Shown here: piece after piece, positions 1 through 64,000 of the stretch | How the letters are laid out: every line of letters begins with the position of its first letter | How positions within the stretch are numbered: position 1 is the stretch's first letter | The notes under the pieces: generated by a model | What the model was told of the DNA's origin: nothing | Databases searched by the model: none | The model's input: the letters and a program-made list of their open reading frames with translations, nothing else | Program-made: the position numbers and the translations under genes | Source: an uncultured Bacilli bacterium | Lineage (GTDB): Bacteria > Bacillota_I > Bacilli_A > RF39 > UBA660 | DNA: 64,000 bases | Direction of reading: 5' to 3' | NCBI GenBank assembly: GCA_934129885.1 | Contig: CAKOWU010000004.1 | Location: 857-64,856 of the forward strand

Positions 1-23
1 TTGATACAAGCCAGGTAACGAGT

Positions 24-2714
24 ATGCATGGTATGTTTTCTGGTTGTAGCAGTCTTACCACCTTGGATTTAAGCTATTTTGATACAAGCAAGGTAACAAA
101 TATGGCATATATGTTTTCTGATTGTAGTAAACTTACCACCCTTGATGTAAGCAATTTTGATACAAGTAAGGTAAAGGATATGGAGTCTATGTTTTCTAGC
201 TGTAGCAGTCTTACTAACTTAAAATTATGTTCATTTGATACATTCAATGTTACTTATATGAGACGAATGTTCCAATATACAAAAAAATTAACTAAAATTT
301 ATGTAGGTTCTAACTGGACAACTGAAAATGTTAAATATTCTTCATATATGTTTAATAGCAGCGGAGTATCTTCTGTGACGCAGTCCAATAACTGTGAAAT
401 AGATGCTGAAGATATAAGCGTAAGTTTAAATACAACATCAACTACCAATAGCATCACCGCAGTCGCAACTGCTTCTGCTGATAGTGGTATTGCTAAGTAT
501 GAGTTTAGTAAAGATGATGGCAAGACTTGGATTGATAACGGTACAAGTAATGTTTATACATTTAGTAATTTAAAAAATGGTATATCCGTATCCGTAGATA
601 CCTTAAAAAATGATGTAGTAACAAGCGGCGATGGTTTATATACAGATAGTACCGAAACAGGCAGATATGTATATAGAGGAGCAAATCCCAATAACTATAT
701 AACATTAGGTACAGATATATATAGAATTATTTCAGTAGAATCAGATGGAACGCTTAAGGTAATAAAAAATGTTAGTATAGGTAGAAAAGCATTTGATACT
801 TCAAATGCTAGGTATTCTACTATAAGTACAGATTATTGTAATTCTTCAAGTGGTTGTAAAGCATGGGGAAGTAAAACAACTACACTTGATACCAATGGAA
901 AAAATGTAACCCAAATGCCAAGAGCAGTCAATGGAACGCTTTATAATCTTCCAGATTCAGAAGCAACATTAAATACATATTTAAATAATGATTGGTATAA
1001 TAGTTTAAGTAGTAATGTTCAAAATATAGTAGTATCACATATGTTTAATGTAGGAGTAACGAAATATAATGAAACCAATTTATCAAATACAATAACACAA
1101 GAACAAACTTATAAATGGAAAGGTAAAGTAGGATTAATGAATCCAAGTGATTATGTAAAAGCCAGTACCAATTCCGCATGTACAAGTGTAAATGCATATT
1201 ATGCTACATCATCATGTTATAAAAATAGTGATACGCATAACTGGATTTACGCAGGACCTGCGGCAAAAAGTGCCTCATGGACAATCGCACCTTACTCCTC
1301 CCCCAGCGCTCACTCCGTGTCCTTTGTGGACAGTGGCGGCACCCTGACCGGCTACAGCGCTAATGGCAGTGACGGCGCGGCGCCAGTTCTCTATCTGTCA
1401 TCTAATATCTCCCTTGAGGGAAAAGGAACTGTAGATAATCCATATGCTATAGCAACAGGACAGTATGAAATAAAAACAAGAGTAACATCTAATATTGGGA
1501 AACAAGCTACATCTGATAGTGTAGGGACAACTTTAAAGTCTCTAACAGTCCCTACATTTAGTGAGAAAACAACTAGTACAGGTAAAACAGTTACAATAAC
1601 TTATCCGAGTGCCAGTGGTTTAACTAAACAATATCAAGTAAATGGGGGAACGTGGCAAACCGCATCAAGTACAACGCAAGCCGTGTCATTTACTGCTGAT
1701 GGCACACTAGTTGCCAAAGTAACAGATGGTACAAATACAGTGAGCAGTAGTTATACTGTTGTGATAGATACCACAGCTCCTACAGTGAAATTTGGTACAA
1801 ACGGAAGTACAACATGGAAGAAAAGTCAAAGTACAACAGTTACAGTTACTGATAATATAGCACTTAATACAAGTAGCTTAAAATATTTATGGAACCGAAG
1901 TACCACCAAGCCATCAGAAAGTAGTTTCACAGCCTCATTTACAAGTGGAAATACAATAACCAAAAATACTGGAACTGGAAATAATTGGTATTTATGGATT
2001 TTAGCAAAAGATAAAGCGGGCAATACAACAATTGTAAGATCAAATGCATTTTATATTGATAATACAGCGCCAACTATAACTGCGAATAATAACAGTAGCA
2101 ACAATTGGGTTAAATATGGTACTGGTGTAGTTATAAGTGGAAAGGTAAGTGACGCTAATTCTGGAATAAATAAATCCACTTTATATTATTCATATAATGG
2201 TAGTACACAAAAAGGTAATGATTGGGATACAAATAATGGAAGCAGTTATTCTGGAACGTGGTCTGCAAGCAGAGAGCAGCAAGTTTGGGTAAGAATTGCA
2301 GATAATGCAGGAAACTATTCCGCTTGGACAAATGCTGGTTGGGTTAAAATACTTAGTGCATATAAATCGGGTACATTATATGGAGACGAAGTTGGTCCTG
2401 GACCTTCATATTTTAGAACTGTATACCAATATAGAGAAGTTGACAAGAATGATTCACAGGTTCATCTTCAGTGGAGATGTTATGTTGAAGTGACATCAGG
2501 AAATTTTTACGGAACAACGCTTGGAAATAATTGGTATGGAAACTTTAGTATATACGATGCAGGAACGTATGGTGATAGCGGATGGTGTGATTATGCAGAC
2601 ACATGGATAAGCTACGGATCTACAAAATCAGATAATTGTAATGCTAATTATAGTGGTAGTGATTACTATAACTCAACTGCGTCACTTAATTTTACACCAA
2701 GCAGAACAGGCTAA
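24..2714 (+). CDS. Large cell-surface protein, 5'-truncated by the window edge. It has N-terminal BspA-type leucine-rich repeats, a shared 'NPNNY..YRII..DGT..IKN / KGKVGLMNPSDY' domain, and C-terminal Ig-like repeats.
   Basis: The ORF is open from the window start. Repeated 'tsKVTnMaymFsdCSsLttLDlSnFDTSKV' units match BspA/LRR_5-type repeats. The middle domain is clearly paralogous to the ORF at 22764-23714. C-terminal repeats of the form 'D.TAPT..' look like bacterial Ig-like folds. Confidence 0.6.
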   Translation: MHGMFSGCSSLTTLDLSYFDTSKVTNMAYMFSDCSKLTTLDVSNFDTSKVKDMESMFSSCSSLTNLKLCSFDTFNVTYMRRMFQYTKKLTKIYVGSNWTTENVKYSSYMFNSSGVSSVTQSNNCEIDAEDISVSLNTTSTTNSITAVATASADSGIAKYEFSKDDGKTWIDNGTSNVYTFSNLKNGISVSVDTLKNDVVTSGDGLYTDSTETGRYVYRGANPNNYITLGTDIYRIISVESDGTLKVIKNVSIGRKAFDTSNARYSTISTDYCNSSSGCKAWGSKTTTLDTNGKNVTQMPRAVNGTLYNLPDSEATLNTYLNNDWYNSLSSNVQNIVVSHMFNVGVTKYNETNLSNTITQEQTYKWKGKVGLMNPSDYVKASTNSACTSVNAYYATSSCYKNSDTHNWIYAGPAAKSASWTIAPYSSPSAHSVSFVDSGGTLTGYSANGSDGAAPVLYLSSNISLEGKGTVDNPYAIATGQYEIKTRVTSNIGKQATSDSVGTTLKSLTVPTFSEKTTSTGKTVTITYPSASGLTKQYQVNGGTWQTASSTTQAVSFTADGTLVAKVTDGTNTVSSSYTVVIDTTAPTVKFGTNGSTTWKKSQSTTVTVTDNIALNTSSLKYLWNRSTTKPSESSFTASFTSGNTITKNTGTGNNWYLWILAKDKAGNTTIVRSNAFYIDNTAPTITANNNSSNNWVKYGTGVVISGKVSDANSGINKSTLYYSYNGSTQKGNDWDTNNGSSYSGTWSASREQQVWVRIADNAGNYSAWTNAGWVKILSAYKSGTLYGDEVGPGPSYFRTVYQYREVDKNDSQVHLQWRCYVEVTSGNFYGTTLGNNWYGNFSIYDAGTYGDSGWCDYADTWISYGSTKSDNCNANYSGSDYYNSTASLNFTPSRTG

Positions 2715-2961
2715 TGAAAACATGATGTCTTAATTCTTATAACTCCTAAAGAGAGTAATTAATATATATTAGTTACTCTAATAGGGTTTATAAGTGATTC
2801 ACTCACGCATAGGAACCGTCTTATAAACCCTAAACTATATTAGTAATTTGCTAGTATAGTTTTTTATTTAATATAAAAGTATTTAATCTATCTGTGTAGT
2901 TTCAAAAAAACTTTATTGATGTTTTTATTTATGTTATACTTTATTATAGGAGAGTGATAAT

Positions 2962-4449
2962 ATGAGACCATTGCTTTTATGTATATTAGATGGTTTTGGA
3001 GAAAGAAATGAAACCAAAGGTAATGCTGTTAAAGAAGCATATATGCCTAATTATAATTATTTAAAAAAAAACTATCCTTTTTCTTTACTAGACGCTAGCG
3101 GTGAGGCCGTTGGTCTTCCAAAAGGACAAATGGGTAATAGTGAAGTAGGACATTCTAACATTGGTGCCGGTAGAGTTTTATATGGACCTTTAATGAGAAT
3201 AAATAATTCTATTAAAGATGGTAGTTTTTTTGCTAACAAAAATATATTAGAAACTATAAAAAAGGCTAAAGACCATAAATTACACATCATGGGCTTGCTT
3301 AGTGATGGCGGAATACATTCGCATATTAACCACTTAATGGCTTTACTTGATTTAGTTAAAAAACAAGATATTAAAGAAGTTTATATACATGCCTTTACCG
3401 ATGGTAGAGACACATTACCTAACGTGAGTATTAAGTATTTAGATAAATTACAAGATAAACTTAATAAACTAAAAATCGGTAAAATTGCTAGTATATCTGG
3501 AAGATACTATGCAATGGATAGAGATAATAGATGGGATAGAATAAAAAAAGTTTATGATGCTATAGTATGCGGTAACGCAAAAGAGTATAGTGATTACCAT
3601 ACAGTTATAGAAGAAAACTATTCTAAAGGAGTAACTGATGAATTTATAGTTCCTAGTTTACTCGATAAAAACGGTTTAATAGAAGATGGTGATTCTGTTA
3701 TTATATTCAATTTTAGACCTGATAGGTTAAGAGAGATAGGTATGACACTTACTAATAAAACGTTCAAAGAATTTGAAACAAAAAATATAGACATATCTTT
3801 ACTTACTATGATGAACGTTAGTCATGACGTTAAATGCACAAATGCTTTTGAAGAGTTAAAAATTAACAATACCTTAGGTGAGTATTTAGCAACTTTAGGA
3901 TATAAACAACTTAGAATTGCAGAGACTGAAAAATATGCCCATGTTACTTATTTCTTTGATGGGGGAGAAGAGAAAACTTTTAAAGGCGAAGAAAAAATTT
4001 TAATACCATCACCCCACGTAGCGACATATGATTTAAAACCAGAAATGAGTGCATATATGATCACAGATAGACTTTTAAAAGAAATAGATAATTATGATTT
4101 TATATTAATTAATTTCGCCAATAGCGATATGGTAGGGCATACTGGCAACTACACTGCGACTGTGGAAGCACTAGAAGTGATAGATAAATGCATCGGCACT
4201 ATATACAAAAAAGTATTAGAAAAAGATGGAATATTCATTTTAACAGCCGATCATGGTAATAGTGATTATATGATTGATGATAAAGGAAATGCTGTGACTT
4301 CTCACTCTATTAGTAAAGTACCTTTTATAGTTACTTTAAATGATATAACACTTAAGAACGGTTCTTTGCCAGATATCGCACCTACAATACTTACTATATT
4401 AGGTGAAAAAATACCAGAAGAAATGACAGGAGACATACTTATAAAATGA
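2962..4449 (+). CDS. gpmI: 2,3-bisphosphoglycerate-independent phosphoglycerate mutase
   Basis: 495 aa. The N-terminus 'LLCILDGFGE' and the motifs 'GNSEVGHSNIGAGR' and 'ADHGN' are typical of the iPGM family. The RBS is 'aggagagtg' upstream of the ATG. Confidence 0.9.
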   Translation: MRPLLLCILDGFGERNETKGNAVKEAYMPNYNYLKKNYPFSLLDASGEAVGLPKGQMGNSEVGHSNIGAGRVLYGPLMRINNSIKDGSFFANKNILETIKKAKDHKLHIMGLLSDGGIHSHINHLMALLDLVKKQDIKEVYIHAFTDGRDTLPNVSIKYLDKLQDKLNKLKIGKIASISGRYYAMDRDNRWDRIKKVYDAIVCGNAKEYSDYHTVIEENYSKGVTDEFIVPSLLDKNGLIEDGDSVIIFNFRPDRLREIGMTLTNKTFKEFETKNIDISLLTMMNVSHDVKCTNAFEELKINNTLGEYLATLGYKQLRIAETEKYAHVTYFFDGGEEKTFKGEEKILIPSPHVATYDLKPEMSAYMITDRLLKEIDNYDFILINFANSDMVGHTGNYTATVEALEVIDKCIGTIYKKVLEKDGIFILTADHGNSDYMIDDKGNAVTSHSISKVPFIVTLNDITLKNGSLPDIAPTILTILGEKIPEEMTGDILIK

Positions 4450-5147
4450 GAAATATAGATTTTTTAAAAGAAAACTTAATCGCCCATAGAGGCTTATATG
4501 AAGATGGAATACCTGAAAATAGTATTTCATCTTTTGAAAGAGCCATAAAATTCGGCTATATAGTAGAACTTGATATACATCTTTTAAAAGATAATAATAT
4601 AGTAGTTTTCCATGATGATAATTTAAAAAGAATGTATGATAAGGATATTGCCTTAAAAAATTCTACTTATGACGAATTAAAACGATATAATATTCCCTTG
4701 TTTAAAGATGTACTTGCACTAGTAAATGGGCAGGTGCCACTTATCATTGAACTTAAGTGTGATAATGATATGGGTAAATTAGAAAACGAAGTTACTAAGT
4801 ATTTAGATAATTATAATGGGAAATTTGCGGTTAAAAGTTTTGATCCTAGGAGAATAAGATGGTTTAAAGTAAATAGGCCTAATTATATTAGAGGAGTACT
4901 ATTTACAGATAGAGGAGATTATCCAGTATATTTAATTTATTTATATACGAGAATTTTAGTAAAGCCAGATTTTATATCAGTTCGTTATACTTGCCTAGAT
5001 AAATGGTATATAAGAAGGTATAGAAAAAAGGTTCTTATTTTAACTTGGGTTATTAGAAATAAAAAACTATATTCAAAACTTAAAAATAAAGCCGATAATT
5101 ATATTGGTGAGGGCATGGATAAGTGGAATATTAATTTTATGCGTTAA
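4446..5147 (+). CDS. Glycerophosphodiester phosphodiesterase family protein
   Basis: The N-terminus 'IAHRGLYEDGIPENSISSFERA...ELDIHLLKDNNIVVFHDDNL' matches the GDPD catalytic motif (HR...E.D). The start overlaps the gpmI stop. Confidence 0.8.
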   Translation: MRNIDFLKENLIAHRGLYEDGIPENSISSFERAIKFGYIVELDIHLLKDNNIVVFHDDNLKRMYDKDIALKNSTYDELKRYNIPLFKDVLALVNGQVPLIIELKCDNDMGKLENEVTKYLDNYNGKFAVKSFDPRRIRWFKVNRPNYIRGVLFTDRGDYPVYLIYLYTRILVKPDFISVRYTCLDKWYIRRYRKKVLILTWVIRNKKLYSKLKNKADNYIGEGMDKWNINFMR

Positions 5148-5307
5148 TTATAATTCCAATATATATTTTATAAAAATAGTAAATATTTTCAAAAACTATG
5201 AATTTATCCCAATTGGGGTATTTTTTTGCGTTAATTTGCCCAAATTCTTCTAAGGTAAATTTAGGTAAATTGTTCATGTTTTCTGCCAGAATTTAGGTAA
5301 AACATCA

Positions 5308-5339
5308 CTTTGACATACTTCCATAAGTGTTGTATAGTT
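5308..5339 (+). promoter_or_regulatory. Sigma-A-type promoter for the Rpn-like gene (TTGACA-17-TATAGT), overlapping a GTTGTATAGTTTACT sequence related to the 41-bp motif
   Basis: The sequence 'tTTGACAtacttccataagtgttgTATAGTttact' was read directly. A perfect 10-bp palindrome, CTCGATCGAG, lies immediately downstream at 5346-5355. Confidence 0.45.
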
Positions 5340-5394
5340 TACTCACTCGATCGAGCAAACCGTTTAAAAAGTCTATTAAAAGGAGGAAAAAATC

Positions 5395-6354
5395 ATGACT
5401 TTATTAAAAACTGAAAAGATAGAAAAACAAGAAATATCTAAATCAAAAACATCATCTAAAATCAAACCAAAAGGAGATAAAATTATTCCCGGTATATTTG
5501 ACGGGTTATTTAAAGCGTTAATTCAAAGTAATGAATTTAGAAAATGCCTTTATATTATACTAGTCACTTGTACTCATTTTACTATGAGCGAGGTAATAGA
5601 CAAAATAAGATTTTTAAATACCGAACTCAAGAAAGAAAAGTACAAAGAGAAAGGTAAGATAACTGATATTTTAATCGATATTAGTGGGTATACCATAAAT
5701 ATCGAAGCAAATACTAGTGATACAAAGTCATTAAGACTTAAAAATCATAATTATCACCATAAAATATCAACTGAACGATTTAGTACGGGCAGTGAGTTTG
5801 ATGATAAGTATGTCTATCAACTTTCTTTTGAAAGTGTAAGAAAGTTTGATGATAGAATATATCTTACTTTCACTCTAAAAGACGAAGAAAGTAAATATTC
5901 TGACGAAGAAAATTTCAAAAGAGTTTATATTTGTATAGCCAAAGCAGCCGAAAAGTATTATAATAATATTGAGTTATCAAAGTTTGAAAAGATACTTGTT
6001 ATGTTACAAAGTACAAGTAGAAAAGAACTTTTTAGACTTGCTGAAGGAGATGAAGATCTAATGGATATGGCAAAGAAGATAGATGATTTAAATACTGACG
6101 AAAATATTATTGGTTTGTATGATGAAGAAAAGATGAAACAGGCAATGTATAATTTTGATATTAAAGAGGCAACAGCCAAGGGAAAAGAGGAAGGACTTGC
6201 TGAAGGAGAAAGCAAAGGTATTGCCATTGGAAAAGAACAAGGAGGTAATGAAAAAGCAATAACTATTGCCAAAAAACTTCTTGAAGACGGAATGGATATT
6301 TCAAAAGTTGCCAGTATAACTGGACTTAATGAAGACGATATTACGAATTTGTAA
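5395..6354 (+). CDS. Rpn/YhgA-like PD-(D/E)XK nuclease / putative transposase family protein
   Basis: It has a strong RBS (aaaggagg). The N-terminal 'FDGLFKAL' and 'ILIDISGYTINIEAN' resemble the Rpn (transposase_31) core. The C-terminal 'GKEEGLAEGESKGIAIGKEQG..AKKLLEDGMDISKVASITGL' is a tail typical of this family and is shared with the ORF at 44781. Confidence 0.6.
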   Translation: MTLLKTEKIEKQEISKSKTSSKIKPKGDKIIPGIFDGLFKALIQSNEFRKCLYIILVTCTHFTMSEVIDKIRFLNTELKKEKYKEKGKITDILIDISGYTINIEANTSDTKSLRLKNHNYHHKISTERFSTGSEFDDKYVYQLSFESVRKFDDRIYLTFTLKDEESKYSDEENFKRVYICIAKAAEKYYNNIELSKFEKILVMLQSTSRKELFRLAEGDEDLMDMAKKIDDLNTDENIIGLYDEEKMKQAMYNFDIKEATAKGKEEGLAEGESKGIAIGKEQGGNEKAITIAKKLLEDGMDISKVASITGLNEDDITNL

Positions 6355-6438
6355 TTATCGTTTTTTTCTAATAAACTAAAATTACGCATCTGTAATCTGT
6401 ATATCATTATAAAGGTCTAAGAAAGTTTAGAAAGCGCA

Positions 6439-6585
6439 ATAGCCAAGGCAGCCGAAAAGTATTATAATAATATCGAATTATCGAAGTTTGAAAAGATACT
6501 TGTTATGTTACAAAGTACAAGTAGAAAAGAACTTTTCGGGCTTGCTGAAGGAGATGAAGATCTAATGGCTATGGCAAAGAGGATA
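6439..6585 (+). pseudogene. A roughly 150-bp partial duplicate (about 95% identical) of the internal region 5935-6083 of the upstream Rpn-like gene
   Basis: Direct DNA comparison shows that it encodes 'AIAKAAEKYYNNIELSKFEKILVMLQSTSRKELFGLAEGDEDLMAMAKRI*', matching residues of the ORF at 5395. It has no start codon. Confidence 0.6.
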
Positions 6586-6825
6586 TAATAAAGGTGGCAG
6601 AATTAGAAGAAGAGGATATCTTAAACTTGCAAAATAAAGATTAAAAAAGCAGAAGAACTACAAGTATAAAACTGGTGCTCTTTTCATTTTATATATAGAG
6701 TTCACTATATTTTCGTGTAGTTAAAAACAGAAGAGTATTATCACTTATACTTATAAAAATTCAGGTTGCATTTAGTTTTACTTTTGACAAAATTTCATTA
6801 ATGATTAACAATATAAGTTTTTCCT

Positions 6826-6854
6826 TTGATTTATTGGATAAAATATAGTATAAT
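6826..6854 (+). promoter_or_regulatory. Sigma-A-type promoter upstream of ftsA (TTGATT-17-TATAAT)
   Basis: The sequence 'TTGATTtattggataaaatatagTATAAT' sits about 28 nt upstream of the ftsA RBS. Confidence 0.45.
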
Positions 6855-6882
6855 TAAGTTGATACTGTAGGAGGATGATGAT

Positions 6883-8124
6883 ATGGAGCATGTATATGCT
6901 AGTATTGATATTGGTAGTGATGCAATAAAACTTGTTGTTTGTGAACTATATAATGGCAATTTGAATTTACTAGCGGCATCTTCCGTACCATCAAATGGAA
7001 TAAAAAAAGGATTGATTATAGATCCTGAACTTGCCAAAGAGTCAATAAGCAAAGCCTTTGATGAGGTAAAAGCAATGCTTGGCTTCGAAGTAAAAGAAGT
7101 AATTGCTTCTGCTGCTTTATATAAAGTGGAATACAAAGTTGTAAAAAGTGATTGTGATGTTAAAGGTGATTTAATTACTGCTAGTGAAATTAATACTTTA
7201 TATAAAAGAGCAGTTAGAGATAATCTAACCAATAATAAGGAGTTTGTTACCCTCTACCCAATTGACTTTATCATTAATGGTAAAAATAAAATGATAGATC
7301 CAAAAGGTTTCCCTGGAACAAAACTTTCTTCTAGATGGATGATGATATCTCTTCCTAAAAAGAATTTATACTCTGTTGCCAGTATTTTAGAAGACTTAGG
7401 AATAGAAATTGTAGACATATCTGTTAGTAGTATCGGTAATTATTGCTTAAGTAAAAATGAAAAACATAGAGATGCAGTAGGCTTTATCATTGATATGGGC
7501 AGTGAGACTACAACTATAAGTCTATATAATAAAGGCGTCCCTATCGCTTCCAAAGTCATTGGTATGGGCGGACGCGATATTGATTCTGACATCTCTTACA
7601 TGTATAAAATAGACATAGATGAGGCAAAAAAAATAAAACACAGATTTGTTAGATGTTCAAAGAAGTATATTAACCCTGATGATTATTATGAGATTACTAA
7701 TGAAAAAGGCGAAGTAATCAAAATTAATCAGGTCGAGGTAAGTGAAATTGCTACGTCTAGAATGGAAGAGATAATTTCTTTAGTAAAAAATGAAATTAAC
7801 CTCTTAACAAATAAGCCAATTCAGTATATAATATTAACTGGTGGTACCAGTAACCTTAAAGATTTAAACAAACTGGTATCTAGAATATTAAATTCTAAAA
7901 CTGAAACAGAAAAGATTAAACTTATTGGTGTTAGGAATAACAAATATTCAGTAGCCCTTGGTAACATTATTTATTTTACTGACAATTTGAAATTAAAGGG
8001 GCAAGATTTTACAATGCTAGAGAATGATGATATGGAAGTGTTGTCATCACCAGATAAGCATTTTGTAGACACTTCAAATGAGACAATGCTGGGTAAAGTG
8101 TTTGGATACTTTTTCGGCGAATAG
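6883..8124 (+). CDS. ftsA: Cell division protein FtsA
   Basis: It has an actin-like ATPase fold. The N-terminal 'ASIDIGSDAIKLVV' and 'ILTGGTSNLKDL' are FtsA hallmarks. The RBS is 'taggagga', and ftsZ lies immediately downstream. Confidence 0.9.
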   Translation: MEHVYASIDIGSDAIKLVVCELYNGNLNLLAASSVPSNGIKKGLIIDPELAKESISKAFDEVKAMLGFEVKEVIASAALYKVEYKVVKSDCDVKGDLITASEINTLYKRAVRDNLTNNKEFVTLYPIDFIINGKNKMIDPKGFPGTKLSSRWMMISLPKKNLYSVASILEDLGIEIVDISVSSIGNYCLSKNEKHRDAVGFIIDMGSETTTISLYNKGVPIASKVIGMGGRDIDSDISYMYKIDIDEAKKIKHRFVRCSKKYINPDDYYEITNEKGEVIKINQVEVSEIATSRMEEIISLVKNEINLLTNKPIQYIILTGGTSNLKDLNKLVSRILNSKTETEKIKLIGVRNNKYSVALGNIIYFTDNLKLKGQDFTMLENDDMEVLSSPDKHFVDTSNETMLGKVFGYFFGE

Positions 8125-8136
8125 GAGGATGGAATT

Positions 8137-9186
8137 ATGTTTGGTGGATTAGAAATGGATCAACTTGCAAAAATAAAAGTAATAGGAATAGGTGGCGGCG
8201 GCTGTAATGCCGTTAATAGAATGATCGAATCAGGGGTACAAGCAGTAGAATTTATTGTCGCAAATACTGATTCACAAGTTCTTAATAATTCTCTAGCGGA
8301 GAATAAAATTCAAATAGGTGAAGAATTAACTAATGGTCTTGGGGCCGGAGCAAACCCTGAAGTGGGTAAAGAGGCTGCCCTAGAATCTAAAGATGTAATC
8401 GAAGAGTCTTTAAAAGGTTCTGATATGGTATTTGTTACCTGTGGTATGGGTGGTGGTACCGGTACTGGTGCCGCTCCCGTAGTTGCGGATATTGCTCAAA
8501 ATTTAGGTGCTTTAACTGTTGGAATCGTTACAAAGCCTTTCTCTTTTGAAGGTAAGAAACGTATGGAACAAGCCCTTAATGGCATTAAAGAATTAAAAAA
8601 ACACGTAGATACTTTAATTATCGTACCTAACGATAGATTAAGGGAGATTATTGATAAGTCTACACCGCTTATTGACTCTTTTAAAGAAGTTGATAATGTA
8701 CTTAGACGCGGTGTTCAATCTATATCTGATTTAATCGCAGTCGCAGGGCTTATTAACCTAGATTTTGCGGACGTAAAAGCCGTTATGGAAAAACGTGGTA
8801 ACGCACTTATAGGTATTGGTGCTGGTGTAGGAGAAGACAGAGCTGTTGAAGCTGCTAATCAAGCAGTATTAAGTCCTCTTTTAGAAACTAGTATCGATGG
8901 TGCAACAGACGCCATTATAAACGTTACAGGTGGACCTAATCTAACTTTATTTGAAGTTGAAGAGGCGGTAGAAACTATCAGAAAATCAGCGAATACTGAT
9001 ATAAATACAATATTTGGTGCCGTTATTAACGAAAACTTTACCGATGAAATTATTGTGACCGTTATTGCTACCGGTTTTGATGATGAGGATAATACACGTG
9101 ATGAGGACGTTGATGACTTATTACTTGATGATACAGATGACGATAGTGCAGTTATCCCAGCCTTTTTAAGAAAAAGAAACTTTTAA
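8137..9186 (+). CDS. ftsZ: Cell division GTPase FtsZ
   Basis: It carries the tubulin signature 'GGGTGTG' and '[15 protein letters not shown]', and ends in an acidic C-terminal tail. Confidence 0.95.
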
Positions 9187-9193
9187 TCCTAAC

Positions 9194-9240
9194 TCATAGA
9201 GCATTGCTTTATGAGCTTTTAGTTTTTTCACTTGGAATTA
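9194..9240 (+). terminator. Putative rho-independent terminator after ftsZ
   Basis: It is a hairpin, 'ctcataGAGCATTGCTTtatgag', followed by a T-rich run. Confidence 0.4.
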
Positions 9241-9384
9241 TAGAGCCTTAAAAAATCATTCAAAACAATTGACATTAGCCCCAAATCCTATAAAATAGAA
9301 TATGTAAGTGAGCTTTATTTACGTACGAATTAAAAAACATATGAAATAAAAGGAAACATTCAGTTAGATAGCACTCCAACTGAG

Positions 9385-9690
9385 GTGTTAGATATTTACA
9401 TTCGTATAGAGGAATCTGAAAAAATTTCACCCCATCACCGGCTTAATTCCATTATATTATTACTTAGTCACGGTCACTTGCTTAGTGACATCCAGGCAGA
9501 TGATAAAATTATACATTCAGTAAGAATAGGAGATGCAGACGATATTATCGTTAACCTTACCCCAGCCAATTTCATATTCTATAATCCTGAACGTTCAGAT
9601 ATCATGGATAGCGACATCAACAAAACTAGAGGTGCAAAAAGTTATGAGGCTCTAATGAAAACTGTATCATATTGCCTTCATAAACAGTAA
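9385..9690 (+). CDS. Hypothetical protein (GTG start, weak RBS); a doubtful gene
   Basis: This is only a six-frame ORF with no recognisable motifs. It sits in an 870-bp gap between ftsZ and rbgA. Confidence 0.2.
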   Translation: MLDIYIRIEESEKISPHHRLNSIILLLSHGHLLSDIQADDKIIHSVRIGDADDIIVNLTPANFIFYNPERSDIMDSDINKTRGAKSYEALMKTVSYCLHKQ

Positions 9691-10068
9691 ACTACTCAAA
9701 AAGACTATTCAAAAGCCCTGATAAAAGACATTCAAAATAATCAGTAGTAATTTTTATGTGAAAAGCCATGTACCCATATCGTGGTTTTTTCATGCAAAAC
9801 TTTCATCTGCACCTATACAAAAATATATACAGGCTGCTTAAGTATTTATCCGCTAGACGCAAATAGCCATATATTCATAAAAATATCTGTTTTTATGTAG
9901 TAAGCAAAACCCTAAAAAGGTCCTATCAAGCAGAAATCATAAACATTTTTGTTCTTGACTATAACCGCATTGTCGTGTTATAGTTGATTTGAATAAATAT
10001 CAAAGAAAGAAAAAAACGCAAATTAAATAAAAAATAGTTAAAATTCAAAACCAAAGGAAGTGAATGCA

Positions 10069-10950
10069 ATGAACGAAAATCAAAGTAAATCATCTCATAA
10101 AATAAACATCAACCATTATCCAGGCCATATGGCAAAAACGAAAAGATTGATTAAAGAAAATTTACCACTAATAGATATTGTTTACGAAATAGTGGACTCA
10201 AGGATTCCTTATTCATCAAAAATAACAGATATAGACGAGTATATTAAAAACAAACCCAAAATAATTGTTTTTACCAAAGATGATTTGTGTGATAAAATAG
10301 AAACAGAAAAATGGAAAGAATATTACCAAAGAGAGGGTAATAAAGTAATATCTATGAATCTAGAAGGTAATGCCAATGTTAAACCATTGATAACGCTTAC
10401 TGAAAAAGTCATGGAAGAAGAAAATAAAAAAAGAATAGAAAAAGGTTTACTAAAAAGAAAAGCAAGAGTCCTAGTAGTAGGAGTTCCAAATGTTGGTAAA
10501 AGTACTTTAATAAATCGCCTTTCTGGTAAAAAAGTAGTGAATACGGGAAACAAACCAGGAATAACCAAAAATATCAGTTGGATACGCGTAAATGATAAAA
10601 TAGAACTTCTAGATACTCCAGGAATACTTTGGCCAAAACTAACAGATTCCGCCCTTAATCTAGCGGCCCTCACAGCCATCAAAGAAGAAGTTCTTCCTTT
10701 ATATGATGTCACAGAATATATACTTCGTACTTTAGAAAAATATTATCCGAATATCCTAAAGGAAAGATATAATTTAGATACCCTTCATGATGATATTATT
10801 GAAGATTTAGAAGAAATTGGTAAAAAAAGAGGCTGCTTAATAAGTGGTGGTGAAGTAGATTACGATAAAGTAATAAACGTCATCATGAATGACATAAAAT
10901 TAGGATACGTTAAAGGGATAACATTTGATAGATATGACGAACATAACTAA
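10069..10950 (+). CDS. rbgA: Ribosome biogenesis GTPase A (YlqF/RbgA)
   Basis: The circularly permuted GTPase motifs 'HYPGHMAKT' and 'VGVPNVGKSTLINRL...DTPGILWPK' are present. The ATG at 10069 has an aaaggaag RBS. Confidence 0.85.
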   Translation: MNENQSKSSHKININHYPGHMAKTKRLIKENLPLIDIVYEIVDSRIPYSSKITDIDEYIKNKPKIIVFTKDDLCDKIETEKWKEYYQREGNKVISMNLEGNANVKPLITLTEKVMEEENKKRIEKGLLKRKARVLVVGVPNVGKSTLINRLSGKKVVNTGNKPGITKNISWIRVNDKIELLDTPGILWPKLTDSALNLAALTAIKEEVLPLYDVTEYILRTLEKYYPNILKERYNLDTLHDDIIEDLEEIGKKRGCLISGGEVDYDKVINVIMNDIKLGYVKGITFDRYDEHN

Positions 10951-11302
10951 CTCACTAACACTTGCGTACCTAGGCGATGCCGTATACGAAGTATATATTA
11001 GAAAGTATTTAATAAATAAAGGAATAATAAAAGTAAATGAACTTCAAAAAAACGCCGTAAAATATGTAAGTGCTAAAGCTCAAAGTGATATTTTAGAAAA
11101 ACTAATCAGCAAAGGTGTTCTAACCGAGCATGAGCAAAACATCGTAAAAAGAGCACGTAACCATAAAAGTCATTCATCAAAAAGCACTGACATCATAACA
11201 TATAAACGTTCAACCGGATTTGAGGCTTTAATTGGCTACTTAGAAATAAATAACAAACAAAGACTAGAAGAAATAATAAACTTTGTAATAGGAGATGAAT
11301 AA
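10925..11302 (+). CDS. mrnC: Mini-ribonuclease 3
   Basis: 'LAYLGDAVYEVYIRKYL' is the RNase III-like catalytic motif. The 125-aa size is typical of Mini-III. Confidence 0.8.
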   Translation: MIDMTNITNSLTLAYLGDAVYEVYIRKYLINKGIIKVNELQKNAVKYVSAKAQSDILEKLISKGVLTEHEQNIVKRARNHKSHSSKSTDIITYKRSTGFEALIGYLEINNKQRLEEIINFVIGDE

Positions 11303-11991
11303 TGTATATATATGGAAAAAACGCTTCTAAAGAAGCATTACAAAAAGGAAAAGTAAAACAAGCCTTTTTATATAAAAAATTCAAAGAAAAAGAAATACAA
11401 ACTTTATTAGAAAACAAAAACGTAAAAGTAACGTATTTAGATAAATACGAATTAGATAAAAAGCAAAAAGGTAACCACCAAGGAATAATATTAGAAGTAG
11501 AAGACTATAAATATTATTCATTAGACGACGCTACCGAAAACACCATAGTAATGCTTGATCATTTGGAAGATCCTCATAATTTTGGCGCAATAATTAGAAC
11601 TTGTGAAGCCGCAGGAATTAAAAACATCATTATCCCTAAAGATAGAAGTGTCAAAGTTACAAGCACAGTTATCAAAGTAAGCGTGGGTGCTATAGAAAAC
11701 GTTAAAATTATCATGGTAAATAATCTGGTGAACGCCCTAAAAAAATTAAAAGATAGTGGTTACTGGGTTATCGGTACCGATATGGAAGGGGAGGACTATC
11801 GCCTTTTAGACTACACTGGTAAAAAGGTAATTGTTATCGGTAGTGAGGGCAGTGGCCTAAGTAGACTCACCGAAGAAAACTGTGATTTTATTGCGAGTAT
11901 CCCTATGAACGGAACCGTAAATAGCCTCAACGCTTCAGTCGCCGCCGCTTTAGTAATTTATGAGTCTCAAAGAGGCAACTTAAATGCTTAA
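11302..11991 (+). CDS. rlmB: TrmH-family 23S rRNA (Gm2251) methyltransferase (YacO/RlmB-like)
   Basis: It has SpoU methylase motifs ('DPHNFGAIIRTCEAAG', 'IGSEGSGL'). Its position after mrnC matches the Bacillus arrangement. Confidence 0.8.
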   Translation: MYIYGKNASKEALQKGKVKQAFLYKKFKEKEIQTLLENKNVKVTYLDKYELDKKQKGNHQGIILEVEDYKYYSLDDATENTIVMLDHLEDPHNFGAIIRTCEAAGIKNIIIPKDRSVKVTSTVIKVSVGAIENVKIIMVNNLVNALKKLKDSGYWVIGTDMEGEDYRLLDYTGKKVIVIGSEGSGLSRLTEENCDFIASIPMNGTVNSLNASVAAALVIYESQRGNLNA

Positions 11992-12595
11992 AGACTTAAA
12001 CGATTATGAATTATTAGAACTTGCCACCGAAAATGAAGAGGCCAAAGAACTACTTTATAATAAATATAAACCATTAGTCATTAAAGAAGCTCAAAAGATG
12101 TATAATAAAAACCCAAATTGTGGACTAGATATCAACGATTTCATTCAAGAAGGAATGTATGGACTTTTGAAAGCCACAGAAAATTATAAAGAAAATAAAG
12201 GTAGTCTTTTCTATACGTATGCCAAAAAGTGTATCCTTTATTCATTGCAAAATAGCGTAACCAAAGTACATAGGCAAAAAAATATACCTTTAAATAACGC
12301 CTTGTCATTAGAAAAAGGTGAAGAGACTCAAAACTATGCGATTTATAGTGCTATAAAGGAAAACAGTGAAAGTCCAGAATGTGTCGTAACAGATTATTCA
12401 AACGTGAGGGAAATCTTATTTCGCTTAAATAATGAGCTTACCCCCTTAGAAGCACAAGTCTTCGAATTGAAACAAAGTGGCTTTGAAAATGACGAAATAT
12501 CCATAATTTTAGGTATAAGGGTTAAACAAATCTATAACGCCATGCATAGAATAAAACTAAAATTAAAAGTGGTGAGAAAGAAAATAAAAGGATAA
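11984..12595 (+). CDS. sigH: Sigma-70 family (SigH-like) RNA polymerase sigma factor
   Basis: Region 2 ('IQEGMYGLLKA') and a C-terminal region 4 HTH are present. Its location after rlmB matches the mrnC-yacO-(yacP)-sigH synteny. Confidence 0.7.
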   Translation: MLKDLNDYELLELATENEEAKELLYNKYKPLVIKEAQKMYNKNPNCGLDINDFIQEGMYGLLKATENYKENKGSLFYTYAKKCILYSLQNSVTKVHRQKNIPLNNALSLEKGEETQNYAIYSAIKENSESPECVVTDYSNVREILFRLNNELTPLEAQVFELKQSGFENDEISIILGIRVKQIYNAMHRIKLKLKVVRKKIKG

Positions 12596-12606
12596 ATATC
12601 ATCCTT

Positions 12607-13854
12607 TTATTTTTTTATCATATTATTAAAATTCGAAGTTCTTTGAAACATAAAATATTTAGGGCCATTAGTAACCAGTTCAAAGTCACCAGCATACTCA
12701 ATTGCTTTTGCATTAAAACTAAGTTTAAATTCATTAAGGCCTTTATAACGATTGCTTGATTTATTAATATTACTAATACCACCTAAATTAAATCTTTTGT
12801 AACCAAGACGCGAATACCTAGCCATTAATTTCCATAAAAGTAAATGTTTCGCATTAAAATGTTTATAATTACTATCATATCCATCGATAAGCAAGTAAAC
12901 TTCATCTTGCCATTTGATAACAAGTGCTGAAGACAAAATAATTCCATCAGGATTATCCTTTAAATATTTAGTTGCCAGCACAATTTGTTTTTTATAATCC
13001 TCAAATATTTCATCAACTTCCATTTTACGGCTAATTAACTTTTCGTTATCATTCTTATTTCCAATAAGTTGTAAATTTATCTCTTTCGCAAGCTTCTCAT
13101 ATTTGCTATATAAATTTTGTGAAACCTCTAAATATTGTGTAGTATCAAGTTTGCTGTAATAAAAATCCACTAAATTATCCTTATCAAAAAACTTGTATAA
13201 AGTCCTAAAATACTTAAGCCCTCTAGGGTATTTGTTTTTCGTCTGCAGATATAAATACCCTAAATCATTTTCGTTTCCGTGATAAACCTTAATACCATCT
13301 CGCTCGGCTTTTCTAATCTTTGTACGAAAATTTTTCTTTATATTACCAAAAAGATTTTCTGGTGTGTCATCAATGTCAATTACCGCTTCAAACCTTGGTT
13401 TTAAAGCCTCAAAATAATTATTATATCCTAAATGATAATAGCCTAACTTTTTAAGATGATTAAAAATCATCTCATAATTATTATTCGTACCTATTAACTT
13501 AAAGTCCGCATTGTATATTTTTTTAATAAATAAGGGACTAATTTTAATCGCCACAATATCTTTCTTGCCAAAAAACTGTTTCACTAACTTAGTAAACGTC
13601 TCAAGTAAATTGTAATCATTATAATTAATTAAAAATCCCCTAGGTGCATACGCATATTTAAAGCCGTTAACTTTTTTTACCAAAATCGCACTCGCACCTA
13701 TTATTTTATTTTCGTCTATAAGCCCCAAAAAGAAAGCGTCGTAATCTTCCTCATTCATAGTAAAAGCATATTCATTACTTTGATACATAGAACTTGGCCT
13801 AAAATTACTAGTAAAACTCTTAAATTCTGCATTAGTTAGTTGTTTAAGTTCCAT
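12607..13854 (-). CDS. FemAB-family peptidoglycan interpeptide-bridge aminoacyltransferase
   Basis: The protein is 415 aa and shows the FemAB/FemX-type fold signature across its length. Confidence 0.7.
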   Translation of the reverse strand: MELKQLTNAEFKSFTSNFRPSSMYQSNEYAFTMNEEDYDAFFLGLIDENKIIGASAILVKKVNGFKYAYAPRGFLINYNDYNLLETFTKLVKQFFGKKDIVAIKISPLFIKKIYNADFKLIGTNNNYEMIFNHLKKLGYYHLGYNNYFEALKPRFEAVIDIDDTPENLFGNIKKNFRTKIRKAERDGIKVYHGNENDLGYLYLQTKNKYPRGLKYFRTLYKFFDKDNLVDFYYSKLDTTQYLEVSQNLYSKYEKLAKEINLQLIGNKNDNEKLISRKMEVDEIFEDYKKQIVLATKYLKDNPDGIILSSALVIKWQDEVYLLIDGYDSNYKHFNAKHLLLWKLMARYSRLGYKRFNLGGISNINKSSNRYKGLNEFKLSFNAKAIEYAGDFELVTNGPKYFMFQRTSNFNNMIKK

Positions 13855-13946
13855 AAAGACCTCCTAACATGATAAATTATATCACAATTTGTCAACACTT
13901 GTCACAAGTATCATAAATAATTCTAAACAAAATATAATTAAACCAG

Positions 13947-14858
13947 GTGATAAAGATGATAAAAGTTGGCATTCCAAGAAGTTTATTTTATTACTATGAT
14001 GAAAAAATATGGCAAAACTTCTTAAGCTACTTAGACATACCATATATAATAAGCCCAGTAAGCAATAACGAAATTCAAAAAAACGGTATAAACATCGCTG
14101 GCGACGAAATGTGCCTCGCCTTAAAAAATTATCTAGGTCATATAGATTACTTAAAAGATAAATGTGATTACATACTAATACCTAGAATTGATAACTACAA
14201 AATAAATAACCAAACATGCACAAACTTTCTCGCTGCTTATGACATCGTAAATAATCTGTATAACATAAAAATCTTAAATTATAACATCGACATTCAAAAT
14301 CATGAAACTTTAAAAAAAGGCTTAATCAAAATAGGCAAAGAATTAGGGTTTACCAAAAAAGATGCCCTATATGCCTATTATTATTCTGCCAAGGAATACA
14401 AAAAATATCAAAAAAAACTTATTAAAGAAACAAACCAAAGTCTAAATGCAAATAAAACCAAAATACTTATCGTCTCTCATCCATATATCATATATGACGA
14501 GCTAATAGGTAAGGACATCATAAAATACCTAAAAAAAGAAGATATAGAAATAATATACTCGGATGAATTTGATAAACAAAAAGCCTTGAAAGCCAGTAAA
14601 ACATTAGTTAAAGATCTATATTTTCTGCACGCTAAAGAAAACATCGGAGCTATTAATCTAGTCAAAGATCAAATAGACGGTATAATATTCTTGTCTGCTT
14701 TTCCGTGTGCCATAGACTCCCTTGCAAATGAACTCGTCATGCGTAAAATAAAAATTCCCTATATCAATATATTAATAGATGACACTTCCGCCTTTGCGGG
14801 ATTAGAAACCAGACTAGAAAGTTTCACCGACATGTTAAAGGAGAAAAAACATGGATAA
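13947..14858 (+). CDS. 2-hydroxyacyl-CoA dehydratase-like / activase-associated (DUF2229-type) subunit
   Basis: It is translationally coupled to the next two genes, and the family resemblance is moderate. Confidence 0.45.
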   Translation: MIKMIKVGIPRSLFYYYDEKIWQNFLSYLDIPYIISPVSNNEIQKNGINIAGDEMCLALKNYLGHIDYLKDKCDYILIPRIDNYKINNQTCTNFLAAYDIVNNLYNIKILNYNIDIQNHETLKKGLIKIGKELGFTKKDALYAYYYSAKEYKKYQKKLIKETNQSLNANKTKILIVSHPYIIYDELIGKDIIKYLKKEDIEIIYSDEFDKQKALKASKTLVKDLYFLHAKENIGAINLVKDQIDGIIFLSAFPCAIDSLANELVMRKIKIPYINILIDDTSAFAGLETRLESFTDMLKEKKHG

Positions 14859-15909
14859 AATATCATACCCTTTAATGGGCGACTATAGTGTGCCCACTAA
14901 ATACCTGCTTACCCATATATTAAACATTGAAGTCATAACCCCGCCGCCAATCACCAGTAAAACAATTGCCCTGGGATCAAAATATAGCCCCGATATAATC
15001 TGCACACCCTTTAAATACACCTTAGGCACTATGTTAGAATCCATAGAAAAAGGCGCAAATATACTAATCCAACTAGGCGGCGGCTGTAGATACGGATACT
15101 ACGCCTATCTTCAAGAACAAATATTAAAAGATCTAAACAAAGACGTAAAAATAATAAACCTAGTCACAAAAGGTAAACTAGATGCCATAAAAATATATAA
15201 AGAACTAAAAAAAATATCCAAAATAAACATTTTCAAAACCCTTTACCACTCATTCATAACCATAAAAATGGTTAAATATATGGACCAAATAGATGCTTAT
15301 ATAAGAGAAAATATCGGTTTCGAACAAAAAAAGGGTTCCTTTGAACTTTTAAAATATAAAATGCTAAAAGACTTCAGCACCACCACATCATATAAAGACC
15401 TAAAAAGAAAATATAAATACTATAACAACAAAATTAAAAGTGTTCAAGTTCGTAAACCAGAAAATAGACTAAAAGTAGGGATAATAGGAGAACTATATAC
15501 CGTTATGGAACCATATGCTAACTATGACCTAGAAAAATCCCTCGCCAACCATAACATCGAAATAAAAAGATTTACAAATGCCCATTACCTGTTAATAGAG
15601 AAAAAAAGAGAAGTAAAACACTATTTAAAATACACCAAAGAATATATCAAATATAAAATGGGTGCCGATGCCGCCGATAACATCTGTAGAACTAAGTACC
15701 TTTGTGAACAGGGCTACGATGGAATAATTCATATTAAATCATCCTTCTGCACTCCAGAAATTGGTGCCATGCCCATTATCAGCAAAATCGCCGATCAATA
15801 TAACGTCCCCGTACTTTTCCTAACTCTCGATATCCATAATGGCGAAGAAGGTATCAAAACTCGATTAGAAGCATTTTACGATATGCTAGAAATGAGGAAA
15901 ACAAAATGA
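14851..15909 (+). CDS. 2-hydroxyacyl-CoA dehydratase-like subunit (HgdA/B-like)
   Basis: It overlaps both the upstream gene and the downstream activase gene, and contains Cys-containing motifs. Confidence 0.45.
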   Translation: MDKISYPLMGDYSVPTKYLLTHILNIEVITPPPITSKTIALGSKYSPDIICTPFKYTLGTMLESIEKGANILIQLGGGCRYGYYAYLQEQILKDLNKDVKIINLVTKGKLDAIKIYKELKKISKINIFKTLYHSFITIKMVKYMDQIDAYIRENIGFEQKKGSFELLKYKMLKDFSTTTSYKDLKRKYKYYNNKIKSVQVRKPENRLKVGIIGELYTVMEPYANYDLEKSLANHNIEIKRFTNAHYLLIEKKREVKHYLKYTKEYIKYKMGADAADNICRTKYLCEQGYDGIIHIKSSFCTPEIGAMPIISKIADQYNVPVLFLTLDIHNGEEGIKTRLEAFYDMLEMRKTK

Positions 15910-16841
15910 AAAATACATATCTAGGAGTAGATATAGGATCAATATCCACCAAAGGCGTCATTATCGACGAAGATAATAACATCATCACATCCGCCTACAT
16001 ATGGACCGAGGGTAATCCTGCTGCAGCCGTTAGAAAACTAATAAAAATGCTTAAAAAGAAATTACCTAAAGACTGCCATGTCAGAGGAATTGGTACCACC
16101 GGCAGCGCTAGAAAACTAATTGGCCTGCTTTTAGGAGCCAACATTGTCAAAAATGAAATAACAGCCCACGCCATAGGCACTTTAACATTTTACCCAAACG
16201 TTAGAACAATATTAGAAATAGGAGGGCAAGACTCCAAAATAATACTGTTAAAAAACGGCATCATAACAAATTATGCCATGAACACCTTATGTGCCGCCGG
16301 AACAGGGGCCTTTCTTTCAAGTCAGGCTAAACGTCTCGGTATGGACGTCAAAGAATTTAGTAAATACGCCTTAAAATCTAATAACCCTGTCAAAATTGCC
16401 GCTAGATGTACCGTCTTCGCTGAGTCTGACCTAGTCCATAAAGCCCAAGTGGGTTATCCAAAAGAAGACATCATTGCTGGACTATGTAAAAGCGTCGTTT
16501 TAAATTATCTAAACAATGTCGGCAAAGGAAAAAAAATAGAAGGCCCTATAATATTCCAAGGCGGCGTATCCAAAAATGCCGGTGTCGTCAAATACTTCGA
16601 AGAAATTTTGGGTGAGCCTATAATCGTTGATGAAAACAGCCATCTCATGGGTGCCATCGGTATCGCCGTCCTCGCAAGAAAAAATAAAATTGGAAAAACC
16701 TATAACCTCGAGCTTGACAAAGTGTCATTCGAAACCAAAGCCTGCGAATGCGATAAATGTCCAAACAATTGCGAAATCTTAAGCATTTATAGAAATAAAA
16801 AACAAATAGACTCTTGGGGCAGTAAATGCGGTCGTTATTAA
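15906..16841 (+). CDS. CoA-substrate-specific enzyme activase (BadF/BadG/BcrA/BcrD ATPase family)
   Basis: The N-terminus 'LGVDIGSISTKGVII' is an ASKHA fold, and the C-terminus 'CECDKCPNNCE' is a Cys cluster. Confidence 0.75.
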   Translation: MKNTYLGVDIGSISTKGVIIDEDNNIITSAYIWTEGNPAAAVRKLIKMLKKKLPKDCHVRGIGTTGSARKLIGLLLGANIVKNEITAHAIGTLTFYPNVRTILEIGGQDSKIILLKNGIITNYAMNTLCAAGTGAFLSSQAKRLGMDVKEFSKYALKSNNPVKIAARCTVFAESDLVHKAQVGYPKEDIIAGLCKSVVLNYLNNVGKGKKIEGPIIFQGGVSKNAGVVKYFEEILGEPIIVDENSHLMGAIGIAVLARKNKIGKTYNLELDKVSFETKACECDKCPNNCEILSIYRNKKQIDSWGSKCGRY

Positions 16842-16847
16842 ACAAGA

Positions 16848-16875
16848 CAAAATTCTTGTTTTTTTCTTTGCCCAC
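16848..16875 (+). terminator. Rho-independent terminator
   Basis: The sequence is 'AACAAGacaaaattCTTGTTttttttc'. Confidence 0.5.
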
Positions 16876-17063
16876 ACAACCACAAAAGTAAAGGTATAAG
16901 CCAAAGTACTTCAAAACAAAATAGTAAAACTATATATTAAGGCCTAAAGATATAACGTTTCCAAAATAAAAAGTCAATATCTATTAAATTGTAGTGCCAC
17001 TTAAATGTTATACTTAACTTGCCAGTGAGGAATTATCTAAAAAGTAAAGGAGGATTACCATAA

Positions 17064-17225
17064 ATGAATAAATTAGAAAAGATACAACAAGAAATCGCAG
17101 AACTGAGTCAATATAGACAAATACTAATCGCGCTAAAAGATATAGAAAACGTTAAAGAAAAAACTAAAGAAGAAAAACCAAAAGTAAAAAAATTATCTTT
17201 AAAGGAAGAGAAACGTGAATATTGA
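17064..17225 (+). CDS. Small charged coiled-coil protein (53 aa). It is the first gene of a three-gene operon and overlaps the AAA gene start by 11 nt.
   Basis: A strong RBS (aaaggagga) sits 9 nt before the ATG. The sequence is 'MNKLEKIQQEIAELSQYRQILIALKDIENVKEKTKEEKPKVKKLSLKEEKREY'. It is absent from the ORF track because it is shorter than 60 aa. Confidence 0.4.
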   Translation: MNKLEKIQQEIAELSQYRQILIALKDIENVKEKTKEEKPKVKKLSLKEEKREY

Positions 17226-18204
17226 AAATCCAGAAGAACTAATCAAAAAAATTGATAAAAGAATTGCCGAGCTAGAAGCCAAAGAAAAAGGTAAAGATAA
17301 CCCAAAAGAAGAAAGCCTAGAAAACGAAACAACCGCAAAAGTCATGGAAATGATCGAGACCATTAAAGCCGAAAACCTAGAAATTAGTCTTCAAAAACTA
17401 AATAACCTAATCGGCCTTACTGAAGTTAAAGAAGAAGTAAATAAACTAACAAACTACTTAAAGTTTTGTAAAAGAATAAAAGGAAAATCATCACTAGATA
17501 GGCTAAACCTAAATATGATTTTTAAAGGAAGCCCAGGAACTGGTAAAACCACAGTCGCAAGAATAATCGCTGGTATCTTATATAACCTAGGTTACCTTGA
17601 AAGCAAAGCCTTTATCGAAACAACACCTAGAGACTTTATAGGAGAATATATAGGACACACAAGCATCAAATCAAAAAAATTAATAGATAAATATAAAGGT
17701 GGCGTCATATTCGTAGATGAAGCCTACGGTTTCGTTCATGAAGAAGGGGAGTACAACTTTGCTGATGAAGCCATAGTAGAAATTATAAAAGAAATGGAAA
17801 CCAAAGAAACAGTATTTATCTTCTCTGGTTATCCCAAAGATATGGATAGATTTATTGAACTAAATTCTGGAATAAAATCTAGAGTAGGGTATCATATTGA
17901 TTTTAAAGACTATACAGAAGAAGAACTTTCAGAAATATTTAAATTCAAACTAACAAAATCAAATTTTCAAATTACGGAAGACGCCTATGAAAACATAAAA
18001 AATATTATAAAAATAAAAAAGCAAGAAAAAAACTTTGGTAATGGACGTATGATAGATAATTTGTATGACGAAGTATTACTAGAACACGCATCTCTTAATT
18101 ATGATAACAAAAACGAAAGTGAACTATTAATAATGAAAAACGAAAGTGTCGGTGTCGTCATGACTAGAGCACAACAAAAGCAAAGAAGGGGATATTTTGA
18201 GTAA
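17215..18204 (+). CDS. AAA+ ATPase of the SpoVK/CbbX family
   Basis: 'MIFKGSPGTGKTTVARIIAGIL' (Walker A) and 'GGVIFVDEAYG' (Walker B) are present, together with 'FIFSGYPKDMDRFIELNSGIKSRV', which is typical of SpoVK/CbbX. It has a GTG start. Confidence 0.8.
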   Translation: MNIENPEELIKKIDKRIAELEAKEKGKDNPKEESLENETTAKVMEMIETIKAENLEISLQKLNNLIGLTEVKEEVNKLTNYLKFCKRIKGKSSLDRLNLNMIFKGSPGTGKTTVARIIAGILYNLGYLESKAFIETTPRDFIGEYIGHTSIKSKKLIDKYKGGVIFVDEAYGFVHEEGEYNFADEAIVEIIKEMETKETVFIFSGYPKDMDRFIELNSGIKSRVGYHIDFKDYTEEELSEIFKFKLTKSNFQITEDAYENIKNIIKIKKQEKNFGNGRMIDNLYDEVLLEHASLNYDNKNESELLIMKNESVGVVMTRAQQKQRRGYFE

Positions 18205-18736
18205 TGTAATTGTAAACAACATATATGATAAACTCGTAGAAGATAGAATTATATTTATTAGAGGAGAAATCAATAACGCTACCGCAAGCGAAGTTGTTGC
18301 AAATCTTTTATACTTAGACTTTATCAGCAATGATGACATAACTATATACATAAACTCACCAGGCGGACTTGTTACCGGTGGACTTATGATATACGACACC
18401 ATAAAATATCTAAAATCAGATGTTTCCACCGTTGGTATTGGTTTGTCCGCATCAATCGCCGGAATAATACTCGCATCTGGTACCAAAGGCAAAAGAAAAA
18501 TCTTACCTCACGGCAAAGTCATGTTTCATGAAATATCTACAGATACTAGTGGTAAACTAACAGATATCCTGCTAGCCACCAAAGAAGCAAAAAAAACAAA
18601 CGATATTTTATTAGATATCATTGCTAAAAACAGTGTCATAAAAAAAAGTGAACTAAAACAAAGACTTACAACTGATTTCTATATGGATTGACACGAAGCA
18701 CTAAAATATGGTATTGTAGACAAAATTGTCGAATAA
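18197..18736 (+). CDS. ClpP-family serine peptidase paralog with an in-frame TGA at 18689-18691. The reading frame continues for a further 14 conserved codons.
   Basis: The ClpP catalytic Ser ('GLSASIAG') and His ('KVMFHEIS') are present. After the TGA the frame encodes 'HEALKYGIVDKIVE', which matches the canonical ClpP C-terminus 'A.EA.xYGLID.V'. It overlaps the AAA gene by 8 nt. Confidence 0.65.
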
Positions 18737-18753
18737 AAAAGGACTGCATACCT

Positions 18754-19293
18754 TTACGCAGCCTTTTTAACTCCCCGAGATCCATCTTGCAATTGATATA
18801 CCTTCGGTCTTTCTAATGGTTCAGCCGAAGGAATAGTTAAATCACCATTAGTATTCATTAAATATTCTTTATATTCATTTATTTGAACCAAAATATCTTT
18901 AAGTAAAGCAAGATCCTGAGTATCATTCGTTTTTCCTGCTAAATTAATTAAGGAAGAAAAAAGCGTTCTAAATTTAGAAGGTGATATCCCAATAACGTTT
19001 TTAAACTTGTTTGAGTATTGTTCCAAACCATTAAAATGGTTATTAAGTGCAATATATAAAATAGTCTCTTTAGTGAAAATAAGCGGATCTATAGAGTTAT
19101 ATACTCGGCACTCATTAACAAAACTAACTGGAGTAAGACCAGTATACTCTTTAAACTGCCTAATCAAATAAAACTTGTTGTAATGAAAAATCTCTTCAAG
19201 TTCATCAGAACTAACATTCCTATCTATATTGTCAAGTAAATACATACAAATCTGTTGCATTAGTAACCTATCCATAAAACCCCCACCACTCAC
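18754..19293 (-). CDS. AraC-family HTH transcriptional regulator (DNA-binding domain only)
   Basis: 'FHYNKFYLIRQFKEYTGLTPVSFVNECRV' is a characteristic AraC HTH. Confidence 0.7.
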   Translation of the reverse strand: MSGGGFMDRLLMQQICMYLLDNIDRNVSSDELEEIFHYNKFYLIRQFKEYTGLTPVSFVNECRVYNSIDPLIFTKETILYIALNNHFNGLEQYSNKFKNVIGISPSKFRTLFSSLINLAGKTNDTQDLALLKDILVQINEYKEYLMNTNGDLTIPSAEPLERPKVYQLQDGSRGVKKAA

Positions 19294-19355
19294 CTAAAAT
19301 ATACTACATAAAAAAATTATTGTCAAATTAGTAATAAGAAGTAAGGAGTGAAAAC

Positions 19356-21086
19356 ATGAAAGAAACAATAAAAAATTTAAACTTCGCCTGGAAATATGCG
19401 AAAGGACAAAAGAAAAACATTATCTTATACTTAATTCTTAATGTTCTTTTAATGATAATTAGTATAATTGTACCAATAATAAGTGCCCAAATAATTATTC
19501 ATCTGACAAATAGTGAACTCACTAGACTTTTTTATCTGGCACTAGTCCTATTAATCGTTGAAATAACAAGAAACATTATAAGAACATTTGCTACCAAAAA
19601 TGTTCAAATAATATATAGAGAAGCATTTACTAAAATTCAAACCAGTTTAGGTAGTGAAATTTTAAAAATAAATAATCAAACTTTAAATAAACATGGCAGT
19701 GGTCTATTTATTCAGCGTCTTAACGTAGATACAAGTAGAATTTCCGACGTGTTTGGCAATTTAATTTGGTACCTATTACAAATAATGACCAGTATAGGTA
19801 TATTCGGCGCAATATTCATTATAAATAAAGTTATGTGTCTTTGTATAATTATTATGGTTTTAGTTATTTACTTAATAGAGAAAAAAGAAATAAATACTTA
19901 TAACGAAAATGATAAAGAATATAGAAAAGAAGCCGAAAAGATATCAGGCTTTACAAGCGAACTAGTAAGAGGTGCTACCGATATAAAAATGCTCAGTGCT
20001 GAAAATAGTTTTGTAAGTGCGCTAAATCATAAAATGAGAACATTTAACCAAAAAAAATATAAAATGCAAATGACCGAAAGAAAATACGAATTTCTAACCA
20101 GTAGCGTACGTGATTTAAACCTATTTGTACTTTTAATACTTTTTGTATTTATGATTTCTAACGGTTATCTAACTGTGGCATCTGCTCTTGTTATTTATAA
20201 CTATTTCCCAGAAACAACTAACGTCGCTACAAATATCGGTTATATGCTTAAATGTTTAAAAGACTTTAACCTTTCATCATCTAGAATAATAGAAATATTT
20301 AATAGTAAAGAATTTGAAAAAGAAAAATTTGGTACTAAACATTTAAACCATGTTGACGGTAAATTTGAATTTAAAAAGGTAGACTTCTCATTTGGAGAAA
20401 GCAAGGTGCTTAATAACCTAAATTTCAAAGTAAACCCTAATGAAACAGTCGCTTTTGTCGGTAAATCTGGTGCCGGTAAAACAACAATATTTAATCTTTT
20501 GTGTAAAATGTATGATGCAGATAAAGGTGAAATACTAATAGACGGTATTAACATAAACGAACTTGATAGAAAATCAGTACGAGATAACATTACAATAATT
20601 TCTCAAAATCCATATATATTTAACCTTTCGATAAGAGAAAATCTAAAATTAGTTAAAGAAGATTTAACCGAAGAAGAAATGATCGAGGCTTGCCATTTAG
20701 CCTGTTTAGATGAATTTATAAATAATCAAAAAGATAAATACGATACCGTAGTAGGAGAGGGCGGAGTAACCTTATCTGGTGGTCAAAGACAAAGGCTTGC
20801 TATTGCTAGAGCCCTCGTACAAAAGACAGAAATAATTCTCTTTGACGAAGCTACCAGTAGCCTAGACAACGAAACTCAAAAAGAAATAAGTCAGGCTATA
20901 AATAACCTAAAAGGAGAATATACCATTTTAATAATCGCTCATAGACTGTCAACCATAATAAATAGTGATAGAATACTAGTTGTAAATAATGGCCAAATAG
21001 AGGCCAGTGGTACCCACGAAGAACTGCTAAAACAAAGTGTCTTTTATAGAAAACTTTATAATACCGAATTAGAACAAAAAAAGTAG
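19356..21086 (+). CDS. ABC transporter, fused permease/ATP-binding protein (ABCB-type exporter)
   Basis: It has six predicted TM segments and an NBD with 'GKSGAGKTT', 'LSGGQRQRLAIARAL' and 'ILFDEATSSLD'. Confidence 0.85.
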   Translation: MKETIKNLNFAWKYAKGQKKNIILYLILNVLLMIISIIVPIISAQIIIHLTNSELTRLFYLALVLLIVEITRNIIRTFATKNVQIIYREAFTKIQTSLGSEILKINNQTLNKHGSGLFIQRLNVDTSRISDVFGNLIWYLLQIMTSIGIFGAIFIINKVMCLCIIIMVLVIYLIEKKEINTYNENDKEYRKEAEKISGFTSELVRGATDIKMLSAENSFVSALNHKMRTFNQKKYKMQMTERKYEFLTSSVRDLNLFVLLILFVFMISNGYLTVASALVIYNYFPETTNVATNIGYMLKCLKDFNLSSSRIIEIFNSKEFEKEKFGTKHLNHVDGKFEFKKVDFSFGESKVLNNLNFKVNPNETVAFVGKSGAGKTTIFNLLCKMYDADKGEILIDGININELDRKSVRDNITIISQNPYIFNLSIRENLKLVKEDLTEEEMIEACHLACLDEFINNQKDKYDTVVGEGGVTLSGGQRQRLAIARALVQKTEIILFDEATSSLDNETQKEISQAINNLKGEYTILIIAHRLSTIINSDRILVVNNGQIEASGTHEELLKQSVFYRKLYNTELEQKK

Positions 21087-21130
21087 AAGATACCTCCAAA
21101 AGGGTTTTCTACTTTTTAAGTATATATTAT

Positions 21131-22198
21131 TTATCTATATTTTATTGTCTTCCTTAATGTAGGACCTTGCTCGCTTGAATTATTATTCGTGTTCTCATCA
21201 GATTCTTCGTCAATTTCTGCCTTATCAAACGTCTTGTCATAGTCATAACGTGCTTGCTTAATCTCTTGGATAGCATTTTCTAAACATTCAAGTTCCTGCT
21301 CACTAAATATAACCTGCGGATACACAGAAAAAGTATATTTTCTAGCACTATCTTCTGGTAGTTCTTCCATAATACTACCCATAACCTCTAAATGCTCTTT
21401 TTTATTTGCATCTCTATTTAAATTAGGGATCCCTATAATTGCGACATATTCATTATTTAATTTTCCTGTAATATATCCAAATTTAACTTCTTTGCCATGA
21501 GTTTTAACTGTAAGTGCATCATTAAGTTTTTCAATTTCATTTACTGTATATCCAAGAGGTAATAGTTCCTCATGACGAATATGTATCTTTCTTATATTAC
21601 TACTATTCGCATCATTGGCTTCATACGTAATAACTTCTGGTTCAACTTGAACATCACTCTTATCGTTATTGTTCGCAGCAATTTCTTCCGCATTCTTACT
21701 ATCCGTATCCTCATTTATATTAACTTTCGCATCGCTTTGAATATTTTCATAGATAAAACTTTCATCTCTATTGTAAGAAACATCATCGTGATTTAAAGCC
21801 GTCGTAATCGCTCCAACGTATATAAGTGCATCAATTTGGCTTTTTAGTGACACAAACTTGTGCATCTCCTCACGACTCATGGGAATAAGTGCCTTGTTAA
21901 ATTCTGGACTTTTCATCATCTTCCTTTTCATATTTGCTCTATGTACGCACGCACCTAGTAAATTTACAATAGGAATAAATGTTATAACAGCTCCTAAAAA
22001 CTTCTTAACATCATTTGCCTTGCTAACCTTAAATTCAGCTATCTTTTGCTTTTCAAAATACTTATCCAAAAGCCTTTTGTCATACTTATATCCTTTGCTT
22101 GCAATATTCGTTAAACAGTCATACTTAGCGTTCATCTTTAAGGCTGCAGAAAAAATAACACTCGCAATTTCCATCGCAAGCCCCAATACTATATTCAT
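21131..22198 (-). CDS. Hypothetical membrane protein with an acidic C-terminus
   Basis: Two N-terminal TM helices are predicted. A likely start at 'MNIVLG' has a GGGGGAGG RBS. It is co-directional with the downstream HTH gene. Confidence 0.45.
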   Translation of the reverse strand: MNIVLGLAMEIASVIFSAALKMNAKYDCLTNIASKGYKYDKRLLDKYFEKQKIAEFKVSKANDVKKFLGAVITFIPIVNLLGACVHRANMKRKMMKSPEFNKALIPMSREEMHKFVSLKSQIDALIYVGAITTALNHDDVSYNRDESFIYENIQSDAKVNINEDTDSKNAEEIAANNNDKSDVQVEPEVITYEANDANSSNIRKIHIRHEELLPLGYTVNEIEKLNDALTVKTHGKEVKFGYITGKLNNEYVAIIGIPNLNRDANKKEHLEVMGSIMEELPEDSARKYTFSVYPQVIFSEQELECLENAIQEIKQARYDYDKTFDKAEIDEESDENTNNNSSEQGPTLRKTIKYR

Positions 22199-22303
22199 AC
22201 AAAATCCTCCCCCAGCAAAATTGCTAGGAAATATAATAACACATTTTAAAATAAAAAGCAAATTTTGATAAAAAAATTAAATTTCTTCTTTATATAATAT
22301 TAA

Positions 22304-22561
22304 TTACTTCCTTATATATTCATAAATATCTTCTACATCTGCATTCAAATATCCGCACCACTTATCAATAAGCAAAATGTCTATTTGCTGAGCCATCCCA
22401 TTCGCATGTTTCTTTATAGTCTTAAAATCCGTATCCGTCTCCAGCATAAACTTATTAATACTAATACCTTTATCCTTAAGCACTTTACCAAGTTTAAATA
22501 AACAATACCCGTTAGGCAAATCAACCCTAACAACTTCCTTTGAAACACCTTTTATCTGCAT
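22304..22561 (-). CDS. XRE/Cro-like helix-turn-helix transcriptional regulator
   Basis: The 85-aa protein carries the HTH-like segment 'ISINKFMLETDTDFKTIKKHANGMAQQIDILLIDKWCGYLNADVEDI'. Confidence 0.5.
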   Translation of the reverse strand: MQIKGVSKEVVRVDLPNGYCLFKLGKVLKDKGISINKFMLETDTDFKTIKKHANGMAQQIDILLIDKWCGYLNADVEDIYEYIRK

Positions 22562-22603
22562 ATATTCATCACCAAAATAATTTTACAAATAATATAGGGT
22601 TAT

Positions 22604-22632
22604 TGACTATTGGGTAATGTTCTTATATTATG
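22604..22632 (+). promoter_or_regulatory. Sigma-A-type promoter (TTGACT-17-TATTAT) for the TasA-signal surface protein gene
   Basis: The sequence 'TTGACTattgggtaatgttcttaTATTAT' sits about 70 nt upstream of the ATG at 22702. Confidence 0.5.
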
Positions 22633-22701
22633 AAGCCATAAAAACATAAAACGTAAATAAAAATCACATTTTAAAGGTACAACTCAAAGGAGAAGAGTAA
22701 A

Positions 22702-23714
22702 ATGAAAAAAATAAAAAGACATAGAAGGCATAAAAAAAGCTATATCTTAGTGTTTTCAGTACTTTGTGTCTTTTTTTGCTTGCGTCCGCCTATGCAGCCT
22801 TCACCGCAAACGTAAATATAACTGTTAAAGGTAACATCTCCAACATAACCGGTTATGAAATGCTAAGAAATAAATGCCAAAGTGCAAATAGCGACAACAT
22901 ATATAAAGACCCCTACGAAAACGAAAGATGCATATATAAAGGAAACGCCCCAAATAATTACTTTATATTTAATAATGAACCTTGGCGTATCATTGCCCTA
23001 GAACAAGACGGTACCATTAAAATCATAAAAAATACATCAGCCACCACCACAGTCAACTTTGACGATCGAAAAACAAATAGGTATAATGCTTCCGGCTGGT
23101 GTACCGATAAAAATGGCGGTAACATTTATGGTAGTTCAAACAATATCAAAGATAGTATCGGTAATAAAATAGACCATTTTGTAGTAGGTGGTGAAAATAT
23201 TGCCTTGCCAAACGTAGACTCGCTAGCTAAAGATTACCTAAATTCTACTGGCATCTATAGCACATCCGGCTGGTATAACAGCATAGATACTAACGATAAA
23301 GCCCTAATTGTAGAACATGATTTTAAAGTAGGACCCATTAATACCAGTGTAGGCAACGCAGTAGCTATCAGCGATCTTTCTCTTGATGACATCATAGCCA
23401 TGGAAAAAACATACCTATGGAGTGGGAAAGTCGGTCTAATAAACCCAAGCGGCTACCAAAAATCACTAATAAATGGTACAACATACCTCAACATTGAAAC
23501 AGAAGGTGCCACAAATCACTATTGGTACTGGGGCATAAACCCAATTACAAATGATCGTGGTGCCACCGTATCAGCCAATTTCGGCATAAGACATGGGTAC
23601 GTTTATTACGGCACAGGTTCCACCGTCGGCCTAGTTCCCGTAGTCTTCTTAAACGGAAATATCTACCTCACTGGAAAAGGCTCCAACGACAGCCCCTATA
23701 TAATAAGAAAATAA
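22702..23714 (+). pseudogene. Secreted protein with a TasA-like (SipW-type) signal peptide and a C-terminal 'NPNNY..WRII..DGT..IKN' domain. The reading frame is broken at a T7 run (22771-22777).
   Basis: An ATG at 22702 with an 'aaaggagaag' RBS encodes 'MKKIKRHRRHKKSYILVFSVLCVFF', a classical positively charged n-region plus h-region. The frame then terminates. A +1 T in the T7 run fuses it to the 22764 ORF, giving '...LLASAYAAFTANVNITVKG'. This parallels 'GYAAFSSTLKISG' in the ORF at 45914 and the TasA 'WA|AFND' cleavage region. Confidence 0.5.
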
Positions 23715-24146
23715 ATGTGACTCCAAACCAGTGTTCTTAAATCTTTCCAAAAAATCATAGACACGATACTAATAATGTATGGCGTGATTAGGTCGTGTCT
23801 CACCATATATTTGCTTTAACCACACCAAAATCCAAAGCATCCTAAATTTAAAATAAATATCCAAAAGGAACTCCGCAAAATAAAAAGCCTAAATACGATT
23901 ATAACTTCGCAGTTAAGTCCTATCACTCGAAAAATATGCAAAAAATCAAACCAGAAAGAATAGTGTTCGCTATTAAATAAAATGATGTCTAAAAAAACTA
24001 TCGGTAACTGGTAGAACACAATAGGTGTGTAGGTATAAAGAACCCCATCACACTACCAGATAAAATATCATAATCTAATATCAGTTTTAATATAAATGTG
24101 CCAGTGTCTTGTTCCAAAACAAAAATTTAAATTTTTTCAAAAAAAA

Positions 24147-24187
24147 GAAGTAAAATGTCCCACTCGCGTTGTATATTACTAGTGAGG
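24147..24187 (+). promoter_or_regulatory. Copy 1 of a conserved 41-bp motif (GAAGTAA..TG.CCCACT..CGTTGTATATTACTAGTGAGG). Its 3' arm is the comEA Shine-Dalgarno sequence.
   Basis: It is 36/41 identical to 44671-44711. It forms a bulged hairpin, CCCACT/AGTGaGG, with a 16-nt loop. Confidence 0.5.
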
Positions 24188-24913
24188 AGGGATATTATCA
24201 AAAATATAATATTGAAATATAAAATACCAATCATCATATTGGTTGCCCTAGCGGGCTTAATAATAGCCAGTTTTTATACTACAAAAACAAACGAAGAAAG
24301 TGAGGTGATAATCGAAAATGAAACTAAAACCCCAAAACAAAAAGTGGCTACTGACAAAATCAAAGTAGATATCAAAGGTGAAGTAATAAATGCAGGAGTT
24401 TATGAACTAAAAACAGGTTCCAGAGTTATGGATCTAGTAGAAAAAGCCGGCGGTTTAACCGAAAACGCTAACACCGAACTTATAAACCTAAGTAAAAAAA
24501 TAAAAGACGAAAATGTCGTAATAATCTATTCCAAAAAACAAGTTGAAACGATTAAAGCAAATAGTAAGCAAAAAACCTCATTCAAAGAAATATGCGACTG
24601 TCCAGACGTAAACGATGCTTGCATAAAAGAAGAAGACGTTGTTGCAAATACTGCAAAAAAAGAAAATAAATCCTCATCATCAAAAATCACCAAAGAAAGT
24701 GCTAGCGCCGAAACTACCACTGGTAAAATCAACATAAACACAGCTAGTAGCGAAGAACTAGAAACGCTAAACGGAATAGGGCAGACTAGAGCATCCGCCA
24801 TCATCGAATATCGTGAAAAAAACGGTAACTTCAGCACCATAGAAGATATCAAAAACGTCCAAGGCATTGGAACCGCCCTATATGACAAAATCAAAGATAA
24901 CATTACTGTTTAG
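24155..24913 (+). CDS. comEA: Competence protein ComEA (membrane-anchored DNA receptor with SLBB and HhH domains). The exact start is uncertain.
   Basis: A TM segment is followed by 'KVDIKGEVINAGVYEL' (SLBB). The C-terminus 'ININTASSEELETLNGIGQTRASAIIEYREKNGNFSTIEDIKNVQGIG' is the helix-hairpin-helix. A GGAGG SD sits at 24186-24190. Confidence 0.8.
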   Translation: MSHSRCILLVRRDIIKNIILKYKIPIIILVALAGLIIASFYTTKTNEESEVIIENETKTPKQKVATDKIKVDIKGEVINAGVYELKTGSRVMDLVEKAGGLTENANTELINLSKKIKDENVVIIYSKKQVETIKANSKQKTSFKEICDCPDVNDACIKEEDVVANTAKKENKSSSSKITKESASAETTTGKININTASSEELETLNGIGQTRASAIIEYREKNGNFSTIEDIKNVQGIGTALYDKIKDNITV

Positions 24914-26960
24914 CATACTTCTTACTATCTATGCACTCATCTGCCTTATCATAAATATAAACAAAACGCCGCATTCCATCTATAAAGAAGGTACCTATAC
25001 CATAAAAGGTATTGTAAAAAAATGTATCACCAAAGAAGATAAAACCACAATCACCTTATCTTCTAAAGAAAACATACTTATAAATGATTATAACGCATCA
25101 AAATGTCATCTAGGAAGCATGGTGAAGGCTACTGGAAAATTGCAAAAGCCAAATAATAATACCGTATTTAATACATTTAACTACCGTAGATACCTTTATA
25201 GCCAGCACATAAACTACATTATGACCGTGGATAAAATAACCTTCTTACCATCCAAACCAAGCATCCTCTATAGTGCCCAGAACGCCATAAGAGGCCATAT
25301 CAAAAATTACCAAACAAAAAATTACCTCGAAACTTTTATCCTAGGTGACAAAAGCGATATCGATGCCGAAGTCATGAATAGTTATCAAAATAACGGCATA
25401 AGCCATCTGTTATCCATATCGGGAATGCATATAAGCCTACTTTCATTAATAATTCTTTTTGCCTTAAATAAAATATCCAAAAGGAAAATAATAAACTACC
25501 TTCTAGTTATAGTGTGCCTAGTATCATATGCCACCTTAACAGGTCTCTCACCACCAGTCGCCAGAGCAACCCTTTTATTTATAGCCCTAACCATAAACAA
25601 AACATTTGACTTAAAAATCAAAACCATATACCTGCTCATAATCATCTGTGACATCACCATAATATATAATCCTTATATAATATATAACATTGGCTTCCAG
25701 TTTTCCTACATAGTGTCTTTCTATCTTATATTGTTTCAAAAACTAATAGAAGCAAAAAAAGACTACATAACCAAAACATTTTTAATATCATTTATCGCCT
25801 TTCTAGCAGGCATTCCTATAATGATAATCAACTTTCACCAAATAAATCTGCTTTCACCCTTAATTAATGTAATCTTTGTACCATTAGTCTCCGTCATTAT
25901 CTTCCCATTATCACTCATCACCCTCATCATCCAACCACTAGATTTGCCCCTCAAAATCATCATCGAATGCACTGAACAAATATCATTAAGCATCGCTGCT
26001 GTCGATAATTTTAACATCATACTAAAACACATAAACCTTATTATCGTCGCTGCATATTATCTTGTCATTACCGGCACTTTATATTGCCTTGTAAAAAGAC
26101 AAATACGCGGTCTTGTAATCCTTTCGTTAATGCTTTTTGCCCACACCAATATAAATTATTTAAACCCATATCCATTCATAACCATGATTGATGTAGGGCA
26201 AGGGGATAGTCTTTTGCTTTCATTGCCGCATAACAAAGGAAACATCTTAATCGATACTGGTGGTACCGCAAACTTCCGAAATAGTTTTAAAAATCAAAAT
26301 AAAAAATTCACTGGTACCATCGCTACAAACACAATTAACTATCTAAAAAGTGAAGGCATAAAAGAAATAAACTATCTCATAATAACCCATGGTGACTTCG
26401 ACCACATAGGAGAAGCCGAGAACCTCATAAATAATTATAAGATTAAAAACATAATACTAAACTCACACCAAAACAATAGCCTAGAAGACGCAGTAGTAAA
26501 TCTTGCCCATAAAAAACATATCCCATGTAAAAATATAAATGAAGGTTATTTAAAAATAAATAAATACAAACTTAAATTTTTAAAAAGTAATTCGCAAACT
26601 GAAAATGAAGATAGTCTTATTATTTATACAAAAATGAATAACCAGAATATATTATTAATGGGAGATGCAGGAGAAGAAAGAGAAAAATATATTTTAAAAG
26701 AATATAATTTACCCAAAATGGATATATTAAAAGTAGGACACCATGGGTCTAAACATTCCACATCTCCAAGGTTTGTAAACCAGATAGAGCCTAAGATATC
26801 ATTAATATCCGCAGGCCGTAATAACTTATATGGTCACCCCCATAAAGAACTACTCGCAAGGTTAGAAGATAGTAAACTTCTAATTACCCAAATAGATGGT
26901 TCTGTAAAAATTGTATTAAAAAAAAGAACCATCTATTACACATGCCCGCTAATGCGTTAG
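24882..26960 (+). CDS. comEC: DNA internalization competence protein ComEC/Rec2
   Basis: It is a polytopic membrane protein with the competence domain 'ISHLLSISGMHISLL' and a C-terminal metallo-beta-lactamase motif, 'ITHGDFDHIGEAENL'. It overlaps the comEA 3' end. Confidence 0.85.
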   Translation: MTKSKITLLFSILLTIYALICLIININKTPHSIYKEGTYTIKGIVKKCITKEDKTTITLSSKENILINDYNASKCHLGSMVKATGKLQKPNNNTVFNTFNYRRYLYSQHINYIMTVDKITFLPSKPSILYSAQNAIRGHIKNYQTKNYLETFILGDKSDIDAEVMNSYQNNGISHLLSISGMHISLLSLIILFALNKISKRKIINYLLVIVCLVSYATLTGLSPPVARATLLFIALTINKTFDLKIKTIYLLIIICDITIIYNPYIIYNIGFQFSYIVSFYLILFQKLIEAKKDYITKTFLISFIAFLAGIPIMIINFHQINLLSPLINVIFVPLVSVIIFPLSLITLIIQPLDLPLKIIIECTEQISLSIAAVDNFNIILKHINLIIVAAYYLVITGTLYCLVKRQIRGLVILSLMLFAHTNINYLNPYPFITMIDVGQGDSLLLSLPHNKGNILIDTGGTANFRNSFKNQNKKFTGTIATNTINYLKSEGIKEINYLIITHGDFDHIGEAENLINNYKIKNIILNSHQNNSLEDAVVNLAHKKHIPCKNINEGYLKINKYKLKFLKSNSQTENEDSLIIYTKMNNQNILLMGDAGEEREKYILKEYNLPKMDILKVGHHGSKHSTSPRFVNQIEPKISLISAGRNNLYGHPHKELLARLEDSKLLITQIDGSVKIVLKKRTIYYTCPLMR

Positions 26961-27498
26961 CGTTTAAATATAGATGTCTCTTGGTGCAGATAGAATTTTA
27001 TCATCCGAGAGGCTTTTTCATTGCCTATTTTTAAGGACAGGAACATCACCATTTCATTTTTGTCATGGCTCACCAACAAATATTAAATAAATGAAACCCT
27101 AAATACCCACATCTTCAAAAACAAAGTTATAAAATAAATGACATCACCAGTAAATATATAAGCAAAAGTTCAAAAAAACATAAAACTAGACCTAAACAAT
27201 AAAATAATAATATTGCCTGAACTAAATGAAGTCAAAATAAGAGGCTATCGTAATCTAAAACATATAAGCAGAACTATAAAAAACAAATAAATATTTTATT
27301 AGCGCCTTAGTGGCCCACCAAATATATTGGTACCAAAAATCACACCACATCCATAGTTGGAATAGAACTAAGGGATTAAAAATATAATAATATATTCTAA
27401 TAACAAAAAAACAAATTATAATAGAAGTTGTCCCAATCTATACTAGTCTGTGAAGCCCCTTAAGAAACAGAAAAAACTTAGTATCCCTTGCTCATCTA

Positions 27499-27530
27499 TT
27501 GTAGCTTATTTAGCTCATTCGTGGTATAAT
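27499..27530 (+). promoter_or_regulatory. Strong sigma-A promoter with extended -10 (TTGTAG-17-TGgTATAAT)
   Basis: The sequence 'TTGTAGcttatttagctcattcgTGGTATAAT' ends 16 nt upstream of the GTG at 27546. Confidence 0.5.
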
Positions 27531-27545
27531 GTCTATGAAGAAAAG

Positions 27546-28094
27546 GTGAATGCGGTGAATTATTTAGTAAACGAGATCAAAAAAATGCAAGGTACAGTTT
27601 TAGGAATTGGCATAACTGATGAGAAACTAAAATATGCTATAAAAAGTAATAGCAATATACTGAGTTTTGAATTATTAGAAGAACCAAAAAGCAAGATTTT
27701 TAATCCTAAAAAATTCAAAACAGAAAAATGCAAAAAAAGACAAAAAAAAGTTAATATCAAGAAAATAAGAAAAAGATACAAAAAGAAAAGGATCGATAAT
27801 ATTATATGTGGCTACAAAAATGTATCCAAGTTTACCAAAACATTCGTAAGAGATAGCATATATATAAATAAGGGTTATTTATATATGTATGGCTCAAAAG
27901 AAGAACTAGAAAACATAAAAGAAAAATATGCAAGGTATACAACTGATATTAAACTCGTTAAAGAAAAAAACATATACATATTAGTGGTAAATAATTCTAA
28001 TACTAAAAATAATAAATTAAAAGATATCGCTTATTGGTGGAAAGACACCGTAACAGACGCCCTTGATTTTTTAACAATTTTATTAGCAAATTAG
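27546..28094 (+). CDS. Hypothetical, highly basic (Lys/Arg-rich) protein
   Basis: It has a GTG start and a gaaaagg RBS. The central 'KKFKTEKCKKRQKKVNIKKIRKRYKKKR' is strongly basic. No family was recognised. Confidence 0.4.
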   Translation: MNAVNYLVNEIKKMQGTVLGIGITDEKLKYAIKSNSNILSFELLEEPKSKIFNPKKFKTEKCKKRQKKVNIKKIRKRYKKKRIDNIICGYKNVSKFTKTFVRDSIYINKGYLYMYGSKEELENIKEKYARYTTDIKLVKEKNIYILVVNNSNTKNNKLKDIAYWWKDTVTDALDFLTILLAN

Positions 28095-28201
28095 CATAAA
28101 ATGTTCTTGACTTTTAAAAGAAAGTATAGTATTCTTTAATCGAGGACACAGAAAAGTGTTTTTTATTTGAAGTTTTCATAAAACAAAAGTAGGTGATATA
28201 A

Positions 28202-28390
28202 ATGAATAAAATAAAACAGTTTTTCGCAGGCGTAAAAAAAGAAATGAAAAGGGTAATGTGGCCTAAAAAAAAGAATATGATTAAATATTCAGTAGCAATG
28301 CTTGTTTGCATAGTTTTTTTAGGAATATTCTTTGTATGTTCAGATCTTATAATCGCTGGCGTTAGAACGGCTATGGAGGGACTTAAATAA
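28202..28390 (+). CDS. secE: Preprotein translocase subunit SecE
   Basis: It is 62 aa with a single C-terminal TM. 'FFAGVKKEMKRVMWP' is typical, and it sits immediately 5' of nusG. Confidence 0.8.
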   Translation: MNKIKQFFAGVKKEMKRVMWPKKKNMIKYSVAMLVCIVFLGIFFVCSDLIIAGVRTAMEGLK

Positions 28391-28914
28391 TGGAAAAAGA
28401 ATGGTATGTAGTAAATACTTATTCAGGGCACGAAAATAAAGTAAAAGAAAGATTAGAAATGCGTGCTAGTTCAACAGGCATGGAGGACTATATTTTAAGA
28501 GTTGTAGTTCCTGAAAAAAAAGAAATTGACGAAAATGGAAAAGAAAGAGTTAAAAAAATATTCCCGGGCTACATTTTAGTAGAAATGATAATGACAGACG
28601 AAGCGTGGTTTGTTGTTCGAAATACCCCTGGTGTGACTGGATTTATCGGTTCGTCTGGTAAGGGAGCCAAACCATTTCCATTAACATCATCAGAAGTAGA
28701 TAATATTCTAGGTACAATGGGAATGAGTAGACTTGACGTTGAAACAGAACTTAAAGTTGGTACTAAAGTAGAAGTTGTAGATGGACCATTTGCAAATATG
28801 CTAGGGACCATTAAATCAGTTGATGTTGAAAATTCAAAATTAGAAGTAGCACTAGATTTATTCGGACAAGAAACCATTGTAGAATTAAATTTATCACAAA
28901 TTTCTAAAGCATAA
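28390..28914 (+). CDS. nusG: Transcription termination/antitermination factor NusG
   Basis: The NGN domain 'KEWYVVNTYSGHENKV' and a C-terminal KOW motif are present. Confidence 0.9.
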   Translation: MEKEWYVVNTYSGHENKVKERLEMRASSTGMEDYILRVVVPEKKEIDENGKERVKKIFPGYILVEMIMTDEAWFVVRNTPGVTGFIGSSGKGAKPFPLTSSEVDNILGTMGMSRLDVETELKVGTKVEVVDGPFANMLGTIKSVDVENSKLEVALDLFGQETIVELNLSQISKA

Positions 28915-29037
28915 GTTTACAAATAAAAAAAAATATGATATTATTAAAGGGCTATATTTTTGAATATAGATATAAGTGGGAGCGCCGATGCATTATGACC
29001 ACTCGCGAAAAAGTAAAATATATAGGAGGTGTTTTTC

Positions 29038-29460
29038 GTGGCAAATGTAACAAAGAAAATTAAAATTCAAATTCCTGCAGGTAAGGCTACACCAGCTCCA
29101 CCAGTTGGAACAGTTTTAGGTCCAGCAGGAATTAACTTACAAGAATTCTGTACAAAATATAATGACGCAACTAGAGATAAAATGGGAGATATATTACCAG
29201 TGGAAATATCTATCTATGAAGACAGAACTTTCGACTTCGTAATCAAAACTCCACCAACTGCGTTTTTAATAAAGAGAACTTGTAAAATAAATAAAGGAGG
29301 CGTAAAAGGTAAAAACGAAACCGTTGCGACTCTAACCAAAGAACAGCTTAAAGAAATCGCAGAAATTAAGTTACCAGATTTAAACTGTGATAACATTGAA
29401 GCAGCAATGAAAACTGTTGCTGGAACTGCTTTAAACATGGGCGTTAAAGTAGAAGAATAA
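29038..29460 (+). CDS. rplK: 50S ribosomal protein L11
   Basis: A GTG start follows a GGAGG RBS. 'KIQIPAGKATPAPPVGTVLGPAGIN' is present. Confidence 0.9.
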   Translation: MANVTKKIKIQIPAGKATPAPPVGTVLGPAGINLQEFCTKYNDATRDKMGDILPVEISIYEDRTFDFVIKTPPTAFLIKRTCKINKGGVKGKNETVATLTKEQLKEIAEIKLPDLNCDNIEAAMKTVAGTALNMGVKVEE

Positions 29461-29536
29461 GAAAATTAGTACATAGGTTATACCTATGTGGGAGGAAATA
29501 TCGGCTATCCACTAGACCACATAAGGAGGAAAAAAT

Positions 29537-30232
29537 ATGAAAAAAGGTAAAAAGTATGTAGAGGCTGCAAAAAAAATAGATAAGCATCATTTATATACTA
29601 AAGAAGAAGCCGTAAAATTAGTAAAAGAAACAAACGTTGCTAGTTTTGATGCTTCAGTAGAAGTCGCAATGCGTTTAAATTTAGATACCAAAAAAGCAGA
29701 TCAACAATTAAGAGGCGCTACTGTACTTCCTAAAGGAACAGGTAAGGCTAAAAAAGTATTGGTTATTGCCAAAGGTGAAGCAGCAAAAGCCGCTAAAGAT
29801 GCTGGTGCAGATTATGTTGGAGATACTGACATGTTAGAGAAAATCCAAAAAGAAAATTGGTTTGACTTTGATGTTATGGTTGCAACTCCAGATATGATGC
29901 CTGCTCTAGGAAAATTGGGTAGAGTTTTAGGACCAAAAGGTTTAATGCCAAACCCCAAAACTGGAACAGTTACTTTAGATACAGCAAAAGCCGTTGAAGA
30001 AGTAAAAAAAGGTCGTGTTGAATATAGAACAGACTCTTATGGAAATGTTCATGCTTTAATTGGTAAAACATCATTTAGCGAAGAAGATTTGTTAGAAAAC
30101 TTAAATGCGTTTGTAACATTAATTTATAAATCAAAACCTGCCGTTGTAAAAGGTACATACGTTAAAAATATATCTGTATCATCTACAATGGGACCAGGAG
30201 TAAAAGTTGATATAAATAGTTTTGACTTTTAA
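29537..30232 (+). CDS. rplA: 50S ribosomal protein L1
   Basis: The protein is 231 aa with a typical L1 sequence throughout. Confidence 0.9.
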
Positions 30233-30244
30233 TAAAAGTTATGC

Positions 30245-30385
30245 TATAATTTAATTGCTTGAAAGCCGTAGACAGTAGGGATGAAAATTTAAAAATCCTA
30301 CCGAGGAACTTACTTTATTTAAGTGTTTTCGCTCTGTCTACTTACTAGACAGAGTTTTTACGGCATTAATAAAATAAAGGAGGTG
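30245..30385 (+). promoter_or_regulatory. rplJ leader (L10-leader-like autoregulatory region) with extended -10 promoter TGcTATAAT and a terminator/antiterminator hairpin
   Basis: The sequence 'gttatgctataat' is followed by the structured 'gccgtagacagtagggatg...cctaccgagg' and the hairpin 'cgctctgtctacttactagacagagttttt'. Confidence 0.45.
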
Positions 30386-30391
30386 TTGATA

Positions 30392-30886
30392 TTGGCAAAT
30401 CAAAAAGTCCTAGATAAAAAGCAAGAAATAATTAACGAGATCAGCGATAATATCAAAAATTCAAGTTCAACAATATTTTTTGACTATCAAGGACTAACCG
30501 CAATGGAGACAAATGAGTTAAGAGGTCTGCTTAAAGAAAATGGTTCCAAATTAAAAATCTATAAAAATACATTAGTTAAAAGAGCATTAGATTCTTTGAA
30601 AATTACTCTAAACGAAGATTTAGAAGGACCAAAAGCCGTAGCATTTGGTACTGACGCAGTCGCACCAATCAAGACTCTTAGTGATTACTCAAAAAAACAT
30701 CCTGCACTAGAATTAAAACTTGGACTAGTTGAAGGAGAGTTAACTGATGAGGCAAAATTAAAAGAATTATCAACTATCCCATCAAGAGACGGCTTACTTA
30801 CAATGCTTGCGTCTGGACTTATGGGTACAGTTAGAGACTTATCAATTTGCTTAGATTTATATTCTAAGGATTTAGAAGAAAAATAA
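30392..30886 (+). CDS. rplJ: 50S ribosomal protein L10
   Basis: A TTG start lies 8 nt after an AAGGAGG RBS. '[18 protein letters not shown]' and 'KIYKNTL' are present. Confidence 0.85.
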
Positions 30887-30905
30887 AAAAGAAAGGAATG
30901 ATATA

Positions 30906-31271
30906 ATGGCAAAATTTACAAAAGATGAATTTATTAGTGGATTAAAAGAAATGACTATTCTTGAAGTTAAAGAATTAGTAGATGCAATGAAGGAGGAATT
31001 TGGTGTTGACCCTAGTGCCGTTGCCGTTGCAGCAGCCCCAGCCGCTGAAGAACAAGCAGGTCCTAGCAAGGTTACTCTTGTACTAGCAAGTGCTGGTGGA
31101 AACAAAATTCCAGTTATCAAATTAGTTAGAGACATCACTGGTCTTGGACTTAAAGAAGCAAAGGCTATCGCAGATAACGGAGGAAACATTAAAGAAGATA
31201 TTACTCCAGAAGAAGCTAATGAATTAAAAGCACAGTTCGAAGAAGCTGGTGCAACAGTAGAAATAAAATAA
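30906..31271 (+). CDS. rplL: 50S ribosomal protein L7/L12
   Basis: '[20 protein letters not shown]' is followed by an Ala-rich hinge, and the C-terminus is '[15 protein letters not shown]...[10 protein letters not shown]'. Confidence 0.9.
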
Positions 31272-31333
31272 TAATACAAAAGCCTGTACTTAAAATAAGT
31301 ATGGGCTTTACCCATAATTTAAGGAGCGTTAAA

Positions 31334-31912
31334 ATGACCCACTATTTTACCAATGATTATATAAAAAGTGATGAAAAAACAATTTTAGTAAAAATAAAGA
31401 ACCAAGATTTTGAATTCAAAGTAGATAATGGGGTCTTCTCTAAAAAAGGTTTAGATTTTGGAACCAGAACATTATTAGAAAACTTGCCAGAACTAAGAGG
31501 AAATATATTAGATTTTGGATGTGGATATGGACCTATCGGGATATATATTGCAAAAACGTACAACTGTAATGTCGATATGATTGATATAAACAATAGAAGT
31601 CTTTCACTAGCAGTCAAAAATTCAAAAATAAACAACGTCAAAACAACTATATTCGCCAGCGACATATATGCGAATGTTACTAAAAAATATGACTATATAA
31701 TAACTAATCCGCCAATAAGGGTAGGAAACACAATACTTTTTCAAATACTTTTAGATGCAAAAAAATATTTGAAAAAAGGTGGAGAATTATGGCTGGTAAT
31801 AAATAAAAACCAAGGAGCCAAAACGATTTATAAAACATTAGAGAACCATTACAACACATCACTAATCACAAAAAATAAAGGCTTTTATATAATAAGAGCC
31901 CAGAATATATAA
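31334..31912 (+). CDS. Class I SAM-dependent methyltransferase (YbxB/RsmC-like)
   Basis: The SAM-binding motif 'ILDFGCGYGPIG' and the 'NPPI' motif are present. Its position between rplL and rpoB matches Bacillus ybxB. Confidence 0.75.
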   Translation: MTHYFTNDYIKSDEKTILVKIKNQDFEFKVDNGVFSKKGLDFGTRTLLENLPELRGNILDFGCGYGPIGIYIAKTYNCNVDMIDINNRSLSLAVKNSKINNVKTTIFASDIYANVTKKYDYIITNPPIRVGNTILFQILLDAKKYLKKGGELWLVINKNQGAKTIYKTLENHYNTSLITKNKGFYIIRAQNI

Positions 31913-31940
31913 AAAGGGGACTTTGGAAAGGAGCATAAAC

Positions 31941-32540
31941 ATGAATGCAGAGCAAACAAAAGATAAAATCATAAAAATTAGAGATGAAGAAATTGAAACC
32001 CTAGAAACAAGCCGCCCAAAAGAAATAAAAATAGATGGTGACTTTTTCGAAAATGCTACACTAGGTTTATATTATGAAGTTTTATCCACATTTATCGAAA
32101 AAATAACCACGACGACAGATAATCCAGAAACATTTATATTTATAGATAATTGCTTTGAGAAAGAAGGGGTAGTAAGATATAATGACTTAGACCTAATCAC
32201 TTCGTCACCACACTTACATAGAATTTCGGCCACGGAATTCCCCGAATTACACGGAAAAGTCTTTATAGAAAAATTATTTATTACACTTTTAAAAAAACAT
32301 CCTTATTCAGTACTATTTTCAAAAGTAAAGTCAAAAGTTGGTTATAATCATGAATTGTGTTTTCATTTGATGTCTAATCAAGAAAGCTTGAAAACGTTTA
32401 GAGAATTTATAAATCAAAAAGATATATTAGATATTGAACATCAAGCAGAGACCACGATAATAAGATTATATGAAACAGATCAAAAAGATACATCGTGCAA
32501 AAAATATGTAAAATCCACCATTGAACGCATAAAAATATAA
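31941..32540 (+). CDS. Hypothetical protein. It is paralogous to the next gene, with a shared 'HPYSVLFSK(V/I)K' motif.
   Basis: The ATG has an aaaggag RBS. No known domain was recognised. Confidence 0.4.
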   Translation: MNAEQTKDKIIKIRDEEIETLETSRPKEIKIDGDFFENATLGLYYEVLSTFIEKITTTTDNPETFIFIDNCFEKEGVVRYNDLDLITSSPHLHRISATEFPELHGKVFIEKLFITLLKKHPYSVLFSKVKSKVGYNHELCFHLMSNQESLKTFREFINQKDILDIEHQAETTIIRLYETDQKDTSCKKYVKSTIERIKI

Positions 32541-32579
32541 AAGAATAATAAGGGTCAAAAAAGCAAAGGAGTGAAATTA

Positions 32580-33248
32580 ATGAATATTACAGAATTAAAA
32601 TATCAAATAGATGCCATGGACAGAAAAAATACATTGCAATCCAATGAAACAAAACTCAAATATTGTGAACAATGCACATTAGAATTGTATTATCAAATAA
32701 TAAACGCTACCATTGACAGTACGCTAGCTAACACAAAAAAATATGGTGCACAGTATATCACTGAAAACTATTTTTTCGCCACTAACCATCCAAAAAAAGA
32801 ACGCATGAGTTGTCTTGATTGTCCTGATTGTACCATAGAACAATCAGAATATGAAAGTGAAATCTACTGTGCCGCTTTTCCTAATCTATATAGAGTAATG
32901 CCATATAACACATTTGCGGTCACTGACAAAGTTTTCACGCTAGATTTTTTTATTAATCTTCTAGAACAACACCCTTATTCAGTCCTATTCTCCAAAATCA
33001 AAAAGGATACAGAGAGCATATGCGACACGTCATTTTACTTCACTTCCTCATTAGAGAATATCAAAATCTTCAAAGCAGCGTTACTAGCAGAAAAAGCCCA
33101 AGCAAAAGTGTGCGACAAAACAATAATCGAGTCTTGTAGAAAAATGCAAAGTGAAAATCCATCCAAAAAATTTCTAAAAAGTTTATATAATACATTTAGT
33201 ACAAACAAAGATAAAATACGCAAGAAGCGAAACAATGATGGATATTGA
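32580..33248 (+). CDS. Hypothetical protein, paralog of the ORF at 31941, with an extra Cys cluster 'CEQC...CLDCPDC'
   Basis: The RBS is aaaggagtg. Shared blocks with the upstream gene are 'TLELYYQIINATID' and 'LLEQHPYSVLFSKIK'. Confidence 0.4.
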   Translation: MNITELKYQIDAMDRKNTLQSNETKLKYCEQCTLELYYQIINATIDSTLANTKKYGAQYITENYFFATNHPKKERMSCLDCPDCTIEQSEYESEIYCAAFPNLYRVMPYNTFAVTDKVFTLDFFINLLEQHPYSVLFSKIKKDTESICDTSFYFTSSLENIKIFKAALLAEKAQAKVCDKTIIESCRKMQSENPSKKFLKSLYNTFSTNKDKIRKKRNNDGY

Positions 33249-33436
33249 GCAGTTTAAAAATAACACCAACCGCATCAGTACTGCTGAAATAGAAGAAAAA
33301 AAACTCAAGACCAAGTCAAATCAAGCCTTGCGAACAGAGAATATTAGAATTTTACCATTTACAACACTTCCTAAAAGCTAGTAACAATCAAAGGTGGACT
33401 TTGGTTGTTTCACTATTATAATTAGACGTTAAAAAA

Positions 33437-33487
33437 TCAAGGCCAAGATGAACTCACTTCGTTCGCCCTTGATTTTTCCTTATATAA
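33437..33487 (+). terminator. Rho-independent terminator upstream of the rpoB promoter
   Basis: The hairpin 'ATCAAGGccaagatgaactcacttcgttcgCCCTTGATttttcc' is followed at 33618-33648 by the rpoB promoter, TTGACA-17-TATAAT. Confidence 0.5.
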
Positions 33488-33721
33488 ATTGAAAAAATTT
33501 ACCAATTAAATGCAATCTGATATTTTTGTACGGTTAAATGCAATACTTATGGGAATAGGGGCTGCATTTAGTTTTACTTTTGATAAAATAAATTTATTTA
33601 CCCTTTTTTACTGCAAAACAATTGACAATTTGGCAAGAAGTGTCTATAATTATAAATTGGCGGCATGTACTTTTAAAAACATGTAAAAGACCGAAAAAAA
33701 CTAGTTTAATGAGGTGAGAGA

Positions 33722-36700
33722 TTGGCTTACAAAATTCAAAAAATATCTAAAAACCGCGAGAGAAGAACATATGCAAAAACAAAAAATGCAATCGAATTAT
33801 CTAACTTGTTAGATATTCAAAAATCATCATACAACTGGTTCCTAGAAAAAGGAATTCAGGAAGTTTTTGATGATATTTTTCCAGTGGAAAGTTTCACTGG
33901 TAATTTGTCGTTAGAATTTGGAGAATATTCTTTCGATGAACCAAGGTATTCAATAAAAAAATGCAAAGAAAGAGACGCAACATACGCTGCTCCTTTAAAG
34001 GTAGAAGCAAGACTTTTTAACGTTGAAACCGGCGAGGTAAAAGAACAAGAAATTTACCTAGGCGACATGCCAATAATGACTGAAAGCGGGTCATTTATAG
34101 TAAACGGAGCCGAAAGAGTTATCGTATCACAGCTTGTCAGAAGTCCATCAGTCTATTTTGGTAAAGAAGTAGATAAGAAAAACGGTAAAGTAACCGTTGG
34201 TGCCCAAGTAATCCCAACAAGAGGAACATGGCTTGAGTACGAAATTGATGCAAGAGACATAATCTACGTTAGAATCGACAGAACAAGAAAAGTACCAATT
34301 ACAACATTACTTCGTGCCGTAGGGCTATCATCAGATTCTGATATCGTAGACCTATTTGGCGAAAGTGATTATTTACTAAAAACAATCGAAAAAGACGCTA
34401 ATAAAAACACCGACGAAGCCTTAATTGATATACATTCAAAATTAAGGCCAGGTGAACCGTCAACACTTGAAAGTGCTAAAAATCAGTTAATCACTAGATT
34501 CTTTGACGCATTTCGTTATGACTTAGCCAAGGTGGGACGTTACAAATTCAATAAAAAACTAAACGTTATGGATAGACTTTTAGGTTGCACATTAGCAGAA
34601 AACATCAAAGTAGATGGCAAGCTAATCGCCAAAATAGGAGACGAAGTAACTAAGGAATTACTTAATACCTTAAAGCCTGTCTTCGAAAACGGCTATGGAC
34701 GTAAAGAAGTATTAATTAACCACGACTTAGATACGTACGACACCGTTCAAGTAGTCAAAGTATATTCAAAAAAAGATAGAGACAAAATTGTTAATATCAT
34801 TGGTAATGATAGCGAAATAGATATCAAAAGACTTACTATTTCGGATATCTACGCGTCAGTATCATATTATCTAAATCTATTAGAAGGCATAGGATCATTT
34901 GACGAAATAGATCATCTATCAAATAGACGTGTAAGACAAGTCGGCGAATTATTACAAAATCAATTCAGAATTGGTATAAGCAGAATAGAAAGAATGATTA
35001 GAGATAGAATGAGTACTCAAGATATCAATGAAGTTACTCCAAAATCACTAATCAACATAAGACCATTAACGGCATCAATCAAAGAATTCTTTGGTTCATC
35101 ACAACTATCACAGTTCATGGATCAAATTAACCCAATCGCCGAACTAACAAACAAAAGAAGACTTTCTTCATTAGGACCAGGCGGACTATCAAGAGATAGA
35201 GCAGGCATGGAAGTTCGTGATGTTAATCCATCACACTATGGTAGATTGTGTCCAGTAGAATCTCCAGAAGGACCTAACATCGGACTTATCACGTCACTAG
35301 CATCTTACGCTAAAGTTGACGAATATGGTTTCATCATGACTCCATATAGAAAAGTAGAAAAAAGCCACGTAACAGACGAAATAAGATATATGACTGCTGA
35401 CGAAGAAGAAGAATACTATATTGCACCTGCCACAATAAAAATAAATGATGACGGTGAAATCGTAAACGAACGTGAAACCGTCAGATATCAAACTGATACA
35501 ATGATGGTTACCAAAGACAAAATCGATTACATGGATGTGTCTCCACAACAAGTTATCTCAATAACAACAAGTGGAATTCCATTCCTAGAACACGACGATG
35601 GAAAACGTGCCCTAATGGGTGCTAACATGCAAAGACAAGCAATACCGCTTTTAAAAGCCGAAGCTCCATTAGTAGGAACAGGCGTTGAAGCCATTGCTGC
35701 TAGAGACTCAGGCGCAGTTGTCCTTGCTAAAGCAGACGGTGTAGTAACATATGCAGATGCCAAAAAAATAATTGTAAAAAATGCCAAAGGCACAGACACA
35801 TACTATCTAGATGGCTTCACCGGTAGTAACATGAATACTTGTTATCATCAAGTTCCAATCGTCAAAAAAGGCGACGAAGTCACAAAAGATATGGTTATCG
35901 CTGACGGTCCAAGTACCGACGAAGGCGAAATGGCTCTTGGTAAAAACGTCCTAGTCGCATTCGTTAACTATGACGGATATAACTACGAAGATGCCGTTGT
36001 CCTAAATGAGAGATTAGTTAAGGATGATGTCTACACATCTATTCATATCAAGGATTATGAAATAGAGTGTCGTGATACTAAACTCGGCACTGAAGAATTT
36101 ACTCGCGATATACCAAACGTTGGTGAAGAGGCAAGAAAAAATCTTGATGAAAACGGAATTATTAGAATCGGTACCGAAGTAAAAGATGATGACATCTTAG
36201 TTGGTAAAGTTACCCCAAAAGGAATGGCGGAACTTACATCAGAAGAAAAACTACTTCACGCCATCTTTGGTGAAAAAACAAGAGAAGTAAGAGATACTTC
36301 ACTTAGAGTACAACATGGTGCCGGCGGTATCGTTCACGACATAAAAATTCTATCAAAAGAAAACGGTGACGAACTACCAGCGGGAGTAAGCAAGAAAATC
36401 AGGGTTTATATAGCCCAAAAACGTAAAATATCAGTCGGAGATAAAATGGCTGGACGTCATGGTAATAAAGGTGTTATTTCATTAGTATTGCCAGAAGAAG
36501 ATATGCCATATATGGAAGATGGAAGAACTGTAGACGTTCTATTAAACCCACTTGGAGTACCTTCCCGTATGAACATCGGACAAATACTAGAGTTGCATCT
36601 AGGAATGGCCGCAAAAAGCCTAAATATCCACGTCGCAACACCAGTGTTCGATGGTGCAACTAGACACGAAATAATAGATGCCCTAGACGAAGCTGGATTG

Positions 36701-37378
36701 CCAAAAGACGGAAAAATGACACTATATGATGGAAGAACCGGTATGCCATTTGATCATCGTATCGCCGTAGGCGTTATGTACATGATTAAACTAGACCACA
36801 TGGTTGATGATAAGTTGCACGCTCGTTCAACAGGACCTTACTCATTAGTTACTCAGCAACCGCTTGGTGGTAAAGCTCAGTTTGGTGGACAGAGATTCGG
36901 AGAAATGGAAGTTTGGGCATTATATGCTTATGGTGCTGCCCATATCTTGCAAGAAATGATGACCATCAAGTCAGATGACGTAACAGGACGTGTTAAAGTA
37001 TACGAGGCTTTAGTCAAAGGCGAAGAACTTCCAGAATCAGGCGTACCAGAAAGTTTCAGAGTAGTTATTAAAGAATTCCAAGCCCTTGGACTTGATATTA
37101 CGGTATTAAATAACGAAGGTAAATTCGTTGAACTAAAAGACCTAGAAGAAGCCGAGAAAGAAACCTACGTTGTGGCCTCTGATCTAGAAAAAGAAATCAT
37201 GAAATCAAAAGAAAATAATCAACAACAAGCCGCTGACTTTTTAGGCGAACTAGACGAAAATGGCCTAGACGAATCCGATGAAGAAAATGACATCGCTGAT
37301 ATAGATATGGACGAAGATATCGAGCCAGAAGAGTTAGAAAAAAATTCAGAATATAATCTGGAAGGGGATGAAAATTAA
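33722..37378 (+). CDS. rpoB: DNA-directed RNA polymerase beta subunit
   Basis: The protein is 1218 aa with conserved RpoB blocks throughout. It has a TTG start. Confidence 0.95.
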
Positions 37379-40300
37379 TGGATGCAAATAGTTTTGAAGG
37401 TATTAGAATTGCCATTGCCTCACCAGAAAAAATCCGTTCATGGTCATATGGTGAAGTAAAAAAAGCAGAGACTATGAATTACCGTACATTAAAACCTGAA
37501 AGAGATGGATTATTTTGTGAAAAAATATTCGGACCAACAAAAGACTTTGAATGTGCTTGTGGTAAATACAAAAGATTAAGATATAAAAATATTATCTGTG
37601 ATAGATGCGGAGTAGAAGTTACAAAATCTAAAGTACGTCGTGAACGTATGGGACACATAGAACTCGCTACTCCAGTGTCTCACATTTGGTTCTTTAAAGG
37701 AGTACCATCAAGAATGGGACTAGTGCTTGATATGTCTCCAAGAGAACTAGAAGAAGTATTATACTTCGTCTCATATGTTATATTGGATAAAGGTGATACA
37801 CCTTTAGAAAATAAACAAACAATATCTGATAAAGAATATCGTACTTATGTAGAAAAATATGGTAACTCTTTTAGAGCAGGCATGGGTGCTGAAGCCATAA
37901 AAGAATTACTAGAAAAAGTTGACCTTGAAAAAGAAGTCGCAGACATCAAGGCTAAAATAGAAGAAATCAAAGACACAACTAGTCAAAAAAGAATCAGACT
38001 AATCAAAAGGCTAGATGTTTTAGATGCATTTTTAGAATCAGGAAATAGACCTGAATGGATGATCCTAGACGCACTTCCAGTAATACCACCAGAATTAAGA
38101 CCAATGATACAACTAGATGGTGGAAGATTCGCAACATCAGATTTAAATGACTTATATAGAAGAGTAATTAACCGTAATAACCGTTTGAAAAAACTAATCG
38201 AGTTGAATGCTCCGTCAATAATCATTCAAAACGAAAAAAGAATGTTGCAAGAAGCCGTAGATGCTCTATTCGATAATGGCAGAAGAGGTAAAAACATTAC
38301 TGGGCCAGGTAACAGACCTTTAAAATCACTATCAAGTATGTTAAAAGGTAAACAAGGAAGATTCCGTCAAAACTTGTTAGGTAAACGTGTTGACTATTCT
38401 GCTCGTTCAGTTATCGTAGTAGGACCATCGCTAAAAATGTATGAATGTGGTATACCAAAAGAAATGGCACTTGAACTATTCAAACCTCATGTAATTGAGG
38501 GACTATGTTCAAAAGAAATTGCCGCTAATATTAAAGCTGCAAAAAAAATGATCGAAAATCAAGATGAAAGAGTATGGGATATTGTTGAAGAAAAAATCAA
38601 AGAACACCCAGTGCTACTTAATAGAGCACCAACCCTACATAGACTTGGTATTCAAGCATTCGAACCAAAACTAATAGAAGGTAAAGCCATAAGACTTCAC
38701 CCATTAGTGTGTGCCGCATTTAACGCTGACTTCGATGGTGACCAAATGGCTGTCCACGTACCAATAAGTACTGAAGCACAAGCCGAAGCCAGAATATTAA
38801 TGCTTGGCGCAAATAATATTCTATCTCCTAAAAATGGTGCACCAATAGTTACACCATCACAGGATATGGTACTAGGTAACTACTACCTAACATTAGAAAA
38901 GGCTGGACTAGAAGGCGAAGGTAGAGCATTCAGAAACTCAAACGACGCCATCATGGCATATCAAAGAGGAGAAATTACCTTACATACCAGAATTGCACTT
39001 CCAGTAAATTCATTTAGACATAAAATATTCCCAGATAAATACATGGATAAATATTTAATGACCACCCCAGGTAAATTAATCTTCAATGACGTCTTCCCAG
39101 ATACATTCCAATATATAAATGATGGTAGTGATGAAAATGTTAAAAATATTACACCTGCCAAATACTTTATAAATAGAGGCGAAAACTTAAAAGAAGCCAT
39201 AAAAGCAATGCCACTTACAAAAGCTTTAAATAAAAGTGCACTTGGAGAATTAATTGCTCAAATCTATAAACGTTATCAAACAACTGAAACATCAGTAATG
39301 CTTGATGCAATAAAAGACTTAGGATTTAAATACTCAACATTATCTGGAATAAGTTTCTCAATTTCAGACGTTGAAGAGTCAAAAATAAAAGCTGAAGTAG
39401 TAGAAAAAGCTCAGGCTAGAGTAGATGCTATAAACAAGCAATATCGTAGAGGTTTAATTACCGATAAAGAAAGATATGATAGAGTAATCGATACTTGGTT
39501 TAAAGCTAAAGACGACGTTTATAGCGATCTAGAAAAATGGCTTAAAGATAACCCTGATTCATCAATCAGTATGATGATCGATTCTAAAGCCCGTGGTTCT
39601 ATTAAAGAATATGGACAACTTGCAGGTATGCGTGGAATCATGAACAAACCAACTGGAGACTACGTAGAAATACCTATATTGTCTTCATTCTCAGAAGGTG
39701 TTACCGTATCAGAATTCTTTACATCAACCCATGGTACTCGTAAAGGAGCCGTAGATACAGCCCTTAAAACAGCGGACGCCGGATATTTAACAAGAAGACT
39801 TGTTGACGTTGTTCAAGACGTTATCGTAAAAGAAGATGACTGTGGCACAGACCAAGGTCTAGTGGTATCAGAAATTCTAAATACAGACGGTACACTAATA
39901 GAATCATTGGAAGAAAGAATAACTGGAAGATACACTAATAAAAAGATTATAAATCCAGAAACAAAAGAAGTAATGTATGATAAAGATACATACATAACAG
40001 AAGCAATAGCAGAGAAAATAGTTAAAGCTGGTATCACTAAAGTACCAATTAGAACAGCCTTAACTTGTAAAACAGATCACGGTGTTTGTAAAAAATGTTA
40101 TGGGCGTAACCTTGCTACTGGTGCAGAAGTTGAAATTGGTGAAGCAATCGGTATCATGGCCGCACAATCAATTGGTGAACCAGGTACACAACTTACCATG
40201 AAAAACTTCAACACCGGTGGAGTTGCGGGTGGTGAAGATATTACCCAAGGTCTTCCACGTGTTCAAGAAATATTCGAAGCACGTAATCCGAAAGGTAAAG

Positions 40301-41013
40301 CAACCATTTCTGAAATCAATGGTGTAGTAACTCAAATAGTAGATGAAGGTGGACACTTCAAAATCTCTGTCAAAAATGATGTTGAAACAAAAGAACATTC
40401 GACAAACTATGGAGTTGAAGTAATCGTTTCAGAAGGACAAGAAGTTAAAGCCGGCGAAAAACTTACCAAAGGTGCTATAAGTCCTAAAGAATTATTAGTC
40501 GTAACAGACCCTATCACCGTACAGCAATATATTCTAGCAGAAATCCAAAGAGTATATCGTTCACAAGGTGTTGAAGTCGCAGACAAACACGTTGAAGTAA
40601 TTGCTAAAAGAATGATATCTAAAATAAGAATAGTAGATTCTGGTGATTCATTATTCTTACCAGGCACTATGATAGACATCAATAAATTCACTGACGGAAA
40701 CAAAAAACTAATTCTAGAAGGTAAAAGACCATCAATTGGCAAGCCAGTATTACTAGGCATCACAAAAGCCTCACTTGAAACAGACTCATTCTTATCTGCT
40801 GCTTCGTTCCAAGAAACAACTAGAATCTTAACAGATGCTGCCGTTCACGGAAAAGTTGACCATCTAGTGGGACTAAAAGAAAATGTCATAATGGGTAAAC
40901 TTATTCCAGCAGGAACTGGTGCTAAGCAATATCGTGAAGCAAAATATACCCTAGAAAATGAACTTTTAAAAGAAGAACCTCTAGAGGCTTTAGAACAAGA
41001 ACTAATGGATTAA
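37378..41013 (+). CDS. rpoC: DNA-directed RNA polymerase beta' subunit
   Basis: The protein is 1211 aa and carries the 'NADFDGDQM' catalytic motif and a Zn-binding Cys cluster. Its start overlaps the rpoB stop. Confidence 0.95.
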
Positions 41014-41097
41014 TTCATTAGTTTTTTCATCATAAAATTAGTTGACATACACGCGTTTGTATAGTATGCTTAAGATACCATGTAGGAGGTAACCAAA

Positions 41098-41649
41098 ATG
41101 TTTAATTATATAAAAGGAACAGTAACCGATGTAGAAAGTAATTACATAGTATTAGAAGCTAACAATATAGGGTATGAAATATATACCCCAAACCCTTATT
41201 CTTTTGAAGAAAGCAAAGACTATAAAATATATCTGTATCAATATATCAGAGAAGATGAAAATACATTATATGGTTTTAAGTCACAAGAAGAAAAAGACTT
41301 ATTTTTAAAACTTATTAGCGTAAAAGGTTTAGGATGTAAGATGGCTCTTCCAATGTTTACTAGCGGCAACCCAAATGGTATAATAGATGCTATTGAAAGA
41401 GAAAATATTATTTACTTAAAAAAATTCCCTAAAATAGGTGATAAAGTTGCAAGACAAATAATATTAGATTTAAAAGGTAAACTAACAAGCACTGGAGAAC
41501 CTGAGGCTGATAATTTATCAGAATTAAAAGAAGCCTTAAAAAGTCTTGGGTATAAAAGTGCTGACATCAATAGGATTTCAAAACAAATAGATCCTAATCT
41601 AGAAGTAGAACAGCAAATAAAAGAAGCCCTAAAATGTTTGCTTAAATAG
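41098..41649 (+). CDS. ruvA: Holliday junction branch-migration complex subunit RuvA
   Basis: The N-terminal OB fold 'MFNYIKGTV' and the HhH motif 'LISVKGLGCKMAL' are present. Confidence 0.85.
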   Translation: MFNYIKGTVTDVESNYIVLEANNIGYEIYTPNPYSFEESKDYKIYLYQYIREDENTLYGFKSQEEKDLFLKLISVKGLGCKMALPMFTSGNPNGIIDAIERENIIYLKKFPKIGDKVARQIILDLKGKLTSTGEPEADNLSELKEALKSLGYKSADINRISKQIDPNLEVEQQIKEALKCLLK

Positions 41650-41661
41650 GAGGTAAAATAA

Positions 41662-42651
41662 ATGGATAGAGTAGTAACAAACGATAAACTAGAAGAAGAT
41701 AATTTTGAAGGAACAATAAGACCAAAATCAATTGATGAATACATCGGCCAACAAGAAGTTAAAGAGAACATCGACATCTTTATCAAAGCCGCCAAAATGC
41801 GTGAAGAACCACTAGACCATGTACTACTTTATGGTCCTCCAGGCCTTGGAAAAACAACTCTTGCTTACATCATCGCCAATGAACTTGGCAGCAACATAAA
41901 AACAACTAGTGGCCCAGCTATCGAAAAATCTGGTGATTTAGCGGCTGTTTTATCTACATTAGAACCGGGCGATGTCCTATTTATTGATGAAATTCATAGA
42001 ATGCCTAGATTCGTTGAAGAAATACTATATTCAGCTATGGAAGACTTTACCCTAGATATCATAGTCGGTAGCGACGCCTCAAGCCGCAGCATCAAAATAG
42101 ACCTGCCGCCATTTACTCTAGTAGGTGCTACCACCCGAGCAGGTGACATAACAGGACCTTTAAGAGACAGATTTGGTATAACCTCAAAACTTCATTTTTA
42201 TACCGAACAAGAACTGCAAACAATTATCAAAAGAACAGCCAGAGTTCTTGAATGTAACATCGAAGAAGACGCTGCCCTAGAACTTGCTAAAAGAAGTAGA
42301 GGCACTCCAAGAATCGCCAATAGACTATTAAAAAGAGTAAGAGACTATGCCTTAGTCCTCGGCAGTGGACTTATCGATCTCAAAATTACCAAGATTGCTT
42401 TAGATAAATTAAAAGTAGACGAATATGGCCTAGACGACACCGACTATAACCTACTAAAATCCATAATCGAAAAATTTAATGGTGGCCCAGTAGGAATAGA
42501 TGCTCTTGCATCATCAATTGGTGAAGAAGTAACAACCATTGAAGATGTATACGAGCCATATCTGCTTCAAAATGGATTCTTAAAAAGAACAGCCCGTGGC
42601 AGAATAGTAACCGACAAAGCCTATAAACACTTAAAAATGGAGGATGAATAA
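41662..42651 (+). CDS. ruvB: Holliday junction ATP-dependent DNA helicase RuvB
   Basis: '[14 protein letters not shown]' and 'LFIDEIHR' are present, as is the RuvB C-terminal winged helix. Confidence 0.9.
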
Positions 42652-43676
42652 TGAAAGTCGAAGATTTTGATTTTTACTTACCAGAAAAACTAATAGCACA
42701 AACACCGCTCGATAAAAGAGACTCATCAAAACTATTAGTTTTAGATAAAAAAACAGGGGACATAACCCATAAACATTTCACAGATATCATAGACTATCTA
42801 GAAAAAGGAGATACTTTAGTCCTTAACGACACCAAAGTAATACCTGCTAGAATAATCGGTACCAAAGAAGAAACCGGTGCCGTTATTGAATTGCTCTTAT
42901 TAAAAGAAATAAATGATAATGAATGGGAATGTCTAACTAAACCGGCCAAAAGAATAAAAGAAGGCACCACAATAAGTTTTGGAGGCGGCATCCTAAAAGC
43001 CGTATGTACCGCATCACTAAATGACGGCATCAAACATTATAAACTAATATATGATGGCATTTTATATGAAATACTAGATAAACTAGGCGAAATGCCGCTC
43101 CCACCATATATACATAAGCACTTGCAGGATAAAGATAGATATCAAACCGTTTATGCCAAAAATATCGGTAGTGCAGCTGCTCCCACCGCAGGACTTCATT
43201 TTACCAAAGAACTTCTAGAAAAAATAGAAAATAAAGGTGTAAACATTGCCTATATAACCTTGCACGTTGGCCTTGGTACCTTTAGACCAGTCGCTGTCGA
43301 AAATATCAAAGACCATAAAATGCATAGTGAATACTACAAAATTGATAAAAAGACTGCAGACCTGCTAAACCAAACCAAAGCAAACGGTAAAAGCATCATC
43401 AGCGTCGGTACCACCAGCACAAGAACCCTAGAAACTATAATGAACCTTTATGGTACCTTTAAAGAATGTAGCGGCAACACCGATATCTTTATCTACCCAG
43501 GGTATAAATTTAAAGGCATAGATAAATTAATAACTAATTTTCACCTACCTAAATCAACCTTAGTCATGTTAGTAAGTGCCCTTGCCGGTAAAGAAAACAT
43601 CATGAAAGCATATAATGAAGCAATAGAAAAAGAATATAGATTCTTCTCATTTGGAGACTCTATGTTTATAAAGTAG
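42651..43676 (+). CDS. queA: S-adenosylmethionine:tRNA ribosyltransferase-isomerase QueA
   Basis: '[14 protein letters not shown]' and '[10 protein letters not shown]' are present. Confidence 0.9.
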
Positions 43677-43686
43677 GTGATTTGTC

Positions 43687-44559
43687 ATGGTAATAGTAAT
43701 TGCCGGACCAACCGGAGTGGGTAAAACAGACCTCAGCCTCTGCCTTGCCCATAAACTAAATGGTGAAATAATAAACGCCGATAGCACGCAAATATATAAA
43801 GGGTTAAATATTGCTACCAATAAAGTAATAGATAAAGAAAATATTCCGCATCATCTGCTAGATAAAATAGATATTACGAAAGATTATACAGTTTTCGATT
43901 ATCAAAAAGACGCTAGAAAAGCCATAGAAGACATAATATCTAGAGGCAAAATACCTATCATCGTAGGAGGCACTGGCTTATACATAAAAGCTGCTTTATA
44001 TGATTATAATTTTCCAAGAAAAGATAAAGAACAGTATGAAGGCTATAGCAATGATGAATTATATAAAATGCTCAAAGAAAAAGATCAAAATAGCACAGTA
44101 CATCTAAACAATAGAGTTAGAATAATAAATGCCCTAAACTATATTAACTCTACCAATAAACCGTATAGCGAAAAATCTAAAAACGACGTCTTATTATATG
44201 ATGCCCTGTTTATTGGCCTTACCACCGATAGAGATATTTTGTACTATAAAATAAATAAAAGAGTAGATAAAATGTTAGAAGATGGTCTCATAAAAGAAGC
44301 TAAAGACCTTTATAATACTGGCATTAGAACCAAAGCCGTAATGACACCTATCGGATATAAAGAATTGTTTGAGTATTTTGACGGCAACATATCAAAAGAA
44401 ACAGCCGTTGAAAACATTAAACAAAGAAGTAGAAGGTACGCTAAAAGGCAATATACTTGGTTTAACAATCAAATGCAGTTAAAATGGTTTAACGTCAATT
44501 ATGATAATTTTAAAAAGACAGAAGAAGACGTACTAAAATATATTAAAGAAAACATCTAA
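43687..44559 (+). CDS. miaA: tRNA dimethylallyltransferase MiaA
   Basis: It has the P-loop 'IAGPTGVGKT' and the motif 'INADSTQIYKGLNI'. Confidence 0.85.
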   Translation: MVIVIAGPTGVGKTDLSLCLAHKLNGEIINADSTQIYKGLNIATNKVIDKENIPHHLLDKIDITKDYTVFDYQKDARKAIEDIISRGKIPIIVGGTGLYIKAALYDYNFPRKDKEQYEGYSNDELYKMLKEKDQNSTVHLNNRVRIINALNYINSTNKPYSEKSKNDVLLYDALFIGLTTDRDILYYKINKRVDKMLEDGLIKEAKDLYNTGIRTKAVMTPIGYKELFEYFDGNISKETAVENIKQRSRRYAKRQYTWFNNQMQLKWFNVNYDNFKKTEEDVLKYIKENI

Positions 44560-44670
44560 TAATCGTTAGATGTTTTTTTGTAACTACACAAATATATGGA
44601 CTTTATGTGAGTATGTATTAATATCAAAAACTAAATTTTTATAGGAAATTTAAAAATTTTGTAATTTGAA

Positions 44671-44711
44671 GAAGTAATTTGCCCCACTTACGTTGTATAT
44701 TACTAGTGAGG
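44671..44711 (+). promoter_or_regulatory. Copy 2 of the conserved 41-bp hairpin motif, located about 70 nt upstream of an Rpn-like gene
   Basis: The sequence 'gaagtaatttgccccacttacgttgtatattactagtgagg' was compared directly with 24147-24187. A compensatory extra C:G is present in the stem. Confidence 0.5.
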
Positions 44712-44780
44712 GGAGTAAAAGGAGTATTTCTTAAATAAAAAGGGACTGTATTCATTTTTTGAAGGGAGGAAAAAAAGATT

Positions 44781-45704
44781 ATGGACAATGTGAAAAAAAT
44801 GGATACAAAAAATATTAAAATAAAGGAGGTGTTGCCAGATGGAACAGTATTCTATAAACCACTAGCGGACTCTGTATTTAAGGCTATGTTTGTAGGGAGA
44901 AAGAACTTATTAAAGTTCTATTTAGATATGTCTATGGAAGAAGAAGTGAATGTGGTAAATTCTAATATTTTAGAGTTACCTTATAAAAGTGTATGGTCAA
45001 AAAAGCAAAGAGTAGATGTTATAGCTACTTTGGAAGGCGGTAGACATGCGATTTTAGAAATGAACTCATCTTTTTATGATGGTCAGCACGAGAAAGGTCT
45101 TCTATATCTTTGTACTCTTTTTTCTAACACAATAAAGGCTGGAGACGATTATAAAAATGTAGATGAAGTAATACTCATAAACTTCACTTATGGTTTGCCA
45201 GATTACTATCCTGAAAAAGCCGTATACGTTCTTACCGACGAAGAAACCGGTCTAAAGTATTCCACAAAATTCAAGATAATCGAATTTAATGGGTCTAAAA
45301 TACTTAAGGCATGGTATAATAATGGTAACAGCAAGTACTTACATGTTGCGATGCTTGCGTTTAATAAAGAAGAGTTAGAACGGTTAGGCACGAATGGAGA
45401 TAAGATTATGGAAGAATTTGTAAAGAGTGTAAAAGAGATTAATAATAATTCTGACTTCATAGAGTTTATGTCGAAAGAAGAAGACGAGGAAAAGACCAGG
45501 AATACTTATTTTGCCAATGGTAAAGAAGAAGGTCGAGAAGAAGGCTATATTAGTGGTGAAAAGCATGGTAAAGAGATTGGAGCGTTAGAAAAGGCCATAG
45601 AAACCGCAAAAAATATGTTAAATAAAAACTTTGATATAAAAACAATAGCCGAAGTCACAAATCTACCTTTAAGTGACATTAAAGCACTACAAACCGAAAA
45701 ATAA
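44781..45704 (+). CDS. Rpn/YhgA-like PD-(D/E)XK nuclease / putative transposase family protein
   Basis: The N-terminal 'DSVFKAMF' and 'ILEMN' core are present. The C-terminal 'EGREEGYISGEKHGKEIGALEKAIETAKNMLNKNFDIKTIAEVTNLPLSDI' tail is typical of the family and is similar to the tail of the ORF at 5395. Confidence 0.65.
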   Translation: MDNVKKMDTKNIKIKEVLPDGTVFYKPLADSVFKAMFVGRKNLLKFYLDMSMEEEVNVVNSNILELPYKSVWSKKQRVDVIATLEGGRHAILEMNSSFYDGQHEKGLLYLCTLFSNTIKAGDDYKNVDEVILINFTYGLPDYYPEKAVYVLTDEETGLKYSTKFKIIEFNGSKILKAWYNNGNSKYLHVAMLAFNKEELERLGTNGDKIMEEFVKSVKEINNNSDFIEFMSKEEDEEKTRNTYFANGKEEGREEGYISGEKHGKEIGALEKAIETAKNMLNKNFDIKTIAEVTNLPLSDIKALQTEK

Positions 45705-45759
45705 TATTTTAATAAGACATATCTGAATGTATACTAGGAAATTTATAAGCAAGGATTAT

Positions 45760-45888
45760 CGTATAACTGCATATTATGCGTTACATAAATAGTGAAAATC
45801 TTACTTTTGATATAGATAAAAGTATTTAGCATTTCTCTAAAATACTGATTTTATAGCAAAAGATTATCGCATAATATGCAGTTATACG
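45760..45888. repeat. Perfect 21-bp inverted repeat pair (cgtataactgcatattatgcg / cgcataatatgcagttatacg) separated by 87 bp. Each copy is flanked by GATTAT...TTA. It lies directly upstream of the TasA-like gene.
   Basis: It was read directly, at 45760-45780 and 45868-45888. Confidence 0.6.
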
Positions 45889-45913
45889 TTAATATAGGGA
45901 GAAGATAGATAGT

Positions 45914-47161
45914 ATGAGGCATAGAAGAAATTATAGAAATAAAAACATATTAATAGGAATTTTACTTGTCATTGTTGTTCTGATGGCAATAGGTTATGCT
46001 GCTTTTTCAAGCACCTTAAAAATATCTGGCACATCTAATATATCTACATCTTGGAATATAGCCATAATGGATATTACTACTAGTAATAAAATCGGTAGTG
46101 CATCAGTAAGTGGTACTCCTAGTTATGATAGATTAACCGCAACGTTTAATACCGATTTAGTATTGCCAGGCGATAGTATAACATACAATATCAAAGTAGA
46201 AAACAAAGGTAATTTGGATGCTAAACTTGATAAAATAACTCTAGACAAAACAGATAATCCAGCGATACTATTTGATACAACAGGATTAAAAGAAGGAGAT
46301 ACTTTAAAACAAGGTGCTTATTCAATTCTGTCAGTAAAAGTAACCTACAACAGTAGTGTTACATCACAGCCTACTAAATTAGATGCATCATTTACAGTCA
46401 CTTTAGATTTTGTACAAAATACTAGTTCTACATCAAAAGAAGATTTAACGCCAACATTTACATCTAGCAGCACTGACAGTTCATACATTACTATAAATTT
46501 TCCTGAAGGCTGTGGAACAAAGTTGCAGTGTAGATTTTCTAAAGAAAGTAGTGACTATATTAATGTGTATAATTCTAAAGCTACGGTGTATAACAACGGA
46601 AAAATAACCGCAGAAGTTGTCAATGGAGATGATACAATAACTAATCAATGTTGGAATGGTCTAGCATCGACATCTGCTCCCATTCGTGCGTATGGTTATA
46701 AGATCATCGCATATGGTAACGAAACTATCGATTGGAAAGAATATGGCGGTTTTTCATATGAAGTATTAAATAAATTTCCAATTGACTTGAACGAAGAATT
46801 ACAAAATATGTTTTATAGTGTAGATAATTACGGGAGTACATTAGCAGATTATTTTTATTCGGAAGATGATTTTGAGAAATTTATCAGTATAAGAGATGAA
46901 TTTTCATCTTACGACGTATTCCCACTAAGTTTAGCGGCAAATGATACGGCTGAAAGGACAGAAGAGGGGAAATATATTATTAGATTAACGGTTCCGCAGA
47001 TATCCCGTAAATATAATAATTATATAATACTTGAAGACACTCCAAGTAATGGAATAAGTGTCTCAAATGTTAATGAGACAGATATTGATTTAGAAAAGAA
47101 AGCGATAACTTTTGAAAGCGAAAGCATGAGTATCCTGTACATTTTCTTTAAAAAAAACTAA
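45914..47161 (+). CDS. TasA/camelysin-family secreted protein with a SipW-type signal peptide and a C-terminal extension
   Basis: The N-terminus 'MRHRRNYRNKNILIGILLVIVVLMAIGYAAFSSTLKISGTSNIS' parallels the TasA signal and 'A|AFND' cleavage site. 'LVLPGDSITYNIKVENKGNLDAKL' resembles the TasA 'LKPGDKLTKDFQFENNGSLAIK' block. Confidence 0.55.
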   Translation: MRHRRNYRNKNILIGILLVIVVLMAIGYAAFSSTLKISGTSNISTSWNIAIMDITTSNKIGSASVSGTPSYDRLTATFNTDLVLPGDSITYNIKVENKGNLDAKLDKITLDKTDNPAILFDTTGLKEGDTLKQGAYSILSVKVTYNSSVTSQPTKLDASFTVTLDFVQNTSSTSKEDLTPTFTSSSTDSSYITINFPEGCGTKLQCRFSKESSDYINVYNSKATVYNNGKITAEVVNGDDTITNQCWNGLASTSAPIRAYGYKIIAYGNETIDWKEYGGFSYEVLNKFPIDLNEELQNMFYSVDNYGSTLADYFYSEDDFEKFISIRDEFSSYDVFPLSLAANDTAERTEEGKYIIRLTVPQISRKYNNYIILEDTPSNGISVSNVNETDIDLEKKAITFESESMSILYIFFKKN

Positions 47162-47166
47162 TACCA

Positions 47167-47200
47167 AAAGGACCATATGAATGTCATATAGTCCTTTTCA
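47167..47200. terminator. Bidirectional terminator hairpin between convergent genes
   Basis: The sequence is 'AAAGGACcatatgaatgtcatataGTCCTTTT'. Confidence 0.5.
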
Positions 47201-47202
47201 TA

Positions 47203-47444
47203 TTATCTATAAGGATAATATGCTGGGTAGTAATAACCACCATAATAATAACTAGGCCCGCTATAATAATTAGGCCTGCCATAATAATTGTTGCCATACC
47301 CGTTACCGTAGAAAAATGGTGCTACAAGTCCGCCTGTAAGTCCTCCAAGAATAAATGGTCCTAGAAAACCTCCACTAACAATTCTGTCATCGTTTCTTTG
47401 AAATTGATTTCCATAATAAGGCGTATAACCATTTGTATTTCTCA
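47203..47444 (-). CDS. Small Gly/Tyr-rich low-complexity protein (80 aa), possibly a spore-coat-like protein
   Basis: The start was re-assigned to an ATG with an AAGGGGG RBS 6 nt upstream. The sequence is '...GGFLGPFILGGLTGGLVAPFFYGNGYGNNYYGRPNYYSGPSYYYGGYYYPAYYPYR'. Its composition resembles Tyr-rich coat proteins. Confidence 0.4.
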
Positions 47445-47534
47445 TAAACATCCCCCTTACAAATATATTATGATATAGCGTGTCTTTAGTGATATAAAAC
47501 ATCTTATAACTCATATAATTTTGTAGGTGATTAC

Positions 47535-48350
47535 ATGAAACGTTTTTTTGAATTTATAGGCATCTTAACTCTCGTAATGGGAAGTATTTTGTACTCGGAA
47601 GAAGTAGATACCGTTTCCGTTAGTTCAGATACCTTAATGCAAGAAATAAAAAACAAAGCCAGTGAATATAAAATATTACCTAAAGAGGCCATAATGGAAA
47701 ACGATACCATAATACCAGGCAAAAACGGTAAAGAAGTAAATGTTGATAAAAGTTACTATAATATGAAAAAACTAGGTTATTTTGACGAAAGAGAACTAAA
47801 ATATGACACAGTTTATGTTAAAAATCGTCTTCAAAATAATAAAAATAAATACATCATAGGCGGAAACAAAAATGAAAGAAACGTAACCCTAATATTTAAC
47901 ACAAATAAAAATTTAGAAGATATAAATCAAATTTTAATTAAACATAACCTAACAGCCTCATACACTGTCAGTAGTGCATACCTAGAAAATAATCGCAATA
48001 TAGTAAGTGAACTTATATCTTCTAAAAATAATATCATTAATATAGCCGTGAATCAAACCAACTTTGTTTGGGTAAAAAATACCGTCAAATCACTAGGACA
48101 ACCACAAAACTACTGCCTAAATCCTGCCGAAAATCAGTACAAATACTGCACCCTAGAAAAGTCATATATCTTAAAAACAGACATTATCAAAGATAACCAC
48201 TATATATATGTCAAACATAACCTCACAAACGGTAAAATCTTCTATTTTGCTTCAAATGCTAAACTAGTAAACGAATTAGATACCATAATAAACTACATAA
48301 AAAGTAAAGGCTATAAAATAATTCCCTTAAATAAATTTTTAAATGAATAA
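47535..48350 (+). CDS. Secreted NodB-like (polysaccharide deacetylase-like) protein, probably catalytically divergent
   Basis: It has a signal peptide. 'RNVTLIFNTNKNLEDINQILIKHNLTASYTV' aligns with the NodB 'ALTFDDG...ATFF' region but lacks the Asp-Asp pair. Confidence 0.35.
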   Translation: MKRFFEFIGILTLVMGSILYSEEVDTVSVSSDTLMQEIKNKASEYKILPKEAIMENDTIIPGKNGKEVNVDKSYYNMKKLGYFDERELKYDTVYVKNRLQNNKNKYIIGGNKNERNVTLIFNTNKNLEDINQILIKHNLTASYTVSSAYLENNRNIVSELISSKNNIINIAVNQTNFVWVKNTVKSLGQPQNYCLNPAENQYKYCTLEKSYILKTDIIKDNHYIYVKHNLTNGKIFYFASNAKLVNELDTIINYIKSKGYKIIPLNKFLNE

Positions 48351-48391
48351 TACCGAAACATATCTAATATACTTATTTAGGAGATGATAGA

Positions 48392-49210
48392 ATGAAAAAA
48401 CTAGTTCCATTCAAAAAAGATATACCATTTGATACCGTAATATCAGAAATCAATAGTATATCACTAGAACACGTTGTAGATAAAAAAAGCGATAACCTAA
48501 TAATAGGTAAATTTATCGTAAGCGGTGACTACAAAATGACGCCATCTACTAAAGTATTAGATAAATTCGAATATGAGTTACCATTCAATATTAATGTTGA
48601 TAAAAAATATGATATAGATACCTCTAATGTAGATATCAGTGACTTTTACTACGAAATTATCAATAATAAAACATTATCAGTAAATATCGAACTTACCGTA
48701 GACGACGTCAAGGAAAGAGAAATAGAAGAAGTTAGAAAAGAAGTAGAACCAGAGCAAGAAAGAGAAAATATAGAAAAAGAAAGCACTAAAGAAACAACTA
48801 AAACAGAAAAAATAAAAACTAAAGAAGGGGAGCTTCCTGAAGAAGATCGTAAAGAAAATTCTGTTTCAGTCACCCCAAAAAAAGAAACAAAAGAGGAAAA
48901 GAGAAAAGAGCACAAAGAAGAAAATACAGCTAAAGAAGAAGTAAGAAAAGAAACCAAAGCAAAAGACATCACCGTCCTAGCAAGCACCAGTGTAAACACC
49001 ATAAAGTCCATATTTGGCAATCTAGACGAAAACGAAGCTTACGTAACTTATAAAGTCCACGTTATAACCGAAAACGATACCATCGAAAGTGTCTGTACCC
49101 TATACAACGTCACTAAAGATGACCTAAAAGACTACAATAATCTAGACGACATAAAAATAGGAAGCAAAATGATTATTCCAGCCCATGCCTCAAATAATGA
49201 AAATCAGTAA
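48392..49210 (+). CDS. SpoVID-like morphogenetic protein with a Glu/Lys-rich middle region and a C-terminal LysM domain
   Basis: The N-terminus 'DIPFDTVISEINSISLEHVV...IIGKFIVSGDYKM' resembles the SpoVID N-domain. The long acidic 'EEVRKEVEPEQERENIEKE...' region and the C-terminal 'YKVHVITENDTIESVCTLYNVTKDDLKDYNNLDDIKIGSKMIIP' (LysM) are both present. Confidence 0.5.
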   Translation: MKKLVPFKKDIPFDTVISEINSISLEHVVDKKSDNLIIGKFIVSGDYKMTPSTKVLDKFEYELPFNINVDKKYDIDTSNVDISDFYYEIINNKTLSVNIELTVDDVKEREIEEVRKEVEPEQERENIEKESTKETTKTEKIKTKEGELPEEDRKENSVSVTPKKETKEEKRKEHKEENTAKEEVRKETKAKDITVLASTSVNTIKSIFGNLDENEAYVTYKVHVITENDTIESVCTLYNVTKDDLKDYNNLDDIKIGSKMIIPAHASNNENQ

Positions 49211-50066
49211 AGCCTTAAAAAAATATTCGCTTATCCCAATGGAGTATTTAAAAGTAGGTAATGCCTATATCATAAATACCAAAAAAGGAAAATATGTTTT
49301 CAAAAACGAAACAATAAATCAAAACATCTATAACTACCTAAAATCAAGAAACTTTGATTACATACCAAGGATCATCACCCCCGCCACAGAGCCATACTTC
49401 ATTCGCAAATACGAAGAAAACTATGATATTCCGAGCGAGCAGAAAATGACTGACCTCATAAATATCGTGGCCCTTTTGCACAACAAAACAACTCACTATA
49501 AAGAAGTCGACAGCACCTACTACGACGAACTCTATAACGATTTAGACGGCAACATCGAATACCTTTATACATATTATACCGATCTCATAACCATAATAGA
49601 AACCAAAGTATACATGAGTCCCAGCGAATATGCTCTTGCTAGAAACATCACTGCCGTCTATAACGCTCTAGATGTCTGCCGTGATTTGCTAGAAAAATGG
49701 AAAGAAAAAACAAAAGACAAACAAAAAATTAGAAACGTCGTCATACATAATAATCTATCACTAGAACACTTCATCACAAACGATAATCCATACTTAATAA
49801 GCTGGTCAAAAGCCAAAGTAGACTGTCCCGTTTTTGACCTTTATAAACTGTATAAAAAACACGGATTAGACTATAATTTTGAAGAACTGTTTAAACTTTA
49901 TGAAAAACATTACCCCCTAAAAGAAGACGAAAGATACCTGCTTTATATATTAATATCCTTGCCTGACATAATAGAATTCAAAGGAGACACATATATAGAA
50001 ACTAAAAACATCTCACGTCTTATTACAAATATTTATAAAACCAAGCAAATTATAAAAAAAGCATAA
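49185..50066 (+). CDS. CotS/YsxE-like kinase-fold spore-coat-type protein
   Basis: It lies immediately 3' of the SpoVID-like gene, as in B. subtilis spoVID-ysxE. It carries the 'VIHNNLSLEHFI...DCPVFDL' Brenner-like motif and is 293 aa. Confidence 0.45.
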   Translation: MPQIMKISKALKKYSLIPMEYLKVGNAYIINTKKGKYVFKNETINQNIYNYLKSRNFDYIPRIITPATEPYFIRKYEENYDIPSEQKMTDLINIVALLHNKTTHYKEVDSTYYDELYNDLDGNIEYLYTYYTDLITIIETKVYMSPSEYALARNITAVYNALDVCRDLLEKWKEKTKDKQKIRNVVIHNNLSLEHFITNDNPYLISWSKAKVDCPVFDLYKLYKKHGLDYNFEELFKLYEKHYPLKEDERYLLYILISLPDIIEFKGDTYIETKNISRLITNIYKTKQIIKKA

Positions 50067-50341
50067 TAAAAGATAAAAAAGCCATTACCAAAAACACCAT
50101 AAGCAAAATCAAATTAAGTCTCGTTAAAATAAATAAAGAAATAATAACTTGATAAAATAATAAAATAGAACTAACTCCCCCAATAATAATCCATTTTCCT
50201 CTTCCGCATAACCAAAATCTTCGCATAGTATCACCCATAAATATATTATTCTATTAAATAGTCGCAAACTAGTAATTGCGTCTATTTTTCTTGCCTATAA
50301 TAAAAAAATATTATATAATTAGCATAGAAAGAGTGAATAAT

Positions 50342-51199
50342 ATGAATGAAAAGGGATTTATCGCATCATCCTTGCTTTATGGCTTGCTTGTAATATTTTT
50401 AGTAGTAATGCTGAGTACCATTGCCGTCCTCGCTAATAAAAAATTAAGTTCGGATAAACTAAAAGAAACCGCTATTGATGACGTCAGTGCTGATTATAGT
50501 TCGGCTAATCTAATACACGTTTGGTACGATAGTTATTATGTACCATACCTAAATAATAACCAAATAGTCTGGAAAGACGTCGTATCGGGGCACACGGCTG
50601 CACTAAGTGGCTTCACATCAAACGTAGAATATAGCAAAGGAATTACTTTCGATCAAAACAAAAATATCACAGCCAGTAGCGTAGCCCTAAAAGACATTGT
50701 TTCCAAAGATACTGATTTTTCATTTTCGGCCTACATAAGAATAGATAATCCGCCCTGCGAAACAGATGCCTGTCCACTATTTAGACTAGGGGATATTACT
50801 AGTAACTTTGTACGTGTAGATGCTTCCTCAAATGACTATAACCTAGAACTATGTTATCCTAAAATAATAAATTCAGGTGTAAACAGTAATGAGCCATCAG
50901 TGTCTTGTATCGAAGTTTCATCAAATGACTTTTATAACAACGAAAATACCCCAGTAACCCTCACTGTAATATTCCAAAGTGGTGCCATAAGAGCATTCAT
51001 AGATAATAAACAAGTAAATAACCCAGATGATATTAATGTATCTGGCGGAACATTAGATACCAGTAGTAACTATCCACTTACCATAGGAGGCGGCTTCGTG
51101 GGAACCCTTTATAACTTTATCATATATAAAGGCATACTTTCAGATGCTGGTGTAGAAAAAAACACCATTCAAAATAAAACAAGATACAAAGTAGAATAA
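50342..51199 (+). CDS. Pilin-like N-terminus (KGFIASSLLYGLLVIF, no Glu at +5) fused to a LamG/concanavalin-like jelly-roll domain
   Basis: 'MNEKGFIASSLLYGLLVIFLVVML' is a non-canonical prepilin-like TM. 'VSGHTAALSGFTSNVEYSKGITFDQNKNITA...DFSFSAYIRID' resembles the Laminin_G_3 pattern. Confidence 0.45.
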   Translation: MNEKGFIASSLLYGLLVIFLVVMLSTIAVLANKKLSSDKLKETAIDDVSADYSSANLIHVWYDSYYVPYLNNNQIVWKDVVSGHTAALSGFTSNVEYSKGITFDQNKNITASSVALKDIVSKDTDFSFSAYIRIDNPPCETDACPLFRLGDITSNFVRVDASSNDYNLELCYPKIINSGVNSNEPSVSCIEVSSNDFYNNENTPVTLTVIFQSGAIRAFIDNKQVNNPDDINVSGGTLDTSSNYPLTIGGGFVGTLYNFIIYKGILSDAGVEKNTIQNKTRYKVE

Positions 51200-51305
51200 C
51201 TTGACACAACGTTTCACAAAAGCAACACAAAATTATAAAAAATAATTGATTAAATTTTTAAAATATGATATATTAATTTTGACGATAAGGTAAGGAGGTG
51301 ATAAA

Positions 51306-51896
51306 ATGAGAAATTCAAAAGGTTTTACTTTGATTGAATTGTTAGCCGTTATCATCATCCTTGCTATAGTTGCATTAGTAACTACACCTACTATTACTAG
51401 TACAATTAATAACTCACGTTTAGAGGGTGCTAAAGATAAAGCGTGGGGAACTATTGATGGTATTAAACTTGCATATGCGCAAATAACTACCAACACTGAT
51501 ACAATGGATATTACCGTTGACCTACCAGCAACAGTAACTTTCGGTAGTGTAGCAGAAGGTGCTAAAGCTAGTGGTGTAATTACAAGTGTTAAATCTGGAA
51601 AAGGAACTTCTGCTTCTACTTCTACTTCTACTGATGGCAAAACCACTGCTTATTATGCGATTAATCATAACTTCAACGTAAATGGTGAAATACCACAAAG
51701 TGGGTCAATTCAATTCACAGAAACCGGTAAAATAATTGCTAACCAATTAAAATACACTGGTAATGGTGAATATTATTGTTCTACTGCTAATGGTGGTTCA
51801 GTTATGATATGTGACGCTAAGGCAGATAAAGTTGCGGCTAGTACCGTTGTTAAGGGAAGTACAATTGACACCATACAACAAGAGACAACTGAATAA
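51306..51896 (+). CDS. Type IV pilin / competence pseudopilin-like protein
   Basis: The canonical prepilin signal 'MRNSKG|FTLIELLAVIIILAIVALV' is present. A promoter TTGATT-17-TATATT lies upstream, and a terminator at 51917-51948 lies downstream. Confidence 0.75.
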   Translation: MRNSKGFTLIELLAVIIILAIVALVTTPTITSTINNSRLEGAKDKAWGTIDGIKLAYAQITTNTDTMDITVDLPATVTFGSVAEGAKASGVITSVKSGKGTSASTSTSTDGKTTAYYAINHNFNVNGEIPQSGSIQFTETGKIIANQLKYTGNGEYYCSTANGGSVMICDAKADKVAASTVVKGSTIDTIQQETTE

Positions 51897-52002
51897 TATA
51901 GTAGTATAATATATCAAAATCTTGAGGTTTATCCCAAGATTTTTTTTCTTGCAATAACTATCAATATATGGTATATTCTATTATAGAAGGATATGGGGAT
52001 AT

Positions 52003-52416
52003 ATGGACAATAAAGTGGCACAAAATATGATTGTATTTATATTAGTTGGTATCGCAGTAATATTACTGACACCAGTCGCAGTAAGTTTCATTCAAAACAG
52101 TAGGGACAAAGCCGCTATAAGTGGAGCTGAAATGACTATGCAAGTAGTTCTAAATTTATACTTTGAATTAAATACAGACGATGTTATAGAATTACCTTTT
52201 GTTGTTGAATTTGAAGGAACAAAACAAAAAGTGTACACCAATAATGTATTATTAAAAGATGCTAAACTAAAGTATACAGGATCTGTTCCTAAAAGTGGCA
52301 AAATAATCATTGGAGATAACCAAAAAACAACCGCCAAAGATTTAATTTATAGCAACGGATATAAATGCAGTAAAGCACCCAACAGCAGTATGTATTGTGA
52401 ATTAAATAGTAAATAG
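52003..52416 (+). CDS. Degenerate pilin paralog lacking the G|FTLIE cleavage motif
   Basis: 'IAVILLTPVAVSFIQNSRDKAAISGAEMT' aligns with 'LAIVALVTTPTITSTINNSRLEGAKDKAW' in the ORF at 51306. It shares the C-terminal 'LKYTGS..KSG.I..G...YKCS' block with that gene. Confidence 0.45.
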   Translation: MDNKVAQNMIVFILVGIAVILLTPVAVSFIQNSRDKAAISGAEMTMQVVLNLYFELNTDDVIELPFVVEFEGTKQKVYTNNVLLKDAKLKYTGSVPKSGKIIIGDNQKTTAKDLIYSNGYKCSKAPNSSMYCELNSK

Positions 52417-52516
52417 AATGCCCCATTGCAACTCCTTAATGGTGCATTTTTTCTTGTAAAAATATACTTAATCTAGTATACTCTTAGTAAGAAGAAGGGT
52501 TCTTTATAAAAAAGTA

Positions 52517-54146
52517 TTGCCGATAGTAATTGATAATTTTTCTAATATAATTAATGACGAATTTTACTATGTACACAAAACTAAAGCAATAGAAGAGTTG
52601 CTTGATAGTAGAGGGGAAGTAAAATCATTTCCTCGCCCTAGGAAATTTGGTAAAACATTGTTTATGTCAACACTAGAAAACTTTTTTGATATAGATAAAA
52701 AAGATGTTAACAAGGATTTATTTAAAGGCTTATACATAAATAATACTAAATATAAAGATGTACAAAATACATATTCTGTGATAAGCATGTCTTTAAAAAG
52801 TCTTAAACAAAGAACATTTAAAGATGTAATAGAACAGTATAAAATATTAATCGCAAGTATTTATGATAAAGATATGTTCTTGAGTGTTTGGAAAAAGAAA
52901 AAAAATATACAATAAAATTTTATCTAAAACGAGTGATATGGGTGAACTTAAAGATTCAATATTATTTTTAAGTAACTGTCTATATAAGTATCATAATAAA
53001 CAAGTAATTATTCTAATAGATGAATATGATGTACCAATACAAGAAGGCTATTTGGACGGCTTTTATGACGAGATAATAGATTTTATGAAATCATTTTTAT
53101 CAAATACTTTGAAATCAAATGATTATCTTAAAATGGGTATTTTAATTGGTGTTTTTAAAGTATCTAAAGAAAGTATATTTAGTGATTTAAATAATTTAGA
53201 AGTATATAGTATTATAGATGATAGTTATGAGGAATATTTGGGCTTTACAGAAAGTGAAACTAAAGAATTACTTGAGTATTATGATTTGTCTTTAACCAAA
53301 AAGGTAAAAGAAATGTATAACGGCTATGATTTTGGTGGAACTCCAATATATAACCCTTGGAGTATACTTAATTATGCCAAAAGAATAATAATGGATGCAT
53401 ACTTGGTAAACACAAGTGGCAATGACTTAATAAGAAGTTTGCTTTTAAAAACGGATGGTGCAAATAAATCGCAATTAGAAAAACTTGCTTTAGGTAATAG
53501 TTTAACTTTTACATATGATGATAAAATAACATATCAAGACTTTAATGATTACAATAATATAAATACAATACTTAATATTATGTTTTCATCAAGCTATCTT
53601 ACGGTAGATAAAAGCATGGATACAGATGACGAGTTAATATACGCTAAAATACCAAATTTAGAGGTGAAAAAATTAATTACATGTATAATAGCTAACCTAA
53701 CAGACACCAATAGTTATAATAAAATACTTAATGAGGTAATATTATTTAACAGGGCTTTAAAAGAATATGATAAAAAAGAACTTGAAACCTTACTTAATAA
53801 AATGTTTGCATCTTTATCATATATGGATAGTCAAGAATACTTCTATCATGCGTATACTTTAGGTATCTTTAAATCATTACTAGATAATAGTGACTATATT
53901 ATAAAATCAAATAGAGAAGCCGGCAGTGGTAGATTCGATGTAATGATAAGAAAAACAGATAATAGCGTAGGGTATGTAATAGAGTTTAAACTAGCAAGCG
54001 CTGAAGAAGAAATGGAAACAAGCGCGAAGGACGCTATTAACCAGATGAAAGATAAAGAATATTATAAAGAACTAGAACTTGAGGGAGTAAACGATATAAA
54101 GGAAATTGCTATGGTATTTCATGGTAAAAAAGTAATTGTAAGATAA
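52517..54146 (+). pseudogene. AAA-ATPase-like (PF09820-type) N-domain + PD-(D/E)XK (DUF1703-type) C-domain protein, split by a frameshift in an A8 run (52898-52905)
   Basis: 'YYVHKTKAIEELLDSRGEVKSFPRPRKFGKTLFMSTLENFFD' is the family N-terminal signature. The C-terminus 'REAGSGRFDVMIRKTDNSVGYVIEFK' is the PD-(D/E)XK core. Deleting one A joins '...SVWKKKK' to 'IYNKILSKTS...'. Confidence 0.6.
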
Positions 54147-54150
54147 AGTG

Positions 54151-54190
54151 CGAGATGTAAACGTGAAAATAAACATCTCGCTTTTTTTCT
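54151..54190 (+). terminator. Rho-independent terminator before prfA
   Basis: The sequence is 'CGAGATGTaaacgtgaaaataaACATCTCGctttttttc'. Confidence 0.5.
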
Positions 54191-54231
54191 TATTTTATAG
54201 TATAATTGAAAAAGAAAAAGGAGACAAAATT

Positions 54232-55287
54232 ATGATAGAAAGATTAGAAGCCATAGAAAAAAGATATAACGAATTAAACGAAGAACTTATGAACCCAGAA
54301 ATTCTTAGTGACATAAAAAAAACAACATCCTTGTCAAAAGAACAGTCATCATTAAAAGACGCTTACGATGCCTATCAGAATTACAAAAAATTAAATACCG
54401 AATTGAATGATGCCAAAGAAATGACAAATGACAGTGAACTTGGCGACTTTGCTAAAGAAGAGGTAAATCGCATAAGCACGGAATTAAAAGAACTGGAAGC
54501 CAAAATAGAAATTATATTGCTTCCTAAAGATCCTAACGACGATAAAAACGTTATCGTTGAAATCAGAGGAGCCGCAGGAGGAGATGAAGCCAATATCTTC
54601 GCAGGTGACTTATACCGTATGTATACAAAATATGCCGAAAAAGAAGGTTGGAAATTAGAAGTACTATCAGAAGAACATTCAGATATGGGCGGCTTCCCAC
54701 TAGTAGAATTCATGGTCAAAGGCGATAAAGTATATTCAAAATTAAAATATGAAAGCGGTGCCCATAGAGTTCAAAGAGTCCCAGTAACCGAAACACAAGG
54801 GCGCGTACACACCTCAACTGCCACTGTCCTAGTTATGCCAGAAGCCGAAGAAGTAGACGTTGAAATAAAACCAGGCGACCTTAGAATTGATGTATATAGA
54901 AGTACTGGTGCTGGAGGACAATGCGTAAACACCACAGACTCAGCCGTTAGAATAACTCATATACCATCTGGTATCGTCGTAACCTGTCAAAACGAACGTA
55001 GTCAAATTCAAAATAAAGAAAAATGTATGCAGATGCTTAGAACACGACTTTATGAAGAAGAACAAAGAAAACAAGACGAAGCCCTAGGCAACGAAAGAAG
55101 AAACAAAATAGGTACTGGAGATAGGTCAGAAAAAATAAGAACTTATAATTACCCTCAAAATAGAGTTACCGATCACCGTATCGGTTTTACAACCAAAAAC
55201 CTAGATAGAGTAATGGAAGGTAACCTAGAAGAAATAATCGAAGCCCTTATCACAGAAGATCAAAATAGACGCTTAAGAGGAGAATAA
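54232..55287 (+). CDS. prfA: Peptide chain release factor 1
   Basis: '[25 protein letters not shown]' is the GGQ motif, and the RF1-type PxT region is present. The ATG at 54232 has an aaaggag RBS. Confidence 0.9.
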
Positions 55288-56012
55288 TGACAGATATAGA
55301 GTATCTAAAAAAATACCTAGATAAAGATAAATTAGAAGACGGCTTAAAAAGATTACAGAGTGGTGAACCAGTACAGTACATTATTGGTAACGTTGACTTT
55401 TACGGCAATATAATAAATGTAAATAAAAACGTTTTAATTCCAAGATTTGAAACTGAATTGCTCGTAGATAAAACAATAAAATATTTAAAAAAATATTTTA
55501 ATCAAGATAATGAAAAAATAAACATTTTAGATCTTGCCACCGGTAGCGGGAATATCGCCATATCACTAAAAAAAAATTTGTGCTCGCACGTAACTGCCAC
55601 CGATATATCAGAAGATGCCCTAAAAGTCGCAAGGCAAAATGCTAAAAACAATAACGCAACGGTTGACTTTTACCAAAGTGATATATTAAAAAATGTTAAA
55701 GGCACTTTCGACTGCATAATAAGTAACCCTCCTTACATTGCCTTTAATGAAGAAGTAGAAGAAATAGTCAAAAATAACGAACCGCATATTGCACTCTATG
55801 CCGAAAATAATGGGCTAAAGTATTATGAAGATATCTTATCAGGTGCAGGTAAACACCTTAATAAAAAAGCAATTATAGCTTTTGAAATAGGTAGAACGCA
55901 AGGCGATAGAATAAAAGCCATTGCTCGAAAGTACTTTAAAAACGCCAAAGTGTCCGTAGAGAAAGATTTCACAGGTAATGATAGATTTGTTTTTGTATTT
56001 ATAAATATATAA
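55287..56012 (+). CDS. prmC: Release factor glutamine N5-methyltransferase PrmC/HemK
   Basis: 'ILDLATGSGNIAI' and 'NPPYI' are present. It is translationally coupled to prfA. Confidence 0.85.
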   Translation: MTDIEYLKKYLDKDKLEDGLKRLQSGEPVQYIIGNVDFYGNIINVNKNVLIPRFETELLVDKTIKYLKKYFNQDNEKINILDLATGSGNIAISLKKNLCSHVTATDISEDALKVARQNAKNNNATVDFYQSDILKNVKGTFDCIISNPPYIAFNEEVEEIVKNNEPHIALYAENNGLKYYEDILSGAGKHLNKKAIIAFEIGRTQGDRIKAIARKYFKNAKVSVEKDFTGNDRFVFVFINI

Positions 56013-56024
56013 TGAGGTGATAAT

Positions 56025-57440
56025 ATGAATGATAAAAATAAAAAAATAGAAGAGGCCAAAGAATTCTTTAAAGTATTTAGGACACCTAAAGGCAAAGAAA
56101 TCAAAGTAAAAAAAATTACTGATGATAAGATTTTAGAACTACACCAAAAGATAAAAGAAACTTTTCCAAAGGAATATAAAGAGGCTATGCAAAAAATAAG
56201 AAATTCTAATTCAAACTCACATGAACAAAACTACCAATTTTATAGCAATAGTGCTTTACATGATGCTTATAAATTTTTTGCGTATTATGACGTGGGTCAA
56301 AAAGAAGGTTATAACGTGAGTGCTCTTACGGATAAAGAAGTAATGGCATTGTATTTAGATATAAAAATGAATTATCCAACAACATATAATTCTGTAATGG
56401 AGAAAATGAGAAAAACTATTAAACCTAGAAAAGTTATTATCCCAAGTAATTCTAGTTTAAGTAGTGGTAGTATGTCTAAGGCCGCCTCTAAAAGTAGCGG
56501 GGATACCTTCATCGAACCCAAAAAGCAAAATAATGATTTAGAAGAAAATAAAAAGAAAGCCATGGATAGTTTATATCCAGAAAAGCCTGATGATAATATA
56601 AGTAAAGATAATCAAGATAATCCCCAAAATAAAGAATTGGATGATTTAGAAAAGCAAAGAAAACAAGACGCTGCCGATAAAGAAGCAGCCATAAATTCTT
56701 TGCATCCAGAAGATAATGTAGTAGATAATGATAATGTTGACTTATCAAAATTTGGTTTGTCAGATGATGAAAACGAAAAAGACGAACCCCCAGTTAAGGT
56801 TACAAATAAAAGAAATATTGCAAAAGATAAATTATTAAACTTATTAGATAAACTAAAAAATGATAGAGCATTTAGGAAACAAGTTATAATTGGGGTTGCT
56901 GTCGCAGTTGCCGGTATCGCAGCTATAGGTAGTGCTATCGCCTATACTGCTGTAACAGGTGACGGTTCTGTTATGAATAATGCTGCTGATGTAGCTAATC
57001 AAGCAGTAAACACTACTAGTCAAAGCGTAGATGCAAATACTTTTGCGGCCGCAAGTAACTTTGACTTAAACTCTGTAAATTTAAATAACGTAAACTTTGA
57101 CTTAAATAATGTTGCGGAAATATATAGTAATGCAGGGGATGCTGCAAACCTAACCGGAGGACTTGCACCAGATTCATCTGCGGGTGAAGTTTATATGGCT
57201 GATTTATTCAATAACGCCACAGGTGAGTATATGAATATCGATCCAAACAAATTAAACTTAGATGAACTAAATGCCCTAATTAATAATGGCGACTATAGCG
57301 TTGCCTATACCAATAGTGCTGATTTAGTAGGACAAGGCGGCGACAAACTCGCAAACGCCGGACAAATAACAGGATTTGGCAATGTTAATGACTATATAGA
57401 TATGGCCAAAGAAACAATACAAAATAGTAAGGGGCTATAA
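56025..57440 (+). CDS. Hypothetical single-pass membrane protein with a duplicated ~55-aa N-terminal domain and an Asn/Ala-rich C-terminus
   Basis: There is an internal repeat, 'FFKVFRTPKGKEIKVKKITDDKILELHQKIKETFPKEYKEAMQKIR' // 'FFAYYDVGQKEGYNVSALTDKEVMALYLDIKMNYPTTYNSVMEKMR'. The TM segment is 'VIIGVAVAVAGIAAIGSAIAYTAV'. Confidence 0.4.
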   Translation: MNDKNKKIEEAKEFFKVFRTPKGKEIKVKKITDDKILELHQKIKETFPKEYKEAMQKIRNSNSNSHEQNYQFYSNSALHDAYKFFAYYDVGQKEGYNVSALTDKEVMALYLDIKMNYPTTYNSVMEKMRKTIKPRKVIIPSNSSLSSGSMSKAASKSSGDTFIEPKKQNNDLEENKKKAMDSLYPEKPDDNISKDNQDNPQNKELDDLEKQRKQDAADKEAAINSLHPEDNVVDNDNVDLSKFGLSDDENEKDEPPVKVTNKRNIAKDKLLNLLDKLKNDRAFRKQVIIGVAVAVAGIAAIGSAIAYTAVTGDGSVMNNAADVANQAVNTTSQSVDANTFAAASNFDLNSVNLNNVNFDLNNVAEIYSNAGDAANLTGGLAPDSSAGEVYMADLFNNATGEYMNIDPNKLNLDELNALINNGDYSVAYTNSADLVGQGGDKLANAGQITGFGNVNDYIDMAKETIQNSKGL

Positions 57441-57441
57441 T

Positions 57442-57714
57442 ATGAATGATTTATATAATTTAATAGAAATTGGAGACGGTAAAAAGTGGTTTATCGCCGC
57501 TCGTACCCAGTATAAAAATGAATGGTATGGCTATCTAATTAGAATAAATGATACCGAAGACGATTTTCTTGATGAATATCGGGTTATCAAAACCATTATC
57601 AAAGAAGATGGTGAATACGTAAGTGTAATAAAAAATAGAGATACTCTAAAAGAAGTTATCCCACTTTTATTACCTGAAGTAAAAGAATACTTAAAGGCAA
57701 AAGGACAAGATTAA
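57442..57714 (+). CDS. Small hypothetical protein (90 aa)
   Basis: It is an ORF coupled to the upstream gene, with no recognised family. Confidence 0.3.
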   Translation: MNDLYNLIEIGDGKKWFIAARTQYKNEWYGYLIRINDTEDDFLDEYRVIKTIIKEDGEYVSVIKNRDTLKEVIPLLLPEVKEYLKAKGQD

Positions 57715-57777
57715 AATCTTGCTTTTTTCTTGTAATAAAGAAAAAAATAGTATACAATTATTATTAGGGTGAACAAT

Positions 57778-58296
57778 ATGAAAAGAACAGGATTTACACT
57801 AATCGAATTAATGGGTGCAGTCATAATATTATCTTTAATTGCTTTACTTGCATTCCCGTCAGTCGTAAACATGATAAAATCTGCGGATGAAGAAATAGAC
57901 AGTGCACTCAAAGAAAAACTCATCTCCGCAGCGGAGCAGTACGTCAATGATAATGCAGACGACTTTCCAATGACTAAATCAAATAATTATTCAAAATGCG
58001 AACAACTACCAAATAATGCTTATAACTTATCTGTTGATGTCTATGACGATCTTTTAAATGGCGAGTATATAGATGAGGATCTATTAGACGAATATAATAA
58101 AAACAAGGATGAAAGTGAGCAAATCATTAAAGGTGGAAATAAAAATTTAAGAACAATATACGTAGGCAATATATATTATGAAAAAACATATAAGAAAGAA
58201 TATAATACTGGAAACGATAAAACCACTACAACTACAAATAAAAAGGCAATACAAAAATATTGCTATAAATATGGAGGAGACCTCAAAAATGAATAA
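57778..58296 (+). CDS. Type IV prepilin-like protein
   Basis: The canonical motif 'MKRTG|FTLIELMGAVIILSLIALLAF' is present. The upstream promoter is TTGTAA-15-TATACA. Confidence 0.7.
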   Translation: MKRTGFTLIELMGAVIILSLIALLAFPSVVNMIKSADEEIDSALKEKLISAAEQYVNDNADDFPMTKSNNYSKCEQLPNNAYNLSVDVYDDLLNGEYIDEDLLDEYNKNKDESEQIIKGGNKNLRTIYVGNIYYEKTYKKEYNTGNDKTTTTTNKKAIQKYCYKYGGDLKNE

Positions 58297-58789
58297 GAAA
58301 GCCTTTACCTTACTTGAACTGCTCGCGGTTATTATAATCATTGCCATCCTTGCACTTGTAACCGTGCCTACCGTAACCAACATCATAAAAAACTCTAGAA
58401 ATTCTACCTTTCAAGATAGTGTGCATGCTCTCTATAAATCTGGCGTGAGTTATCACGAAGAAAGCACAATTAACTCAAGCATAAAATTGCCACTCGTCGT
58501 AAAATTTACAAACAAAAAAGTCACATATTATACTCAGAGTGAAGATAAAACCGCTTGTGAGACTGCCACAGTTACAAATAGTAACGAACTAGAATATAGT
58601 GGTCAAAATCTAGAAGATGCAACATTGACTATTACAAAAGAGGGCACTATTAATATTGCTGCTTGGAATAAAAATGATAAATCTTGTTACCAAATCACCA
58701 GTGATAGTAAAAAAGTTATCAAACTAGAAAGCATTAAAAATAAAGCCGCCTGCAGCATAGATATTAACGCTATATGCACATCAAAATAA
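58290..58789 (+). CDS. Type IV prepilin-like protein, related to the ORF at 51306
   Basis: The RBS is GGAGGAG and the signal is 'MNKKA|FTLLELLAVIIIIAILALVTVPTVTNIIKNSR'. A terminator lies at 58790-58822. Confidence 0.7.
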
Positions 58790-58850
58790 ACATAGAGCCT
58801 ATCTATGTTTTTTATTTTTTCTATCGTCTTGCAAAAAACACCCCATAATG

Positions 58851-58871
58851 TTATCATTAATATGGTGATAA
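58851..58871 (+). promoter_or_regulatory. Palindromic operator-like site TTATCA-N9-TGATAA between the -10 region and the RBS of nifS
   Basis: It was read directly. Confidence 0.3.
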
Positions 58872-58874
58872 TTT

Positions 58875-59981
58875 ATGACATATTTAGATTATAGTGCAAC
58901 TACACCAGTAGATGACGAAGTATTAAAAACATTTGTAAAAGCCTCAAAATATATAGGCAACCCTAATTCACTTCACAAACTAGGTATAAATGCCAAAGAA
59001 CTAATAGACGCTAGTACAAATCAAATTGCAAATATCCTTGGCGTAAAAGCGAACGAAATAATATATACATCTGGAGCATCCGAAGCTAACAATACTGTTA
59101 TTAAAGGTATAGAAAACTATAAAAGCAGAGGTAACCATATAATAACAACCAACCTAGAACACTCATCAATATATGGACCTTTAAAATATATGCAAGACCG
59201 TGGCTATGAAATATCATACGTTCCTTTAAAAAACGGATTAGTAGATATGGATGCCCTAGAAAACATGATAACAGATAAAACAGTACTCGTAACTATAAGT
59301 GCTGTAAATAGTGAAACAGGCGTTAGACAAAATATTGAGCAAATAGGACAGATGTTAAAAAAATATCCTAAAGTAATATTTCATAGTGATATAACGCAGG
59401 CTGTTGGTAAAATAAATATTGATTTAGCAAATGTCGATCTAGCATCTTTCTCAGCCCATAAATTCTTTGGTATAAAAGGAATAGGGGCTTTAATAAAAAA
59501 AGAAAATATAACCCTAACCCCTTTAATAGCGGGCGGTAAAAGCACAACTGCGTATAGAAGCGGTACACCACCAACATCTCTAATCGCCAGCATGGCTAAA
59601 GCTCTTAGATTAGCACATGAAAACTTAAACGTTAAATATGTAGAAGAGTTAAATAATAAAATAAAAAGTAAACTAAAAACCTATGAAAAAGTGCATATCA
59701 ATAGTAATGAATTTTCAGTACCTCATATCTTAAATTTTAGTATTTCAGGCGTAAAACCAGAAACCTTTCTTCATGCTTTAGAAGAAGATGAAGTATATAT
59801 ATCAACCCAAAGTGCTTGTGCTAAAGGTAATAGCTCCAGATCTGTTTTAGCACTTACCGGTAGTGAGGACCTCGCCACAACTAGCCTTAGAATAAGTTTG
59901 TCCATTAAAACAACCATGCAAGATGTAAATCGGTTTTTAGATAGTTTTGATAAAAATTATAGAAAGTTGGTTATAAAATGA
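58875..59981 (+). CDS. Cysteine desulfurase (NifS/IscS-like class V aminotransferase)
   Basis: The PLP-lysine motif 'SAHKFFGIKGIGAL' and 'LDYSATTP' are present. Confidence 0.85.
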   Translation: MTYLDYSATTPVDDEVLKTFVKASKYIGNPNSLHKLGINAKELIDASTNQIANILGVKANEIIYTSGASEANNTVIKGIENYKSRGNHIITTNLEHSSIYGPLKYMQDRGYEISYVPLKNGLVDMDALENMITDKTVLVTISAVNSETGVRQNIEQIGQMLKKYPKVIFHSDITQAVGKINIDLANVDLASFSAHKFFGIKGIGALIKKENITLTPLIAGGKSTTAYRSGTPPTSLIASMAKALRLAHENLNVKYVEELNNKIKSKLKTYEKVHINSNEFSVPHILNFSISGVKPETFLHALEEDEVYISTQSACAKGNSSRSVLALTGSEDLATTSLRISLSIKTTMQDVNRFLDSFDKNYRKLVIK

Positions 59982-59982
59982 G
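59959..59982 (+). repeat. Left copy of a perfect 24-bp direct repeat, ATAGAAAGTTGGTTATAAAATGAG. It spans the nifS 3' end and the ATG of the LRR-like gene.
   Basis: It is identical to 62146-62169. Confidence 0.8.
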
Positions 59983-62149
59983 CGAAGCAAATGCATGGAT
60001 AGACATGATAACAAAATTATATACTCATCTGCATGAGTCAGATGCAGTAATGCATACCTCTAATGAAAATACAAAGAAAAGAGAAAGAATATATAAATAC
60101 TTTGAAAGATTAGAAAGAGTACATAATAAAGTTTCAAATAGTAAAAATAAATCATCAGAACTATTACTTAAAAAATTTTATTATGATATGTATGTTGTAA
60201 AACCAGAAAATATTCCAGATAGTTACTTTCAAAATGAACAAAGAATAATGCGAGAAAGAGGGTATGGCAACGTTGAATTAACATCAGAAAGAAAACAAAT
60301 ACTAATAGATCAAATAATATCCGATCAAAAAGAAAGCCTTGATAAATGGATTGAATATTTTCTTTACGACGAAGAAAGTAAATCATATGAAATGTGGGAG
60401 AAATATTGGGTATTTCAAGGACTACAAAAACTAGGGAAATTTGATAAAGAAAAAATGAAATTTTCCAAAAGAGATAAAACAACAGTTTATCCGTTCCCAC
60501 CAGTAGAAAGAGAAGCCATATTTAGTACTTTGAAACTAATGGAAGACTATATAAAAGGTAAAGATACTGAAGAAGAAATAAGAAATGCTTTGGGTAGTGG
60601 AAACTTTAAAACTTTATACGAATATTCCATGAAACAAATGATGCAAAAAGGAGAAAAGCAAAATAATGCTACCGAAGGTAAATGGGTTAAATATGAACAA
60701 GGTTCTGATTATAATTTACTAAGAAACTCACTCCAAGGCTATTATACAGGTTGGTGTACTGCCGCCGGTGAAAACTTTGCTAAAGGACAGTTAGCAAATG
60801 GAGACTTCTATGTTTATTACACCATGGATGAAAATAATGAACCTAAAGTACCTAGAATAGCCATAAGAATGGACGGAAAGGACACCATAGGAGAAATAAG
60901 AGGCATCGCAGATAATCAAAATATGGAGCCAGAAATGATGCCTATATTAAATGAAAAATTAGAAGAATTTCCAGATAAAGATAGATATCAAAAGAAAGAA
61001 TACGATATGCAATACTTAACATCCATAGACAGAAAAGTAAAAAAAGGTATTGAACTATCTGTAGATGAATTAAGGTTTTTATATGAAATAGACAGCGAAA
61101 TTGAGGGATTTGGATATCGAAAAGATCCTAGAATAAAAGAAATAAAGTCTAATAGAGATAAATATGAAGATTTAGCAAAAATATTTAATTGTACTAAAGA
61201 TGAAATATCAGACGATAAAAATGATGTTTTAAGTGGTAAGAAATTAGTGTATTTTCATGGTGACCTTGATTTGGAAGAATTAACCACTGCCGAAGGACTT
61301 GTTTTACCAGAAAAAATAGGCGGCTATTTAGACTTGCGCGGATTAACCAGTGCCGAAGGCTTAGTCTTGCCAAAAGAAATAGGTGGAACTCTTTACTTAA
61401 ATAGCCTAACAAGTGCCGAAGGCTTAGTTTTTCCAAAAGAAATCGGTGAAGCTCTTTACTTAAATAGCCTAACCAGTGCAGAAAACTTAATCTTGCCAGA
61501 GAAATTAGGAAGCGATCTTGGTTTAAATAGCCTAACAAGTGCCGCCAGTTTAATTATGCCAAAAGAAATAGGTGGAACTCTTTACTTAAATAGCCTAATA
61601 AGTGCCGAAAGTTTAGTTATGCCAAAAAAAATTGGTGGAACTCTTCACTTAAATAGCCTAATAAGTGCCGAAGGTTTAGTCTTGCCAGAAGAAATCGGTG
61701 TAACTCTTCGCTTAAATAGCTTAACAAGTGCCGAAGGCTTAGTCTTGCCAGAAAAAATAAATAATTCTCTTTGCTTAGATAGTCTAACAAGTGCCGAAGG
61801 TTTAGTTATGCCGAAAGAAATCGGTGGAACTCTTCACTTAAATAGCCTAACAAGTGCAGAAAACTTAATCTTGCCCGAGGAATTAGGCGGTGATCTTTGG
61901 TTAAATAGCCTAACAAGTGCTGACGGTTTAGTTATGCCAAAAGAAATCGGTGGAACTCTTTACTTGGAGGGATTAACCACAGTCGATGGTTTAATGTTAC
62001 CAGAAAATTTTGATTTAGATAACTTGATTATTGATGAATCACTTGAAGAAGAAATAATGCCAAACCCAAATAAATACTATAGACATCCAGAAATCACTCA
62101 AAATGATATTTTAAATAATAGTAAAACGGAAGTTCATAAAACAAGATAG
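59978..62149 (+). CDS. Cytoplasmic protein with an unknown ~430-aa N-terminal domain and 12 tandem 21-aa LRR-like repeats (consensus LyLNSLTSAEGLVLPKEIGGT)
   Basis: It has no signal peptide. Its ATG is shared with the nifS stop (ATGA). The repeats are near-identical at the DNA level. The N-domain motif 'YYTGWCTAAGENFAKGQLANGDFYVYY' was not recognised. Confidence 0.55.
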   Translation: MSEANAWIDMITKLYTHLHESDAVMHTSNENTKKRERIYKYFERLERVHNKVSNSKNKSSELLLKKFYYDMYVVKPENIPDSYFQNEQRIMRERGYGNVELTSERKQILIDQIISDQKESLDKWIEYFLYDEESKSYEMWEKYWVFQGLQKLGKFDKEKMKFSKRDKTTVYPFPPVEREAIFSTLKLMEDYIKGKDTEEEIRNALGSGNFKTLYEYSMKQMMQKGEKQNNATEGKWVKYEQGSDYNLLRNSLQGYYTGWCTAAGENFAKGQLANGDFYVYYTMDENNEPKVPRIAIRMDGKDTIGEIRGIADNQNMEPEMMPILNEKLEEFPDKDRYQKKEYDMQYLTSIDRKVKKGIELSVDELRFLYEIDSEIEGFGYRKDPRIKEIKSNRDKYEDLAKIFNCTKDEISDDKNDVLSGKKLVYFHGDLDLEELTTAEGLVLPEKIGGYLDLRGLTSAEGLVLPKEIGGTLYLNSLTSAEGLVFPKEIGEALYLNSLTSAENLILPEKLGSDLGLNSLTSAASLIMPKEIGGTLYLNSLISAESLVMPKKIGGTLHLNSLISAEGLVLPEEIGVTLRLNSLTSAEGLVLPEKINNSLCLDSLTSAEGLVMPKEIGGTLHLNSLTSAENLILPEELGGDLWLNSLTSADGLVMPKEIGGTLYLEGLTTVDGLMLPENFDLDNLIIDESLEEEIMPNPNKYYRHPEITQNDILNNSKTEVHKTR
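61265..62020 (+). repeat. Twelve tandem 63-bp coding repeats
   Basis: Periodicity was read directly. Each unit encodes one 21-aa LRR-like repeat. Confidence 0.8.
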
Positions 62150-62169
62150 AAAGTTGGTTATAAAATGAG
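62146..62169 (+). repeat. Right copy of the 24-bp direct repeat. It contains the stop of the LRR-like gene and the comEB start.
   Basis: It is identical to 59959-59982. Confidence 0.8.
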
Positions 62170-62644
62170 AATAGATAAAACAAATTATTATTTAGATTTA
62201 GCGGAAACTATTCTAGAAAGGGGTACCTGTTTAAGAAGGAACTATGGTGCCGTAATAGTTAAAAATGATGAAGTAATCTCTACTGGCTACACAGGGGCCC
62301 CAAGAGGTAGAGCCAACTGCATTAATTTAAATAAATGTATAAGAGAAGAACTTAATATTCCAAAAGGGCAGAGATACGAACTATGTCGTAGTGTCCATGC
62401 TGAGCAAAACGCTATTATCTCGGCACCAAGGCGCGATATGATAGGAAGTACTCTTTATCTAGTTGGAAAAGAATATAAAACAAATAAATATGTAGAGGGT
62501 GCGACACCATGTGAACTTTGTAAAAGGTTTATAATCAACGCTGGTATTGAAAATATAATAATCAGAGATACCAAGGATAAATATAGAACTATAAAAGTAA
62601 GTAAATATATTCAGCATGATGACACGATAAAAGAAACCATATAA
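62165..62644 (+). CDS. comEB: dCMP deaminase (ComEB-type cytidine/deoxycytidylate deaminase)
   Basis: The Zn-binding motifs 'CRSVHAEQNAI' and 'PCELCKRFIINAGI' are present. A terminator at 62647-62675 lies downstream. Confidence 0.85.
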   Translation: MRIDKTNYYLDLAETILERGTCLRRNYGAVIVKNDEVISTGYTGAPRGRANCINLNKCIREELNIPKGQRYELCRSVHAEQNAIISAPRRDMIGSTLYLVGKEYKTNKYVEGATPCELCKRFIINAGIENIIIRDTKDKYRTIKVSKYIQHDDTIKETI

Positions 62645-62656
62645 AAAGCAGAACAA

Positions 62657-63913
62657 TTATTGTTCTGTTTTTTCTTTACTAGACATACTTATCGTAATAT
62701 ATTCATTTTTAGAAATAATTGTTCCCTCATTTATACTTTGCCCGCTTGCAATTGTATCTAAAGAAGTTACGTTATCCGAAAACTCAAGTAAACATTTAAT
62801 ACCAAGTTTATCGCACGTTTTTAAAACCATATCTGAACTTTTAGAACTAAAATCAGGAACCGTTACCCCTTTACCTTTAGATACCGTCAAAGTAACCGTG
62901 TCTTTATTAGAAACATTAGAATCTACCGGCACTGATGAATTAATAATATATCCAGCCTTTACATTAGACGAGAATTCATAAGTAGTATCATATTTTATTC
63001 CGTTCCTCTTTAAATATACACTAGCGGATAAATAACTTTCATTATATAAATCCTTCATTTTAATATCTTTCAAATTAGAAGCATCTCCTAAAGAAACATT
63101 AAATTCCACTAAAGTATTTCTTCTTATATCGCCACTAACACTTTGAAAAGTAATCGTATCTCTATCTACATCTTTATTTTCTACATAATTAATATTAACA
63201 TTGTTTAACCTATATTGCTTTATCATTTTAAGTGCCATATCAATATCTTTACCAGTCATATTTGGAATATTAACTTCTTTATGTGTATCTGTACCATTAG
63301 AAACTACATAATTAATACTAGATACATCCTTTACAAACTCTCCAGCATTAATGCTTTGACTTATAACAGAGCCTTCATTAACTTCATCTGAATATTCGTA
63401 AGTAACCTTTGCCTTCACATTATTATCATCAGACCATTTTAAAACTTTTTTATAAGAAACGTCATAAAAATTAGGTACTGTCTTTTGAGCTGGTAAATTT
63501 ATAATGCCCATTATATATAAAGCATTAAATAAAACAAATAGGGTAGTAAACAAAGCCGTCACTAGCGTACCGCGCACTCTTTTATACATAAATGCATGTT
63601 TAAAAGAAACTAAATAACTGATCATAATTATTATTATAAATATGGCATTTAAAATATAATATAATTCGTTAACTTTTTCACTAGAAACATAAATAAGCAA
63701 AAAACAAAACGCTACCACTAAAACAAACAATATCGATAAAAATACATTAGTTGCCGTCGGCTTTCCGGTCATCTTAAAATTAATAAAATCTTCGTCCATA
63801 TCCTCATTGAAAACTATTTTCCTAAGTTCTTCGCGCTTTTGGGCAAGTTCCTCTTCTTTTTTTGTTTGCATCTCGCGTCCTTCGTATCTACTAACACGGC
63901 TTTTATACTCCAT
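62657..63913 (-). CDS. Membrane-anchored PASTA-domain protein (no kinase domain)
   Basis: The N-terminal cytoplasmic region is followed by a TM segment and then 3-4 PASTA-like repeats ('KVTYEYSDEVNEGSVISQSINAGEFV', 'TLTVSKGKGVTVPDF'). The start is at 'MEYKS', with a GGTGAGGTG RBS. Confidence 0.6.
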   Translation of the reverse strand: MEYKSRVSRYEGREMQTKKEEELAQKREELRKIVFNEDMDEDFINFKMTGKPTATNVFLSILFVLVVAFCFLLIYVSSEKVNELYYILNAIFIIIIMISYLVSFKHAFMYKRVRGTLVTALFTTLFVLFNALYIMGIINLPAQKTVPNFYDVSYKKVLKWSDDNNVKAKVTYEYSDEVNEGSVISQSINAGEFVKDVSSINYVVSNGTDTHKEVNIPNMTGKDIDMALKMIKQYRLNNVNINYVENKDVDRDTITFQSVSGDIRRNTLVEFNVSLGDASNLKDIKMKDLYNESYLSASVYLKRNGIKYDTTYEFSSNVKAGYIINSSVPVDSNVSNKDTVTLTVSKGKGVTVPDFSSKSSDMVLKTCDKLGIKCLLEFSDNVTSLDTIASGQSINEGTIISKNEYITISMSSKEKTEQ

Positions 63914-64000
63914 ACACCTCACCACTTAAATTATAACCTATATTTCACCCAAAATGTAAATATATTTTATTTTGCTTTACCAAACTTTACAAATATCCAC

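Follow-up and report, generated by a model that had tools for sequence, protein, structure and literature searches.

A ClpP-family peptidase gene is translationally coupled to the gene of a AAA+ ATPase of the SpoVK-CbbX-EccA clade in an uncultured member of the Bacilli, and the pairing is not fortuitous: it recurs with an identical 8-nt overlap in 13 sequence lineages (47–74% AAA+ identity) with unrelated flanks. The conserved unit extends past the operon and takes in the adjoining AraC-type regulator gene, a box lying over the -35 position and a small protein. Positions below refer to the window, by which we mean the whole 64-kb stretch of DNA analyzed; the module also recurs in other uncultured gut Firmicutes. 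The features of the locus are as follows.

16973..16989, + strand: box resembling an operator, GTCAATATCTATTAAAT (consensus of the family GTCAWTWTTGTTTAAAAAA), which at its 3' end overlies the operon promoter's -35 position
17006..17014, + strand: candidate extended -10 of the operon promoter, TGtTATACT, read from the sequence
17064..17225, + strand: ORF for a 53-aa small protein with a GGAGG ribosome-binding site; amphipathic helix LEKIQQEIAELSQYRQIL and basic motif KPKVKKL
17215..18204, + strand: AAA+ ATPase of the SpoVK-CbbX-EccA clade, 329 aa, GTG start, 11-nt overlap with the small ORF
18197..18691, + strand: ClpP-paralog ORF, 164 aa, TTG start inside the 3'-terminal codons of the ATPase gene, 8-nt overlap
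18689..18691, + strand: in-frame TGA (context TGA-C), 15 codons early, at a codon that is Ser, Pro, Cys or Gly in homologues
18692..18736, + strand: 14 codons past the TGA (HEALKYGIVDKIVE) and a TAA, still resembling the conserved ClpP C-terminal helix
18742..18763, between the convergent ClpP and AraC genes: probable bidirectional terminator, a hairpin with T-runs on both sides (scan and by eye)
18754..19275, - strand: AraC/XylS-type regulator of MarA/SoxS size, 173 aa; Pfam HTH_18 (PF12833), 45.5 bits against a cut-off of 33.6
19298..19326, - strand: regulator-gene promoter TTGACA-17-TATATT, near-consensus sigma-70-type, 11/12 matches in the scan
19356..21086, + strand: ABC exporter (Pfam), half-transporter with fused TMD and NBD, oriented divergently to the regulator gene

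The operon is real: three ORFs read from the sequence encode the 53-aa protein, the 329-aa ATPase and the ClpP-family protein, with the 11-nt and 8-nt overlaps given in a preliminary description of this DNA, and the strong ribosome-binding site claimed there for the first ORF is present as GGAGG. The operon end has to be moved from 18736, since an in-frame TGA had been overlooked; the ClpP ORF closes at 18691, and 18736 would be reached only by read-through. Terminators had been placed on both sides of the operon. The one on the 3' side holds, as a hairpin with a T-run (called by the scan on the minus strand, for the AraC gene, with the plus-strand T-run noted by eye), whereas the upstream hairpin at 16847–16871 is AT-rich, was seen by eye only and went uncalled in the scan. 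The AraC gene and the ABC exporter are indeed the neighbors, but the former belongs to the conserved unit rather than merely abutting the operon. An Rfam scan of the 64-kb window returned an L10 leader as its sole match. The promoter consensus scan did not list the extended -10 at 17006..17014 because a good -35 hexamer is absent, and so poor a -35 would agree with dependence of the operon on an activator.

The box (~17–19 bp) is present in one copy per locus, on the plus strand and 5' of the small ORF or of the AAA+ gene. Its exact pattern was found in 20 of the 26 module loci, and near-matches can be seen by eye in L098, L105 and L106; L097, L099, L100 and L103 are contig fragments whose upstream DNA is too short for the box to be scored. 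The intergenic DNA around the box is unconserved. Within the 64-kb window the copy at 16973..16989 is the only exact one, and matches with two mismatches occur at chance level.

Conserved co-occurrence of the two genes had been named as the check on the idea that the coupling of a AAA+ ATPase to a ClpP paralog is genuine, and the 13 lineages with the same overlap support that idea. Loci found solely by the ATPase motif FGNGRM[IV]D all had a ClpP gene at the 8-nt overlap (8/8), in contrast to none of the 80 generic SpoVK/CbbX-like loci among the matches listed; these controls came from a scan with the full ATPase alignment, in which the matches listed were all at ≤43% identity. The coupling is strict and is retained across ~50% protein divergence. 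Four lineages lack ClpP and keep the ATPase, the box and, mostly, the regulator and/or the small ORF, which, together with the truncated ClpP of the window's species, argues that the ATPase has a ClpP-independent role.

The ATPase consists of two N-terminal helices, a AAA+ core (Walker A GSPGTGKTT) and a C-terminal helix, followed by a flexible tail with RRGYFE at its end. Family scores are highest for SpoVK (208 bits), followed by CbbX (193) and EccA (157), all well under the curated cut-offs (423 for the SpoVK equivalog TIGR02881). The signatures that define the clade in PMC11513918 are present (sensor-1 GY at G205-Y206, N217 with K/R221 and R223, and sensor-2 R278), and CbbX is the nearest solved structure by both sequence (phmmer E 1e-46) and fold (Foldseek E 1e-22, TM 0.67–0.77), so that assignment to a SpoVK/CbbX type stands. 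The protein is not an orthologue of SpoVK proper, given its score and its helical N-terminus: the AF2 model (pLDDT 87.4, with residues 326–329 below 50) has two helices and zero strands there, unlike the SpoVK NTD described in PMC11513918. The part unique to this ATPase, earlier put at ~100 aa, shrinks to ~58 aa, as the alignment with CbbX begins at residue 59–60. Among 22 homologues the invariant residues are K111, D168/E169, Y145/G147, G205/Y206, N217, R223 and R278, so that Walker A and B, the pore-loop motif (Y-[IV]-G), Arg finger and sensor-2 Arg are kept throughout; judged from the sequence, the motor and pore-loop residues are intact. No ClpP-docking loop insert with an IGF-type [ILMV]-G-[FL] motif was found in the ATPase, which is colinear with CbbX over residues 59–293. 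Its sole IGL tripeptide (residues 66–68) is part of the clade-wide core motif ‘LIGL’, which CbbX shares. In an exhaustive representative search with the ATPase alignment the superfamily ran to 12,388 clusters (E ≤ 1e-30); the best 150 matches are giant multi-AAA proteins with summed domain scores, and are unusable as a census of the clade.

The C-terminal tail of the ATPase fits the pattern hydrophobic-(x)-F-[EDGAV] in 102 of 111 single-domain relatives. Docking by C-terminal tails is known from the HbYX motifs of PAN, Rpt and Mpa on the 20S core and from the tails of HslU on HslV, where HbYX stands for hydrophobic-Tyr-any at the extreme, flexible C-terminus and is needed for peptidase binding. 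The ATPase here ends in a comparable flexible hydrophobic-aromatic-x sequence (Y-F-E, I-F-D, M-x-F-G/E), a candidate docking motif that in the window is Y-F-E-COOH and flexible in the AF2 model. Its peptidase, however, is a ClpP, and the tail codons double as the ClpP Shine-Dalgarno sequence (AGGGGA/GGAGG) and TTG start (TTT-G). Because these nucleotides are shared, both conservation of the tail and its loss alongside ClpP (4/4 tail-less relatives checked have no ClpP) would be expected from translational coupling alone. The ‘GG’ part of the tail varies in amino acids over a conserved purine run. The Tyr codons are both TAT and TAC, and either Met or Ile precedes Phe, which argues for conservation of the tail at the amino-acid level.

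Pfam CLP_protease (PF00574, peptidase S14) matches the third protein at 179.8 bits (gathering cut-off 20.2, E 6e-53) and, with the TGA read through, covers profile positions 6–180 of 182. Scores against the housekeeping-ClpP equivalogs TIGR00493 (158 bits vs. 308.6) and PRK00277 (185 vs. 249) are below the cut-offs. In E. coli numbering, verified on 1TYF, the triad S97/H122/D171 is invariant in 14 locus-derived paralogs and present in every full-length member of 41 database clusters; the truncated fragments P0153, P0188 and P0205 stop short of His122 and/or Asp171. The N-terminal axial loop (E. coli residues 1–19, ‘xPxVIE..GER’) is missing from the paralogs, most of which have 8–11 residues ahead of the I19 equivalent vs. 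15–40 (typically 17–25) in canonical ClpP, and the N-terminal extensions of a few longer gene calls are not ClpP-like. Axial loops of ClpP take part in canonical ClpX/ClpA–ClpP communication. Lys occupies position 112 in 41 of 41 paralog clusters vs. 1 of 79 canonical sequences. On these features the ClpP here belongs to a distinct paralog clade, cleanly apart from canonical ClpP, whose nearest member (P0192) stands alone in another gene context; together with the equivalog scores, this contradicts the case of a housekeeping clpP that merely follows spoVK, which had been set out as refuting the coupling. A change of Tyr60 to Thr or Lys was considered as a signature of the docking pocket and dropped, as position 60 varies in canonical ClpPs and a Ser there does not preclude the binding of Clp ATPases by Streptomyces ClpP2.

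The in-frame TGA occurs in all three same-species contigs examined (L093, L094 and L095), whose DNA is identical; in a sister lineage (P0152) the codon is one for Cys. The Pfam CLP_protease match continues beyond the TGA to residue 179, and tblastn with E. coli ClpP covers 18218–18730. Stop codons in the 64-kb window (TAA 42, TAG 9, TGA 6) and Trp codons (87/87 TGG) establish that its genetic code is standard, and an alternative code with TGA as Trp or Gly is thus ruled out. The public 179-aa forms (P0151 and the L095 call) are code-4 artefacts in which TGA was taken as Trp, and the window's sequence lacks an intact full-length ClpP reading frame. The TGA would be either a premature stop or a leaky one, and the peptidase arm in this species either impaired or reliant on read-through.

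A homologue of the AraC-type regulator adjoins the AAA+ gene in all lineages with enough flank except L011/L012. The protein has an N-terminal double HTH, a helix at about residues 118–139 and a disordered tail ending in ERPKVYQLQDGSRGVKKAA; the AF2 model has seven HTH-domain helices, then one helix and a disordered tail, with pLDDT <50 for residues 137–172. With HTH_18 above the cut-off and neither a ligand nor a dimerization domain, it is of the MarA/SoxS-like subtype. Homologues of the small protein (36–64 aa) were found in 10 lineages, and the small ORF is absent from the closest relatives (L001–L003). In hhalign the small-protein profile matches columns 123–163 of the AraC profile (probability 84%, E 7e-6), whereas the control comparison with the AAA+ profile gave a probability of 1% and no likeness to the ATPase N-terminal helix. 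An HMM built from regulator tails scores the small protein at 22.3 bits vs. -0.1 ± 2.0 for 300 shuffles. Profile comparison thus identifies the small protein as a free-standing homologue, or copy, of the regulator's C-terminal helix and KPKVKKL tail. Regulator C-termini look degron-like; of 19 distinct tails compared, 12 carry the terminal Ala motif ([KRN][AVCT]A-COOH), which is not universal.

Our preferred reading, held tentatively and rated a little below an even chance, is that five elements (a MarA/SoxS-sized regulator, the box, a ~50-aa copy of the tail, a CbbX/SpoVK-clade AAA+ motor and a ClpP paralog) would form a self-contained circuit of proteolysis that is autoregulated and directed at its own regulator. 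The small protein, motor and ClpP paralog would be expressed as a translationally coupled operon from an otherwise weak promoter with the box on its -35. A hexamer of the ATPase would recognize the helix and tail common to the regulator and the small protein, thread the regulator, and possibly the small protein too, via its YIG/YVG pore, and pass the chain to a loop-less ClpP ring, onto which it would dock by the flexible C-terminal hydrophobic-Phe-x tail and not by an IGF loop. In classical AAA proteins the C-terminus faces the protease side, and a Lys of the 20S alpha-ring pairs with the terminal carboxylate of the docking tail; by analogy, the ATPase could pair its terminal carboxylate with the invariant Lys by the ClpP pocket. 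The outcome would be negative feedback on the regulator, with the small protein as a co-expressed competitor, buffer or adaptor, and in lineages that lack ClpP the ATPase would be a pure remodeller. We purely infer that the regulator would be a substrate of the ATPase–ClpP pair. A further step, which seems to us rather doubtful, is that this would be an unrecognized class of ClpP protease, in which a CbbX/SpoVK-clade unfoldase docks a loop-less ClpP by a proteasome-like tail (carboxylate to Lys112), has its own MarA-like activator as client and is tuned by a co-expressed microprotein that duplicates the activator's degron tail.

The same data would allow, although we think it unlikely, a core of regulator, small protein and ATPase that works as a ClpP-independent remodeller, with the ClpP paralog as an auxiliary peptidase. 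The ATPase would then toggle the regulator, either unfolding it or pulling the small protein away from it, and the ClpP paralog would be a gate-less peptidase clearing released peptides, or would join the housekeeping ClpP in mixed barrels on which ClpX/ClpC act; hetero-oligomeric cores of the ClpP1P2 kind are well established. CbbX, SpoVK and EccA are indeed narrow-target chaperones with no peptidase partner (PMC11513918), four lineages dropped ClpP yet keep the rest, a premature stop lies in the ClpP of the window's species, and the overlapping ribosome-binding site and start codon can account for the tail motif. This arrangement sits less easily with a strict 8-nt coupling held over ~50% divergence, a paralog without axial loops, a clade-specific invariant Lys by the docking pocket and a tail conserved at the amino-acid level (both Tyr codons; Met or Ile before Phe).

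Defence had also been suggested, and a mobile stress, conflict or defence device is an improbable reading in our view. It could be an abortive-infection protease, or a toxin-antitoxin-like system whose destructive ATPase–ClpP is held back by the small protein and the regulator tail; type II antitoxins are DNA-binding proteins with a disordered partner-binding tail, as the regulator resembles, and the unrelated flanks in related bacteria, with one copy (L004) among RhuM, Fic, HD, NUDIX and UvrD-like genes, would suit mobility. Most contexts, however, are housekeeping genes, neither integrase nor repeats were seen at the module borders, and relatives are absent from 2.9 million viral contigs. 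A search of PADLOC-DB 2.0 returned only weak generic AAA matches for the ATPase (IetA, E 1e-6, and TRIP13) and none for the other proteins, ClpP and the small protein among them. Nor was a link between the module and sporulation, another early suggestion, found. The best NCBIfam names, SpoVK and ClpP, would suit an ordinary housekeeping clpP placed by chance behind an ordinary spoVK, and a weak match to a ClpP-related head-maturation protease (69 bits vs. a cut-off of 120) would suit a phage prohead protease. We consider either highly improbable and contradicted by the data: adjacency in 13 lineages vs. 0/80 generic relatives among the matches listed, scores of both proteins far under the equivalog cut-offs, a paralog clade separate from canonical ClpP with P0192 alone elsewhere, and a search that found neither phage genes nor viral contigs with a relative.

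To our knowledge, the ClpP partners described to date are Clp/Hsp100 ATPases, and docking is known only by internal IGF-type loops. The module resembles ClpXP, ClpAP and ClpCP in that a AAA+ hexamer with a pore-loop Tyr motif and a Ser-His-Asp ClpP-family peptidase are encoded together, and a regulator with a degron-like C-terminus would be a plausible substrate. It differs in that the ATPase is a classical AAA of the SpoVK-CbbX-EccA clade, lacking the IGF/LGF loop, and that the ClpP is loop-less, has Lys112 and is encoded with an 8-nt gene overlap. CbbX, the best match in sequence and structure, shares the GY, Asn and sensor-2 Arg; it is the red-type Rubisco activase, a tail-threading hexamer, and a single narrow client is likely for the ATPase here as for CbbX, SpoVK and EccA. 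The present subfamily is set apart from these by its translational coupling to ClpP and by an N-terminus of two helices in place of the beta-rich NTD of SpoVK. The latest survey of the clade reports no association with peptidases, on which it bases the argument that the members serve as assembly chaperones and not as degradation motors (PMC11513918); the coupled pair is a direct counter-example to that lack of peptidase partners.

Small AraC-family regulators that lack ligand domains, such as MarA and SoxS, are under proteolytic control by Lon. In Streptomyces, negative feedback arises because Clp degrades ClgR and PopR, the very activators of clpP operons (PMC9765437). The present module differs from either case in packing its regulator into one portable unit with an unfoldase and a ClpP of its own and a decoy-like copy of the regulator tail. 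The small protein also recalls microProteins such as plant LITTLE ZIPPER, short proteins that amount to a transcription factor's interaction module and nothing else: it corresponds to the tail module of the factor under whose likely control it is encoded, but is bacterial and operonic with a protease. We found no prior description in the literature on SpoVK/CbbX with ClpP, HbYX with ClpP or the neighborhoods of ClpP paralogs, in agreement with the preliminary description, which knew of no such architecture. If the ATPase and ClpP dock, this would be a new mode of engaging ClpP, with a bearing on ADEP-type ClpP drugs and on the evolution of AAA+ proteases. Regulator, operator, tail mimic, unfoldase and peptidase would together offer a compact and tractable model of regulated proteolysis in abundant uncultured gut Firmicutes, and repeated ClpP loss and the TGA of the window's species provide natural ‘mutants’ with which to probe the contribution of the peptidase.

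Relatives of the ABC exporter at the level of orthologues (47–63% identity across its whole length) also adjoin the module in L004 and L105, while the other lineages are without one. The exporter is possibly an accessory or a regulon member, outside the core.

The preliminary description had claimed a three-gene operon of a small protein, an AAA+ ATPase and a ClpP-family peptidase. ORF listing (table 11) and direct reading found the three genes co-directional and overlapping by 11 and 8 nt, as claimed.

Features of the module in the window
16973–16989: box, whose 3′ end covers the -35 site belonging to a candidate extended -10, TGnTATACT
17064–17225, + strand: small ORF, 53 aa; GGAGG 9 bases 5′ of the ATG
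17215–18204, + strand: AAA+ ATPase ORF, 329 aa; GTG start, 11-nt overlap with the small ORF
18197 (TTG start) to 18689–18691 (TGA), + strand: ClpP-like ORF, 8-nt overlap with the ATPase ORF

The ClpP end originally placed at 18736 has to be moved, as the TAA at 18734–18736 is reachable only by read-through of the TGA. Once the TGA is masked, the product is 179 aa long and aligns with Pfam CLP_protease over its full length (E 6e-53); the ATPase matches AAA and AAA_lid_6. NCBIfam models ranked SpoVK (208 bits), CbbX (193) and EccA (157) for the ATPase, and ClpP models (158–185 bits) for the peptidase, all far under curated equivalog cut-offs.

Neighborhood look-ups for ATPase homologues at 74, 62, 54, 55, and 51% identity revealed a common gene arrangement, each in a different flank, consisting of the small ORF, the ATPase, a ClpP of 179–183 aa and an AraC HTH_18 protein of 142–170 aa; the small ORF is missing in the 74% lineage (loci L001–L003). 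A metagenome scan seeded solely with the ATPase motif FGNGRM[IV]D found eight loci, all with ClpP immediately 3′ of the ATPase, and an AraC gene in 4/4 of those with sufficient flank. As a control, a genome scan listed 80 generic SpoVK/CbbX-like loci (all ≤43% identity), and none of those listed has an adjacent ClpP (one ClpP lies 4.8 kb off). The nearest canonical ClpP (P0192, 53% identical) is solitary and in an unrelated context. The co-occurrence that the preliminary description had asked for is thus borne out, and neither outcome that it named as refuting holds, be it chance juxtaposition or a housekeeping clpP following an unrelated spoVK.

Four lineages (L011/L012, L104, L105, and L106) have lost ClpP and retain the ATPase and box, three of them along with the regulator and/or small ORF; in all four, the C-terminal tail of the ATPase is divergent. 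On the L104 contig, which may be chimeric, there is an abrupt shift to high GC 3′ of the ATPase.

Residues 59–293 of the ATPase are colinear with CbbX (E 1e-46), with no inserted loop, and CbbX is the best fold match (Foldseek E 1e-22) to its AF2 model (pLDDT 87.4), followed by FtsH ATPase domains. About 58 residues with two predicted helices precede this core, and a helix (309–324) and a low-confidence tail (326–329) follow it. Invariant in 22 homologues are the Walker A Lys, Walker B Asp-Glu, pore-loop Tyr-x-Gly, GY signature, Asn217, Arg223, and sensor-2 Arg278. [quoted passage not shown] The same survey, the clade's latest, denies any peptidase association; the conserved ATPase-ClpP module stands against that, and this ClpP-linked subfamily is therefore an exception within the clade. 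Our literature search found no paper linking the SpoVK-CbbX-EccA clade with ClpP, and, in line with the preliminary description, we class the module as an AAA+/ClpP protease variant not previously described.

Many proteins of the SpoVK/CbbX-like superfamily are giants of up to 3,823 aa with 3–8 tandem AAA modules of the same kind (P0321–P0470). In the closest syntenic relatives (L001–L003) the small ORF is absent, and so is the ATPase's first N-terminal helix; this may be a joint loss, hinting at interaction between the two. As a counter-example, locus L008 has the small ORF and no first helix.

Fourteen locus-derived sequences and 120 database matches, aligned to E. coli ClpP (identical to 1TYF), fall into two clean groups, a paralog clade (~40 clusters) and canonical ClpP. 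The paralogs retain S97/H122/D171, and most have just 8–11 residues N-terminal to the I19 equivalent, the axial pore and hairpin segment being missing. Lys112 occurs in 41/41 paralogs vs. 1/79 canonical sequences; Gln123 is replaced by Glu/Asp and Pro124 by Leu/Ile/Val (Pro is kept in two clusters), and position 60 is not diagnostic between the groups. Most ADEP/IGF-pocket positions (L23, L48, Y62, F82, I90, M92, L114, and L189; pocket residues as given in bioRxiv 10.1101/2023.03.01.530711) are still hydrophobic.

The ATPase tail resembles docking tails of the HbYX and HslU types. A hydrophobic-(x)-Phe-[EDGAV] terminus (e.g., GYFE, GGIFD, GGMxF[GE]) is found in 102 of 111 single-domain top matches and 0/9 multi-domain ones, and downstream ClpP is absent in all four tail-less relatives examinable (P0021, P0023, P0033, and P0100). 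However, the tail's Arg/Gly codons double as the ClpP Shine-Dalgarno (AGGGGA/GGAGG), with the purine run kept while amino acids vary, and its “TTT G..” provides the TTG start of ClpP. The protein-level signal left is threefold: Tyr via both TAT and TAC, a conserved Met or Ile before Phe, and a weak TTG start retained everywhere, though Tyr as penultimate residue would yield ATG. Given this confounder and the residual signal, docking on ClpP via the tail is plausible but unproven.

In its AF2 model, the AraC-type regulator has a double HTH, a helix at ~118–139 and then ~35 disordered residues; the tail carries a basic motif, [KR]P[KI][VI]K.L, and among 19 distinct regulator tails 12 terminate in [KRN][AVCT]A-COOH. 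The small proteins are alignable with one another, and their profile matches the regulator tail (hhalign 84%, E 7e-6) but not the ATPase, used as a control (1%). With an HMM of 19 regulator tails, 6/10 small proteins outscore all 300 composition-matched shuffles. By these profile comparisons, the small protein is a separately encoded copy of the regulator tail, with neither HTH domain nor terminal Ala motif. Each locus with upstream sequence, even one without ClpP or regulator gene, has a single box (consensus GTCAWTWTTGTTTAAAAAA) 5′ of its small ORF or ATPase gene, and the DNA flanking the box is not conserved across loci. Bipartite and asymmetric, the box is similar in form to a marbox. Regulator gene and box are in tandem duplicate at 3148–4810 of L008 (two identical 142-aa copies, an 86-aa ORF between), from a very common gut species with contigs >1 Mb; SpoIID and SpoIIID are close by.

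Stop usage in the window's 57 long ORFs is TAA 42, TAG 9, and TGA 6 (several in ATGA-type overlaps), and Trp is encoded by TGG in 87/87 cases; the genetic code is therefore standard and the TGA in ClpP a real stop. The ClpP DNA, TGA included, is identical in 3/3 same-species contigs fetched (L093–L095), from different samples. Public sequences of 179 aa, as called for L095 and in cluster P0151, read the TGA as Trp and are a product of code-4 gene calling, which on the AT-rich contig also runs the small ORF past its own TGA. The codon is Cys in sister lineage P0152 (80% identical) and Ser, Pro or Gly in other homologues, which points to a TGY-to-TGA nonsense change. Fourteen codons 3′ of the TGA still encode the conserved C-terminal helix, and the stop stands in a TGA-C context, which tends to be leaky. 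This species' peptidase is therefore either truncated or made full-length at low level via read-through.

The regulator, box, tail-mimic, threading-competent ATPase, and loop-less ClpP are well supported as a conserved unit. Its mechanism we only infer; the most economical reading would be a private regulated-proteolysis loop, in which the ATPase and loop-less ClpP would degrade the module's own regulator, giving feedback on the operon; the small protein, induced along with them, would compete, buffer or serve as adaptor. Such a loop would be analogous to the proteolytic control of MarA and SoxS and to the ClgR/PopR feedback on clpP operons (PMC9765437). The main rival makes the ATPase a ClpP-independent remodeler and ClpP an accessory; recurrent ClpP loss and the window's TGA show that the ATPase arm works in the peptidase's absence. 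The sporulation and defense roles initially suggested found no support, nor did a phage explanation for the module.

The window is chromosomal DNA (GC ~32%). ORFs of 1218 and 1211 aa at 33.7–41.0 kb are presumed, from size and position only, to be rpoB and rpoC, and an ordinary L10 leader (Rfam RF00557, 65 bits; 30248–30370) lies 5′ of the presumed rplJ-rplL-rpoB-rpoC region. Immediately upstream of the operon, at 13947–16841, is a three-gene DUF2229/HGD-D/BcrAD_BadFG cluster, 2-hydroxyacyl-CoA-dehydratase-like with activase, syntenic in L001–L003 and L093–L095. A 376-aa ORF at 21131–22261 (- strand) has an acidic, Asn-rich C-terminal half and no Pfam or PADLOC match. Orthologue-level ABC exporters (47–63% identity) adjoin the module in 3 of ~17 lineages.

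Module-adjacent ABC exporters
Window, 19356–21086
Locus L004, 9081–10832
Locus L105, 1541–3280

Their position in three lineages hints that the exporter may belong to the regulon, with a MarA-like regulator controlling an efflux pump too.

Follow-up and report, generated by a model that had tools for sequence, protein, structure and literature searches.

Why does the same 41-bp motif stand directly upstream of a DNA-uptake operon, comEA-comEC, and again, 20 kb away, upstream of a gene for an Rpn nuclease? The question is raised by the stretch of DNA analysed here (64 kb, 32% G+C), which belongs to an uncultured human-gut lineage represented by metagenomes and the whole of which we call the window. 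An earlier note on this DNA described the motif as a conserved hairpin and offered it either as a shared regulatory site, such as a promoter or an RNA switch, or as the terminus of an Rpn-associated mobile unit. The reading that we favour, with a probability of roughly 55%, is that the motif is the core of an Rpn-cassette promoter module of about 65-80 nt that was reused before comEA-comEC via short-patch recombination.

Two copies of a longer module in the window

The comEA copy of the motif (GAAGTAAAATGTCCCACTCGCGTTGTATATTACTAGTGAGG) occupies positions 24147-24187 and the Rpn2 copy (GAAGTAATTTGCCCCACTTACGTTGTATATTACTAGTGAGG) positions 44671-44711, both on the forward strand. Direct reading gives five differing positions, in agreement with the 36/41 identity reported before, and the exact 21-mer CGTTGTATATTACTAGTGAGG is indeed present on the forward strand at 24167 and 44691. 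These are its only two matches in the window even with three mismatches allowed; 0 occurrences were found in 100 shuffles and 0 are expected by chance. The similarity is longer than 41 bp, however, as 24123-24187 and 44646-44711 agree at 54/67 positions (81%), and the local alignment scores 66 where the null reaches 31 at most. The module thus delimited on the forward strand spans 65 nt at comEA (24123-24187; E 1.6e-15 with a profile of the module family) and 66 nt at Rpn2 (44646-44711).

A third, looser copy had been suggested before the other Rpn gene, Rpn1, at 5329. This region shares only the 8-mer GTTGTATA, which occurs five times in the window, and the family profile does not match it. 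The 8-mer overlaps the -10 of a predicted sigma-70-type promoter of Rpn1 (TTGACA-17-TATAGT, 5310-5338, forward strand, 11/12 match), so the same bases serve as the -10 there, and we regard the region as an ordinary promoter. The Rpn1 and Rpn2 proteins are 32% identical over 167 aa.

The comEA-comEC locus and its relatives

The genes downstream of the first copy (24155-26960, forward strand) are comEA (ORF 24155-24913) and comEC (24867-26960). The comEA product has the Pfam domains SLBB and HHH_3 and scores above the cut-off of the NCBIfam model for the comEA helix-hairpin-helix domain. Homologs of ComEC, with Competence and Lactamase_B domains, are 99% identical within the species, and the next are at 62% or lower. 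The gene-caller start of comEA, ATG 24155, lies inside the motif and was rejected: no ribosome-binding site precedes it, and L004, the relative with the 62% identical ComEC, lacks a counterpart. The true start is probably non-canonical, either ATT 24194 or ATC 24197. The ribosome-binding site of comEA, AGGAGG (24185-24190, forward strand), is ancestral to the gene, with TGAGGAGGGATATTATCAAA conserved in L004; GAGGAGGG is unique in the window.

Upstream of comEA, L004 has kept GAAGTAAAA and TGAGGAGGGATATTATC, and the intervening 27 nt are replaced by GAAATAAAAAGAAATTATTATAATAT. The middle of the motif, which takes in the loop and left arm of the proposed hairpin and the greater part of its right arm, is therefore species-specific at comEA. 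The more distant relatives L005 and L008 have unrelated sequence upstream of comEA, with a AAAGGAAAT box, and the family profile found no match in the comEA upstream regions of L004, L005 and L008. The profile search did not bear out a resemblance between the comEA leader of L005 (AGGGGGGTAAAAAGGAGG) and the leader of Rpn2. ENA contigs from gut samples, Hadza ones among them, carry exact matches to window proteins; contig P0015 begins inside comEA, without upstream DNA, and one relative is represented by a contig of 1.37 Mb, a size compatible with a circle.

Rpn cassettes carry further copies of the module

The second window copy lies between miaA and the Rpn2 gene (44781-45704, forward strand; PF12784), which encodes a PD-(D/E)XK Rpn-family nuclease, or putative transposase. 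Against TIGR01784 the protein scores 51.9 bits (E 8.9e-14), just below the cut-off of 52.1. The copy ends 69 nt before ATG 44781, matching the distance of about 70 nt given before. The intervening 5' leader (44712-44780, forward strand) has its own ribosome-binding site, GGGAGG at 44764-44769, and is homologous to the leaders of Rpn2 paralogs (...AAAAAGGGACTGTATTCATTTTTTGAAGGGAGG..ATG).

On contigs from the same gut samples, the module was found upstream of at least four further Rpn paralog types, and it precedes all Rpn2-like paralogs examined. The proteins encoded by these paralogs are 76-86% identical, and the genes lie in LRR_5-Rpn cassettes that are often tandem-duplicated. Their upstream regions are homologous to that of Rpn2 along a stretch of about 220 nt that begins at a terminator-like hairpin and ends at the ATG, and contain AAGAAATTTG-CGAATAAACACA-GTATATTACTAGTGAGGGGG. 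Because two samples, ERZ28614049 and ERZ27287243, yielded both contigs with paralog cassettes and contigs of the window species, the cassette genes are probably paralogs in the window's own genome, an assignment based on co-occurrence in samples rather than on a closed assembly. One truncated Rpn homolog has an IS110-family transposase gene directly upstream.

The Rpn2 locus is mosaic within the species, with deletions of about 110 nt and 1630 nt. In L024-L027, whose flanks are 99.6% identical, there is no counterpart of window positions 44714-44822, and 5 of the 13 spacer bases in the Rpn2 copy differ. The strain variants further include an in-frame chimeric ORF of 248 aa and a 215-nt patch of 91.6% identity inside 99.6%-identical flanks. 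Strains with the exact window Rpn2 protein are uninformative because the motif is identical in them.

Beyond the window, the profile matched copies before Rpn2-like genes (L016-L022, two per tandem cassette locus, and L024-L027), before comEA in L028 and before an exporter gene in L032; in all loci examined, the module was found nowhere else. Every profile-matched copy is on the coding strand and lies just 5' of its gene. The L032 copy comes from a different species, a 'Clostridia bacterium' MAG of 24% G+C, where it is placed directly upstream of a peptide cleavage/export ABC transporter (ComA-like) whose next ORF has a double-glycine motif. Over 24169-24194 the L032 copy matches the comEA copy at 26/26 positions, and the L032 region agrees with the L022 Rpn upstream region at 65/80 positions (81%). 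The L032 intergenic region is about 105 nt long and offers essentially no candidate promoter for the exporter other than the module.

Database searches covered a much larger set of genomes. None of 185,579 species-representative genomes contains the 19-mer GTTGTATATTACTAGTGAG, whose matches in JGI metagenomes and IMG/VR are unrelated chance hits (43-45% GC, or inside phage genes). A degenerate pattern of the family gave five matches in the same 185,579 genomes, of which only L032 is a true relative; the other four, in Terriglobia, Chloroflexota and Ignavibacteria MAGs and in a hairpin directly after hflX in a Clostridium MAG, were set aside as chance. Three viral matches to the degenerate pattern trace to one phage sequence and are probably chance as well, and phage and plasmid collections gave no match to the module.

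Two conserved blocks and a free spacer

Alignment of eight distinct homologous copies (A3), the same eight that underlie the family profile, leaves only two conserved blocks, AAG(A/T)AA(A/T)(A/T)TG and GTATATTAyTArTGAGG. In the comEA copy, on the forward strand, block 1 (AAGAAGTAAAATG, 24145-24157) is semi-conserved, the spacer (TCCCACTCGCGTT, 24158-24170) holds the least conserved columns, and block 2 (GTATATTACTAGTGAGG, 24171-24187) is a conserved 17-mer with a candidate -10, TATATT, at 24172-24177. The corresponding parts of the Rpn2 copy, on the same strand, are block 1 at 44669-44681, the spacer at 44682-44694 and block 2 at 44695-44711, with the candidate -10 TATATT at 44696-44701. Fifteen of the 17 positions of block 2 are invariant in the eight copies, the remaining two being C/T and G/A.

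The spacer of 12-13 nt, in which the left arm of the hairpin sits, varies freely in sequence among the eight copies: it reads CCCCACTTACGTT at Rpn2 in the window, ACCTATTTACACT at Rpn2 in the L024-type strains, GCGAATAAACACA in the Rpn paralogs and TAAACAAAAATT before the L032 exporter. The sequence TGCGAATA in the paralog spacer was considered as a streptococcal ComX-like box and rejected, because it is missing in the window, L024 and L032 copies. Conservation of block 2 reaches well past the candidate -10 (ACTAGTGAGG), across species and genes, which hints at an extra constraint beyond a bare -10, for example a regulator site or the 5' end of an RNA.

Pairing is not conserved among the copies

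Both window copies fold, as had been described: the forward strand reaches -16.3 kcal/mol (z -3.9) in the comEA copy and -13.7 kcal/mol (z -2.5) in the Rpn2 copy. The minus strands of both are unremarkable (z about -1), and the folds are strand-specific because they depend on G-U pairs. The minimum-energy fold combines CUCGC:GUGAG with AUGUCCC:GGGAUAU, a register unlike the CCCACT/AGTGaGG proposed earlier, and both are possible. The overlap of the 3' arm with the comEA Shine-Dalgarno sequence, AGGAGG at 24185-24190, is likewise real. As for the covariation claimed between the two copies, there is one genuine change at the outermost pair (21-51), T-A (U-A) against C-G, but nothing else backs the claim.

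Across the eight copies, pairing is no better than in shuffled controls. The helix proposed in the earlier note pairs 68% of cells against 66% in shuffled alignments and is equalled by 183 of 500 shuffles; the minimum-energy structure pairs 68.5% against 67.9% and is equalled by 228 of 500. The left arm is unpaired in four to five of the eight copies, and half of the copies cannot form the hairpin. Folding energies of the other copies lie between -0.9 and -6.1 kcal/mol with z near 0; the paralog and L032 copies, at -3.6 and -0.9 kcal/mol, do not fold. Variants within the species break the stem too. At comEA, a G to A change disrupts it in L028 (ACTAaTGAGG), which is 98.7% identical to the window, and at Rpn2 it is lost in L024-L027 through a non-complementary spacer (-6.1 kcal/mol, z -0.26). 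The proposal of a conserved hairpin or RNA switch is not supported by this comparison.

The motif has no Rfam match at the gathering score or up to E 1, which excludes a known RNA family. An intrinsic terminator was also considered and is excluded because no T run follows the hairpin, whose 3' flank is AGGGATATTATC or GGAGTAAAAGG; none was called in 23700-24300 or 44500-44850. Judging from the aligned copies, the hairpin is most likely a local accident rather than a structure conserved for its function. The CCC(C)ACT/AGTGAGG(G) pairing would be a chance complementarity, present in the two window copies because their variable spacer happens to complement the G-rich start of the putative transcript.

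A candidate promoter and a SigH-like sigma factor

Two conserved blocks, a variable spacer and TATATT, placed 5' of three unrelated gene classes, make up the pattern expected of a promoter, and from this pattern we infer that the module comprises a core promoter together with the start of the transcript. Thus, of the earlier suggestion of a shared regulatory site, the common element upstream of comEA and an Rpn gene stands, with a promoter as its best reading, while the RNA switch is not supported. TATATT agrees with TATAAT at 5/6 positions and is invariant in 8/8 copies. With an 18-nt spacer assumed, the -35 position of the comEA copy is AAGTAA, inside block 1. At distances of 16-18 nt, AAGTAA or AAGAAA resembles TTGACA at only 2-3/6 positions, and a sigma-70 scan calls no site.

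Transcription from the candidate promoter would start at about 24183-24186. In the paralog leaders a hairpin starts just 3' of block 2 (-12.5 kcal/mol in L016), and this would fit a 5'-terminal stem-loop of a transcript starting near GTGAGG. A start at 24183-24186 would set the beginning of the comEA message almost at the ribosome-binding site, which is unusual and counts against the promoter reading.

The window also encodes a SigH-like alternative sigma factor (11984-12595, forward strand; 203 aa) with Sigma70_r2 and r4_2 domains. Its best NCBIfam matches are SigH models, all below cut-off. The gene is located after mrnC-rlmB, as is sigH in Bacillus. The SigmaH/ComX consensus consists of RMAGGRWWW and RRMGAAW, 11-12 nt apart (PMC4754846), and the strict pattern (-35 RMAGGRWWW, -10 RRMGAAW) has no match at the motif. 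A B. subtilis-type sigmaH pattern gave a single, intragenic chance match in the window. Within the 64 kb, comEA-comEC are the only candidate competence genes with the module.

Apparently borrowed parts on both sides

At comEA, block 2 is of the Rpn type, since it is present in all paralogs, and it is set between flanks of the comEA type, as in L004. Conversely, block 1 of the window Rpn2 copy (GAAGAAGTAA) is closer to that of comEA than to those of the paralogs, and block 1 of the L024 Rpn2 copy equals that of comEA over 13 nt. Both sides therefore look partly borrowed. On the evidence of these alignments and of the mosaic Rpn2 locus, short-patch recombination between the comEA and Rpn2 upstream regions would be the simplest account.

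We propose the following course of events. The module would consist of an A-rich upstream stretch, block 1 at the -35 position, a free spacer of 12-13 nt, and block 2 (GTATATTAyTArTGAGG), which would supply the TATATT -10 and the first bases of the transcript. Its home would be the family of Rpn (PD-(D/E)XK) nuclease cassettes, very probably in the window's genome. Copies would be homogenised or moved between upstream regions by short-patch recombination, that is, gene conversion. In the window species one copy would thereby have become fused to comEA's own ribosome-binding site, fronting comEA-comEC, and in the species of L032 another would drive the peptide-export ABC transporter. As an outcome, comEA-comEC and the Rpn genes would be transcribed from the same kind of promoter.

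Promoter reuse of this kind has been described before. Putative mobile promoters have been defined as upstream sequences that share 80% identity or more across 50 nt or more while their genes are not homologous (Matus-Garcia, Nijveen, van Passel 2012; PMC3575422). The comEA/Rpn2 pair (54/67) and the L032/L022 pair (65/80) both reach these values, and the proteins downstream, comEA against Rpn2 and the L032 exporter against Rpn, are unrelated. The published screen covered -150 to -50, a window from which the position of the module differs (PMC3575422). With those promoters the module shares its degree of similarity (81% over 67 nt within a genome, 81% over 80 nt between species), its placement before non-homologous genes, and the absence of a recognised mobile element and of an Rfam match. 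Unlike them, it includes the candidate -10 and the putative transcript start and is anchored in a multi-copy Rpn family, and its mosaic strain variants point to gene conversion as the route of spread. Promoter activity is putative here, as in most published cases (PMC3575422). The module would thus be a new instance of an already known phenomenon.

Weighing the alternatives

An RNA hairpin that sequesters the comEA ribosome-binding site, acting as a translational switch with a related structure in the Rpn2 leader, is very unlikely. It has a precedent in the inhibitory inverted repeat of the S. aureus sigH 5'-UTR (PMC3486894), and it draws on the stable forward-strand folds of the window copies, the single U-A to C-G change and the AGGAGG within the 3' arm. 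The comparative data have already largely refuted it, however, as the pairing over eight copies equals that of shuffled controls and is lost in half of the copies and in strains at both loci. Moreover, the candidate -10 lies within the loop, and a transcript from that putative promoter would therefore be without the left arm, while the real ribosome-binding site of Rpn2 lies 55 nt further downstream. The module thus resembles sequestering 5'-UTR hairpins such as the sigH leader (PMC3486894) in the overlap between the predicted 3' arm of the comEA copy and the Shine-Dalgarno sequence, and differs from them in its unconserved pairing and in a left arm that is probably upstream of the transcript start.

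We give little more credence to a mobile origin, in which the motif would mark the end or the remains of a MITE-like element, or else the terminus of an Rpn 'transposon', and comEA would have kept a solo copy. The association with Rpn genes on which the earlier suggestion drew is real: the module accompanies genes annotated as putative transposases, the cassettes are tandem-duplicated, and an IS110-family transposase gene abuts a truncated Rpn homolog. A terminus does not fit, as about 220 nt of homologous upstream sequence enclose the module at Rpn loci. Neither an inverted partner at an end nor a flanking or target duplication accompanies it, and its only inverted repeat is the non-conserved hairpin. 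Orientation is constant, copies are immediately 5' of genes, and none lies at a random site among the loci examined; the phage and plasmid collections gave no match, the matches on viral contigs are chance or probably so, and the flanks at comEA are ancestral comEA sequence. Promoter-carrying miniature repeats such as Correia, ERIC and REPIN elements (PMC3575422) are likewise short repeated intergenic sequences that could supply a promoter to different genes. Unlike the module, they have terminal inverted repeats, target duplications and an orientation-independent scatter, whereas only a handful of module copies is known, all of them gene-proximal.

A neutral recombination scar, left when gene conversion copied a short tract between two upstream regions separated by 20 kb without altering regulation, is improbable. 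In its favour, the nearest relative lacks the centre of the comEA copy, the Rpn2 locus shows a mosaic make-up among strains of the species and is perhaps recombinogenic enough to favour such an event, and L032 is the only match in the 185,579 species-representative genomes. Against a scar, the patch replaces exactly the necessary promoter region of comEA, directly upstream of its ribosome-binding site, so that a change free of effect is hardly likely, and block 2 is intact in two strains that differ by 1.3% elsewhere. A regulon-specific promoter is possible, though we hold it to be unlikely. Here a dedicated regulator, or else the SigH-like factor (11984-12595), would read the two blocks. Co-induction would then take in comEA-comEC, the Rpn nucleases and the related species' ComA-like peptide exporter, and selection, not only copying, would keep the copies alike. 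Such a regulon agrees with the SigH-like gene at the conserved sigH position and with the conservation of block 2 beyond a -10, and DNA uptake, a recombination nuclease and a peptide exporter with a double-glycine ORF would suit a competence-like programme. The comEA and comG operons are classical SigH-type targets in Listeria and Staphylococcus (PMC4754846, PMC3486894), and block 1 agrees at 8/9 positions with the published sigmaH -35 consensus (A/G)(A/C)AGG(A/G)WWW (PMC4754846). The spacing fits too, with GTAT of block 2 placed 14-15 nt after block 1, where the consensus has GAAW, and in distant relatives a perfect AAAGGAAAT lies about 55 nt before comEA, followed in L005 by GTAT after 14 nt. 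However, the -10 core is GTAT and not GAAT in every copy (4-5/7), and in the -35, AGT or AGA stands in place of the AGG core. The profile misses the comEA upstream regions of L004, L005 and L008, and L004 lacks GTAT at the expected place. Two pilin-like genes of the window, at 51306 and 57769 (N_methyl, weakly ComGC/ComGE-like), are without the module, and the gene at 51306 has a good predicted sigma-70 promoter instead. Finally, the 26-nt identity across species includes positions that no sigma factor contacts, which argues for copying rather than convergence.

The likeness to SigmaH/ComX competence promoters of Listeria and Staphylococcus (PMC4754846, PMC3486894) is thus partial. The module fronts comEA, has two blocks at sigmaH-like spacing with a block 1 that resembles RMAGGRWWW, and lies in a genome with a SigH-like gene; in contrast to those promoters it has GTAT for GAAT and AGT/AGA for AGG, other candidate competence genes in the window lack it, and most of its copies precede Rpn genes. 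It is doubtful, in our estimate, that the module is a competence-type recognition element of this uncultured, small-genome lineage of gut Firmicutes, bound at ACTAGTGAGG by a regulator or read by the SigH-like factor, that co-induces comEA-comEC, the multi-copy Rpn nucleases and the related species' ComA-like exporter. To our knowledge, Rpn genes are not known as members of a com regulon. If such an element were at work, Rpn nucleases would have a functional link with natural transformation, or with how incoming DNA is processed.

In summary, one lesson of this locus is that a variable promoter spacer can by accident give rise to a hairpin that is locally convincing and even includes one 'compensatory' pair. 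If reuse of an Rpn-cassette promoter module is the correct reading, the locus would offer a clean natural example of promoter reuse, in which a promoter of about 65 nt is common to a family of recombination nucleases and a DNA-uptake operon, and the strain mosaics would catch the exchange in progress. Expression of comEA-comEC would then have been rewired recently in this gut organism, since its closest relative has a different sequence at that place.

Translation start and upstream junction of comEA

The comEA gene, which lies downstream of one copy of the module (a candidate promoter element of ~65 nt), lacks any ATG, GTG or TTG at the usual spacing from its AGGAGG (window 24185-24214). Gene callers place its start at an ATG at 24155, inside the 41-bp motif that forms the core of the module, and in the nearest relative (L004) at a TTG. 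The sequence GATATTATCAAA near the comEA start is conserved and was found in L004 as well, and this conservation suggests that comEA starts at ATT or ATC. Upstream of the gene, a strain 98.7% identical to the window (L028) lacks ~490 nt within the 316-aa gene that precedes comEA (window 22833-23322). In L004 the entire segment corresponding to window 19381-24120 is missing, and a remnant of an ABC transporter gene start adjoins comEA. The upstream junction of comEA is structurally unstable.

The 9-mer CCACTCGCG, from the variable spacer between the two blocks of the comEA module copy, was found again in the nusG-rplK spacer (window 28999-29020), where it is retained in L004. There it adjoins AAGTAAAAT; both are present in the motif, with the order reversed in the nusG-rplK spacer. 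This recurrence may be due to chance (p 0.05-0.1 by a rough estimate), or the site may have been the source of the spacer sequence in the comEA copy.

Sigma factor and other features of the window

A gene for a 203-aa sigma factor (window 11984-12595) directly follows mrnC (10925) and rlmB (11302). Its top NCBIfam matches are SigH models, every one of them below cut-off, and its product is predicted to be a divergent SigH-like factor, in a lineage with a small genome that is apparently non-sporulating. Two genes, at 51306-51896 and 57769-58296, are of the prepilin type (N_methyl) and weakly match ComGC/ComGE-like proteins; the first of these has no module and is preceded by a good predicted sigma-70 promoter (TTGATT..TGATATATT), whose -10 is TG-extended. 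Nearby, two overlapping ORFs encoding an AAA-ATPase_like / PDDEXK_9 protein (52517-52915 and 52884-54146) probably represent a single frameshifted gene. An Rfam search of the window identified the ribosomal protein L10 leader (RF00557, 30248-30370, 65.4 bits) and no other family.

In L032, a MAG of another species with 24% G+C in which the module lies upstream of a peptide-export ABC transporter, a near-identical ribosome-binding region, AGTGAGGAGGGATAAAT, is found on opposite strands ahead of both the exporter and a divergent gene (380-500). The divergent gene appeared CotE-like, as judged by eye only.

Leader hairpin and variability of the Rpn loci

At Rpn loci a leader hairpin starts in the G run directly 3' of the conserved 17-mer (the second block of the module), with the form GGGGGAAUA..UGUUCCCCU. 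It is located at 4330-4355 in L016, where its predicted energy is -12.5 kcal/mol (z -2.7), at equivalent positions in L019 and L022, and at 44708-44735 in the window; it is far weaker in L019 and in window Rpn2 than in L016. One possibility is that this stem-loop stabilises the transcript at its 5' end and is degenerating in a subset of the copies.

The Rpn2 locus (window 44714-46665) is polymorphic within the species. Compared with the window, strains L024-L027 lack the Rpn2 leader together with the first 14 Rpn2 codons, as well as the segment 45037-46665, within flanks that are 99.6% identical. The product is an in-frame 248-aa chimera joining an N-terminal part of Rpn2 to the C-terminus of the 415-aa protein that is encoded after Rpn2 in the window. 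This 415-aa protein is unannotated, and its N-terminus resembles a signal peptide. Because the 215 nt retained between the two missing segments (window 44823-45036) are only 91.6% identical to the window, far below the flanks, this stretch suggests an imported patch.

Additional repeated intergenic segments were observed around Rpn loci. Window 5181-5317, just upstream of the Rpn1 promoter, matches L019 3-139 in inverted orientation (79% identity); L019 is a contig with an Rpn cassette, and the matching stretch forms its left end. Window 2727-2830, after a DUF285 gene, matches L019 546-646 (83% identity).

Throughout L016-L022, Rpn2-like paralogs (proteins 76-86% identical) reside in cassettes pairing an LRR_5 protein with an Rpn; these are tandemly duplicated (e.g. 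L016 3143-7888), and the module precedes every Rpn within them. The LRR_5 and 415-aa proteins could belong to a system of variable surface proteins that is tied to the Rpn nucleases.

Follow-up and report, generated by a model that had tools for sequence, protein, structure and literature searches.

Several described systems resemble the insertion analysed here, in which a gene that we term X lies between a nifS-like and a comEB-like gene and carries a copy of a junction repeat, J, at either border. Template switching of the FoSTeS/MMBIR type, as in short-homology tandem duplication in bacteria, likewise produces joints at microhomologies, as the putative ones of 3–5 nt here would be, duplicates a target stretch on either side of a foreign segment without an element-encoded enzyme, and leaves duplications of varying length (24 and 18 nt in our two cases). 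Unlike the products of such events, the X insert is exactly one open reading frame (ORF) with both ends at translation signals, the duplicated stretch is a probably functional ribosome-binding site (RBS) plus start codon that is used again, and the same gene family has done this twice. Integron cassettes are, like X, promoterless, ORF-sized and co-oriented units behind a host promoter, and the X arrays share with them one to at least two units, a repeat at each boundary and a number that varies between strains. However, no IntI tyrosine recombinase or attI lies near the X locus (about 7 kb); the X boundary is a duplicate, 22–24 nt long, of host coding and RBS sequence, whereas attC is an imperfect palindrome of 57–141 nt, and no palindrome was found at J; and the units of an X array are paralogues of one family, whereas cassettes are unrelated genes.

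Transposons and insertion sequences share with X the direct repeats of host sequence around the insert and the empty sites in relatives, but the X locus holds neither a transposase nor terminal inverted repeats, and its repeats, at 18–24 nt, are not fixed in length. Typical insertion sequence target-site duplications measure 2–14 nt. Amplification by unequal crossover at contingency-like repeat-protein loci offers a parallel in the strain-variable copy and internal repeat numbers, in the near-identical copies within one strain and in the evolution of X, which is 2–4 times faster than that of its flanks; here, by contrast, amplification is the afterlife of the insertion and not its origin, and the array sits in a housekeeping operon, in which one and the same duplicated junction probably couples each copy translationally. 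Single extra genes between neighbours that are adjacent in relatives are also known as phage morons and as free-standing homing-endonuclease genes. Yet a promoter and terminator of its own mark a moron, and X has neither; X furthermore lacks a nuclease domain, its host is a chromosome, and its family is nearly missing from viral contigs. No description of this type of insertion was found in the literature searched.

The nifS–X–comEB unit and its junction repeat

All three genes are encoded on the forward strand of the window, by which we mean the whole 64-kb stretch of DNA analysed. The nifS-like gene (58875..59981; 368 aa) belongs to the class-V aminotransferase/cysteine desulfurase family (Pfam Aminotran_5, E=4e-67), and a consensus scan placed a TG-extended promoter-like site, TTGCAA-17-TATCAT, upstream of it on the same strand (58829..58857); judged by this consensus match, the site is likely the promoter of the entire nifS–X–comEB unit. 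The left copy of J (59959..59982) comprises the last seven codons and the TGA stop of nifS (YRKLVIK*), with an SD-like element, AGAAAGTTGGT, and an ATGA stop/start overlap that supplies the ATG of X. Gene X (59978..62149; 723 aa) thus starts in left J and ends in right J (62146..62169), which holds the TAG stop of X (62147–62149), the SD-like element and the ATG of the comEB-like dCMP/cytidine deaminase gene (62165..62644; 159 aa; Pfam dCMP_cyt_deam_1, E=4e-15). The stop codon of X lies 15 nt upstream of the comEB ATG. A 375-aa nifS variant (P0123), considered as an alternative junction, differed in its gene call and left the junction sequence unchanged.

There are exactly two copies of the 24-mer, ATAGAAAGTTGGTTATAAAATGAG, in the window, and no third one appeared even when three mismatches were allowed; sequence shuffles gave a chance expectation of zero copies. 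Among direct repeats spaced 300–10000 bp apart in the window, J is the longest exact one bar a single duplication, an unrelated repeat of ~120 bp near 6 kb. The sequence-only reading had described a 24-mer that joins the last nifS codons and stop to an ATG, with the left ATG starting a leucine-rich-repeat-like gene and the right one starting comEB, and a 2187-bp unit encoding exactly one ORF. Both copies and their coordinates, the two start codons, the copy-to-copy spacing of 2187 bp and X as the sole ORF of the unit all bear this out; we add that the X stop codon falls inside the right copy, which makes both ends of the insert ORF-precise. The inserted DNA proper (59983..62145; 2163 bp) is the segment missing from the sister species and from the further empty sites described below.

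When strains are compared, the only part constant at every junction is the inner 22 nt, TAGAAAGTTGGTTATAAAATGA; the outermost base on either side of the 24-mer differs in other strains. These outermost bases could equally be X's own, as parts of its ATGA start and TA(G) stop, and because of this ambiguity the true duplication measures 15–24 nt. J is predicted to pair with a Firmicutes-type anti-SD at -10.7 kcal/mol, within the top 2% of random 19-mers from the window. We infer that J is the translation-initiation region of both X and comEB, which would make nifS–X–comEB one coupled transcription unit. Consistent with this arrangement, X lacks both a promoter and a terminator of its own at this locus: no terminator-like site lies between nifS, X and comEB, and inside the array no promoter-like site exceeded the 9/12 matches expected by chance. 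The sole terminator-like site within 58600–62800 is a hairpin, AAAAAGCAGAACAAT/ATTGTTCTGTTTTTT (62643..62673), which separates comEB from the convergent PASTA gene.

X was inserted into an ancestral nifS/comEB overlap

Empty sites were drawn from the listed relatives of at most 75% identity and from nifS homologue look-ups. In the sister species (L093–L096), which shares the gene order from RF1 to CotE and whose nifS is 78% identical, nifS and comEB meet in an ATGA overlap (...TATAGGAAGTTGGTTTTAAAATGAGAATAGATAAA) with a single junction copy and no X. The same overlap without X is present in two deeper relatives (L012 and L013; about 70–75% identical), and comEB immediately follows nifS in three others (L019, L048 and L079). 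Both J copies of the window are identical to each other over 22–24 nt and match the X-less sister sequence at 22/24 positions, nifS codons included. A single junction at the empty site identifies the 24-mer as duplicated host sequence. The insertion into an ancestral ATGA overlap proposed by the sequence-only reading, and the single-copy empty site that it predicted in relatives, are therefore both supported, in the sister species and at greater depth. These comparisons establish that the ancestral locus was a nifS/comEB ATGA overlap with the comEB ribosome-binding region within the last nifS codons; that the X coding sequence, from start to stop codon, was inserted there and now has 22–24 nt of J on both sides; and that J is host sequence, the ATG of X is the former comEB ATG, and X is fixed in the sampled strains. 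The earlier suggestion that X re-uses the host start codon thus stands as observed in left J, and re-use of the host RBS is the probable corollary.

Exact-protein look-ups returned a filled site in every sampled strain of this species (24 contigs by identical comEB, 22 by identical nifS) and no within-species empty site. The strains carry one X gene or at least two in tandem (J-X-J-X-J), and the 22-mer is identical at 27/27 junctions of the types nifS>X, X>X and X>comEB. Tandem copies differ by 0.2% in one strain (L176), which points to a recent duplication, and by 4% in another (L002); the number of leucine-rich repeats also varies between strains, and X evolves 2–4 times as fast as the flanking genes. 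Copy-number polymorphism, a constant unit junction and near-identical copies together characterize the locus as a tandem amplification. Concerted evolution of J was considered and set aside: X copies are 2–8% diverged, at which level fewer than two changes are expected in 22 nt, and the identity of J is therefore not significant evidence of gene conversion.

The X family reaches well beyond this locus. We found more than 2900 homologues, about 1900 clusters at 50% identity, and the family is common in human-gut Bacilli; 2.9 M viral contigs gave four weak matches only. The sequence-only reading had proposed a search for relatives amid different host sequence, and such relatives exist: most stand alone at other loci, for instance DUF308-X-RmuC, and are served by a promoter and a terminator of their own, and two further contexts (P0065 and P0076) proved to be an ordinary standalone gene and a DUF308-locus gene. 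Overall identity with the nearest relatives outside the species is about 55–65%, and no close donor above 75% identity was found. By their C-terminal tail (...VHRTR*), the closest standalone relatives are L133 and L142, which end in ...ACTAGATAA and start with ATGAAC; these ends and starts indicate that homology with the window X spans exactly start codon to stop codon.

A scan for flanking repeats around other X homologues scored only the spacers of tandem arrays (17–25 nt RBS spacers in L172 and L151) and one further contig, L145; other single-copy homologues had flanking repeats of just 6–9 nt, which are chance matches. In L145, X lies between MurF-like and PlsC-like genes with an 18-nt junction repeat (one mismatch), and relatives have an empty site there. 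This insertion is independent of the one in the window. Both are ORF-precise and in operon orientation, with the host initiation region duplicated and the X stop in the right copy, and their repeats have nothing in common beyond a generic SD and ATGA. Junction insertions number two among about 25 X contexts outside DUF308-X-RmuC, in a survey that covered the X family only. A rule that all joints fall at the X stop codon was rejected, since a tandem duplication of the type in L117 joins after the terminator; joints at the stop codon are accordingly not obligatory.

Origin of the insertion

Of the accounts considered, we find it most likely, at somewhat better than even odds, that X arrived by a rare, one-off microhomology-mediated insertion, was kept because both neighbours were preserved, and was then amplified by unequal crossover. 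The illegitimate event would have been either unequal exchange or a template switch during replication. At the 5' joint, the target would have been left after ATGA(G) and the donor entered at X's own ATGA; at the 3' joint, the donor would have been left at the ...AGATA(A) stop of X and the target re-entered 15–24 nt upstream, at ATAG. The corresponding microhomologies with J are ATGA(G), 4–5 nt, and ATA, about 3 nt, as inferred from relatives 55–57% identical (L133 and L142). At a junction without a spare base, only a duplication of stop, RBS and start would keep nifS intact and comEB translated, and viable products would also have to exclude the donor terminator; under this constraint, selection may account for what is seen, a rare product that combines a long flanking duplication with ORF-precise ends. 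The J copies, near-identical X copies and 63-bp repeats now probably drive unequal crossover, the source of the single or tandem (at least two) X genes and of the variable number of leucine-rich repeats. Two observations weigh on the other side. The mechanism is read from the joints only, with microhomologies taken from distant relatives, and two insertions by the same family show a regularity beyond what random breakpoints and selection would obviously produce, most strikingly at the 5' joint: products with more donor leader ought to have been viable there too.

X-family ORFs might instead be promoterless mobile cassettes, targeted to gene junctions by a dedicated trans-acting machinery, integron-like or otherwise a new site-specific or structure-specific system, that duplicates the RBS and start codon; X would then capture the translation start of the downstream gene and return a duplicate, as a new kind of cassette. 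In its favour are two independently arisen events of like anatomy, arrays of the form J-X-J-X-J and a pattern for which the searched literature has no precedent, and in this respect the unusual integration mechanism or cassette-like element raised by the sequence-only reading gains from the L145 insertion. It loses on the machinery itself: among the called genes with Pfam annotation in the approximately 7 kb to either side there is no transposase or integrase, X contains none, no terminal inverted repeats pair the insert ends (59983... and ...62145), and J has no attC-like palindrome. The repeats of the two events are alike only in the generic SD and ATGA and differ in length, most of the family consists of ordinary standalone genes at stable loci and is almost missing from viral contigs, and two cases among about 25 contexts are few; we regard a dedicated system as quite unlikely. 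Integration of a circle by a single crossover between its spacer and the similar comEB RBS region, in the manner of Campbell and with duplication of the homologous stretch, is likewise unlikely. Tandem arrays such as those in L172 and L151 could release circles of one ORF plus spacer that would be ORF-precise, the RBS regions of the family are similar to the targets, with GGTGATA in L145 and, compared with J, GAAAG..TGGTTA..ATGA in L133, and later copy gain within the locus would be accounted for. A foreign circle, however, would leave its own spacer in one copy, whereas the J copies are identical over 22–24 nt and of host type at 22/24 sister positions, nifS codons included; for the primary event, a spacer identical beforehand is implausible.

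Perfect direct repeats of host sequence around the insert would also follow from a staggered double-strand cut with nicks 18–24 nt apart, filled in around a captured linear ORF fragment by a casposase/Cas1-like, restriction-like or topoisomerase-like enzyme acting in trans. Cas1-family integrases leave longer repeats than typical insertion sequences, and the repeats here are long in the same sense. No gene for such an enzyme is nearby, the ends of the insert are neither conserved nor inverted repeats of each other, the model leaves the capture of exactly one ORF unexplained, and the two duplications differ in length (24 versus 18 nt), which non-enzymatic joints fit better than a fixed staggered cut; we hold this reading to be improbable. 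Alternatively, X and two J copies might be ancestral and the empty relatives might have lost X by precise J-J deletion. Recombination between J copies of 22–24 nt would restore a perfect empty site, and the site alone cannot discriminate between gain and loss. X is nonetheless missing from this junction in the sister species and, at growing distance, in at least four more (L012, L013, L019, L048 and L079), which would demand several independent losses instead of one gain, other genera hold X relatives at different loci with their own signals, and the origin of the duplication would still need explaining, making ancestral presence highly improbable. A chance repeat or an assembly artefact, for which AT-rich composition is the sole argument, is already refuted: zero copies are expected by chance, and many metagenomes of separate studies yielded this structure in independent assemblies.

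The locus is a clean natural example, with its empty site, of a foreign gene entering a junction that has no spare base. Entry by duplication of stop, RBS and start would chain three genes translationally, and the duplicated module makes the locus an expandable array within a housekeeping operon. The same anatomy occurring twice in one family points either to a mobility specific to this family or to a general way for operons to grow in compact low-GC genomes that has been overlooked.

The product of gene X

The X protein is divided into two parts. The N-terminal α/β domain of about 420 aa (59978..61267) has a GNAT-fold-like core, an assignment that we make weakly, with W259-C260 (TGWCTA), R293, E306, D383 and R385 invariant. 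The C-terminal part is a true leucine-rich repeat (LRR) solenoid, encoded by ~11 tandem 63-bp units (61279..61979) that translate into 21-aa repeats (LxLxxLTSAEGLVLPKEIGGT). X matched nothing at the curated cut-offs of Pfam, NCBIfam and PADLOC, Pfam LRR families included, no transposase-like or integrase-like domain was found in it, a PDB sequence search with the X family returned nothing usable, and Foldseek found no match in the PDB for the full X model. One weak PHROGs match covered the X repeats (unknown function, E=7e-5), and a SlrP match below threshold for one X homologue was the sole curated sequence hint of an LRR. X is a cytoplasmic, fast-evolving protein with a GNAT-like N-domain and an LRR C-domain, possibly with a role in conflict or recognition. 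A large family of about 1900 clusters that no model in the searched Pfam, NCBIfam and PADLOC collections captures joins a GNAT-like domain with an invariant cysteine to hypervariable LRRs.

The nifS/comEB junction with and without X

Two exact copies of the 24-mer ATAGAAAGTTGGTTATAAAATGAG lie in the window (59959-59982 and 62146-62169), and a search allowing three mismatches revealed no third; chance alone would give none. Among exact dispersed direct repeats of the window it is the longest, if one leaves aside a ~120-bp duplication around 6 kb that is unrelated to it. The left copy comprises the end of nifS (Aminotran_5, 58875-59981; ...YRKLVIK*), the TGA stop of which overlaps the ATG of X, a 723-aa ORF (59978-62149) with a weakly GNAT-like N-terminal domain and a C-terminal LRR domain; the right copy furnishes the ATG of comEB (dCMP-deaminase, 62165-62644). 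This confirms the sequence-only reading, which had described a 24-mer occurring exactly twice and containing the nifS end, its left ATG starting one LRR-like gene and its right ATG starting comEB. That reading missed the TAG stop of X (62147-62149), which also falls within the right copy and renders the insert ORF-precise at both ends. The insert is not set apart from its surroundings in G+C content. X and comEB share one frame, with only one TAG and the five sense codons KVGYK between them; TAG read-through would fuse X with the next protein. The stop-to-next-ATG distance is constant at 15 nt, here (62147-62167) and at all junctions between tandem X copies (L002, L004, L176), and therefore all X copies and comEB lie in one frame. 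The frames of X and comEB would agree by chance in one case out of three.

The sister species (L093-L096, e.g. GCA_963598985.1) keeps the block of RF1, PrmC, two unknown genes, two pilin-like genes, nifS, comEB, PASTA, SpoIVB, and CotE; X is absent, and nifS (78% identical) overlaps comEB at ATGA within the sequence ...GATAAGAATTATAGGAAGTTGGTTTTAAAATGAGAATAGATAAAAAT. The predicted empty site, with the overlap and one junction copy, is thereby found; the same overlap is present in the more distant MAGs L012 and L013, and comEB lies directly downstream of nifS in L019, L048, and L079. Since the relatives possess a single X-less junction, the 24-mer is host sequence, made up of the nifS 3' end and the comEB start, and the right copy is the duplicate. 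Insertion of X at this junction is supported, with a single gain in the window lineage as the parsimonious reading.

Within the species, all contigs read bear filled sites only (24 with identical comEB, 22 with identical nifS). Some strains carry a single X, 723 or 810 aa long, and others two X genes of 702 and 744 aa or of 723 and at least 665 aa; one Hadza sample holds at least two X genes, with the assembly breaking within the array. The 22-mer TAGAAAGTTGGTTATAAAATGA is identical at 27/27 junctions in 16 sequences, whether nifS to X, X to X, or X to comEB. The bases flanking this core vary among strains on either side and X may itself have contributed its ATGA start and TA(G) stop, and thus the duplication measures 15-24 nt. 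Nucleotide divergence is 2-8.5% for X copies, 1.4-2.4% for nifS, and 0.4-1.3% for comEB, and the amino-acid divergence of X is as high as its divergence at four-fold sites. In one strain, two X copies are 0.2% apart, indicating a recent duplication.

The junction repeat, J, contains AGAAAGTTGGT six bases upstream of the ATG, and the pairing of -10.7 kcal/mol predicted for it against an anti-SD of the Firmicutes type ranks in the top 2% of random window 19-mers. No terminator-like site was found between a promoter-like site upstream of nifS (58829-58857) and a hairpin after comEB (62643-62673). From this arrangement, we infer that nifS, X, and comEB are probably transcribed as a unit and that X and comEB would both draw the same initiation region from the duplicated module.

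A second insertion and the family of X

A screen of 78 metagenomic loci for repeats that connect the X start region with the X stop region recovered, besides array spacers, a single-copy case only in L145 (3920-6185 of metagenome contig JAEEGL014858091.1), where X (49-51% identical) has a MurF-like ligase on one side and a PlsC-like acyltransferase on the other. In X-less relatives (L183:6340-6380, L184, L185, and L186; ligases 82% and 79% identical) these two genes are 8 nt apart, the empty site reading ...ATAAAGTAGGTGATATCATGAGAGAA. The filled site reads AAGTAGGTGATATCATGA followed by CTATAG (X start) on the left and ...AGTAGAAGTAGGTGATATTATGA followed by AAGAG (PlsC start) on the right. The repeat, AAGTAGGTGATAT(C/T)ATGA, is 18 nt long with one mismatch and covers the upstream stop, the SD, and ATG(A); the right copy encloses the TGA stop of X. 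In anatomy this second, independent event matches the window insertion; host, site, and repeat length differ.

The suggestion that the LRR-like gene be sought in other host sequence was borne out. Other gut Bacilli carry homologues 60-65% identical that are flanked by DUF308 and RmuC, have their own promoter-like leader and terminator, are present in 1-3 tandem copies, and differ in length by steps of exactly 21 aa (738, 759, ... 906); others are standalone genes at various loci. The window holds neither a second X copy nor a DUF308/RmuC locus. Among the DUF308 arrays (L007:4063-6001, L103, L106, L110, L124, L129; compared with L117:3033-3155), one species group has the duplication joint exactly at the TAA stop of X, copying the DUF308 3' end and a 113-bp leader; in another group (L117) the joint lies after the terminator, which rules out joints at the stop codon as a rule. 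At L172:1970-11571, four tandem X-family genes are separated by SD spacers of only 17-18 nt, and each ends in a hydrophobic C-terminal (TM) tail, possibly a tail anchor; window X looks soluble, with no N-terminal hydrophobic stretch on reading its sequence.

No Pfam, NCBIfam, or PADLOC model matches X at the curated cut-off, a PDB sequence search returned no match, and the single weak PHROGs match is of unknown function. A large family is defined by the N-terminal 430 aa, with 1895 clusters at E<=1e-3 in a search of 1.84 billion representatives and >2900 matches in the 90% database; it is nearly absent from viral contigs, and W259-C260 (TGWCTA), R293, E306, D383, and R385 are invariant in it. 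One hypothesis is that X acts as a GNAT-like enzyme guided by its fast-evolving LRR. The interest of the locus lies in its clean empty site, the recurrence of the event, and this uncharacterised, widespread family.

Origin of the duplicated junction

Neither the insert nor the roughly 7 kb on either side contains anything like a transposase, integrase, or nuclease; terminal inverted repeats are absent from the insert, and J shows no palindrome. The locus resembles an integron in working as a promoterless cassette array, but it has neither IntI nor attC, and it differs from an IS in possessing no transposase, inverted repeats, or fixed duplication length, which places it outside both classes. 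The differing duplication lengths, 24 versus 18 nt, speak against a fixed staggered cut. A Campbell-type circle derived from a tandem X array is compatible with later copy gain; it does not fit as the origin of the first insertion, given that J is host-type in both copies.

Most simply, the insertion would be one illegitimate event guided by microhomology, a template switch or an unequal exchange, that re-entered the target 15-24 nt upstream of its exit point. A close donor of X was not found. L133 and L142 share the C-terminal tail of the window clade (...VHRTR*), begin with ATGAAC, and end in ...ACTAGATAA, and therefore their homology with window X spans start codon to stop codon; judged from them, about 4-5 nt (ATGA/G) and about 3 nt (ATA) are shared with J at the joints. 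Selection may account for the odd features, in that only products duplicating the segment would keep both genes working, since the stop/start overlap is 4 bases and the RBS lies inside nifS. Donor-family terminators begin 10-45 nt past the X stop in relatives, and one carried along would silence comEB. Unequal crossover driven by J, similar X copies, and 63-bp repeats would then have produced the arrays and length variants. Against the microhomology model stand the missing close donor, a comparison that covered the X family only, and the exact 5' joints of both events, although longer donor leaders should have been tolerated. A dedicated insertion mechanism appears improbable to us. The locus fits microhomology-mediated insertion followed by tandem amplification, and departs from the ordinary form in two respects: what was duplicated is a translation module that is put to use again, and one family underwent the event more than once. 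A limited literature search returned no prior description of this pattern.

Other variable genes and repeats

Two further single genes of the window species are without counterpart in the sister-species block (L001 compared with L093:8690-11767): an NAD-dependent epimerase gene between PASTA and SpoIVB (L001:7872-8879) and an Amidoligase_2 gene between SpoIVB and CotE (L001:10080-10979), both just past the right end of the window. The region upstream of RF1 is another strain- or species-variable spot of the same block, occupied by AAA-ATPase_like/PDDEXK_9 genes in the window species (window about 52880-54150; L175:643-2272) and by a 608-aa protein of unknown function and an HA-domain protein in the sister species (L093:1-2225). 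The exact 18-mer TTAATTATGCCAAAAGAA, shared by an unrelated ORF 8 kb upstream (53368-53385) and an LRR unit of X (61550-61567), is probably a coincidence between AT-rich coding sequences. The ~120-bp segment at 5944-6064 belongs to the 3' portion of the ORF at 5395-6354 and recurs 504 bp further downstream (6448-6568), with a few positions differing; the second copy falls in a gap ahead of the ORF at 6883 that is otherwise free of coding sequence, and may be a pseudogene remnant or the product of a partial gene duplication.

Follow-up and report, generated by a model that had tools for sequence, protein, structure and literature searches.

The gene described here encodes a leaderless protein of two modules, probably cytoplasmic, in which a head of ~430 aa is followed by a solenoid of 21-residue repeats. 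The preferred reading of the whole, held with a little better than even confidence, is that a conserved head is joined to a diversifying target-recognition tail in a large unnamed family with a role in sensing or partner interaction. The window is the whole stretch of DNA that was analysed (64,000 nucleotides).

Gene, operon and array junction

The ORF extends exactly as proposed in the first-pass annotation and encodes 723 aa (Table 1). An identical protein was found on 15 contigs. The start codon of the ORF shares bases with the stop of the upstream cysteine-desulfurase gene (ATGA), no + strand terminator was found between these two genes, and a bidirectional terminator-like hairpin lies 3′ of the deaminase gene (62649-62667). 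The GC content of the ORF (0.27-0.38) is the same as that of its flanks. Whole-gene dN/dS (0.12-0.47) indicates purifying selection. ComG-type pseudopilin genes are located just 5′ of the ORF within the window. The absence of signal peptide and transmembrane (TM) segment, already claimed in the first pass, is confirmed: the N-terminus is polar and no signal peptide, lipobox, TM anchor or wall-anchor motif was found in the window protein (maximum Kyte-Doolittle 19-mer hydrophobicity, 1.0).

Table 1. Features of the gene and of its immediate flanks (positions in the window)
Feature	Position	Strand	Basis or remarks
Class-V aminotransferase / IscS-NifS-type cysteine desulfurase gene	58875..59981	+	Upstream operon partner
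Cassette-junction repeat, copy 1, ATAGAAAGTTGGTTATAAAATGAG	59959..59982	.	End of the desulfurase gene (last codons, stop) and ORF start codon
ORF, 723 aa + stop	59978..62149	+	Complete; whole gene under purifying selection
Head, N-terminal region, mostly helical (aa 1-230)	59978..60667	+	AlphaFold2 model, pLDDT mostly 80-93
Head, alpha/beta core, divergent PcfJ-like domain (aa 231-330)	60668..60967	+	Secondary structure and hhalign
Head, C-terminal helical module and linker (aa 331-429)	60968..61264	+	...DMxxLTxIDxK...ELsxDELxFLYEID..GFGYxKDPRI...
Twelve 21-aa repeats, predicted beta-solenoid, two short strands per unit (aa 430-681)	61265..62020	+	Repeat search, AlphaFold2 (pLDDT 90-96), Foldseek
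C-terminal cap, then highly variable low-confidence tail and stop	62021..62149	+	Conserved EEIMxNPxKYY in the cap
Cassette-junction repeat, copy 2, ATAGAAAGTTGGTTATAAAATGAG	62146..62169	.	Stop of the ORF, 15-nt spacer, start codon of the dCMP-deaminase gene
dCMP/cytidine deaminase (ComEB-like) gene	62165..62644	+	Downstream operon partner

The insertion signature reported in the first pass is real, since the direct repeat bracketing the ORF is perfect over 24 bp (0 expected in shuffles), but it is the junction that all boundaries of a strain-variable tandem array have in common. The same junction separates tandem copies in three other loci (L008, L010 and L011). The sister species locus L021 carries a variant of the junction that co-varies within the genome, pointing to concerted evolution rather than a single target duplication. 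Strains harbour one, two or more gene copies (702-848 aa) at the same site, and an array occupies this site in the sister species, whose deaminase is 88% identical. The flanking genes were read on roughly 46 contigs, none of which showed an empty site, and the gene appears to be fixed in the species. Tandem arrays are present in other species too, and a complete MAG chromosome (L043) carries decayed copies. Duplication of the junction is not general in the family, and flanking duplications are absent outside tandem arrays. The horizontal acquisition initially suggested was not upheld as a recent event, given the shared array junction, the occupation of the same site in the sister species, the lack of any empty site and the normal GC content.

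These data bear on two alternative explanations. According to the first, the ORF is an anti-phage defence gene that was recently acquired by horizontal transfer and entered as a cassette at the desulfurase-deaminase boundary; the perfect bracketing repeat, the patchy distribution of the family over distant phyla, the variable repeat tail and the tandem paralogues would all agree with it. It is rather improbable, as the repeat is found at every boundary of the tandem array, the junction duplication is not family-wide, the GC content is normal and the neighbours of homologues are housekeeping genes. PADLOC-DB HMMs gave no match with the window protein at E<=1. By tblastn, the head has no match in 50,697 phage records or 72,556 plasmids; of 2.9 million viral contigs, a single one carries it. 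The 'recent insertion' part of this explanation is largely refuted by the junction, the sister species and the absence of empty sites. The second, highly improbable, is a selfish self-propagating ORF (homing-type cassette) inserting into operons. It would fit the location of the gene between normally adjacent genes in several lineages and the identical junctions on both sides of the cassette; against it, no nuclease, transposase or recombinase domain was detected, the gene keeps its position from species to species, purifying selection acts over its entire length and flanking duplications are restricted to tandem arrays. Weak HNH_5 matches were rejected as repeat-amplified artefacts.

Anatomy and diversification of the repeat tail

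The tail had been described as twelve consecutive units of a non-standard, LRR-like 21-aa repeat forming a solenoid, and each point of this description holds. Twelve in-register units were found, the first and the last being degenerate caps. Tandem Repeats Finder detects a period of 63 bp (61279-61979; 11.1 copies; 74% match) and super-periods of 126 and 189 bp (scores 747-816, far beyond chance). The AlphaFold2 model (overall pLDDT 87) returns a confident solenoid, with pLDDT falling below 50 in the last stretch (aa 706-723). The C-terminal region shows 8 variable sites in 42 aa.

The family-wide consensus of the repeat is A-E-G-L-V-L-P-x-[SHTN]-I-G-G-x-L-x-L-x-S-L-T-S, and its length lies within the 20-30-residue LRR range. 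The first pass read Thr-Ser at the place of the usual Asn; in the best-fitting LRR register, T-S occupies positions 20-21 and position 9 is E/K in the window protein; across distinct units of the family, position 9 is S (31%), H (22%), T (9%) or N (8%), i.e. S/H/T/N in about 70% and S/T/N in about 48%. Compared with the canonical segment LxxLxLxxNxL (N/T/S/C at 9), L4 and L6 are present, whereas position 9 is E/K and the hydrophobic residue stands at 10 instead of 11. Pfam LRR models gave no match with the window protein at E<=0.1, and LRR_5 and LRR_14 each match weakly in only 2/73 members. Foldseek matched the solenoid model significantly to predicted FNIP-type LRR proteins (BFVD), and no solved LRR structure of the PDB was found below E~10. 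As modelled, the tail would be an LRR-superfamily-like solenoid, structurally nearest to FNIP-type LRRs and outside every LRR class.

The most variable positions of the repeat are 13, 15, 17 and 9; the first three alternate around a beta-strand, and within the species variability peaks at position 15. Within a single 90%-identity cluster, the lengths of the members differ by multiples of 21 aa. Heads of paralogues are homogenised (dS 0.15) and their tails diverged (dS 1.6), and C-terminal modules are interchangeable across the family. The repeat region behaves as a diversifying recognition module, as supported by its strain-variable repeat number, by the hypervariability of positions 13, 15 and 17 and by its dN/dS, which in orthologous pairs is 2-3 times that of the head (0.12-0.3). 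The overall dN/dS of the tail is below 1, and no positive selection was demonstrated.

The head, its family and its possible role

The first-pass statement that the N-terminal ~430 aa match nothing recognised stands for curated libraries: searches of Pfam, NCBIfam, PADLOC and PDB sequences, and a structural search of the PDB at Foldseek sensitivity, gave no match with the head. It does not stand in full, as the head is not wholly orphan: its core is a distant PcfJ-like domain, and the motif singled out in the first pass (YYTGWCTAAGENFAKGQLANGDFYVYYT) is indeed present at aa 255-282. The predicted topology of the core is beta-alpha-[loop TGW-C260-TA]-alpha-beta-beta-beta-alpha. The stretch aligned with PcfJ (aa 254-328; 60737-60961) includes the invariant Cys260 (codon 60755-60757). 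The hhalign comparison of the core with PcfJ (PF14284) gave scores of 30.6 (P 0.0066) and 34.9 (P 0.0016), Cys being aligned on Cys; 120 column shuffles gave 14.0 +/- 2.3 (maximum 23.1) and the reversed profile 16.1. The PF14284 HMM itself matched neither the window protein, nor 10 diverse heads, nor the 73 members, even at E<=1 (positive control: PcfJ of pCF10, 148.9 bits). Foldseek found weak structural matches to models of PcfJ-like phage proteins. Judging from profile alignment, the core with its TGW-C-TA loop is a distant, functionally shifted relative of the PcfJ domain. The function of PcfJ may not carry over to the head, because most of the invariant residues of PcfJ are replaced. Phage PcfJ genes are located in replication or nucleotide-metabolism modules; by analogy with such contexts, the activity of the head may involve nucleic acids or nucleotides.

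Outside the core, an alignment of 73 sequences shows invariant residues in aa 1-230 (Y83, G95, G97, Q117, W124, Y127, K157 and R165). A helical module of ~65 aa in the C-terminal part of the head is repeated 2-5 times in some homologues (P0174, P0203, P0245).

The family counts no fewer than 1,892 clusters (50% identity) and at least 578 species genomes, mainly those of small-genome gut Bacilli and Patescibacteria, with a patchy distribution across distant phyla; all members are labelled "hypothetical". No conserved neighbour was found in 79 loci of homologues, the adjacent genes being lineage-specific housekeeping genes. In 8 loci the gene sits between parE/gyrB-like and parC/gyrA-like genes; in others it adjoins RmuC, dUTPase, DnaE/PolC or dCMP deaminase genes. 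The proposed linkage to defence islands or competence genes was not borne out, since no defence gene recurs in these loci and PADLOC is blank. The location in housekeeping operons, the apparent fixation and the lack of defence neighbours are unusual for immune genes and weigh against the preferred reading.

Such co-directional locations, the modules in which phage PcfJ genes lie and the strong conservation of the head would suit an adaptor or scaffold with a housekeeping function in DNA or nucleotide metabolism, the repeat tail being merely structural. This possibility is quite improbable: no neighbour is conserved across lineages, copy and repeat numbers vary between strains, and decayed copies occur in the L043 chromosome. 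It would also leave unexpected the targeting of family members by diversity-generating retroelements (DGRs), as a fixed housekeeping interaction would not call for it. In two loci of the family (L111 and L113), the same head precedes a C-terminal domain diversified by a verified DGR: adenines of the template account for 24/25 (L111) and 13/14 (L113) mismatches, and both loci have bAvd and RT genes next to the target. No DGR association was found in the 79 genome loci examined, these two loci being from elsewhere. The window contains no RT, Avd or TR/VR pair; apart from the 24-bp junction, no paired repeat was found near the ORF.

Solenoids of the LRR-like type commonly serve as binding modules in bacterial effectors and surface proteins. 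An exported factor interacting with host or partner cells (BspA/internalin-like adhesin or injected effector) and leaving the cell by a non-classical route is an alternative, albeit an unlikely one. It is favoured by the enrichment of the family in reduced-genome, probably host- or partner-dependent lineages, by the pseudopilin genes just upstream in the window and by the predominance of surface binding proteins among cellular DGR targets (PMC8144416). Localisation is not uniform in the family: an N-terminal hydrophobic segment (signal or TM) was found in 21/392 sampled relatives (~5%), while the window protein and ~95% of the sampled relatives lack signal peptide, lipobox, TM segment and wall anchor. 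Moreover, the pilin neighbourhood is not conserved in homologues, and an invariant free Cys such as that of the head would be unusual in an extracellular protein.

The preferred reading, a conserved head with a diversifying recognition tail, may be detailed as follows. The head would supply a constant activity and the solenoid a target-recognition surface binding a variable macromolecular ligand, with contacts presumably made by the solvent-exposed residues around the second LxL strand (13/15/17). In the species studied here, the tail diversifies quickly: repeat units are gained and lost, and so are whole tandem gene copies, through recombination at the 22-24-bp cassette junction that they share. 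Other lineages have, instead of the solenoid, a C-terminal domain rewritten by a DGR. The family probably recognises variable targets, because the same head is paired with change in repeat number, with tandem paralogues and with retro-mutagenesis. The most likely setting is intracellular sensing, either in biological conflict (anti-invader) or in interaction with a partner.

Few classical defence systems occur in Patescibacteria and small-genome gut Bacilli. A bolder proposal, doubtful but offered tentatively, is that reduced-genome bacteria possess in this family a hitherto unrecognised recognition system, intracellular, 'adaptive-like' and encoded by a single gene, in which a new effector or signalling fold, remotely derived from the mobile-element PcfJ domain, would be combined with lineage-specific repeat shuffling, tandem amplification or DGR mutagenesis. 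If the head is an effector, it would define a compact immune-like or interaction system in organisms otherwise poor in known ones. Whatever its role, the head is a conserved domain of at least some 1,900 protein clusters (50% identity) recognised by no curated library. Its link with PcfJ gives a handle on the role of PcfJ-type domains in phages and conjugative plasmids, and its link with DGRs a handle on the nature of the non-membrane, domain-less DGR targets of CPR. The strains found in gut metagenomes provide a natural series of variants for testing specificity.

Comparison with known systems

PcfJ proteins. The head core and the PcfJ domain share, in the same order, G-x4-[H/W]-C, a helix, a Gly, a hydrophobic strand, a Pro-led strand and I-x-[Q/E]-x-R-G-..-N/Q. 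From the invariant pattern of PcfJ (E-G...H-C-V...Y...R...T-x-E), the head keeps only Gly and Cys, plus the downstream Pro and R-G; E367, H373, R395, T406 and E408 are all replaced, the His by an invariant Trp. The domain is C-terminal in PcfJ proteins, whereas it lies here inside an N-terminal head. PcfJ genes are carried by phages and plasmids (pCF10; Herelleviridae, streptococcal phages), in contrast to the chromosomal gene described here.

LRR classes. The IRREKO consensus, LxxLxLxxNxLxxLDLxx(N/L/Q)xx, is 21 residues long with a nested 10/11 periodicity (PMC2946307). The window repeat has the same length, its LxL motifs are found at i, i+10 and i+21 (the same nested spacing), hydrophobic positions 4, 6, 14, 16 and 19 agree and two beta-strands per unit are predicted. 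It differs from this consensus by its position 9, which is not Asn (E/K here; S/H/T/N family-wide), by the shift of the hydrophobic residue from 11 to 10 and by its hypervariable position 15 (D in 40% of distinct units); the consensus lacks the IGG and SAEG turns seen here. The best structural matches are the FNIP/FGxxFN LRRs (PF05725; giant viruses, Dictyostelium; PMC9525666), with Foldseek probability 1.00, E 1e-4 to 5e-3 and TM up to 0.57 on target; the search of the PDB did not retrieve the solved Crov structures. Both repeats are non-canonical LRRs of ~21-22 residues with an LP motif ahead of the next unit, but the window repeat lacks the FG/FN motif and the phenylalanine spine, and PF05725 matches weakly in only 1/73 members. 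A second 21-aa flavour of the family, LxSAEGLENLQxIGGxAxFxx, recalls TpLRR/BspA repeats (LRR_5) by its IGxxAF-like signature, and PF13306 matches weakly in two family members. TpLRR units, however, are 23-25 residues long and typical of proteins that are secreted or exposed at the surface; the flavour of the window protein has no A-F pair and no LRR_5 match.

DGR targets. PcfJ-like motifs have been reported 5′ of the variable region in CPR DGR targets (PMC5758913), and such targets are reported to be devoid of recognisable domains and TM segments (PMC8144416). The CPR/Patescibacteria targets (clade-2 DGRs; 'category g', PcfJ-like motif) resemble the window protein in combining a conserved N-terminal domain with a hypervariable C-terminal binding domain and in usually lacking TM segments and recognisable domains; in L111 and L113, the head is that of the window gene. 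They differ from it in how variability arises, which in the window gene is through turnover of repeat units and gene copies, and in the tail, which is a solenoid here and a globular VR domain, presumably C-type-lectin-like, in DGR targets.

The family gene and its tandem locus

The family gene of the window encodes a protein of 723 aa, composed of a head of about 430 aa and a tail of 21-aa repeats. It is a real gene, under selection. Its limits are exactly those given by the first-pass annotation, which had been made from the sequence alone. The twelve repeats then reported are also found, both by Tandem Repeats Finder (63-bp period, 11.1 copies, 74% match; further super-periods of 126 and 189 bp, scores 747-816) and in the protein register (12 units of 21 aa at aa 430-681; units 1 and 12 are degenerate). 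The last 42 aa, after the array, are non-repeat. As had been proposed, the 723-aa protein has no signal peptide and no TM segment (Kyte-Doolittle and N-terminus), because the N-terminus is polar and the top 19-mer hydrophobicity is only 1.0. An intracellular role is favoured because the protein carries no export signal; an exported interaction factor is unlikely. Curated libraries gave no family either: Pfam, NCBIfam and PADLOC had no significant match for the 723-aa protein, PHROGs nothing meaningful, and the PDB no match in sequence or profile searches. Recurrent matches to Thr_synth_N, Glutaredoxin2_C, HNH_5 and MoeA_C are artefacts amplified by the repeats, as is the JGI name 'Roadblock/LC7/MglB' given in one case.

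Coordinates of the features in the window and in the loci retrieved for comparison (L043, complete MAG chromosome CP091726.1; L100, plasmid pCF10; L111, viral contig)
Sequence	Positions	Strand	Feature
Window	56025-57440	+	471-aa protein
Window	57769-58789	+	two overlapping pseudopilin-like ORFs
Window	59959-59982		24-bp direct repeat, first copy
Window	59978-62149	+	family gene, 723 aa
Window	61279-61979		63-bp tandem repeats
Window	62146-62169		24-bp direct repeat, second copy
Window	62649-62667		bidirectional terminator-like hairpin
Window	62657-63925	-	422-aa PASTA protein
L043	5974-9693		two adjoining decayed family copies
L100	37207-37983		gene adjoining pcfJ
L111	962-2374		large serine recombinase gene
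L111	7706-7815		110-nt repeat, family-gene 3' end
L111	8137-8246		110-nt repeat, intergenic copy
L111	8582-9613		reverse transcriptase (RT) ORF
L111	9082-9225		(AGAC)n tract
L111	9793-11406		large serine recombinase gene

The family-gene ATG and the stop codon of the preceding IscS/NifS-type cysteine desulfurase gene share bases (ATGA), and a dCMP-deaminase gene starts 15 nt past the family-gene stop codon. No + strand terminator was found between the three genes. The GC content of the family gene is that of its flanks. A perfect 24-bp direct repeat (ATAGAAAGTTGGTTATAAAATGAG), of which none is expected by chance, lies at both ends of the gene.

Strains were compared using contigs that encode an identical deaminase or an identical desulfurase protein. 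Some carry a single family gene (723 or 810 aa) at this locus; others carry two tandem paralogues (702 and 744 aa; 723 and at least 665 aa; a partial copy and 848 aa). No empty site was found among strains with identical flanking genes. The 24-bp motif is present at every boundary: desulfurase/copy 1, copy 1/copy 2, last copy/deaminase. In a sister species (deaminase 88% identical), this site is occupied by two family copies, and its two junctions share one identical single-base variant of the motif, which indicates that the junctions undergo concerted evolution. At 79 loci of other species, flanking duplications were found within tandem arrays only, and a family-wide insertion scar (target-site duplication) is ruled out. 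The locus thus has the behaviour of a tandem array whose junctions are recombinogenic: because it recurs at all boundaries, co-varies and has counterparts in arrays only, the 24-bp repeat is the common junction of an array whose copy number rises and falls, rather than a scar left by a recent insertion. The insertion signature of the first-pass annotation therefore stands as a real repeat and falls as an insertion scar. Its recent horizontal acquisition and defence island find no support, given the array junction, the sister-species array at the same site and the lack of defence genes.

Several neighbours were also described. Just 5' of the desulfurase gene, two ORFs carry prepilin-type N-terminal methylation motifs (ComGC/GD/GE-like pseudopilins). 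The competence cue of the first reading probably derives from these ORFs and from the ComEB-like deaminase; the pseudopilin neighbourhood is not kept around homologues of the family gene. The 422-aa protein combines N-terminal TM segments with four PASTA domains; neither a kinase nor a penicillin-binding domain was detected in it. Its gene is convergent with the deaminase gene at the hairpin. The 471-aa protein comprises a duplicated N-terminal segment of about 70 aa, an acidic low-complexity middle and one TM-like segment. It is in the same position in every strain examined and has no family assignment (sole match: SUKH-1/SMI1, weak, E 0.035).

Size, hosts and neighbourhoods of the family

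The family is vast and unnamed. The full-length protein retrieved at least 2,905 relatives; with the head only, an exhaustive search gave 1,892 clusters at 50% identity, 1,041 of them at E<=1e-30. All source names are 'hypothetical protein', except one spurious COG label. At least 578 genomes are carriers (scan of one genome per species). The bulk of them are small-genome gut Bacilli ('Tenericutes'/CAG lineages) together with numerous Patescibacteria; a few MAGs belong to Gammaproteobacteria or Melainabacteria. Neither the 50,697 phage records nor the 72,556 plasmids searched contain the head, and of 2.9 million viral contigs (IMG/VR) a single one, L111, does.

Family genes are surrounded by housekeeping genes that are specific to each lineage and always share their orientation. 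In eight species (L051, L063, L064, L066, L067, L070, L084, L091) a family gene or array separates a parE/gyrB-like gene from a parC/gyrA-like one, two topoisomerase subunit genes that are normally adjacent. Other settings are within a PTS operon or adjoining RmuC, L19, dUTPase or DnaE/PolC. Defence islands or competence genes had been suggested as places to look; no conserved partner gene, defence genes or defence islands were found around homologues, and the ComG-like setting is not conserved. A housekeeping adaptor is considered improbable. Tandem arrays of 2-3 copies are found in other species. In L043, the two copies are decayed to short ORF fragments (pseudogenes); the gene can therefore be lost in some small-genome Bacilli.

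Diversification of the C-terminal modules

The C-terminal modules of the family are interchangeable and fast-diversifying. Within one 90%-identity cluster, lengths differ by multiples of 21 aa. For orthologous strain pairs, dN/dS is 0.15-0.20 in the head and 0.39-0.47 in the tail (head over all seven pairs: 0.13-0.47). Tandem paralogues have near-identical heads (dS 0.15) and highly divergent tails (dS about 1.6). Among four 723-aa strain variants, variable sites per site amount to 0.083 in the repeats versus 0.044 in the head (Fisher p=0.04), repeat position 15 being the most variable.

In other lineages, family members are targets of diversity-generating retroelements (DGRs). Mismatches at template adenines are the hallmark of these elements. 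In L111, the C-terminal domain of the family protein is non-repeat, and its gene is followed by a bAvd-like gene and an RT gene; 24 of the 25 mismatches of the 110-nt repeat pair are at adenines of the intergenic copy. The same arrangement is found in L113, which encodes the family protein P0339; there, template adenines account for 13 of the 14 mismatches; P0322, a close relative of P0339, differs from it mostly in the last 35 residues or so. No RT or Avd gene is present in the window or at the 79 genome loci. A 'PcfJ-like protein' motif has been reported 5' of the variable region in DGR targets of CPR (Wu et al. 2018, PMC5758913), and CPR DGR targets have been noted to be devoid of recognisable domains and TM segments (Roux et al. 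2021, PMC8144416).

The AGAC tract within the RT ORF of L111 comprises about 26 units, which read as DRQT repeats in translation; adding or losing a single unit would shift the RT frame. A phase-variation switch for DGR activity is one possible reading of the tract, and an assembly artefact is another. Genes for two large serine recombinases and a ClpB-like AAA+ protein flank this DGR locus and may be the reason for the viral/mobile classification of the contig.

Predicted structure and comparison with known systems

AlphaFold2 models were built from a 73-sequence alignment (whole protein: mean pLDDT 87.4, pTM 0.71; head alone: 85.5, 0.73). In the model, the head comprises a helical region (aa 1-230), an alpha/beta core (aa 231-330; beta-alpha-[loop, invariant TGW-C260-TA]-alpha-beta-beta-beta-alpha) and a terminal helical module (aa 331-429) that is repeated in some homologues. 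The tail forms the solenoid that had been expected (pLDDT 90-96), each 21-aa unit contributing two short strands. In the PDB, Foldseek found no match below E~2, either with the full model or with the head alone.

The consensus of 532 distinct units is A-E-G-L-V-L-P-x-[S/H/T/N]-I-G-G-x-L-x-L-x-S-L-T-S. Entropy is highest at positions 13, 9, 15 and 17; of these, 13, 15 and 17 lie in alternation around the second LxL strand. The window repeat is matched by none of the LRR models in Pfam. The IRREKO class also has a 21-residue unit, and shares the 10/11-residue LxL spacing and hydrophobic positions 4, 6, 14, 16 and 19 (PMC2946307); unlike it, the window repeat has E/K at position 9, and the hydrophobic residue of position 11 is moved to 10. 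In a viral structure library, Foldseek matched the solenoid to giant-virus FNIP/FGxxFN-type LRR proteins (prob 1.00, TM <=0.57 on target) and to one uncharacterised phage protein; unlike FNIP structures, the solenoid lacks the FG/FN phenylalanine spine (PMC9525666). A second 21-aa flavour within the family (LxSAEGLENLQxIGGxAxFxx) bears an IGxxAF-like signature, as in TpLRR. Because it fits IRREKO and FNIP in part and no class in full, the predicted tail can be described as an LRR-superfamily-like solenoid of unclassified type.

The putative ligand of the tail is a variable macromolecule; the head would supply a constant activity. An intracellular sensing or conflict-type role is, by a little, the likelier reading. 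The sensing-type protein with a novel LRR-like array of the first-pass annotation is partly supported: the array is retained, as a solenoid of unclassified type, and a sensing function is plausible.

Other readings of the head were discarded. A GNAT acetyltransferase was dropped because the signal is not significant (Foldseek prob <=0.13; one weak Pfam GNAT match in one member) and the acetyl-CoA motif is absent. Assignment of the invariant Cys to a papain-like Cys-His enzyme, a peroxiredoxin TxxC motif or a PTP CX5R motif was rejected by reasoning: there is no in-register invariant His/Arg and no fold match.

PcfJ (PF14284) is a protein of phages and conjugative plasmids. The PDB holds no solved PcfJ structure, and the literature found on its function consists of gene listings. 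Phage pcfJ genes are situated in replication/nucleotide-metabolism modules. In pCF10, the gene adjoining pcfJ, known historically as pcfK, is annotated 'Cas9 inhibitor AcrIIA9 family protein'; because of this annotation, PcfJ possibly belongs to an anti-defence or establishment gene cluster of pCF10.

Because Foldseek gave two weak head matches to 'PcfJ-like' phage proteins, profiles were compared directly. The PcfJ alignment (n=13) included pCF10 PcfJ (PF14284 at residues 287-433), nine diverse phage PcfJ and three protein-database relatives. With 126 non-redundant heads, hhalign gave a single match (score 30.6, P 0.0066, 67 columns) that sets the invariant Cys of the head onto a PcfJ Cys; a second profile-profile comparison gave 34.9 (P 0.0016). 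Controls scored 14.0 +/- 2.3 (120 column shuffles, max 23.1) and 16.1 (reversed profile). The PF14284 HMM matched no family member scanned, and the PcfJ invariant residues E367, H373, R395, T406 and E408 are replaced in the head; because most invariants are replaced and the HMM is silent, the resemblance is at the superfamily level and not one of membership. The conserved head has a distantly PcfJ-like core: common to both, in order, are G-x4-[W/H]-C, a helix, a G then a hydrophobic strand, a Pro-led strand and I-x-[E/Q]-I-R-G..N/Q.
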